Below are positions 1 through 32,486 of a DNA stretch of 32,486 bases, piece after piece. The notes beneath the pieces were generated by a model, which worked only from the letters and a program-made list of their open reading frames with translations, ran no database searches and was not told where the DNA came from. Location of the stretch: assembly GCA_031414955.1 (NCBI GenBank), contig JANOQV010000281.1:1-32486 (forward strand), given 5' to 3'. Made by a program: the position numbers and the translations under genes. The DNA comes from Pedosphaera sp. GTDB lineage: Bacteria > Verrucomicrobiota > Verrucomicrobiia > Limisphaerales > SIBH01. Position 1 is the first letter of the stretch, and the number at the start of each line of letters is the position of its first letter.

Positions 1-20
1 AGAGGGCCGGGGTGAGGGGA
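1..20. repeat. Partial REP-like element (AGAGGGCCGGGGTGAGGGGA), truncated by the window edge
   Basis: The reverse complement CCCCTCACCCCGGCCCTCT matches a purine/pyrimidine-polarised palindromic repeat type I recall as common in PVC and other GC-rich genomes. The partner arm lies outside the window. Confidence 0.5.
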
Positions 21-146
21 AACGCGATGATATGGCACAAGAGAGCTTCATAACTGCTTCTTCGGTCGCCGTTTTCATCGGAAGCCAGAAAGAATCCGCC
101 AGCAGCGTCAGCACACGATGCCTCAGGTATGCGACTCGCGAATTCA

Positions 147-524
147 TCACGCGCCCGCCCTCCGATCAAACGGATCAATCCACGACAGCTTGGGTATCCA
201 CTGGAAATCCTCCTTGTCATGGGTCGCCAAGGTCAGTCCATGCACGAGCGCGGTAGCTGCGATAATAGCGTCGCCCAGTTTGAATTTACGCGCCTGACGC
301 AGTTCCGTGGCGCGCTTCAACACCGCGTCATCCACAGGCAACACTTTGGTGAACCGAAAAAACTCCTCGTATTCCACCTTCTGTTCCGGTTTCAGGCGCG
401 GAAAACCCAGCACCTCGGGATAGCTGATCGCCGACACAAACGAACGGTCGCTCTCCAGCAAGTCGCACAAGAAAGCGTGCTCTGGCTGGCTGGCGTAAAT
501 GATCAGGTTGCTGTCCAAAAGCAT
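147..524 (-). CDS. vapC: PIN-domain ribonuclease toxin (VapC family)
   Basis: Start MLLDSNLIIY at 524. The PIN acidic motifs are present: D4, SYPEVLG, KLGDAIIAATA, THDKEDF. Its ATG overlaps the upstream gene's stop (TGATG). Confidence 0.9.
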   Translation of the reverse strand: MLLDSNLIIYASQPEHAFLCDLLESDRSFVSAISYPEVLGFPRLKPEQKVEYEEFFRFTKVLPVDDAVLKRATELRQARKFKLGDAIIAATALVHGLTLATHDKEDFQWIPKLSWIDPFDRRAGA

Positions 525-793
525 CAGTCCTCCCGGCCCGGCATTTTTCGGTCTTCGCGCATCTCCCGCTGCCAAGCCACGGCATCCGGGATTTCAGGAA
601 CTCCGCCCGACGCGGCGATCCGGCGCAACGCGGCGATCCGGCGGCGGCGCATTTCGATTTCCACCGCGTCAGCCTCGTCGTCTGGAATCACCACCACCAC
701 TTCGGCGGGCTGGCCATTGACGAGCGACTTGGGCCGCTCGCCTTTCCATTCCAAGTGATCGTCCGTGAGAATTGCTTTGTATTCAGTCTGCAT
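524..793 (-). CDS. Putative antitoxin of the VapC toxin
   Basis: 89-aa ORF directly upstream of the PIN gene with a 1-nt overlap. It has an N-terminal beta-rich segment and a C-terminal DAVAWQREMREDR motif of the kind seen in PIN partners. Confidence 0.75.
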   Translation of the reverse strand: MQTEYKAILTDDHLEWKGERPKSLVNGQPAEVVVVIPDDEADAVEIEMRRRRIAALRRIAASGGVPEIPDAVAWQREMREDRKMPGRED

Positions 794-829
794 GGTTCAA
801 GCGTAGTTCATCCTCAGCGCAATAGTCAG
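794..829 (-). promoter_or_regulatory. Candidate sigma70 promoter for the TA pair, likely leaderless
   Basis: Minus strand reads CTGACT-N18-TACGCT-N6-ATG(793). No Shine-Dalgarno sequence. Confidence 0.4.
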
Positions 830-830
830 G

Positions 831-992
831 TCAGTTGTTGTGCGGCAGGCGGGGCGGCTGCGCCTGCTTCCGGCGGTTCACGACGAATAAAACGATGCCG
901 ACGATGAGCAGCGGAACAACAACCATCCCACCGATCACCACCACGATGAGCAGCAGTTCCCAGCCTCCGATGAATGCGGCGAGCGTGGTCAT
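831..992 (-). CDS. Small membrane protein, 53 aa (not in the ORF track)
   Basis: Hand translation MTTLAAFIGGWELLLIVVVIGGMVVVPLLIVGIVLFVVNRRKQAQPPRLPHNN*. Long hydrophobic stretch followed by RRK. ATGA overlap with the stop of the upstream gene at 989-991. Confidence 0.75.
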   Translation of the reverse strand: MTTLAAFIGGWELLLIVVVIGGMVVVPLLIVGIVLFVVNRRKQAQPPRLPHNN

Positions 993-1468
993 TTTTGCGT
1001 GAGTGCCTTCTGAATATTCGCGACCGCCTCATCAAGCGGGATGCAGGCCGGCCAGGTGGTCCGGGCATCGCGTCCGCTTCCATAGACGAGTGCCAGACCA
1101 AATCTGTGAGACGCCGTGTACGTATCGCCTGTGCGCCTGAGGCAAACCAACATGCGAGTCTTGGAAGCAAGCACCGCAGAAACGGGAGTTCCGGAAGAAA
1201 ACAACGGCTCACCAACCTCTTCTTGAATGCGAATGCTTTTGATCGGGTTGCCCTTCAAAATGCGCTCGACTGCCGCGTTGGCAATCACCGTAGTGACTTC
1301 CCGTTTTTCGATATTGGTCAGAACGCTTTTTTCAACATTCGTGACAGAAACGACGGCGACGACATCGGCATCGCGCAGGACGTCTGCGAGCGTTTGGCCC
1401 GGCGGCAATTGTCCACTAGTGGCACCGCTATAAACCATGACAGCGAGAAACATCAGTGTCGTTTTCAT
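989..1468 (-). CDS. Hypothetical secreted protein
   Basis: 159 aa with a signal-peptide-like N-terminus (MKTTLMFLAVMVYSGATSG). Starts 6 nt after the DUF1549 gene stop. Confidence 0.7.
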   Translation of the reverse strand: MKTTLMFLAVMVYSGATSGQLPPGQTLADVLRDADVVAVVSVTNVEKSVLTNIEKREVTTVIANAAVERILKGNPIKSIRIQEEVGEPLFSSGTPVSAVLASKTRMLVCLRRTGDTYTASHRFGLALVYGSGRDARTTWPACIPLDEAVANIQKALTQK

Positions 1469-1474
1469 AAACCC

Positions 1475-3931
1475 TCACCGGTTAAACACGAACGACGAGC
1501 TGTTGATCAGCGCCCACGTCAAATCCTGCGCCAGTTCGGGGCGTGACTTGGCGTTCGCGAAATCAATCGCGGCGACTTCCTTCTCGGTCGGAAAACGGTT
1601 CAGGCATGAGAGGTAAATTTCCTCGATCAGCTTTTTGTCGTCCTTCTCGGACTCGACGAGCTGGGCGATACGGCTCGTGGGCGAACTGACCGCTTCGCCG
1701 AGGGTCTGGCCGTTGATGAGGTTGAGCGCGTGCGAAAGGGTGAGGTTGCTGCTGCGCTCGCATTCGCAGGCGGACTGGCGCTTGGGCCGGCCGAAGAGCG
1801 CGAGGAAATCATTCCCCGCCACCGTGCCATCCGGGACTTCCACCGAGCGCATTCCGGTCGGCATGCCGGCGAACTGCGGGCGCACGCCCGTCGCCACGGC
1901 CACGGCGTCGAGCATCTGTTCCGCGCTCAGGCGGCGCGGCGCGGCGTGGGAGAAGTTGATCGTATCGTCCTCGTTCCACTTGTTGGGGATGATGGACAAC
2001 TGATAGGTGCGCGACCGGCAGATTGTCCGCATGAGCGCGCGGGTGTCGAAGTTGCTCTTGATAAACTCCGCCGTGAGCGCATCGAGCAGTGCGGGATTGC
2101 TCGGCGGATTGCCGCCGCGGATGTCGTCCACCGGATCGATGATGCCCTTGCCGAAGAAGTAGCTCCACACGCGGTTGGCCATGGACTTGGCGAAGAGCGG
2201 GTTGTCCTTCGAGGTCAGCCACTCGACGAACGGGTCGCGGCGATCCTCGTCGCCTTTCATCTCGCGCTCGCTGCCGAACGGCACCTTGGGCGCGACGACC
2301 ATCTCGGTCTTGAGATGCTTGACCTCGCCGCCGGTGAAGCTGCGATAAACGATCTCGTCGCCGGGCATCGCGCCTTTCTTGAAGGCCACGCGGGCGAAGT
2401 GCGCGCCGAACTCGTAATACTGGTCCTGGGTCCACCGCTCGAAGGGATGGTCGTGGCACTTGTTGCAGTTGAAACGCACGCCGAGGAAGGTCTGGCTCAC
2501 GTCCTCGGTGATCTTGCCCGGCTCCTTGAGCACGCGGTAGTAATTGACCGCCGGATTCTGGTAGGCGCTGCCCTCGGCCAGCAGCAGCGAGCGCACGAAC
2601 TGGTCGTAAGGCATGTTCTCCGCCACGCGCTTCTCGATCCACTCGCGATAAACCCACACGCCCTTCTGCCCGAGCTGCTCGCTGTTGCACTGGAGCAGGT
2701 CGGCCCACTTGCTGGCCCAGGCCTTCACGTAATCCGGGCTGCCGATCAGTTCGTCGATGAGCTTCTCGCGCTTCTCCTTGGTGGGCGTCGCGTCCGTGAG
2801 AAAAGCACGCACGCGGTCGGACTTCGGCGGTGAACCGGTGAGATCGAGCGACACGCGACGGATGAACTCGGCGTCCGTGCAAAGCTCGCTGGGCAGCGCC
2901 TTCACGCGGCGCAGCTTCGCGTTCACCAGCGGGTCAATGAAATTGTTCTCGGCCACATCCTTCCACTGGTAGCCGGTGCGGTCGCCCATGATGGTGAGCA
3001 ACTTCGCCACATAGATGCCCTCGAAGCGCACGAGAATGGCCGCCTCGCCCCGACGCAAACCTTTCACCTTCCCCTGCCCGTCCGCCTCCGCGACCTCGGT
3101 GTTGCTCACGCTGAAGTGCGCGTCGCGCGTCACGTCCCGCGTCGAACCATCAGGATACTTTGCGATGACCAGCAACTGTTGTTCACGCCCGGCCAGATCC
3201 ATCTCCACGTCGCCGGGCAGAACCTCGATGCTGGTGGCGCGGCCCGCCTTCAGCTCCTCGCCTTTCGCGCCCTGGGCGATCCAGTCGCGCAGCAGCCTGA
3301 ACTCGCGCGAGTCCGGCTTGATGGCCTGCCGCCCCTCGTGCGGCACCTCGGCGAGCGGCTTGAGCAGCATCAAACTTTCCTCGGGCTTGGCGCGGTTGAG
3401 ACGCCGGCCCGAGATGTCATTAACCAACGCCTGGTAATCGAAATCCGGATCGTAACCACGGAGCGAGAGCTTGAATCCATTCTTGCCCTTGGCCGAGCCG
3501 TGGCAGGTGCCGGCATTGCAGCCGAGCTTGGCCAGCACCGGCTGGATGTCGCGCACGAAGCGCACGTCCGGTGCATTGGTGCCTTCGACCGTCACGGCCA
3601 GCCGGGCCTTCTGGCCCGCCGCGCTCACGGAAATTTCCGCCGAACCTTGCTGCCGGGCGCGGATGTGACCGGCCACGATTTCGACCGAGGGCGATTCTGT
3701 CTTGAAGGAGGCGAGCGCAGTGAGGTCCACCGTGCCTTGGTCCGTCTTGCCGATCACCAGCACGCGACGTTCATCCCGCGCGTCTTTCAGCGTCAACTGC
3801 GCGGGGTGCAATTCAATGGATCGGATGGCGGGCAGCGGCGGTGCGATGAGAGCTGACGAGTCCTTCGGCACACCCGCGCCCCAGACGGCGAGCGGCGCGA
3901 ACATCAGCCAGAATTTTGCGTGTGACATCAT
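1475..3931 (-). CDS. DUF1549/DUF1553 (PSD1/planctomycete cytochrome-like) protein with Ig-like (Big_2-type) domains
   Basis: Motifs GCNAGTCHG, GFKLSLRGYD, FIRRVSLDLTG, FLGVRFNCNKCHDHPFERWTQ, NRVWSYFFGKGII, FGRPKRQSACECER, WALINS. Start uncertain (3931, 3928 or a later Met). Confidence 0.9.
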   Translation of the reverse strand: MMSHAKFWLMFAPLAVWGAGVPKDSSALIAPPLPAIRSIELHPAQLTLKDARDERRVLVIGKTDQGTVDLTALASFKTESPSVEIVAGHIRARQQGSAEISVSAAGQKARLAVTVEGTNAPDVRFVRDIQPVLAKLGCNAGTCHGSAKGKNGFKLSLRGYDPDFDYQALVNDISGRRLNRAKPEESLMLLKPLAEVPHEGRQAIKPDSREFRLLRDWIAQGAKGEELKAGRATSIEVLPGDVEMDLAGREQQLLVIAKYPDGSTRDVTRDAHFSVSNTEVAEADGQGKVKGLRRGEAAILVRFEGIYVAKLLTIMGDRTGYQWKDVAENNFIDPLVNAKLRRVKALPSELCTDAEFIRRVSLDLTGSPPKSDRVRAFLTDATPTKEKREKLIDELIGSPDYVKAWASKWADLLQCNSEQLGQKGVWVYREWIEKRVAENMPYDQFVRSLLLAEGSAYQNPAVNYYRVLKEPGKITEDVSQTFLGVRFNCNKCHDHPFERWTQDQYYEFGAHFARVAFKKGAMPGDEIVYRSFTGGEVKHLKTEMVVAPKVPFGSEREMKGDEDRRDPFVEWLTSKDNPLFAKSMANRVWSYFFGKGIIDPVDDIRGGNPPSNPALLDALTAEFIKSNFDTRALMRTICRSRTYQLSIIPNKWNEDDTINFSHAAPRRLSAEQMLDAVAVATGVRPQFAGMPTGMRSVEVPDGTVAGNDFLALFGRPKRQSACECERSSNLTLSHALNLINGQTLGEAVSSPTSRIAQLVESEKDDKKLIEEIYLSCLNRFPTEKEVAAIDFANAKSRPELAQDLTWALINSSSFVFNR

Positions 3932-4143
3932 AGCAAGCAACTCACGTGAACAGTCCAGAGCAGGACGAAACTGTTTCACGGGCGATGGCCGGAACCGTAA
4001 TTTTCACCCGCCAAGTCGGCAAGGCATTTCCCGGCGATTCAGGTCGTATCATGGGCTTGTTGTTCAGGTAAACTCGACGGGGAAATTGGCTGGTGGCTTC
4101 AATCTAATTCCCCCGGACGGACCATGGCGGCAGGCAACAGGCT

Positions 4144-4240
4144 GCGGGCCGTCCCGGCTCGCAGCCGGTCCGCCGCCCCATGACCTCTCCATTTCAGACG
4201 CGCCCCACCGTCCAAGCCCCAGCGAGCCGGGACAGCTCGC
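4144..4240. repeat. Inverted pair of 19-bp hairpin (REP-like) units
   Basis: GCGGGCCGTCCCGGCTCGC (4144-4162) and the reverse complement of 4222-4240 match at 17/19 positions. Each unit is itself a hairpin. Spacer is 59 nt. Confidence 0.7.
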
Positions 4241-4334
4241 GAACCGGCCATCACGTCGGCCAGAAAACATCTTGAGCCTGCGCCGCATTTTGTGCCTCCT
4301 ATGCGGTTTCGTTCGCCGAACAAATCCGTCATTG

Positions 4335-5231
4335 ATGAAACATTTATTGAGTTTGGAGAAGCTGCCGCGCGCAGACATGGACGCCATCCTGGGCAGCGCT
4401 GCGGCCATCAAGAGCCAGCGCGGCAAGCAATCCCACCAGCCGCTGGCCGGCCAGACCTGGGCGCTGATCTTCACGAAGTCGTCCACGCGCACCCGGGTTT
4501 CTTTCGAGGTCGGCATCCGCGAACTGGGCGGCCAGGTCATGTTCCTGAATCCGAACGACATCCAGCTTGGACGCGGCGAACCGATCAAGGACACGGCGCG
4601 GGTGCTGGGCAGAATGATCCACGGCGCGGTCATCCGCACCTATGCGCAGAACGATGTGGAGGAGTTCGCCGCCTATGCGAAGATTCCCACGGTCAACGCG
4701 CTGACGGATGACGAGCATCCCTGCCAGGTGCTCACTGATATTTTCACCTTCCAGGAAAAGCGCGGGCCGATTCAGGGCAAGGTGGTGACCTTCATTGGTG
4801 ACGGCGCATGCAACATGCCGGCGTCGTGGATTTTTGCGGCGGCGAAACTGGGTTTTGAACTGCGCATCGCCGCGCCGAAGGGCTATCAACCAACGCCGGA
4901 GCTACTCAAGCGGGCTGGGGGCAAGATCATCGTGACCGACGACTTGAAATCGGCCGCTGCTAACGCTGATCTGCTCTACACCGACGTGTGGGTCTCGATG
5001 GGCAAGGAGACTGAGTCCGCCCAGCGCATCAACGAACTCACGGGCTACCAGATCAACGCGGCGCTGGTGAAGCTGGCCAAGCCCGGCGCGCTGATCATGC
5101 ACTGCCTGCCCGCTTATCGCGGCAAGGAGATCGACGAGGAGACTTTCGAGGCCAACGCGCCGACCATCTTCGACCAGGCCGAGAACCGGCTGCATGTGCA
5201 GAAGGCGATCTTGAACTGGATGGTGGCGTAA
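4335..5231 (+). CDS. argF: Ornithine carbamoyltransferase
   Basis: Start MKHLLSLEK at 4335. Motifs STRTRVSFE, HPCQ, YTDVWVSMG, MHCLP, QAENRLH. Confidence 0.95.
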   Translation: MKHLLSLEKLPRADMDAILGSAAAIKSQRGKQSHQPLAGQTWALIFTKSSTRTRVSFEVGIRELGGQVMFLNPNDIQLGRGEPIKDTARVLGRMIHGAVIRTYAQNDVEEFAAYAKIPTVNALTDDEHPCQVLTDIFTFQEKRGPIQGKVVTFIGDGACNMPASWIFAAAKLGFELRIAAPKGYQPTPELLKRAGGKIIVTDDLKSAAANADLLYTDVWVSMGKETESAQRINELTGYQINAALVKLAKPGALIMHCLPAYRGKEIDEETFEANAPTIFDQAENRLHVQKAILNWMVA

Positions 5232-5245
5232 GCAACGCCTGGGAG

Positions 5246-5308
5246 GAGACACGGATTTCACGGATTGGCTCCTTCTGCAGCCATGCTCATCGGTGAAATC
5301 CGTGTCTC
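5246..5308. repeat. Palindromic element with 9-bp periodic arms between convergent genes; may also act as a terminator
   Basis: Perfect 16-bp inverted repeat GAGACACGGATTTCAC (5246-5261) / GTGAAATCCGTGTCTC (5293-5308). The unit CACGGATTT repeats in tandem. Confidence 0.8.
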
Positions 5309-5360
5309 TCATTGGTATCCCTTCGGGTTGATTCCTCGGCCCGGCCCCAGCGGCAACTCC

Positions 5361-5774
5361 TCACCGCTTCCGGTCGTACCAATAAACTCCCACCGCCAGC
5401 TTCTCGTGCTTGAGCGCGGGGCTGCACAATGGATCCTTCTCGGAGAGGATGCGCGGCAAATAGACGCCGCGCTCGCCACTCGCGTCGCTCTCGAGGAGCA
5501 GATACGCGCCATCCGGTTCGGCCCACAACCCCAGCGGATGAAATGGGCGCGCTGTCTCCGGCCAGTTCGTGTCCGGAATTTTCTGCACGCCGCCGCGGGC
5601 GAAACTCTCCCGGCATACGGCGAGGATTTCCTGCCGAACTTTTTCCGCACCAACCTCGCCGACCGTGCGGCGTGCCTTGGAGACTTCACCACAAGAGGTC
5701 AGCAGGAGGAGCGTGAACAGCATGCTGGCGAAGCGAACGAGCACGCGATCGGTCACGCACCAGCGAAGTTTCAT
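5361..5774 (-). CDS. Hypothetical lipoprotein
   Basis: Hydrophobic stretch ending in a lipobox-like LTSC. ATGA overlap with the upstream gene. The start could instead be the internal Met (MLFTLLLL). Confidence 0.7.
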   Translation of the reverse strand: MKLRWCVTDRVLVRFASMLFTLLLLTSCGEVSKARRTVGEVGAEKVRQEILAVCRESFARGGVQKIPDTNWPETARPFHPLGLWAEPDGAYLLLESDASGERGVYLPRILSEKDPLCSPALKHEKLAVGVYWYDRKR

Positions 5775-7192
5775 TTCGGCCGCGGCGGCGCGGGTGTTTC
5801 CAGAGGCAGGTTCGCCGACTGCCGCAATCGCGCCTTGGCCTGCGCCGTGAGAGGACTCTGTTCGGAAAGCAAGGCCTCAACCACCTCGCGCTTGGCCTCG
5901 TCCACCGTGATCACCGCCAGGCGCTGGTCGCCCTTGTTGCGGCTGGTGTATGCGGCATAAAGCTCCCTGGCCCGCAGCATTAACCCGGCGGCGTCGTCGG
6001 GTCGATCATCAAGCGCGGCAAAGTAGGACTGCGTGACAAACCCCCGGATCAGCCCGCCGACCTTGTTCTGGCTTTGTTCCTGCGAAGCCTCCATGGCCCG
6101 GTTGACGGCGTACTCCGCCAGGGTTTCATCAACAGGCGCGGCGGCGGGGAATCGCTGGCGCAACATGCGCAGCCACTGCTCGGCCTCGGACATCCGGTTC
6201 ACGAGGAAGAATTGATACGGGGCGTCCTTCAGGAAATTCTTGTAAGCGTTCGCGACGCCGTTGGTGAGATGGTCCGGCGAATTGGCCAGTTGCTCGAGAT
6301 AAGCCGCATTCACCTTCGGGGCGATGGCGAGATTGGGGAGGAAGCGCAACGTGTTGGTCGTCCAGACGAGTTGACCGCGCTGGAAGGAAAGATTCATCGA
6401 CTGGTAAACCGCCGAGCGCAGCTTGCGTACATCGTCGTCCTTCTTGCACCGTTCCATACCGACACTGGCCCAGTAAATCGCGTGCGCCTCGGGCAGACGC
6501 CAGTCCAACGGACCATAGCGCTCGTGCAATATCTTCATGAACGCCGCATCCATCTTGTACTTCGTGCGCAGCAGGTCCGCCCGCTCTCGCTCCAGGTCGG
6601 TCTGGGGATTGGTGAGCTTTTCGAAATCCGGCCGGTAGTCGCCGAACACGTTCATCATGTCCCGCGCCCAGGAGAGTTTGTAGTGGAGGTGCCCGTCGTC
6701 CATGTTCTGGCCCATCTTGAACTGGAACATCCAGGCCAGATCGGAATACAGCCCCGGCTGGTCAGGGTTATAGCGCAGCGCATCGTCGCGCAGCAGCTCG
6801 AGGCCGCGCTGCACCCAGCGCCAGCGATCCTCGTACTCGGGAAATTTCACCGAGATGTTAAAGGCCATGTTCCAGGCCTGCACCGTCCAGACCGTGGTGA
6901 TGTGCGGCTCAAGCTTTGTAATCCAGTCGGCGAGCTGGACCATCTCGAAATACTTTCCTTCGTCCTGCATCTGCGAGGAGCGAATCCAAAGCGCGTTGGC
7001 GATCAGCCCGCGAAAGCCGCCGAGCACCTGCGTGGTGAGCGCGAGCATGGGCGGCGCATTCTCCAGCGGTTCGAGGCGCGTGATGCCGAGCGCGGCCCGC
7101 TGCCGGTTGATCACGGGCAGGAGGAAGCCGTTGGCCGCAAGCAACGCGGCGGCGAGGGCGAGGAGGAGAAATTTTTTAAAGCGCGAGTTCAT
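5771..7192 (-). CDS. Membrane-anchored alpha-helical (TPR-like) protein; resembles the PVC 'IRE-like' ABC-associated family
   Basis: Start MNSRFKKFLLL at 7192; the ORF-track extension upstream runs through a repeat. N-terminal TM segment. Block LGGFRGLIANALWIR...ITKLEPH...WNMAFNISV...RWRWVQRGLELLRD. Family name is from recall. Confidence 0.75.
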   Translation of the reverse strand: MNSRFKKFLLLALAAALLAANGFLLPVINRQRAALGITRLEPLENAPPMLALTTQVLGGFRGLIANALWIRSSQMQDEGKYFEMVQLADWITKLEPHITTVWTVQAWNMAFNISVKFPEYEDRWRWVQRGLELLRDDALRYNPDQPGLYSDLAWMFQFKMGQNMDDGHLHYKLSWARDMMNVFGDYRPDFEKLTNPQTDLERERADLLRTKYKMDAAFMKILHERYGPLDWRLPEAHAIYWASVGMERCKKDDDVRKLRSAVYQSMNLSFQRGQLVWTTNTLRFLPNLAIAPKVNAAYLEQLANSPDHLTNGVANAYKNFLKDAPYQFFLVNRMSEAEQWLRMLRQRFPAAAPVDETLAEYAVNRAMEASQEQSQNKVGGLIRGFVTQSYFAALDDRPDDAAGLMLRARELYAAYTSRNKGDQRLAVITVDEAKREVVEALLSEQSPLTAQAKARLRQSANLPLETPAPPRPK

Positions 7193-7214
7193 GCCAGGCA
7201 GCCCGCTTGGAATC

Positions 7215-7290
7215 GCCACAAAGAACGCAGAGAACACAAAGACGAAAAATCTTTGACTGCTCTCTCTGTGTTCTTTGCGTTCTCTGTGGC
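7215..7290. repeat. Palindromic element with 9-bp periodic arms
   Basis: GCCACAAAGAACGCAGAGAACACAAAGA (7215-7242) matches the reverse complement of 7263-7290 at 25/28 positions. Unit C(A/G)CA(A/G)AGAA. Confidence 0.85.
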
Positions 7291-7307
7291 CATAAACTTT
7301 TTCCTCC

Positions 7308-8681
7308 TCACGACTGAGTATTCCCCGCCGCCAGTTCCCGCCGGGTGAACATCGCGATGCCAAACACCGCCACCACCCCGCCGAGCAACAACACGATCTG
7401 CGCGAAGGCCAGGCCTACCATGCCCCAGTCCACGCTGCGCCCCGTGCTCAAGGCGTCGATCGGGGAAAAGCCTTCCACCAGTTTGAACAGCTCCAGCATT
7501 CCCTTGAAAAGCGGCACCAGCACGACATCCAGCATGGACCGGCCCGAGACCCCGGTTTCCTCGTCGGTGCCCATGATCGTGCCCGACTCGACCACCGAGG
7601 CCAGCGTGCCGCTCGACAAGGCCACCATCATCAGGCTCACCGAAACAAACGCCGCCACGGGAAACGACAGCAAACTGGCCGCCGCCAACCCGATGGCCGC
7701 CAGCAACGTCAGCCAGAAAAGAATGATGAGCAGCGCGCGAATGAAGTTCAACGCGAAGCCGCCCTCGCGATAGAGGATCTCGAAGCCATCCTCGTTTGGC
7801 ACCAGCAGCACCGTGCCGTCGCGGTTCTCCAGGTTCACCGTCAGCACGCCTTTCTCGTCCCAGAGGTTGGGTTCGATTTTGATCTCATGCACCGTGTTCG
7901 CGCTCAAGGAGAGGTATTGCCGATCGTGGCGAGGCGAATCCGGCGCGCCAACATCAAGCACGGTGCGATAAGTGCCAAGCTGGTTTGTGCTCGCGGCGTA
8001 GAATTTCACGCGCACAAAGAGCGGCTGGTCACGGAGGAGGTTCCGGCGTAACGCGAGATCAATTTGCCAGCGCCGCATCGTGTTCAGAGTCAACGGACTG
8101 ACTTTGAGCTGCTCGCGAATGATGTCCTTCGCCGCCTTGGCCGCCGCGGGATTGCTCACCGTCGCATCCTTGGTCTGCCGGAGGTAAATCTGCTCCACCT
8201 GAGCCTCAAGGTCGGCCTGCTTCTCCTTGAGCGAGCCGCGCGCCACGAAAATTTCCTCCCGCAATATCCGCTGTTGCGCCGACGGCAGCTCCGCCGCGCG
8301 AAACTTCAGCAAAAAGAAAATGCAGATCCCCGACACCGCCAGCAGCACGGCGTTGAGCGTCACCAACCCGAGCCATTTACCGAGCCAGACCTGCCAGCGA
8401 CCGATCGGTTTCACGCATACCATCTGCATCTGGTTTTCCTCGATGTCCCGCGCCAGCGTGCCGCACGAAAGCCAGAGCGTGGAAAGTCCGAGCAGCGCCG
8501 TCACGACGCTCAAGGTGTAAGTCAGCAGAATCTGCGTGAACCCGCGCGCCGTGCCGTCGTCCTTGATGACGATGGGCAGAATAACGACTGAGCCGATCAG
8601 CAGCACGGCCATGACCCAGAAAAGCCGGAACCGGAAGGCGGCTTTCCAGGTGAGGCCGGTGATGGCGAGAAGGCGTTGCAT
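7308..8681 (-). CDS. ABC-2-type transporter permease with a large extracytoplasmic loop
   Basis: Start MQRLLAITGLTWKAAFR. N-terminal TM helices, a DIEENQMQMVCVKPIGRWQVWLGKWLG motif, a long soluble central domain and C-terminal TM helices ending MFTRRELA. Confidence 0.85.
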   Translation of the reverse strand: MQRLLAITGLTWKAAFRFRLFWVMAVLLIGSVVILPIVIKDDGTARGFTQILLTYTLSVVTALLGLSTLWLSCGTLARDIEENQMQMVCVKPIGRWQVWLGKWLGLVTLNAVLLAVSGICIFFLLKFRAAELPSAQQRILREEIFVARGSLKEKQADLEAQVEQIYLRQTKDATVSNPAAAKAAKDIIREQLKVSPLTLNTMRRWQIDLALRRNLLRDQPLFVRVKFYAASTNQLGTYRTVLDVGAPDSPRHDRQYLSLSANTVHEIKIEPNLWDEKGVLTVNLENRDGTVLLVPNEDGFEILYREGGFALNFIRALLIILFWLTLLAAIGLAAASLLSFPVAAFVSVSLMMVALSSGTLASVVESGTIMGTDEETGVSGRSMLDVVLVPLFKGMLELFKLVEGFSPIDALSTGRSVDWGMVGLAFAQIVLLLGGVVAVFGIAMFTRRELAAGNTQS

Positions 8682-8743
8682 ATCAGGAGCGCGACGCACC
8701 GACGTCGCCGGGTCGCCTTAAACTTCCGAGCACGTAATCCGTT

Positions 8744-8882
8744 ACCCTGAAGGGGTTGAATCGCCGCGCGCGACAACTTGATTGATTCAACCCCGTTGGG
8801 GTTGGGGAAAAATAATGGGCTGCCACCCAGCGTAGCTCGTGCCTCGCAACCCTGGGCTGAGTGATTGCCATCCCTTCAGGAT
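8744..8882. repeat. Composite REP-like palindromic element
   Basis: ACCCTGAAGGGGTTGAATC (8744-8762) is inverted against GATTCAACCCCGTTGGGGT (8784-8802). Internal hairpin CCCAGCGTAGC...GCAACCCTGGG (about 8826-8856). CCCTTCAGG (8872-8880) is complementary to 8746-8754. Confidence 0.8.
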
Positions 8883-8903
8883 TTCCCGGCGGCAGAACTG
8901 TGC

Positions 8904-10094
8904 TCACGGCTTCTTCCCTCCCAGCAGCGACGACAGTTTTTCATTCGCCTTGCTCAAGTCCGCTGGCTTCGCCGGCTCGGCAAGTTTTTCCCCCAGGGCC
9001 GAAGCAGTTGGTGCAGACTGCGTGAGCGAAGCCAGTTTTCCCTCATTCACCGTCGGCGTGCTCGGGGCCGAGACGGCTGGTTCGTCTTTCACTGTCACTG
9101 CCGCCGCCGTAAACCGTTCCAAAATCTTCTCCGAAGCCGGAGCCGTTCCACCTTCGCCCTTCAAATACGCCGCCACCTTCGCGCCGCCGACCGCGCCGGA
9201 AGTCGCCGCCGATTGCGCCCGCGCCTTCTCCACCACGTCGAGGAAGTAGCTCTCCAGATTCTGCGTCGGCGTATCGACGCGCACTTTGTCGTCGCTCACG
9301 TCGCGGCGGATGATTTCCAAGACCAGGGTCATCGTCGCGCGCGATAAGGTCGGCGTGGTGATGCGCACGGCGTCGGGGGTGGCGAGGAGTTCCTTGAGCG
9401 TGCCTTGCGCCTGGATTTTGCCGCCGTAGTAAATCACCACGCGGTCGCACACGTCCTCGACATCGGAGAGCAGGTGGCTGCTGAGAATCACCGTCTTGCC
9501 GCGGCGGGCCAATGCCACGATGAGATCCTTCACCTCGCGGCAGCCGATGGGATCGAGTCCCGCCGTCGGCTCGTCGAGAATCACCAGGTCGGGATCATTA
9601 ATAAGCGCCTGCGCCAGGCCGATGCGGCGTTGCATGCCCTTCGAGAACTCGCCAACGGCCCGCGTGCGCGCGCCGGTCAGGCCCACCATGTCGAGCAACT
9701 GCTCCGAGCGCCGCGCGCGTTCCTCCTTCGGCAGCGTGAAAAGGTTGCCGAAGAAATCCAGCGTCTCGCGCGAGTCGAGGTAGCGGTACAAATACGACTC
9801 CTCTGGCAGGTAGCCGATGCGCGCCTTCGTCTTCACGTCGCGCGGCGAGCGGCCAAACACCTCGATCACGCCCTTGGTCGGATGCAGTAGTCCGAGCAGC
9901 ATCTTGATCGTCGTGGACTTGCCGGAGCCGTTCGGCCCGAGCAACCCGAACACCTCGCCGCGCCGCACCTCGAAGTCCACGCCATCCACCGCCCGGGCCT
10001 TGGGCCGGCCCCAGAAATCCTTGAAGACCTTCGTCAACCCGCGCACGGCGATGGCGGTTTCCGTGGAGTGCGGAGCGGGTTCAATAGCGGTCAT
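8904..10094 (-). CDS. ABC transporter ATP-binding protein with a long Ala/Pro/Ser-rich C-terminal extension
   Basis: Walker A GPNGSGKST, signature FSKGMQRR, Walker B VILDEP, H-loop SSH. Start taken at MTAIEP (10094). Confidence 0.93.
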   Translation of the reverse strand: MTAIEPAPHSTETAIAVRGLTKVFKDFWGRPKARAVDGVDFEVRRGEVFGLLGPNGSGKSTTIKMLLGLLHPTKGVIEVFGRSPRDVKTKARIGYLPEESYLYRYLDSRETLDFFGNLFTLPKEERARRSEQLLDMVGLTGARTRAVGEFSKGMQRRIGLAQALINDPDLVILDEPTAGLDPIGCREVKDLIVALARRGKTVILSSHLLSDVEDVCDRVVIYYGGKIQAQGTLKELLATPDAVRITTPTLSRATMTLVLEIIRRDVSDDKVRVDTPTQNLESYFLDVVEKARAQSAATSGAVGGAKVAAYLKGEGGTAPASEKILERFTAAAVTVKDEPAVSAPSTPTVNEGKLASLTQSAPTASALGEKLAEPAKPADLSKANEKLSSLLGGKKP

Positions 10095-10339
10095 GCGAGT
10101 TATCCTTCGGAACAAAGTCTTCGAAACACTTCGAACAAACCTGTTTTGTCAAAACGATGGCGGCCGATGTCCAGCCACGCATCGTAAATGGAATCGTCAC
10201 CAACCGGAGCATCCACGCAGGCGTTTTTTGGTGAGCCGGGAGCCGATCCGACCAGACCAAGATCGCCAAAGCCCCCAGGGCCAGCGAACCGGGGCAAGGA
10301 CTCGGCGTACAAGTGGGGCTTTTCATCTGCGACGGTGGC

Positions 10340-11617
10340 CTAGTTCAAAGGCATCCCGCGGCGGATGTAGGTCGGCACGTCGAGATCCTGCCCGAGATGA
10401 ATGGTCGGCTGGCTTTTCTCAAACCGTCCCTTGGAGACGATCTCCAACGGCAACTGCCCTTGGCGCAGCTTGGACGTTTTCTTTTTCCCGCGGGCGCCGC
10501 TCTGCAACAGTTTGTCCGTCGCCTCGGCGGTGGTGGTTGGGGCCGGGGCGACGAAGCGCGAGGAGGATCGGCTCGCTGCCAGCGGGTCCATGATCTGCGT
10601 TTCCAACTCGGGCGCGCTCGCGGCGGCTTCTTCCGACCGCTCGGCGGCGGGCCGGCGCGACGCCACGACCGTGATGGCCAGACGCCCGGCGAAACTCTCT
10701 TCAATCGCTGCGCCCACGATGATGTGCGCGCTCTCGCACTGGCGGTTGATCTGCTGCATCACGCGATCCACCTCGGCCATGGTGAGGTCGGGACCGCCGA
10801 CGAGGCTGACCAGCACGGAGCTGGACTCGTTGAGCGCCTGCCCGCCGTCGAGCAGCGGATGCCTCATCAACTTCTCGAAGACTTCGCGCGCCCGGCCCTC
10901 GCCCGAGGCTTCGGCCATGGCCAGGGAATTCTCCGAATGCTTGCCGCGCGTCACCGAGCAGAGGTCGGCGAAATCGACGTTGATCAAGCCGGGACGGATC
11001 AACATGCGCCAGATGCCGCGCACGCCCTCGGCCAGCAACTCGTGCGTGATGGCGAACATCTCCACCATGCTGGTCTTCTCATCGACGAGCTTGAAGAGCT
11101 TCTGGTTGGGCACGCAGATGATGCCGTCCGCCGCGCCCTTCATCTCCAGCAGACCGAGTTGGGCCTGGCGCTGACGACGCCCGCCTTCCCACTCGAAGGG
11201 CAGAATCAACATGCCCAGCACGAGCGCGCCGCATTCCTTGGCCACCCGCGCCAGCACCGGCGAAGCGCCCGTGCCGGTGCCGCCGCCCATGCCAGCGGCG
11301 ATGAACACCACGTCCACGCCCTCGCACAGCGTTCTAAGTTTCGCGACATCCTCCTCGGCCGCAGCACGCCCGCGCTCGGGATCGCCGCCCGCGCCCATGC
11401 CGCGCGTGAGCTTCTCGCCCAGCACCAGCTTGCCGGGCAAGGGCGACTGTCCCAAGGCCGCGGCATCCGTGTTCAGCGCGACAATCTCCACGCCCTCGAA
11501 CGGCGCGCGCGCGATGTGGTTCACGGCATTGCAACCCGCGCCGCCCACGCCAAAAACCTTGATGCGGAAGCTGCGCCTCGGCGCGGAATTCTCGGGAGTA
11601 GTCTCGTTCGCCATCAT
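10340..11617 (-). CDS. ftsZ: Cell division protein FtsZ
   Basis: GVGGAGCNAVN, NTD, GMGGGTGTG tubulin signature, INVDFAD T7 loop, C-terminal DLDVPTYIRR peptide. Confidence 0.97.
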   Translation of the reverse strand: MMANETTPENSAPRRSFRIKVFGVGGAGCNAVNHIARAPFEGVEIVALNTDAAALGQSPLPGKLVLGEKLTRGMGAGGDPERGRAAAEEDVAKLRTLCEGVDVVFIAAGMGGGTGTGASPVLARVAKECGALVLGMLILPFEWEGGRRQRQAQLGLLEMKGAADGIICVPNQKLFKLVDEKTSMVEMFAITHELLAEGVRGIWRMLIRPGLINVDFADLCSVTRGKHSENSLAMAEASGEGRAREVFEKLMRHPLLDGGQALNESSSVLVSLVGGPDLTMAEVDRVMQQINRQCESAHIIVGAAIEESFAGRLAITVVASRRPAAERSEEAAASAPELETQIMDPLAASRSSSRFVAPAPTTTAEATDKLLQSGARGKKKTSKLRQGQLPLEIVSKGRFEKSQPTIHLGQDLDVPTYIRRGMPLN

Positions 11618-11620
11618 GCG

Positions 11621-12841
11621 TCAGCTCCGTTTGAAAATGTTCGTGATCGTGTCCTTGAGGCTCTGCAACCCGAGGCCACCCGTTTTCTTCTTCTGCTGGA
11701 AGCTGCCGTACTTCACCAACCCGATGGCGGTGGTGAACTCGGGATGATCGAGGGCGGACTTGAGACCGCTGATGGAGTTGGTCCGGCCCAGGGTGGTCGG
11801 CAACTGGAGGACGTTCTCGGAGAGCTTGTGAATGCCGGGAATGTTCGCACCCCCGCCACACAGCAGCACGCCGCAGCGCAGGTAATCGAGCAATCCGTTC
11901 GCGCTCAACTCCTGCTCGATAAGTTGGAAAATTTCCTCGATCCGCGCGGACATGATGCGGCGAAGGTGTTCGAGGTTGATGGTGCGCTCGGCCAGGCCGT
12001 TCTCGTTCGGCAACAGCACGCTCCGCCCTTTCACGCTGTCCTCCACGAACGCGCCGCCGTGCTCGAGCTTCAACTGCTCGGCCCGGCCCAGCGGCACCTT
12101 CAAGCCGTAGGCCAGATCGTTCGAGACATGATCGCCGCCCACCGCCAGCACGCCGGTGTACTTGATGATGCCGCCGCCATAGACCACGTACTCGGTGGTG
12201 CCACCGCCGATGTCGATGACGAGCGCGCCCAGTTCCTTCTGCTCCGGCGTCAACAACGCCAGGGCCGAGGCCAGGCCGTTGAACACGATGGCTTCGACGT
12301 CGAGTTGCAAACCCTTCACCGCGCGGATGGGATTTTGCAGGCGGTTGAAGTTTCCGTGCACGACGTGCATGTCCACTTCGACGCGCGCCCCCAACATGCC
12401 CACGGGATCGGTGATGCCGTTCTGGCCATCGACGAGAAAGTGCTGCCGGATGGCGTGCAGCACGTAATTCTCCGCCGGCAAATTGATGGCCTTGGCGTTC
12501 TTGATCACGTCCTCCACATCCTGGGGGGTGATTTCGCGATCTGCGGACACGACGGGATGCACGCCGCGGTTATTGAAGCCGTGAATATGACCGCCGCTCA
12601 CGCCGAGATACACACTGCGAATCTCCACGTCCGCCATCTGCTCGGCCTCGACGATGGCATTGCGAATGTCCTCGGACTGGGCGTTCAGATCGACGATTTC
12701 GCCCTTGCGCACGCCGCGCGAGCGCGCCTGGCCCACGCCGATGATGTTCAGCGCCCCTTGCGCGTTCACCTCACCGGCCACCGCGCACACTTTGGACGTG
12801 CCAATCTCCAGACCGACGATGATGGATGAAGGGTCAAACAT
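11621..12841 (-). CDS. ftsA: Cell division protein FtsA
   Basis: Start MFDPSSIIVGLEIGTSKV at 12841. Motifs DIGGGTTE, GGDHVSNDL, AEQLK, CGGGANIPG. Confidence 0.96.
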   Translation of the reverse strand: MFDPSSIIVGLEIGTSKVCAVAGEVNAQGALNIIGVGQARSRGVRKGEIVDLNAQSEDIRNAIVEAEQMADVEIRSVYLGVSGGHIHGFNNRGVHPVVSADREITPQDVEDVIKNAKAINLPAENYVLHAIRQHFLVDGQNGITDPVGMLGARVEVDMHVVHGNFNRLQNPIRAVKGLQLDVEAIVFNGLASALALLTPEQKELGALVIDIGGGTTEYVVYGGGIIKYTGVLAVGGDHVSNDLAYGLKVPLGRAEQLKLEHGGAFVEDSVKGRSVLLPNENGLAERTINLEHLRRIMSARIEEIFQLIEQELSANGLLDYLRCGVLLCGGGANIPGIHKLSENVLQLPTTLGRTNSISGLKSALDHPEFTTAIGLVKYGSFQQKKKTGGLGLQSLKDTITNIFKRS

Positions 12842-13763
12842 GTTTCTTCTTGTAGGGTGAGGCCTTGCGCTGCTTCGACGAAGGCGGCGGCAGGGCCGCG
12901 GCTTCCAGCCAGCGCAACGGCACATGCTCGGTGACGGACAGATCGAGCGAGGCAATCTGCCGCGACTGTTCCAGGCCCTTGGAATACACGAGCCACCAGC
13001 GATTCAGGTGTTTGTCGAAATCGGTGATGGGAAAAGTAATTTCGTTCTGCTGCGCGGTGCTGACTTGGAGGACATCCGAGGCCGTGACATCGACGCGCAC
13101 GATGTCCACCACCGGCGACATGGCCGAATGTTCGAAGGCAACCAGGAACCGCAGCGCGGCGCGAATTTGCGGCGACTCCACCGCCTTGCCCGCGCGCACC
13201 TCGACCGGGCCGGCCCCGGTGAGCGTCGGGCAGCGTTCCCCCGGCTGCGGCGGCAGGGAACGGTGCCGCGGATCGAGCGGCAACATCGCCACACCCTCGG
13301 CATCGAGAAGATAGATTTGCGTCGCGGTCTGAATCTGCGCCACCGGCTCGCGCTCCACCACACGGATGCGCAGGGTGTGCGGCAGCACGCGCTCGACGGA
13401 AACGCTTTGGATGGCCGGGAGCAATTCGAGGTCGCGCTTCACCCGCGCCAGATCGAGGGCAAACAGGTTCTGCTGGCGCTTGACCCCGGACCAGCGTCCG
13501 AGTTGCTCGGTCGAAAGCACGCCGTCGGTCTGGATGTCGATCTCGTGAATGGCAAACGCCTTGTTGGTATAGACGAAGTAGTCCATGCCCCAGGTGCCGC
13601 CGCGCCAGAGGAGAAAAAGGACGAAGACGGTGCCGAGCGAAAGGCCTGCAGCAAGGGTGGCGACGCGCACCCGCTGGCGCGTGGCCTGCCTCCGCGAGAC
13701 CTTCACGTCCAGGACTCGGCGGCGTTCAAACGCCCGGTTTTTTGGTTTCTTGAAAAACCACAT
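12834..13763 (-). CDS. ftsQ: Cell division protein FtsQ/DivIB (POTRA domain)
   Basis: Basic N-terminus, single TM helix, POTRA-like NLFALDL...VSVERVLPHTLRIRVVEREPVA. Located between ddl and ftsA. Confidence 0.88.
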   Translation of the reverse strand: MWFFKKPKNRAFERRRVLDVKVSRRQATRQRVRVATLAAGLSLGTVFVLFLLWRGGTWGMDYFVYTNKAFAIHEIDIQTDGVLSTEQLGRWSGVKRQQNLFALDLARVKRDLELLPAIQSVSVERVLPHTLRIRVVEREPVAQIQTATQIYLLDAEGVAMLPLDPRHRSLPPQPGERCPTLTGAGPVEVRAGKAVESPQIRAALRFLVAFEHSAMSPVVDIVRVDVTASDVLQVSTAQQNEITFPITDFDKHLNRWWLVYSKGLEQSRQIASLDLSVTEHVPLRWLEAAALPPPSSKQRKASPYKKKHV

Positions 13764-13811
13764 CGGCTCTCTCCCTCTGTGTTACGGCAGACGTCTCCGT
13801 CTCCCGTTGCG

Positions 13812-14738
13812 TTATCCAGCTTTCGTCCAGGGCGCTGGTCGATCAAGCGCCAGCTCGATCATGCGTTGACACAGCGCCTCGTAACTCAGCCCGGTGGCGG
13901 CGGCCGCCTTCGGCAGCAAACTGGTCTCGGTCATGCCCGGCAAGGTGTTCACTTCGAGCACGACCGGTTCGCCATTGCCACGCACCATCACATCCACTCG
14001 GGCGTAATCCCGTCCGCCAATCGCGCGAAACGCGCCCAGGGCGGCGGACTGAATGCGTTCGGTTATCACACAATCGAATGCGGCGGGGCAAAAGTATTCC
14101 GACGATCCGGGCGTGTATTTGTTGCGGTAATCGAAGGCGCCCTGCTTCACCCGCACCTCGACCACCGGCAAGGCCGCGCCGGCCAGAATGCCCACCGTCG
14201 TTTCGCGGCCCTCGATTTTTTCCTCCACGAGCAATTCTGTGTCGTAACGCAGCGCCTCCTGCAGCGCCGCCGGCCAGTCGCCAACGCGGTCCACGAACTG
14301 CAAACCCACGCTCGATCCCTGGCGCACCGGCTTCACCACCACGGGCGGCTGCCAGCCCATCGGCCACGGCGTCGTGGCCGAATTCACCACGACGAATTTC
14401 GCCGTCGGCACGCCCGCCTCCACGCAACGCTGCTTGGTGAGCACTTTGTCGAAGGCCAGGCGGCTCGCCTCGGAATCGCAGCCCGTGTAGGGCACGCCCA
14501 GTTGGTCAAGCTGCGCCTGCACCGTGCCGTCCTCGCCGTAGGTGCCGTGCAGCGCGAGGAACACGACCTGCGTTCCGGCGGGCAACACCCAGTCCGGCGT
14601 CTTCGGGTCCAGCTCGTGAACGGTATGCCCGAGCGAGCGCAACGCGCGCGCCACCGCCCCGCCCGTGCGCAGCGACACTTCGCGCTCGGCGCTGGGGCCG
14701 CCGAGCATGATGGTGATGGTGAGAGGGGTCGGATTCAT
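13812..14738 (-). CDS. ddl: D-alanine--D-alanine ligase
   Basis: GGPSAEREVSL, LHGTYGEDG, FDKVLTK, GSSVG, EVNTLPGMT. Confidence 0.96.
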   Translation of the reverse strand: MNPTPLTITIMLGGPSAEREVSLRTGGAVARALRSLGHTVHELDPKTPDWVLPAGTQVVFLALHGTYGEDGTVQAQLDQLGVPYTGCDSEASRLAFDKVLTKQRCVEAGVPTAKFVVVNSATTPWPMGWQPPVVVKPVRQGSSVGLQFVDRVGDWPAALQEALRYDTELLVEEKIEGRETTVGILAGAALPVVEVRVKQGAFDYRNKYTPGSSEYFCPAAFDCVITERIQSAALGAFRAIGGRDYARVDVMVRGNGEPVVLEVNTLPGMTETSLLPKAAAATGLSYEALCQRMIELALDRPAPWTKAG

Positions 14739-14754
14739 TGAAGACCTTCAAACG

Positions 14755-14890
14755 AAGATCCAAGATCCAAGATCCAAGATCCAGGGAAGCACCAAATTCC
14801 AAGCTCCAATCGTCCAAGCCGACTCTTCCGTCTGGTTGACGTTTGGAGCTTGGTGTTTCTCTGGAGCTTGGAGCTTGGAGCTTGGTGTTT
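14755..14890. repeat. Palindromic element built from 7-bp tandem units (AAGATCC/AAGCTCC)
   Basis: Left arm (AAGATCC)x4-AGGG-AAGCACC-AAATTCC-AAGCTCC-AA (14755-14809). Reverse complement of the right arm (14843-14890) is AAACACC-(AAGCTCC)x3-AGAG-AAACACC-AAGCTCC-AA. Confidence 0.9.
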
Positions 14891-14906
14891 CATGCGTCAG
14901 TTCCTG

Positions 14907-17357
14907 CTAATCGCCGAGGATCTCCACCTCCGTCTCCAACTCAATCCCCCGCCGCGCTTTCGCCGTCTGCTTGATGAAGTCGATCAACTCCAGGACATCG
15001 CGCGCCGTGGCGTGGCCCTCGTTGACGATGAAATTTCCATGCACGGTCGAGACCATCGCGCCGCCGCGCTTGGTGCCCTTGAGTCCCAGTTCTTCGATAA
15101 GCTTGCCCGCCGGCACGGTCTTGGGGTTCTTGAAGATGCAGCCCGCGCTCGGTTGGGCCGGCTGCGACTCCCAGCGCTTGGCGTTGAACTGATTGGCGCG
15201 CTCCTGGATGACTTCCTTCGTGGCGGGCGTGCCGCGCAGCACCGCGCCGAGCGCGATGTGGGTCTTGAAAAGCGGACAGCCGCGATACTCGACATTTACC
15301 TCACTGGCCTTGCGCTCGTGAACGCCACCCGAGAAATCCATGAAGCGAATCTGCTCCACCACCTCGAACATCCACGAGCCCATCGCACCCGCATTCATGC
15401 GCAATGCGCCGCCCACGCTGCCAGGGATGCCTTCGAGAAACTCCAGCCCCGCCAGTCCGGCGCGGCGCGCGTCCACGGAAACCGTCTTGAGCTTCGCGCC
15501 CGCGCCGCAATGCAGATGCTCGCCGGTAATCTGCACCCGCGAAAAGCATTCGTGCCCGAGCGAAATCACCACACCACGAATGCCACCGTCACGGATGAGC
15601 AGGTTCGAGCCTCGGCCGATGAGGGTGAAGGGCAACTTCAGTTCGCCGCAGAGCTTCAACAGGGCGGCGAGATCGGTTTCGCCCGCCGGCTCGGCGAAGA
15701 AATCCGCCACCCCGCCGACGCGCAAGGTGGTGCGCTTGGCCAGCGGCTCGTCTTGACGGATGACCGTTTCAGCGGAAACAGCGACGCGAAGTTTTTGCAA
15801 TGTGCCGGCACGACGAGCATCGCGCGGCCCGGACTGCTGCTGGATCGAAGCATCACTCATGGTGTTTGATTCCTGCCGAGCAATGCTCGGCGCTCCTTCT
15901 CTCAATTGCCCCGCCAGTTCGTGCGCCGCCTTGGTGATGTCCCCTGCCCCGAGAAACAGGACCAGATCGCCGGGTTCCAGCGCGGCCCGCACGGCGGGGG
16001 TGACATCGGCCAGCGCGGGGATGAGTTCCACCACTTGACCGTGAGCGCAGATGGCCGCAGCCAGCGCCGCGCTGTTCGCTCCCGGAATCTCAGGCTCGCT
16101 GGCAGCATAGACCTCGGTGAGGAACAACTTGTCGGCATCACCGAAGGCTGCCGCGAAGTCGTTCATCAAATGCCTGGTGCGCGTGTAGCGATGGGGCTGG
16201 AAGACCACGACGAGCCGGCGCGGGTCGAGCTGTTTGAAGGCGCTCAACACCGCGCGCACTTCGTTCGGGTGATGCCCGTAGTCGTCGAACACGAGGAAGT
16301 TTTCGTCGGCAAAGATCTCCTGCTGGCGCCGGGCCGCGCCGGCGAAGTCTGCCAGCGCATCGCCAATTGCCGTTGGCGCATAGCCGAGTTGGTGCAGCAA
16401 GGCGATGGCAGCCGTGGCGTTGGAGACGTTCTTCCCCCCCAGCAGGCGGATGGAAAAGTCGCCCAGCTTCGTGCCGTGATGCCAGAGGGTGAAGTGGGTG
16501 GGCGATTCCCCGACCTTGGACGCCTGCTCGCGATTCATCGGAGTTGAACCTTGGACCTTGGACTCGATCCGGTATTGGGCCAGCGGGTTGAAGCCGTAGG
16601 AAACTGCCCTGGGCTGCTTCGCCATCATCTCGGCCAGTCGAGGATCATCCGCGCAGAAGACGATTAACCCGCGCGTGTTCGCCGCGAAGCCCTCGAACTC
16701 ACGGCAGACCGCTTCGAGGTTTGGAAAACGATCCAGATGCTCGGCATCGACGTTGAGCACGAGGGCGTGTTCGGGCTGGAATTCGTGCAGCGTGCCGTCG
16801 CTCTCGTCCGCCTCGGCGACAAACCATTTGGAGTGCGGTGACAAGTCACCGCACTCCAAGTGGGCGTGGGCCGGCCATTGCGGAACGAGGGCACCGATGG
16901 CGTAACTGGGCTTGGCCTCGAGCTTCCTCAGCGCGTGCGCGAGCAAGGCGGACGTGGTGGTCTTGCCGTGCATGCCGGCGACACAAATGCCTCGTTGCTG
17001 ATTGACGAATGCGGCCAGCAGAATCGCGCGCCGCACGATGGGAAGATTCAGTTCCCGCGCCGCCTGCAACTCGGAATTGTCCGCGTGGACCGCCGGAGTA
17101 TAGACGATGAGGACGGGGTGAGCCTCACGCAACTGGGCGGCGTGATGACCAATGTGGAGCTGTGCCCCGCGCGCGCGGAGCTGGCGGATTTCCTCATTCT
17201 CAGCGGTATCCGAACCGGTGACGCGATGGCCGGCATCGAGCAATAAATGCGCGAGGCCGCTCATGCCGCAGCCGCCCGCGCCGACGAGATAAACCGTGGC
17301 CCCAGGGGCCGCGTGCAGTAACGCGCTCACCTGCCCTGGGTTCAAGCTGTTCATCAT
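14907..17357 (-). CDS. murC-murB: Fused UDP-N-acetylmuramate--L-alanine ligase (MurC) / UDP-N-acetylenolpyruvoylglucosamine reductase (MurB)
   Basis: MurC motifs GAGGCGMSG, HGKTTTS, EADESDG, DDYGHHP, FQPHRYTRT, GAGDI. MurB motifs follow in frame: TTLRVGG, GSNLL, GIPGSVGGALRMNAGA, SAGCIFKNP, HGNFIVN. Start MMNSL at 17357 or 17354. Confidence 0.95.
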   Translation of the reverse strand: MMNSLNPGQVSALLHAAPGATVYLVGAGGCGMSGLAHLLLDAGHRVTGSDTAENEEIRQLRARGAQLHIGHHAAQLREAHPVLIVYTPAVHADNSELQAARELNLPIVRRAILLAAFVNQQRGICVAGMHGKTTTSALLAHALRKLEAKPSYAIGALVPQWPAHAHLECGDLSPHSKWFVAEADESDGTLHEFQPEHALVLNVDAEHLDRFPNLEAVCREFEGFAANTRGLIVFCADDPRLAEMMAKQPRAVSYGFNPLAQYRIESKVQGSTPMNREQASKVGESPTHFTLWHHGTKLGDFSIRLLGGKNVSNATAAIALLHQLGYAPTAIGDALADFAGAARRQQEIFADENFLVFDDYGHHPNEVRAVLSAFKQLDPRRLVVVFQPHRYTRTRHLMNDFAAAFGDADKLFLTEVYAASEPEIPGANSAALAAAICAHGQVVELIPALADVTPAVRAALEPGDLVLFLGAGDITKAAHELAGQLREGAPSIARQESNTMSDASIQQQSGPRDARRAGTLQKLRVAVSAETVIRQDEPLAKRTTLRVGGVADFFAEPAGETDLAALLKLCGELKLPFTLIGRGSNLLIRDGGIRGVVISLGHECFSRVQITGEHLHCGAGAKLKTVSVDARRAGLAGLEFLEGIPGSVGGALRMNAGAMGSWMFEVVEQIRFMDFSGGVHERKASEVNVEYRGCPLFKTHIALGAVLRGTPATKEVIQERANQFNAKRWESQPAQPSAGCIFKNPKTVPAGKLIEELGLKGTKRGGAMVSTVHGNFIVNEGHATARDVLELIDFIKQTAKARRGIELETEVEILGD
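16828..16859. repeat. Perfect 32-bp palindrome inside the murC coding region
   Basis: TTGGAGTGCGGTGAC-AA-GTCACCGCACTCCAA with 15-bp perfect arms, encoding LECGDLSPHSK. Confidence 0.9.
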
Positions 17358-17379
17358 GGCAAAGCTCAAATCTCGAAAC

Positions 17380-18564
17380 TCACTTGGCCAGCGCCGCCGG
17401 TTCACCACGCCCCGCCCGGCGCGATTCAGAAACCGGCGCGCCGGCCACGCGCGCCGGGTTCCGTCCGGAAATTTTTTTGAGAATGGCCTCGGCAATGACC
17501 CGGGCGGCATTGGGGTGATGCCACTCGGCCAGGGCGGCGGCCAGGCGACGGCGCTCGGCGGCATTGGTCATCAACTCCTGGACCATGCGCGCCAGATTTT
17601 CCGGTGTGGCCCGCTGCTCGCCGAGCATTCGCGCCGATCCCGTTTCGACCAGGGCGCGCGCGTTGTGAAACTGGTGGTCGTCCGTGGCGGCGGGAAAGGG
17701 AATCAGAATCGCCGGCACGCGCAGCGCGGCGAATTCCGCCAGCGAGGAGGCGCCACTGCGGCTCACCGCCACGGTCGCGGCGTTCAAGGCCAGGTCCATC
17801 TCGGTCAGGAACGGGCGCACCACGGCGCGGGCTTTCGCCTCGCGGTAAGCGGCAACGATCTTGTCATGATCCTGGGGACCGGTGAGGTGAAGAAACTGAA
17901 TCTCGGGCAGCGCCGCGCACAACTCGCCGAGACAGCGGACGACAAGCTGGTTGATCGCGCTCGCGCCCTGGCTGCCGCCCATGATGAGCAGGGTGTCGCG
18001 CTGCGGCTGAAGCCCGAGCGCGGTGCGCGCGGCCGCCGCATCGCCGCGGGTAAATTCCGGTCGCACGGGCGTCCCGGTGACGAGCACATCATTCGTGCGC
18101 AACCGATGCGCGCAGGAGGGAAAACCGACAAACGCCTGCCCGACGAACCAGGAAAGGAAGCGATTGGCGCGTCCGGGAATGGTGTTCGACTCGTGGAGGA
18201 AAGTAGCGGAGCGAAATTTCCTCCCGGCCAGCACGGGGGACGCGCTGGTGAAGCCGCCCATGGCCAGCACGGCCTGGGGCGGTCGCGCGCCGAAGACCCG
18301 CTTCGCCTCGCGATACGAGGCGCGAAAGCCCTGAAGGAATCCCACGACGTTCCCCCGAACCAAGCCCACGGCGGGCAGCGTCACGACCTGCATTCCGCGC
18401 GCCGCGCGCACGGCCTGCTGATCCACATCCTTGGGAGAGATGAGCAGCATCACATCGCAGCCGCGCTGGAGGAGTTCGTGGCCCACGGCCAGACCCGGAA
18501 ATAGATGGCCGCCCGTGCCACCACAGGCAATGGCGACAAGCGCGGCTGGTTCAGGGCTGCTCAT
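17380..18564 (-). CDS. murG: Undecaprenyldiphospho-muramoylpentapeptide beta-N-acetylglucosaminyltransferase
   Basis: GGTGGHLFPG, HESNTIPGRAN, GGSQGA, RSGASS, HQFHNA. Confidence 0.96.
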   Translation of the reverse strand: MSSPEPAALVAIACGGTGGHLFPGLAVGHELLQRGCDVMLLISPKDVDQQAVRAARGMQVVTLPAVGLVRGNVVGFLQGFRASYREAKRVFGARPPQAVLAMGGFTSASPVLAGRKFRSATFLHESNTIPGRANRFLSWFVGQAFVGFPSCAHRLRTNDVLVTGTPVRPEFTRGDAAAARTALGLQPQRDTLLIMGGSQGASAINQLVVRCLGELCAALPEIQFLHLTGPQDHDKIVAAYREAKARAVVRPFLTEMDLALNAATVAVSRSGASSLAEFAALRVPAILIPFPAATDDHQFHNARALVETGSARMLGEQRATPENLARMVQELMTNAAERRRLAAALAEWHHPNAARVIAEAILKKISGRNPARVAGAPVSESRRAGRGEPAALAK

Positions 18565-19697
18565 CAGGATATTTGCGTGGAAGGAATGTCCTGCGAGTTG
18601 AAAGGATTAAAGCCCGACTCGCGGCGCACCGGTTCATGGGCATGACGCGCCACGCTCAAGAGCACGCCGACGCAGGTGAGCATCATGAGCAGGCTCGATC
18701 CGCCGTAGCTGACAAAGGGCAACGGCAAGCCCTTGTTCGGCAGCACGGTGGTAACGACCCCGATGTTGATGAAGGCCTGCAAGGCGATCAGAAACGTGAT
18801 ACCGCAGGCGAGCATCATGCCAAATCGATCACAAGCCCGTGAAGCGATGAAAATCCCCGCGAGCGCAATCACCAGGAAGGCGATGACCACGCCGAGCGTT
18901 GCCACCAGCCCCAGTTCCTCGCCCACGATGGAGAAGATGAAATCGGTGTGGTTCTCCGGCACGTAGCCGAACTTTTGCCGGCCATCGCCCAGGCCCACCC
19001 CAGTCGTGCCGCCGGCCCCGAGCGCGAGCGTCGCTTGGTACTGCTGGTAGCCCTTGCCCTCACGATGCGCCTCGGGATGCATGTAAGCCATCACGCGGCC
19101 GAGGCGATTCGGGTTGTGCCAGACGGAAAGTCCCACCGCGAGCAGACCAAGCATCGCCACGGGCGCGATGAAACTCAGTCGCACGCCGGAAATGATCAGC
19201 ATGACCGCGCTCACCGCGGCGAGCAGCAAGGTGGTGCCGTAATCTGGCTCAAGAAAAATCAGCCCGAGCACGGGAACGATGAATGCGCCTGGAATGAGCA
19301 GCCCGCGCTTGAGCGTGCGCATCTGCCGCTGAAAGTGCTCGGTGTAGTGCGCAAGGACGATGATAAGCACGAGCTTCGCCAGTTCCGAGGGTTGAAACAT
19401 CATGAAGTGGAGGTTCAACCAGCGATTGGCACCGCCCCGCTTCACTCCGATGTGTGGCAACAGCGCGGCCAGGAGGAGGCAGACGGTAAAGAAGAACAGC
19501 GCCCAAGGAACGCCGCGCTGCTTGAACTTACGATAGTCGAAGCTGGCGGCGGCGAGGCCCGCCACCAGCCCCAGCGCCAGCCAGATGAGTTGGGGCCGGA
19601 GCAGCTTGGCCCCGGCCGGCGAGCTATAGAGCATCACCGTGCCGAGCGCCACGAGCGCGGCCACACAGAATACCAAGGCTGTCGTCGCAAACTTCAC
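18564..19697 (-). CDS. ftsW: SEDS peptidoglycan polymerase FtsW
   Basis: GTG start. GANRW, FQPSELAK, EPDYGT, PENHTDFIFSIVGEELG, LPNKGLPLPFVSYGGSS. Confidence 0.94.
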   Translation of the reverse strand: MKFATTALVFCVAALVALGTVMLYSSPAGAKLLRPQLIWLALGLVAGLAAASFDYRKFKQRGVPWALFFFTVCLLLAALLPHIGVKRGGANRWLNLHFMMFQPSELAKLVLIIVLAHYTEHFQRQMRTLKRGLLIPGAFIVPVLGLIFLEPDYGTTLLLAAVSAVMLIISGVRLSFIAPVAMLGLLAVGLSVWHNPNRLGRVMAYMHPEAHREGKGYQQYQATLALGAGGTTGVGLGDGRQKFGYVPENHTDFIFSIVGEELGLVATLGVVIAFLVIALAGIFIASRACDRFGMMLACGITFLIALQAFINIGVVTTVLPNKGLPLPFVSYGGSSLLMMLTCVGVLLSVARHAHEPVRRESGFNPFNSQDIPSTQIS

Positions 19698-19725
19698 GCC
19701 AATTTCACGTCAAAGCATCGCGTCC

Positions 19726-19760
19726 AAAACCAGAACGCCGGGCGAAAATCGCCCGGCGTT
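19726..19760 (-). terminator. Intrinsic-terminator-like hairpin downstream of the LysM gene
   Basis: Perfect 12-bp stem AACGCCGGGCGA/TCGCCCGGCGTT (19734-19760). On the minus strand the stem ends in TT and is followed by CTGGTTTT, an imperfect U tract. Confidence 0.6.
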
Positions 19761-19768
19761 TGCACCCC

Positions 19769-20488
19769 TTATTGCGCCGGGGCCGGGGCCGGCACCGGGG
19801 CCGCAGGCGCTGCCGCCCGCGCCGGCACTTTCAATTTCTGCCCGACCTTGATCTGGGTCGTGGTCAGGTTGTTGAGCTTCTGCAATTCCTTCACCGTCGT
19901 CTTATGACTGGTGGCTATCTTGCTCAAGCTGTCGCCAGACTTCACGGTGTAGGTGCCGGCGGTCTCACCGCTGGCCGGAGCCGGGGCGCCGGTTTTCACT
20001 CCCGCCGGAGCCGGCGGCGGAATCTTGATCGCCTGATCAATCTTGAGCTTGGTCGAGTCCACGCCCGGATTCGCGGCCTGAATGGCCTTGACGCTCACGC
20101 CGTACTTGGAAGCCAAAGAGGAGAAACTTTCACCTTTTTGAATCTTGTGCTCGATCCCGGCAAGGGTGCCGGCATCCGGGGGCGGCGTCACCACGGTGGG
20201 CGTCAGCGCAGCGGGTGTTACCGGATTCGTCTCTGCAACCGGCACGACATTGGTCACCCCGGCCAACGCCTCGGGCGCGTTGGTGAAAGGCAGGGTGGCG
20301 CTCGGATCATTCGTCGGCGCCTCCGGGATGGCCTCCTTCTCCTCGCGCTTGCAGCCGAGGATGAGCAGGCCGCTCAACACGACGACGTGGATGCCGAGGA
20401 TGGTATAGACGGCGATGCGGACGTGGGGCTTGCGGCCGGCCTGCGATTCAAACGAGCCTTGCGGCACTAACGGACTTGGACCTTTCAT
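19769..20488 (-). CDS. Membrane-anchored LysM peptidoglycan-binding protein (two LysM domains)
   Basis: N-terminal TM ending ILGC, Pro/Thr-rich linker, LysM repeats HKIQKGESFSSLASKYGVSV...NP and YTVKSGDSLSKIA...IKVGQKLKVP. Confidence 0.9.
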   Translation of the reverse strand: MKGPSPLVPQGSFESQAGRKPHVRIAVYTILGIHVVVLSGLLILGCKREEKEAIPEAPTNDPSATLPFTNAPEALAGVTNVVPVAETNPVTPAALTPTVVTPPPDAGTLAGIEHKIQKGESFSSLASKYGVSVKAIQAANPGVDSTKLKIDQAIKIPPPAPAGVKTGAPAPASGETAGTYTVKSGDSLSKIATSHKTTVKELQKLNNLTTTQIKVGQKLKVPARAAAPAAPVPAPAPAQ

Positions 20489-20544
20489 TTTTCTTTGGCG
20501 CTCTGAGGCGTCCTTTCTGAGGTGTTGGTTATTTTTCTAAATCG

Positions 20545-20582
20545 TTGCTCCGAAGTTTTCCCTCACCAAAACTCCGGAGCAA
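20545..20582. other. Strong hairpin/inverted repeat between murD and the LysM gene
   Basis: TTGCTCCGAAGTTTT / AAAACTCCGGAGCAA match at 14/15 positions with an 8-nt loop. The mismatch is a G-U pair on the transcribed strand. Confidence 0.7.
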
Positions 20583-20586
20583 AGTG

Positions 20587-22029
20587 TCATGAAAGCAAAA
20601 CCGCCGGACGCTCATCACAAGGCGTCACGCAAGGGCCGGCCCCCGGCAAATCTCCGACCGGACACAGCGCGAGCACCGCCGCGCGAAACACGTCCCCCCG
20701 GTGCTGGTAATTCCGGAATTGATCGAAGCTCGCGCACGCCGGGGAGAGCAGCACCACATCGCCCGGTTTCGCGCGCGTCACTGCAACCGCGAGAGCTTCT
20801 AGCAACGTGGGCAGCACCGCGCAAGGAGTAAACAGGCCCCAGGCCGCGCGAATTTTTTCGCTCGTCTCGCCGAACAAGAAGGCGCCCTTCACCCGCCGCG
20901 AAAGCACCGGCCCGAGGTCGTGATAATCGAAGCCCTTGTCCCGCCCGCCGGCCAGCAGCCAGACGTTCGGCTCGCGATCTTGCTCGCGCTGCGGCATGGC
21001 CAGGAGCGCCTTCGCGACCGCGTCCACATTGGTCGCTTTTGAGTCGTTCACGAACTTCACCCCGGCGATCTCGGCCACGAACTCACCGCGATGCGGCGCG
21101 GGCTGGAACGTCTTGATCGCCTCGACCATCCCTTCGAGCGGCAGGCGCAGCACGCGTCCGACGGCGAGCGCGGCCATGATGTTCTCGGCGTTGTGCGGAC
21201 CGCGAAGTTGAACGTCGTCCATGTTCAGCACCGGGCCGGACCAGTTCTCCATCCGGCTGATGATCAGACCCCGGTCGAAATGGAAATCCGCCGTCGGATC
21301 GATGGCGCTGAAGGTGATGACCTTGGAAGGGATTTCGAGCTGGAGCTGCTTCAGTTGCGCCAGCGCCTCACTCTGCACAATCGCCCAGTCAAAAATCTGC
21401 TGATTCTCAAAAATCCGCGCCTTGGCCCGGACGTACTGATCGAGGCTGGCGTAACGATCGAGATGGTCCGGTGTGATGTTGGTCAGCACCGCGACCGCCG
21501 GGCGAAAGAACTCGATGGTCTCAAGCTGGAACGAACTGACCTCGAGGGTGAGGAAGTCGAGTTCACGCGCGCGATCCGCCACCGCGCAAAGCGGCGTGCC
21601 GATGTTGCCGGCGGCGATGGTTTTGCGGCGGTTGGCGGTGAGAATGTGTGCGACCAGTTCCGTGGTCGTCGTCTTCCCGTTGGTGCCGGTGATGGCAATG
21701 TTCAGCGCCAGCGACTGCTGGTAGCCCAGTTCCAGCTCGCCCATAAGCCGGACCTTCTGCTCCCTCAGCGCAATCACGAATGGGTGAGTCAAGGGCACTC
21801 CCGGACTGAGGACCGCCAGATCAAAACTCCCGGACGGCAGTTTTGTTGCGCCCAGTTCGACGCGTACGCCGCGCGCGCGCAAGTCAGCAGCCTGCTGGCG
21901 CAGCGACTCGCTGTCGATGCTGTCCACGACCGTGACCTTCGCGCCGCGCGACAGGGCCAGCTCCGTCGCCGCCGCGCCGCTCAGGCCGAGGCCGATCACC
22001 AGCACGCTTTTGTTTTCGAGTGAGAACAT
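20587..22029 (-). CDS. murD: UDP-N-acetylmuramoyl-L-alanine--D-glutamate ligase
   Basis: GLGLSG, SPGVP, ITGTNGKTTT, EVSSFQL, DHLDRY, NDSKATN, LSPACASFDQF. Confidence 0.96.
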   Translation of the reverse strand: MFSLENKSVLVIGLGLSGAAATELALSRGAKVTVVDSIDSESLRQQAADLRARGVRVELGATKLPSGSFDLAVLSPGVPLTHPFVIALREQKVRLMGELELGYQQSLALNIAITGTNGKTTTTELVAHILTANRRKTIAAGNIGTPLCAVADRARELDFLTLEVSSFQLETIEFFRPAVAVLTNITPDHLDRYASLDQYVRAKARIFENQQIFDWAIVQSEALAQLKQLQLEIPSKVITFSAIDPTADFHFDRGLIISRMENWSGPVLNMDDVQLRGPHNAENIMAALAVGRVLRLPLEGMVEAIKTFQPAPHRGEFVAEIAGVKFVNDSKATNVDAVAKALLAMPQREQDREPNVWLLAGGRDKGFDYHDLGPVLSRRVKGAFLFGETSEKIRAAWGLFTPCAVLPTLLEALAVAVTRAKPGDVVLLSPACASFDQFRNYQHRGDVFRAAVLALCPVGDLPGAGPCVTPCDERPAVLLS

Positions 22030-22030
22030 C

Positions 22031-23176
22031 CTAACGAATCTTCAAAGTGCCGAGCGCCACCAGGGCACAGAGCACGCACAGAATGTAGAACCGCGTCACG
22101 ACTTGCGACTCATACCAGCCTTTTTTTTCAAAGTGATGATGCAACGGCGCCATCAGGAACACCCGCCGGCCCGCCCCGTACTTCCGCTTCGTGTACTTGA
22201 AGTAGCTCGTCTGAATCATCACCGAGCCGGCCTCGGCCACGAACACTCCGCCGGCGATGACGAGCAGGAACGGTTGATGCACCAGCACCGCAATGATGCC
22301 CAGCGCGCCGCCCAAAGCCAGCGATCCAGTGTCGCCCATGAAGACCTTGGCCGGATGGCAGTTGAACCAGAGAAACCCAAGCCCCGCGCCGATCATGGCC
22401 GCGCAGAAGACCGTCAGTTCCCCCGCGCCGACCACATGTGGAATCTGGAGGTACTTGGCCGTAACCGCATTGCCCGACAAGTAGGTCACGAACAGGAACA
22501 CGAGCGAAACAATGATCGTGCAGCCGATGGCGAGACCGTCGAGACCGTCAGTGAGGTTCACCGCGTTGGAGCTGCCAATGATGGTGAGCATGGTGACGAT
22601 GATGCCCAGCACCGCACTCGTGGCGATGGGATGTTTGAGGAAGGGCACCATCACCTGCTCGATCAAGTCTTTGGTGGCCGGCATCCGCCAGAGATAGACT
22701 GCGATGAAAAGAGCCAGCGTGAACTGCACGATCAGTTTAATCCTCGCCGTCGCGCCCGCACCGGTTTGCTTGGTGATCTTCGCGTAGTCGTCGTAGAAGC
22801 CCAGGCCGGCGAACACAAGCACGGAGAGAAGGGTGAGTTGCACGAGCGTGTTCCATTGCGCCCAGAGCACGGCAGTCAGATCCATCACGGCCACGATCAG
22901 AATGCCGCCCATGGTCGGCGTGCCTTTCTTGCTCAACACGCGCGCGACGAGGTCGCCGCTCTCCTCGGCCTTGTCCGCGTAGTTCTGGCCGAACTTGAGT
23001 TGCTTCAACCATGCGATGAGCCGAGGCCCAAGAATCCAGCTCAACATCAGCGCCGTCACCGCCGCGCCCGCGCTACGGAAGGTGATGTACTGGAACACGC
23101 GCAAGCCCGAGAGCGAGTCCGCCCAGGTCGTGCCGCGCGCGGCCTCCAGAATGTATTGGCTTAAATAGTAAAGCAT
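22031..23176 (-). CDS. mraY: Phospho-N-acetylmuramoyl-pentapeptide transferase
   Basis: Start MLYYL at 23176 (TAATG overlap with murF). KKGTPTMGG, DDYAK, NAVNLTDGLDGL, FMGDTGSL, MAPLHHHFE. Confidence 0.96.
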   Translation of the reverse strand: MLYYLSQYILEAARGTTWADSLSGLRVFQYITFRSAGAAVTALMLSWILGPRLIAWLKQLKFGQNYADKAEESGDLVARVLSKKGTPTMGGILIVAVMDLTAVLWAQWNTLVQLTLLSVLVFAGLGFYDDYAKITKQTGAGATARIKLIVQFTLALFIAVYLWRMPATKDLIEQVMVPFLKHPIATSAVLGIIVTMLTIIGSSNAVNLTDGLDGLAIGCTIIVSLVFLFVTYLSGNAVTAKYLQIPHVVGAGELTVFCAAMIGAGLGFLWFNCHPAKVFMGDTGSLALGGALGIIAVLVHQPFLLVIAGGVFVAEAGSVMIQTSYFKYTKRKYGAGRRVFLMAPLHHHFEKKGWYESQVVTRFYILCVLCALVALGTLKIR

Positions 23177-24549
23177 TACGCCAGGCTTTCGCTCACGCGT
23201 TCCAGACCGGTCACGCGCGAAGCTTTGAGCAAAATCACGTCGCCCTCGCGGGCCATTTCCTTCAACGCCGCCATCGCTTCCGTCACATCGCGGCATTCGG
23301 TCACGTCCGCGAGTCCGGCTTCACGCGCCGCTTGAGCCGTGAGGCCAGCCATCTTGCCGACGGTGACAAGCCGCAGAGTTCCGAGTTCGGCGGCCTTACG
23401 GCCAACCTCAACATGGGCGGCTTGGGTGTGCTGGCCAAGCTCTGCCATGTCGCCGAGCACGGCGATGCGCCGGCCCGAGCACGGAAATTCGTTCAGCGTC
23501 TCGAGCGCGGCCAGCATCGAGTCGGCGTTGGCGTTGTAGGCGTCATTGAGAATGTGCAGGCCGTGCGCCTCGGAAACCTGGAGCCGCATCTTCGGCGGCG
23601 GACAGGAGAGAAGGCCGCGGCGAATTTCCTCCGCGCTCAATCTCAAATCCGCTCCGACGGCGATGGCCAGCGTTGCGTTGGTGACTTGATGGCGGCCAAG
23701 AAGATTAACCCGGTACTCGCCGGTGAACGCGGCCTGGGGCGCGGTGAGTTGGAAACTCACGCCGCGTTCGTCGGTGCGCGTCGCGCCAATGCTCCAGTCG
23801 TTCTTGTCTCCGAAACCGATCCGCACGACGGAGCCACGGCAGCGCCGGGCGATCTCCTCCGCGCGAACCGTGTCGCCGTTGATGAAAAGTTTTCCCGAGG
23901 CAGGAAGCAATTCAGCCAGCCAGCCTTCCTCCGCCACCACGCCATCGAGATCGCCGAAAAACTCCAGATGCTCGCGGCCAATGCTGGTGATGACGCCGAT
24001 CTGCGGCTGAATCATCGCGACGAGTGGCGCGAGTTCGCCGGGATGATTGGTGCCGACCTCGAGCACAGCGGCTTGGTGATGCGACTCCAACCGCAGCAAG
24101 GTGAGAGGCACGCCGATGTCGTTGTTGAAACTCGCCTCGCTCCAGAGCGTGGAAAGTTTCTCGCGCAGCACGGAGGCAATCAGATCCTTCGTGGTCGTCT
24201 TGCCGTTGGAACCACCGACGGCAATGGCGGGCAGCTTGAAATCGTGGCGATACTCGGCGGCCAGCCGGGCCAGTGCGCGACGGGTGTCTTCCACGGCGAT
24301 GATCGCGCAGGACAAGGGCGGGACGGGCAGCCGGGGCCGGTTCACGACCACGGCGGCGGCGTCTCTACCCATTGCCTCCTTGAGAAAGTCATGCCCGTCG
24401 AAACGGTCCCCGCTGAGCGCGAAATAGATGTCCCCGGCACCGACCGTGCGCGAATCCGTCGAGACGCGCTGCACCATCACGTCGGCGCCACCGGTGAGTT
24501 GCTCCCCCGCGCACGCCCTGGCGATGTAGTTCAAACTTCTTGGATCCAT
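23176..24549 (-). CDS. murF: UDP-N-acetylmuramoyl-tripeptide--D-alanyl-D-alanine ligase
   Basis: STDSR, FDGHDF, GSNGKTTTK, NNDIGVP, NDAYNAN, LGDMAELG, KASR. Start 24549 (alternative 24561). Confidence 0.95.
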   Translation of the reverse strand: MDPRSLNYIARACAGEQLTGGADVMVQRVSTDSRTVGAGDIYFALSGDRFDGHDFLKEAMGRDAAAVVVNRPRLPVPPLSCAIIAVEDTRRALARLAAEYRHDFKLPAIAVGGSNGKTTTKDLIASVLREKLSTLWSEASFNNDIGVPLTLLRLESHHQAAVLEVGTNHPGELAPLVAMIQPQIGVITSIGREHLEFFGDLDGVVAEEGWLAELLPASGKLFINGDTVRAEEIARRCRGSVVRIGFGDKNDWSIGATRTDERGVSFQLTAPQAAFTGEYRVNLLGRHQVTNATLAIAVGADLRLSAEEIRRGLLSCPPPKMRLQVSEAHGLHILNDAYNANADSMLAALETLNEFPCSGRRIAVLGDMAELGQHTQAAHVEVGRKAAELGTLRLVTVGKMAGLTAQAAREAGLADVTECRDVTEAMAALKEMAREGDVILLKASRVTGLERVSESLA

Positions 24550-24574
24550 GCTGGTGAACATGATCAGTCGGCGC

Positions 24575-26062
24575 TCATCGACCGCCTCCGCGTTTCAAGT
24601 TTTCCAGCGCCTCGCGCGCATGGTCCCGGTCGTCAAACGGCACCACCGTGTCTTCAAATTCCTGATACGTCTCATGCCCCTTGCCCGCCAGCAGAACAGT
24701 GTCGCCGGGCTTCGCCATCGCGATGATTTCCGTGATGGCACGCTGGCGATCCAATTCAACCGAGTAGTCCTGCTGCTTGACCGAGCGAAAGCCTTCTTCG
24801 ATTTGCGCGGCGATCGTCGCCGGGGATTCCTTGCGCGGGTTGTCGCTGGTGATGATGGTGAAGTCCGCCAATTCCGCTGCGACCCGGCCCATCTTCGCCC
24901 GCTTGCCCGTGTCGCGACTGCCCCCGCAGCCGAAGAGCAGCAGCAACCGCCCGCCCGTCACTTCGCGCAACGTGGTCAGGACGTTTTGCAGTGCGTCGTC
25001 GGTGTGCGCGTAATCCACGAACACGGCGAAGGACTGGCCGGACGAAACGCTTTCCAGCCGGCCCGGCACCGGCTTCATGTGGTTGAGTGCGGACTGGATC
25101 TTCGCCGGCTCCACCTCGAGCGCGCTGGCTGCGCCCGCCGCCGCCAGCGCGTTGTAAATGTTGTGCCGGCCAATCAATGGCAGCTTGCAGGCGAAAGTTT
25201 TCTTCGGCGTCTCCAGGGTGAAGCTCGACGCGTCGGCGGCCAGTTGAATCTTCGTCGCGCGGATGTTCGCTGCGCCGCGAATGCCGTAGGTCAGCTTCAC
25301 CGCCGCGTCGGATTGCTCGATGAGTTGCGCCCCGCGCGCGTCGTCGATGTTGATCACCACGGTGCCCTTTTTCGATCCGTTGGCGCTCTTGGTGAACAGC
25401 TTCTGCTTGGCCACGAGGTAATTCTCCATCGTGCCGTGGTAGTCGAGGTGGTCCTGGGTCAGGTTCGTGTAGATGGCGATGTCGAACTCGATGCCGGCGA
25501 CGCGCTTTTGATCGAGCGCGTGCGAACTGACTTCCATCACGCAGGCCTGGCAGCCGGCGGCGACCATCTGCGCCATCATCTGCTGCACTTCGAGCGACTC
25601 AGGCGTGGTGCGGTGGGCGGGGATGACACGATCGCCGATCTCGTAGCGCACCGTTCCGAGCAGGCCGGTCTTGAATCCGGCGGCTTCCAACACCTCCTTG
25701 ATCATGAAGGCCACGGTGGTTTTGCCGTTGGTTCCCGTGACCCCGATGACTTGCAGTTTGGCGCTGGGATGCTGGTAGAAGGAAGCCGCCGTCCGGGCCA
25801 GGGCTTCACGGACGTCGGAAACTTTGATCTTCGTGGCGCGCGGCGAGCTGAAGCCGTTCTTCTCGCAAATGATCGCGGCCGCGCCACGGTCGATCGCGCT
25901 GTTGATGAACTCATGCCCATCCGAGATGGCACCGGGAATGGCGACAAAGACCATGCCGGGTGTGACGCGCCGCGAGTCATAGGTGAGGCCCGTGATCTCC
26001 CGGTCCAGCGAGCCTTCGACCCGCAGGAGGGGCACTTGTTTCACGAGTTCCTTCAGTTGCAT
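24575..26062 (-). CDS. murE: UDP-N-acetylmuramoyl-L-alanyl-D-glutamate--meso-diaminopimelate ligase
   Basis: YDSRRV, TGTNGKTT, TTPES, MEVSSH, DHLDYH, DYAHT, the DNPR meso-DAP specificity motif, AGKGHE. Confidence 0.96.
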   Translation of the reverse strand: MQLKELVKQVPLLRVEGSLDREITGLTYDSRRVTPGMVFVAIPGAISDGHEFINSAIDRGAAAIICEKNGFSSPRATKIKVSDVREALARTAASFYQHPSAKLQVIGVTGTNGKTTVAFMIKEVLEAAGFKTGLLGTVRYEIGDRVIPAHRTTPESLEVQQMMAQMVAAGCQACVMEVSSHALDQKRVAGIEFDIAIYTNLTQDHLDYHGTMENYLVAKQKLFTKSANGSKKGTVVINIDDARGAQLIEQSDAAVKLTYGIRGAANIRATKIQLAADASSFTLETPKKTFACKLPLIGRHNIYNALAAAGAASALEVEPAKIQSALNHMKPVPGRLESVSSGQSFAVFVDYAHTDDALQNVLTTLREVTGGRLLLLFGCGGSRDTGKRAKMGRVAAELADFTIITSDNPRKESPATIAAQIEEGFRSVKQQDYSVELDRQRAITEIIAMAKPGDTVLLAGKGHETYQEFEDTVVPFDDRDHAREALENLKRGGGR

Positions 26063-26072
26063 CGGATCAAAA

Positions 26073-27962
26073 TCAGTTGTTGGCCTGCGCGACCCCGGCG
26101 CGGTCGGACGCGGAAGTTCCCGTCAACTCACCGGGCGGTTCCGGCTGAATGTCCGGCTTCACGTTGAGGAAATTCGCCACGCGCTCGGCGATGCGCTTGA
26201 ACACCGGCGCGGCCACCAATCCGCCGTAATAGCTGCCCTTCGGCTCGTCCAGCACCACGGAGATGCACAGCTCGGGATTGTCCGCCGGGAAAAACCCGAT
26301 GAAGGACGAGAAGTATTTGTGATTGGTGTAGGGCGGCTTCTGTGCCGTGCCGGTCTTGCCCGCCACGGTGTAGTGCTCCAGAGCCGCCTTTGGTGCCGTG
26401 CCGTTCTTGGCCGCCACCGTCTTCAGCGCCGTGACCATGTCCTCGGCGGATTTTTCACGAATAACCTGCCGGACCATCTGCGGCTGATAGCGCGTGACCA
26501 CCTTGCCCTTCTCGTCTTCGAGACGGTCCACCAGCATCGGGCGCATGAGCTTGCCACGATTGGCCACGGCGCTCATGGCCATGACCATCTGGATCGGCGT
26601 GGCGGTCATTTCGTGGCCCATGGGAATGCGCGAGATGGAAAGTTTGTTCCAATCCTTGAGCGGATGCACCACGCCGCGGACTTCCCCGCGCAGCGGGACG
26701 CCGGTGCGATGGTTGAACCCGAAACCCAGGATGTAATCATGGAGCCGCTGCTCGCCCATTCGGATGCCGACCTTGGCCGCGCCGATGTTCGAGGACTTGG
26801 TGATGATCTCTTCCAATGAAATCACCCCGTAGTGCTCGTGGTCATGCAGGATTCTGCCGGCGAAACGAAAGACGCCGTTCTCACAATCGTAGCGGTCAGA
26901 AAGGCGGGTCACGCCCTCGCTCAAAGCGCCGGAGACCACCACGATCTTGAAAGTGGAACCCGGCTCGGCCGTGTCGGTGATGACGCGGTTGCGCCGGGCA
27001 TCCGCCGACGCACGCCAGTATTGATTGGGATTGAACGTCGGCAAAGTGGCCATGGCCAGGACTTCGCCCGTGCGTGGACGGACCACGACGGAGGAGACGG
27101 AGATGGGGGAGCATTTTGCCATCGCCTCGGCCAGTTCCTCCTCGACGATCTGTTGCACGCGCGCGTCGATGGTCAGCACGACGTTGAGACCTGGACGCGA
27201 CTCGACGTCCTGCTCGCGGAAGACGAACAGTTCGCGGCGGCGGATGTCTGTCTCGGTCTTCACCCAGCCTCGGCTGCCGCGCAGCTTTTCATCGAACGTG
27301 AACTCGATGCCTTCCATGCCCGCCGAAACCCAGTTGGTCTCGCCGGCCCACAGGACGGGGGCCATGCCAGTAAAGCCGAGCACATGCGCGGCCACTTGGG
27401 CGTTCGGGTAGGTGCGGATTTGATCCTCTTCGGTGTAAATGGAACGAGTCCAGAGCAGTTGCAGTTCGCGTAGCTCCTTCTTGGTCTGTTTCCCCGCCAG
27501 CACCACGCTGGCGTATTGGTTGGTCAGTGCATCGAGGGTCTTTTCCCAGTCCTCGAGGGGAAACTTGTTCTTGAGCAGGACGAAATGGTTGGGCAGCACC
27601 AGCCCCTCGCTGTTGGTCCGCTTCTGGCGGCGAAAGGCATTGAGCAGGACGGTCTCGTTGGTCTTGAGCAACGGCGCGAGAAACTTGGCCATCTCCGCCT
27701 CGTGGCCTTTGAGCAGGGCGGGATCAGCGCAGACACGTTTGACCGGGACGCTGGTGGCGAGGAGTTGGCCGCGCCGGTCGCGGATGTCGCCGCGCTGCGG
27801 CTCACGGTAGTACTCGTGCTGATGCTGTCGCTCGGCGGCGGCGCGAAACTCCTCGTGGCGCGCCCATTGCAGATCGATCAGCCGGCAGCCGAGTCCCGCG
27901 AAGCTGACGCAGAGGATGATTGTCAAAACAATCAGCCGCCGGCGGTTTTTTGAGGCTTCCAT
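26073..27962 (-). CDS. ftsI: Class B penicillin-binding protein (FtsI/PBP3)
   Basis: ATG at 27962 preceded by AGGAG. N-terminal TM, RGDIRDR, SxxK (STFK), SxN (SSN), KTG. Confidence 0.93.
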   Translation of the reverse strand: MEASKNRRRLIVLTIILCVSFAGLGCRLIDLQWARHEEFRAAAERQHQHEYYREPQRGDIRDRRGQLLATSVPVKRVCADPALLKGHEAEMAKFLAPLLKTNETVLLNAFRRQKRTNSEGLVLPNHFVLLKNKFPLEDWEKTLDALTNQYASVVLAGKQTKKELRELQLLWTRSIYTEEDQIRTYPNAQVAAHVLGFTGMAPVLWAGETNWVSAGMEGIEFTFDEKLRGSRGWVKTETDIRRRELFVFREQDVESRPGLNVVLTIDARVQQIVEEELAEAMAKCSPISVSSVVVRPRTGEVLAMATLPTFNPNQYWRASADARRNRVITDTAEPGSTFKIVVVSGALSEGVTRLSDRYDCENGVFRFAGRILHDHEHYGVISLEEIITKSSNIGAAKVGIRMGEQRLHDYILGFGFNHRTGVPLRGEVRGVVHPLKDWNKLSISRIPMGHEMTATPIQMVMAMSAVANRGKLMRPMLVDRLEDEKGKVVTRYQPQMVRQVIREKSAEDMVTALKTVAAKNGTAPKAALEHYTVAGKTGTAQKPPYTNHKYFSSFIGFFPADNPELCISVVLDEPKGSYYGGLVAAPVFKRIAERVANFLNVKPDIQPEPPGELTGTSASDRAGVAQANN

Positions 27963-27977
27963 GGAACTCCTGAAAAT

Positions 27978-28037
27978 TTTGCCCACCGCCCGGTGCCGAT
28001 CGGTTCCTCTCCGACGGCGTCACCGGGCGGCGGCAAA
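27978..28037. other. Intergenic stem-loop between ftsL-like and ftsI
   Basis: Perfect 10-bp core CCGCCCGGTG (27986-27995) / CACCGGGCGG (28021-28030), outer TTTGCC/GGCAAA, inner TCGG/CCGA. Confidence 0.6.
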
Positions 28038-28418
28038 TCACTGAAGTGCGCGGCGGCCAGCCTGCATCTCGGCGAAGAGCGGCTGGCTCTTCGGGGCGGC
28101 GGCGGCGGCGGGCACTTCGACAATCGTCAAAATCTGGGCTTGAACAGGCGGGGCCAAGTCGAGCTTCAACTGCTTGACTCGTTGCTCAAGGTAATAGGTT
28201 GATTGAAGGGTGAGCAGCGTCTGTTGCAGCTTGATGTTGCTGGCGCGCAATTGCGCCCAGTGCTGCTCGCGCTTCTGCATCTGTCGGCCCAGCTCAATGA
28301 TTTGATTCTTCTGGAACACGTAGCCGATGGCCGAGCCACCAATCAGCACGCAGATGAGCACAGCCTTCATGGCCGGCACAAAGCGGACGGTCGATACGTT
28401 TTTTCGGTTCCTGCCCAT
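28038..28418 (-). CDS. ftsL: Putative cell division protein FtsL
   Basis: 126 aa with a short basic N-terminus, one TM helix and a leucine-zipper-like coiled coil. Syntenic position between rsmH and ftsI. Confidence 0.7.
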   Translation of the reverse strand: MGRNRKNVSTVRFVPAMKAVLICVLIGGSAIGYVFQKNQIIELGRQMQKREQHWAQLRASNIKLQQTLLTLQSTYYLEQRVKQLKLDLAPPVQAQILTIVEVPAAAAAPKSQPLFAEMQAGRRALQ

Positions 28419-29348
28419 CTAAATTTTCTCCAACACTCTTAACTGCGCACTGCGGGATCGAGGGTTCCGCTCCTGCTCTTCAGCACTGGGCTGAATGGCC
28501 TTGCGTTGCACCCATCGCATTTCCGGGACGCGCGGCTTTCTCAATTCCGGGACATCCACCTCTCCTGGAAAGGTGTAGTCCCGCGTGCGTTCGTTTCCCC
28601 AAGATTTCACCAGCCGGTCTTCCAGAGATTGGAAAGTAATCACCGCCAATCTGCCGCCCGGCTTCAGCACCACCGCCGCCTCATCTAATCCGCGGGCGAG
28701 CGAGCCTAGCTCGTTGTTCACCGCCATCCGCAGCGCCTGAAAAACTTGCGTCGCCGGGTGCGTTCGCTTTCCGTGTCGCGGCGCGAGCCGCTCGATCAAG
28801 TCCGCCAGTTCCTTCGTCGTCGTGAAAGGCCGTGCCGCGCGCTGCGCGGCAATTTCCCGCGCGAACCTCCGCGACAGCCGCTCTTCACCCAGCTTCCAGA
28901 ACACGTCCGCCAACTCCCGCTCGTCCGATCCATTCACCAGATCCGCAGCCGTGACCGGCTGGCGCTGATCCATGCGCATGTCGAGCGGGCCGTCGTTTTG
29001 AAAACTAAATCCCCGCTCGGCCCAATCGAGCTGCGGCGAACTCACGCCCAGATCGAGCAAAACACCATCGCAACTCCCTGGCCCCCGCCACTCGGCCATC
29101 TCGGAGTAATTGCCGCGCTTCAACTCCACGCGATCCCTGAACTCCGCCAGCCTGCTCCGCGCGGCCTCAATCGCCGCCTCGTCGCGGTCCATTCCAAACA
29201 ACCGGCCCTCCGGCGCGCTGGCCCGCAAAATCGCCGCCGAATGCCCCCCACCTCCTAGCGTCCCATCTAAAAACTTGCCGCCCGACCGCGGCTGAAGTGC
29301 CTCCAGCACTTCGGACAACATCACCGGCTTATGGTCGAACGTCGGCAC
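28419..29348 (-). CDS. rsmH: 16S rRNA m4C1402 methyltransferase
   Basis: GTG start. HKPVM, DGTLGGGGHS, DLGVSSPQLD, RGFSF, PLDMRMD, FQALRMAVNNEL, NPRSRSA. Confidence 0.96.
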   Translation of the reverse strand: MPTFDHKPVMLSEVLEALQPRSGGKFLDGTLGGGGHSAAILRASAPEGRLFGMDRDEAAIEAARSRLAEFRDRVELKRGNYSEMAEWRGPGSCDGVLLDLGVSSPQLDWAERGFSFQNDGPLDMRMDQRQPVTAADLVNGSDERELADVFWKLGEERLSRRFAREIAAQRAARPFTTTKELADLIERLAPRHGKRTHPATQVFQALRMAVNNELGSLARGLDEAAVVLKPGGRLAVITFQSLEDRLVKSWGNERTRDYTFPGEVDVPELRKPRVPEMRWVQRKAIQPSAEEQERNPRSRSAQLRVLEKI

Positions 29349-29357
29349 ACAGGCTCT

Positions 29358-29885
29358 TCACTGAATCCGCGCGCGGGCCACTTTGCTGACCAGCCGCGCG
29401 AACCAGGACGGGCGTTTCGCTTCCGTGCCTGGGGTCGGTGCCGCGAAGACATTCGCCTTCGCCGACGCTGCTTTGGCCGGCTGGCTTGCTTCCACCAGTT
29501 CCAAATCCGAATCGCTCAGGTCGTTGCGGACCACCTTCACCTTGTCCAACGACAGCTCGCCTTGAAGCTCCCCGCGCGGGGTCGGCCGGACCGACGACCG
29601 GAACGGGTTCTTCTTGTAGGTCAACCGCGCCAACAGGAATGCGTTGGACCGCTCCTTCGCCGATGCTTCTCCTGCGTCTGTATTCATGGCCTTTGCTTCA
29701 CTTGTTGTTTCCTGCTCTTCCATCGCCTCAAAATCCTCGCCCGCCGAATTCCCCTCCCGCCCCACTGGTGCCCCACTGTCCAAACCGAAAGTCGGCATGG
29801 CACCCGTCAGCAACTTGTAGCGGTGCCCCGTGTCCCGCAGTTGTCGCAAGCTCCGCCCCACCGTCAGCAATTTCACCAGTCCCAT
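29358..29885 (-). CDS. Hypothetical protein within the dcw cluster
   Basis: 175 aa, tightly packed (1 nt after the mraZ stop, 9 nt before rsmH). Mostly low-complexity, with a motif-like block QGELSLDKVKVVRNDLSDSDLELV. Confidence 0.75.
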   Translation of the reverse strand: MGLVKLLTVGRSLRQLRDTGHRYKLLTGAMPTFGLDSGAPVGREGNSAGEDFEAMEEQETTSEAKAMNTDAGEASAKERSNAFLLARLTYKKNPFRSSVRPTPRGELQGELSLDKVKVVRNDLSDSDLELVEASQPAKAASAKANVFAAPTPGTEAKRPSWFARLVSKVARARIQ

Positions 29886-29886
29886 G

Positions 29887-30345
29887 TTAAATCAGGCTGA
29901 ACGCATCCGGCGCCAGCGCCTCCACCCCCGCGCGCGACCCCTCATAACGCTCTGGGTTCCAAATCTGAAACCGGTCAAACATGCCGTTCAAAACCGCCTT
30001 GTCCGAGATTCCCGTCGCCGCCGTCATGGTGTCTGGAAGGCACATCCGCCCAGCTTTATCCAAGGTCACACTGTCTGACTTTTCGCCCAAAATCCTGCGC
30101 AAAGCCTCGGCTTTGCGATCGGCGAACGGCATCGCCCGAATCTTCGCCTTCAGCTCACTGAACGCCACCGGCGGCAGAACGAGCACACACGAGTCCGGTT
30201 GGCCGTTGTGCGGCCAGAGGATCAGTGCGAACTCTGTCCCCTCTTCCGCCGGCCGCCATTTGGCCGGGATTTGCACACGGCGCTTCTCATCCACGCCGAA
30301 GCGGTAGAGCGATTGGTAAACCGGCTCATTGGATTCAATTGGCAT
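29887..30345 (-). CDS. mraZ: Transcriptional regulator MraZ
   Basis: Duplicated SpoVT/AbrB motifs VDEKRRVQIPAKWR and LDKAGRMCLP, plus FQIWNPE. First gene of the dcw cluster. Confidence 0.9.
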   Translation of the reverse strand: MPIESNEPVYQSLYRFGVDEKRRVQIPAKWRPAEEGTEFALILWPHNGQPDSCVLVLPPVAFSELKAKIRAMPFADRKAEALRRILGEKSDSVTLDKAGRMCLPDTMTAATGISDKAVLNGMFDRFQIWNPERYEGSRAGVEALAPDAFSLI

Positions 30346-30382
30346 TCGTGCATTGCAACCGTGACAGCGGCCCCCTCACTCA

Positions 30383-30445
30383 TCCCATCCCAACACCGCT
30401 CCCACACAACGCCACACTTTGTATTACCATCGCCCCACCCGTCAA
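30383..30445 (-). promoter_or_regulatory. dcw promoter region with candidate MraZ-binding repeats
   Basis: Minus strand TTGACG at 30445-30440. GTGTGG repeated at 10-bp spacing (30417, 30407), plus further TGGGA copies. These resemble known MraZ boxes (TGGG/GTGG repeats with about 10-bp period). The -10 element is unclear. Confidence 0.55.
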
Positions 30446-30483
30446 CCGTGAAAATGCACTTTTAAGCTCAAACTATTGAAAAG

Positions 30484-30492
30484 TTATTCACA
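30484..30492 (+). promoter_or_regulatory. DnaA box
   Basis: TTATTCACA matches the consensus TT(A/T)TNCACA, in an AT-rich stretch between the divergent mraZ and queA genes. Confidence 0.55.
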
Positions 30493-30521
30493 CTGCGGAT
30501 TTCACCGGGAATAGTCTGCGG

Positions 30522-31594
<1,073 letters not shown>

Positions 31595-31598
<4 letters not shown>

Positions 31599-32335
31599 GT
31601 TCAAGGTCCACGGCTCCCAGCGCAAGGCAGGAAGCGAAGTTGCTTCCTTTCGTCTCCCTTAACGCCGCCGCCACCGCCGACGGCAAACTTGCGCCTGCCC
31701 ATCGGCACTTCGTGCCCTTCAGCAGCCGGCGAGACCACGCGCTGCTCCACGAACTGCGCGCCCGGGCGGACGCCGTGATGGCCGGCGCGCGCACCGTTGA
31801 TTCCTCCGCAGTGACGATGGGGCCAGGCGGGAAAAAGTATCGTGACCTGCGCCTCAAGAACGGACTCGCAGAATGCAACCTGCGCATCATCGTCAGCGGC
31901 GCGGGCTCGGTGAATCCGCGCGCGGAAATCTTCCGACACACCTTCTCACCCATCATCATCCTGACCACCGAGCGGGCACCGCTTCCACAAATACGCCGGC
32001 TGCAAAAGCTCGGCGCCATCGTCCATCTCTGCGGCGAGCGAGAGATCGATTTTTCCTCCACATTGCGCTGGCTGCGCCGCGAATGGCAGGTGCGGCACTT
32101 GCTCTGCGAAGGCGGCGGCGAGATCAACGCCGCGCTGCTCCAAGAGAAACTCGTCAATGAAATCCACCTCACCCTCTGCCCGAAGATCTTCGGTGGCCGC
32201 ACCGCGCCAACCCTCGCCGATGGCACCGGCCGCCAACACCTCGCTGACGCCACGCGCTTGCAACTCAAATCCTCCCGCAGAGTGGGCGACGAAATGTTTC
32301 TCACCTACTCGGTGCCACCCGGGCGCCACGACTGA
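31595..32335 (+). CDS. RibD C-terminal-domain (DHFR-fold) pyrimidine reductase family protein
   Basis: PFVSLNAAATADGKL, LRARADAVMAGARTV, LLCEGGGEIN, PKIFGG. No deaminase domain. ATGA overlap with queA. Confidence 0.88.
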
Positions 32336-32348
32336 CTTCAGATCTCAC

Positions 32349-32486
32349 GGGTGCATCCGTACACCGTTCTTAATTAGGCGGGTTGCCAGAGTTGATCCCA
32401 ATGGTGGTTGCGGCGGGCTTCGTCGAGGGCGAGCAGAGCGCGCAAGCCGGGCCGCGTCCAAAATTGTCCGGCCCGCTTGAAGCGGC
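32349..32486 (-). mobile_element. End of an insertion sequence (ISKra4/UPF0236-like), truncated by the window edge
   Basis: Minus-strand frame 32484-32374 reads RFKRAGQFWTRPGLRALLALDEARRNHHWDQLWQPA*, resembling the RxKxxGxxW C-terminus of these DDE transposases. A GGGTGCATCC putative terminal repeat begins 25 nt beyond the stop. Confidence 0.65.

Follow-up and report, generated by a model that had tools for sequence, protein, structure and literature searches.

A GGAG-tagged REP hairpin, probably a collapsed inverted dimer, encodes a turn peptide in the MurC-MurB fusion protein of a Pedosphaera genome

The analyzed DNA (the window, 32,486 nt from Pedosphaera sp.) contains a murC-murB fusion gene (14907..17357, minus strand), which sits in the dcw cluster, codes for 816 aa and carries three repeat-derived inserts, as assigned by Pfam, NCBIfam and a structure model. 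The MurC part scores above its curated cut-off (TIGR01082, 402.7 bits versus 335.1), has the P-loop GKTT and the EADESD motif, and is predicted to adopt the three-domain fold. The MurB part also exceeds its cut-off (TIGR00179, 204.6 bits versus 144.5). Named homologs of the fusion protein are mostly labelled Verrucomicrobia; a scan of contigs for MurC returned only 10 distant MurCs (29-36% identity). The strand W178-A183 and the conserved motif E182-x-D184-E185-S-D187 (16797..16826, minus strand) are intact and lie downstream of one of the inserts. The columns of this motif, which we take to be catalytic in MurC, are invariant in an alignment of 37 sequences.

This insert encodes the peptide LECGDLSPHSK (L167-K177, codons 16827-16859), directly N-terminal to WFVAEADESDG, and the MurC-MurB reading frame confirms this arrangement, which had been noticed in a first-pass annotation of the DNA. 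The same annotation described a perfect 32-bp palindrome. The element (16828..16859, minus strand) is instead a hairpin, because its 2-nt centre is unpaired (AA on the plus strand, TT on the coding strand), with two fully complementary arms of 15 bp; the described extension by 3 bp beyond one mismatch (16824-16863) holds. The arm length is above chance, the longest arms in 60 third-order Markov windows being 8-12 bp, and the predicted RNA fold has a z of -5.6. Such sizes are common in this repeat-rich genome, where 47 hairpins have an arm of at least 13 bp and a loop of at most 6 nt.

In two runs of one study, the region 16300-17300 was recovered in one contig with 0 differences (one of these runs may be the source). 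Contigs from a second study match over 16300-16859 with 14 differences, and none of the 12 that are listed lies inside the hairpin. In a related strain from this second study (runs X3 and X4), the sequence is unlike ours beyond 16859, for up to 1576 bases, and there is a divergent patch at 16713-16791. The unlike sequence may represent a rearrangement at the REP, an insertion or a chimeric contig.

A REP origin with related intergenic repeats had been proposed, and this is confirmed. The Pedosphaera genome (G000) has four clear loci of a GGAG-tagged REP, and ORF inspection places three of them between genes: a collapsed copy that is nearly identical (C149:23171), an inverted dimer in its full form (C149:10252) and one single copy (C208). 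The motif occurs in 13 of 13 genomes of the bacterial family, with 1-40 matches each (40 in G003, 29 in G008, 25 in G010) and 0-3 in reversed controls. In the monomer, one base separates the GGAG tag from a stem of 8 bp. Most copies are inverted dimers; the fetched loci yielded 25 distinct dimers of 55-164 nt, 9 of which have 103 nt. The family thus has the properties of REPs in being a repeated short palindrome, mostly extragenic, and in forming inverted dimers of the REPIN/BIME type. The tag 5' of the stem is not GTAG (or CGTC) but a conserved GGAG, which is one change from GTAG and places the family outside the published GTAG families in the strict sense.

GGAG REPs also lie within reading frames. 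Full dimers are in frame in the genes for IleRS (two genomes, same site), Mfd, glycogen debranching enzyme (twice), a DUF58 protein and a Type ISP protein, and a collapsed copy is in frame in UvrA. The copy in MurC is an in-frame repeat in a conserved gene that is missing from orthologs. A profile of the dimer peptide matched 141 representatives, but these are probably mostly spurious short ORFs, since a Pfam family was found for only 5 of the 73 that were scanned (those of at least 100 aa); the matches provide no usable proteome count. A sister REP family in the Pedosphaera genome forms outward-facing pairs 46 bp apart (contigs C51, C122, C129, C164, C178, C213, C231, C307 and others). As 19 of its 26 loci are at contig edges, this family fragments the assembly. 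No description of the GGAG family or of a MurC-turn hotspot was found in the literature within our view, which excluded figures, subscription papers and bioRxiv supplements.

A candidate transposase was found in relatives. A frame of 169 aa in G003 (L228, 626-1132 of G003:C98) lies among clusters of GGAG REPs and matches the model for REP-associated tyrosine transposases (NF047646) with an E-value of 1.9e-19 and 70 bits, which is below the cut-off of 80. RAYT-like relatives of this protein occur in 15 of 61 genomes. The three closest genes (100, 71 and 67%, from three families) have a GGAG REP on both sides, so that a cognate Y1/HUH gene flanked by the repeat exists in relatives. As a control, a GGAG REP was found near only 1 of 42 other Y1 loci. 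Eight of the 17 remaining RAYT-like loci have sister REPs with the same tag but a different stem. The link between the GGAG REP and the RAYT-like clade is an association, from which we infer that the RAYT-like protein may mobilize the repeat. The cognate gene was not found in the 95.9%-complete Pedosphaera genome, and none of its 12 Y1 genes is flanked by the REP subtype of the MurC hairpin. Several of these 12 genes (on contigs C262, C94, C172, C90, C184, C89 and C53) are flanked by their own GGAG-type REPs or by long inverted repeats. The RAYT-like clade (L228, L257, L258) is missed by a Pfam Y1_Tnp search, and within it the stems of the GGAG-tagged REPs vary in step with the transposase sequence.

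The hairpin had been interpreted as the product of collapse of an inverted REP pair, and full and collapsed forms at the same sites in relatives support this. Each monomer is itself a palindrome, so direct repeats of 8 bp are common to both halves of a dimer, and deletion between these repeats leaves a 28-nt core like the MurC hairpin. At one matched site, a 103-nt dimer in G013 corresponds to 28 nt in its sister G012, the flanks being 98.2% identical over 500 bp on each side. In the gene for a Type ISP protein, G003 has 151 nt and G063 has 28 nt. At the C-terminus of an MmeI-type protein, P0021 has the full peptide and G063 the collapsed one. The fourth site is in MurC of another clade, where P0185 has the full form and P0162 and P0168 have the collapsed form (these proteins are mutually 82-91% identical). 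The deletions of 75 and 123 nt preserve the reading frame, and by count the same would hold for 13 of the 25 dimer lengths. Among 331 genomes, 15 contain collapsed 28-mers, at 31 loci in total. Most of these loci have no recognizable gene frame, and 7 of the 31 are in a single genome, G050, which has a cognate RAYT.

The intact symmetry of the hairpin had been taken as a sign of a recent event. We do not retain this argument. Symmetry dates the event poorly because a collapse makes the inner stem from one self-complementary monomer, and because template switching can homogenize the arms of inverted repeats, as described for yeast genes in the part of the report available to us (PMC8604942). 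The failure to find the cognate transposase in the genome also speaks against it.

The host site was compared across relatives. The loop survey covered 130 murC loci, of which 10 without a readable loop were dropped. In the remaining 120, the distance from HGK to EADE ranges from 48 to 107; it is 54 in the Pedosphaera MurC and 50 in the shortest turns of the same genus. An in-frame insertion into a short turn had been proposed, and the turn is indeed longer, by 6 residues than in H. influenzae MurC and by 4 than in the shortest members of the genus. Such a small excess over the shortest same-genus turns implies that the peptide replaces the native turn and is not a clean insertion. Among 113 full orthologs, only residues 167-181 and 265-291 are widely varying interior segments. 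Within the order, no other part of MurC varies as much in length as the turn, which in these 113 orthologs has 7 to 66 residues between anchors and no common sequence. As anticipated, the peptide is mostly missing from orthologs: a GGAG REP is in the turn in 3 of the 120 order-level loops and, by reading, in 5 of 120 database homologs. Within the genus, the dimer is full in G010 and decayed in G001, and 8 of the 11 members have no such element. The closest MurC found (P0142, 85% identity) lacks the peptide and has a different insert. The other clade with full and collapsed forms (P0185, P0162, P0168) is 61% identical to the Pedosphaera MurC, and P0162 has the identical peptide.

In quick-search trees of MurC, the three carriers G000, G001 and G010 do not form one clade (p-AU 4.5e-7), and 8 carriers require 5 changes, at least 4 of which are forced by well-supported branches. 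Judged by these trees, the MurC turn carries the GGAG family in at least four separate lineages. Within the element, 7 of 7 codons are the same in G000 and G010, compared to 46% for the codons of conserved residues in the rest of the gene (p about 0.005).

Five other palindrome families in the turn were confirmed as repeats in their own genomes: those of G008/G009 (39 and 58 matches), G200/G314/G334 (8, 15 and 24 matches, and none in the short-loop sister G162), G015 (4 matches), G093 (155 matches) and G203 (4 matches). The turn of G003 contains a long palindrome whose class is represented at 52 loci in the Pedosphaera genome, and runs of the heptamer ACTCCGC are found in the turn of G012, G013, G237 and G268. 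The turn insert of G018/G101 was considered as a REP dimer and rejected, because these genomes have no other copy. A repeat is recognizable in about 16 of the 120 loops, and most long loops have no visible repeat.

Since single-sequence structure prediction reached a pLDDT of only 38.5, an alignment-based model was used (pLDDT 93 overall and 74 for residues 171-180; TM 0.87-0.88 to H. influenzae MurC). The motifs are intact in the MurC with the insert, and the fold is predicted to be intact. The peptide had been placed next to the catalytic motif. This is correct in sequence, but it is modelled as a lower-confidence loop ahead of strand 178-183, at the far end of which is E182. Reckoned from five strand residues, the peptide would be roughly 16 angstroms from E182. 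Genome-wide, repeats of three classes were scored in coding frame at 6 of 52, 15 of 47 (the heptamer loci, see below) and 7 of 51 scorable loci (12-32%), compared to 310 of 600 random 40-mers (52%); the counts are rough lower bounds, as the classifier missed the second and third inserts of murC-murB and made one false hit (C231). Such a depletion is as expected if only tolerated insertions survive.

The second insert (16512..16564, minus strand) is in the second hypervariable loop (residues about 265-291). It is a 53-bp element of heptamer repeats (GTCCAAR) with a fixed internal cassette and has 7 other copies in the genome at 89-96% over 45-55 bp. The cassette held by the heptamer array has about 21 bp, and the unit of 45-55 bp occurs at least seven more times. 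The third insert (15807..15896, minus strand) is in the linker between MurC and MurB and is a GGAGCGCCGAGC-type REP dimer with a decayed right arm. Genome-wide, its family gives 65 strand matches, compared to 0 for the reversed control. As the insert is also present in G004, G005 and G008 (nested with another REP in the latter), it is older. The spacer of the linker dimer (15807-15896; L002, L003, L005, L006) is similar to the linker E-x-x-x-M-S/N-D that is native to relatives without the repeat, as though the arms flanked host DNA. In G008, the second REP dimer is nested in the left arm, and the linker of G009 has a third family.

The claim of three repeat events in one essential gene thus stands for the events, as all three inserts are genome-wide repeats. 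We are unsure if murC is essential in this genome, because half of the relatives have no murC and because the genome also codes for Mpl (above cut-off, G000:C16:3374-4753). MurC scores above the cut-off in 30 of 61 relatives and MraY in 59 of 61, which rejects the idea that relatives without murC also lack the peptidoglycan genes; four inspected dcw clusters are without murC. In about half of the order (relatives G014-G060; loci L248, L250, L251, L252), mraY and the dcw cluster are retained and no murC scores above the cut-off, and an Mpl-like ligase is nearly universal. In relatives without murC, Mpl may supply the MurC activity, or the cells may rely on recycling. According to the accessible text of one report (PMC3060825), Mpl and MurC are not normally interchangeable, but overexpressed mpl complements a thermosensitive murC mutant.

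We consider it probable that the MurC hairpin is a collapsed inverted REP dimer, which preserved the frame, lies in a tolerant surface turn and is likely neutral cargo. The GGAG REP, present between and inside genes across the bacterial family and mostly as dimers of about 103 nt, would be spread by the RAYT-like clade of HUH tyrosine transposases that it flanks. A full dimer, as seen in relatives, would once have occupied the MurC turn of the Pedosphaera lineage and would have read LECGDLSP...DKSPHSK. Deletion between the 8-bp direct repeats, as observed at other sites, would then have removed the spacer and one monomer-equivalent, possibly through hairpin-promoted slippage or annealing at replication. 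A 103-nt dimer would lose 75 nt, and the loss would be a multiple of three whenever both ends are read in the LECG frame. The enzyme is predicted to tolerate the insert because the turn is at the strand end opposite the conserved Glu. Apart from the many collapsed loci and the low-scoring RAYT-like protein, which was not found in the Pedosphaera genome, two observations stand against this reconstruction. No full-dimer precursor was found in the lineage of the Pedosphaera MurC itself, and about seven native codons were removed or replaced at insertion, a loss for which simple cut-and-paste does not account.

The missing precursor would also fit with a short hairpin that is itself mobile, having collapsed once elsewhere and entered murC when it was already 28-32 nt long. 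The abundance of collapsed loci and the seven copies in the genome with a cognate RAYT suggest that the short form may move on its own, several of the 31 loci are letter-identical, and the Pedosphaera genome has a second collapsed copy. We nevertheless regard this as rather unlikely, given the four sites where relatives have the full dimer at the same position. In addition, the centre (AA or TT) and inner-stem variants differ among collapsed copies, as separate crossovers predict. An older history is improbable. It would involve a single insertion at the base of the genus, homogenized through template switching or gene conversion and missing from the other members because of loss or overwriting, or recombination of the segment between species. 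The elements of G000, G001 and G010 do share the right junction, where they abut W/F-F-V, and all three lack the native turn; the divergent patch beside the hairpin in the related strain and the template switching known from yeast would also fit, and the AU test rejects a single carrier clade but not a gain followed by losses. However, at the left junction G000 differs from G001/G010 by one codon, the copy in G001 is decayed while that in G000 is intact, the element is absent from most of the genus, and the same family is in the same turn of a clade that is only 61% identical.

Selection for the hairpin or its peptide, either as an mRNA structure that tunes translation or decay of murC-murB or as a partner-binding loop, is very improbable. 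The strong predicted RNA hairpin, the intact arms and the identical peptide that arose in the second clade (P0162) would agree with it. Against this, the turn varies so widely in length among orthologs and has no shared sequence, the same peptide is found in unrelated proteins (UvrA, Type ISP), and coding frames have fewer repeats than random placement predicts. The collapsed form might in principle be a full dimer that was shortened artificially during assembly or library preparation, since amplification can skip strong hairpins, all genomes compared are fragmentary assemblies and the read evidence consists of contigs. This is hardly credible, as the 1001-bp stretch is identical in a contig from two runs (of the same study, one of them possibly the source), the contigs of the second study match through the last base of the hairpin, the exact repeats between dimer halves have only 8 bp, and full dimers assemble normally in this genome.

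Going beyond the preferred reading of one collapsed dimer, one may imagine an order-wide cycle of insertion, collapse and overwriting, in which RAYT-driven REPs and other small repeats would keep acting on the same few turns of core enzymes. Dimers of 28 nt plus a multiple of three would enter genes, collapse in frame and repeatedly rewrite the same 11-residue peptide in MurC and in unrelated proteins. The MurC turn would then be a true target-site hotspot rather than the site of survivors, affordable because Mpl backs a MurC that was lost in half of the order. We consider this doubtful.

Palindrome-stimulated deletion, the loss of DNA between two short direct repeats that a hairpin has brought close to each other, is a familiar process. 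In the GGAG dimers, unlike the usual case, the direct repeats are inside the arms, which leaves a smaller perfect-armed hairpin and an intact frame.

A repeat-to-peptide process in Verrucomicrobia, as postulated by the first-pass annotation, does occur but is not new. Di Nocera et al. 2013 (PMC3733652) report intragenic GTAG/CGTC REPs, with the highest GTAG count and 70 rows for Opitutus terrae in the part of the paper covered here. As with GTAG-17/18/19 of O. terrae, verrucomicrobial REP singles and dimers are in frame in housekeeping genes. This text also mentions genes with two insertions, dimers that have lost the spacer and neighbouring bases, and recB inserts that are at the same site in two Xanthomonas species. 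For alphaproteobacteria, it lists a MurB and a MurC, one of each, with a REP peptide at the N-terminus. In its main text, however, GGAG has 0 occurrences, and the LECGDLSP peptide is absent from the O. terrae rows examined. The inserts of related genes described there are mostly at different sites, whereas the MurC turn was repeatedly hit by at least six families, and the GGAG family differs from those cases in having full and collapsed states matched at single sites.

The GTAG tag and the cleavage of REPs by RAYTs are defined in the accessible text of PMC8266576. The REPtrons and REPIN/BIME dimers described there share with our family a tetranucleotide tag 5' of a short stem-loop, inverted dimers, an HUH tyrosine transposase gene flanked by cognate REPs, and sister RAYTs that carry sister REPs. 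The GGAG tag, a RAYT-like protein below the NCBIfam cut-off and a cognate gene that was not found in the Pedosphaera genome are differences. Rickettsia palindromic elements, as summarized in the covered part of PMC3733652, are likewise palindromic repeats translated in frame in conserved proteins; RPE-1 is longer than REP inserts, and that text makes no transposase link for it. The Pedosphaera element differs in having 32 nt, in being RAYT-linked and in belonging to a free-living lineage with a 6.5-Mb genome.

Repeat-derived peptides in proteins are largely known, and this is not a new kind of element. What is new is a REP family that is tagged with GGAG and has a candidate transposase, sites at which full and collapsed states can be matched, and an enzyme turn that is used repeatedly. 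The spread and decay of REPs are described as poorly understood (PMC8266576, accessible text). Insertion and collapse become testable here, because one conserved frame can be compared in its empty, full-dimer, decayed and collapsed states and a candidate transposase can be paired with the GGAG-tagged repeat. Neither selection nor common descent is needed for distant orthologs to acquire identical peptides from repeat DNA, a point that is relevant to phylogenies and signature-indel markers. In MurC-MurB, the inserts mark three insertion-tolerant sites. Elsewhere in the window, a hairpin with 12-bp arms (19734-19760) between the LysM gene and ftsW is likely a terminator or another REP.
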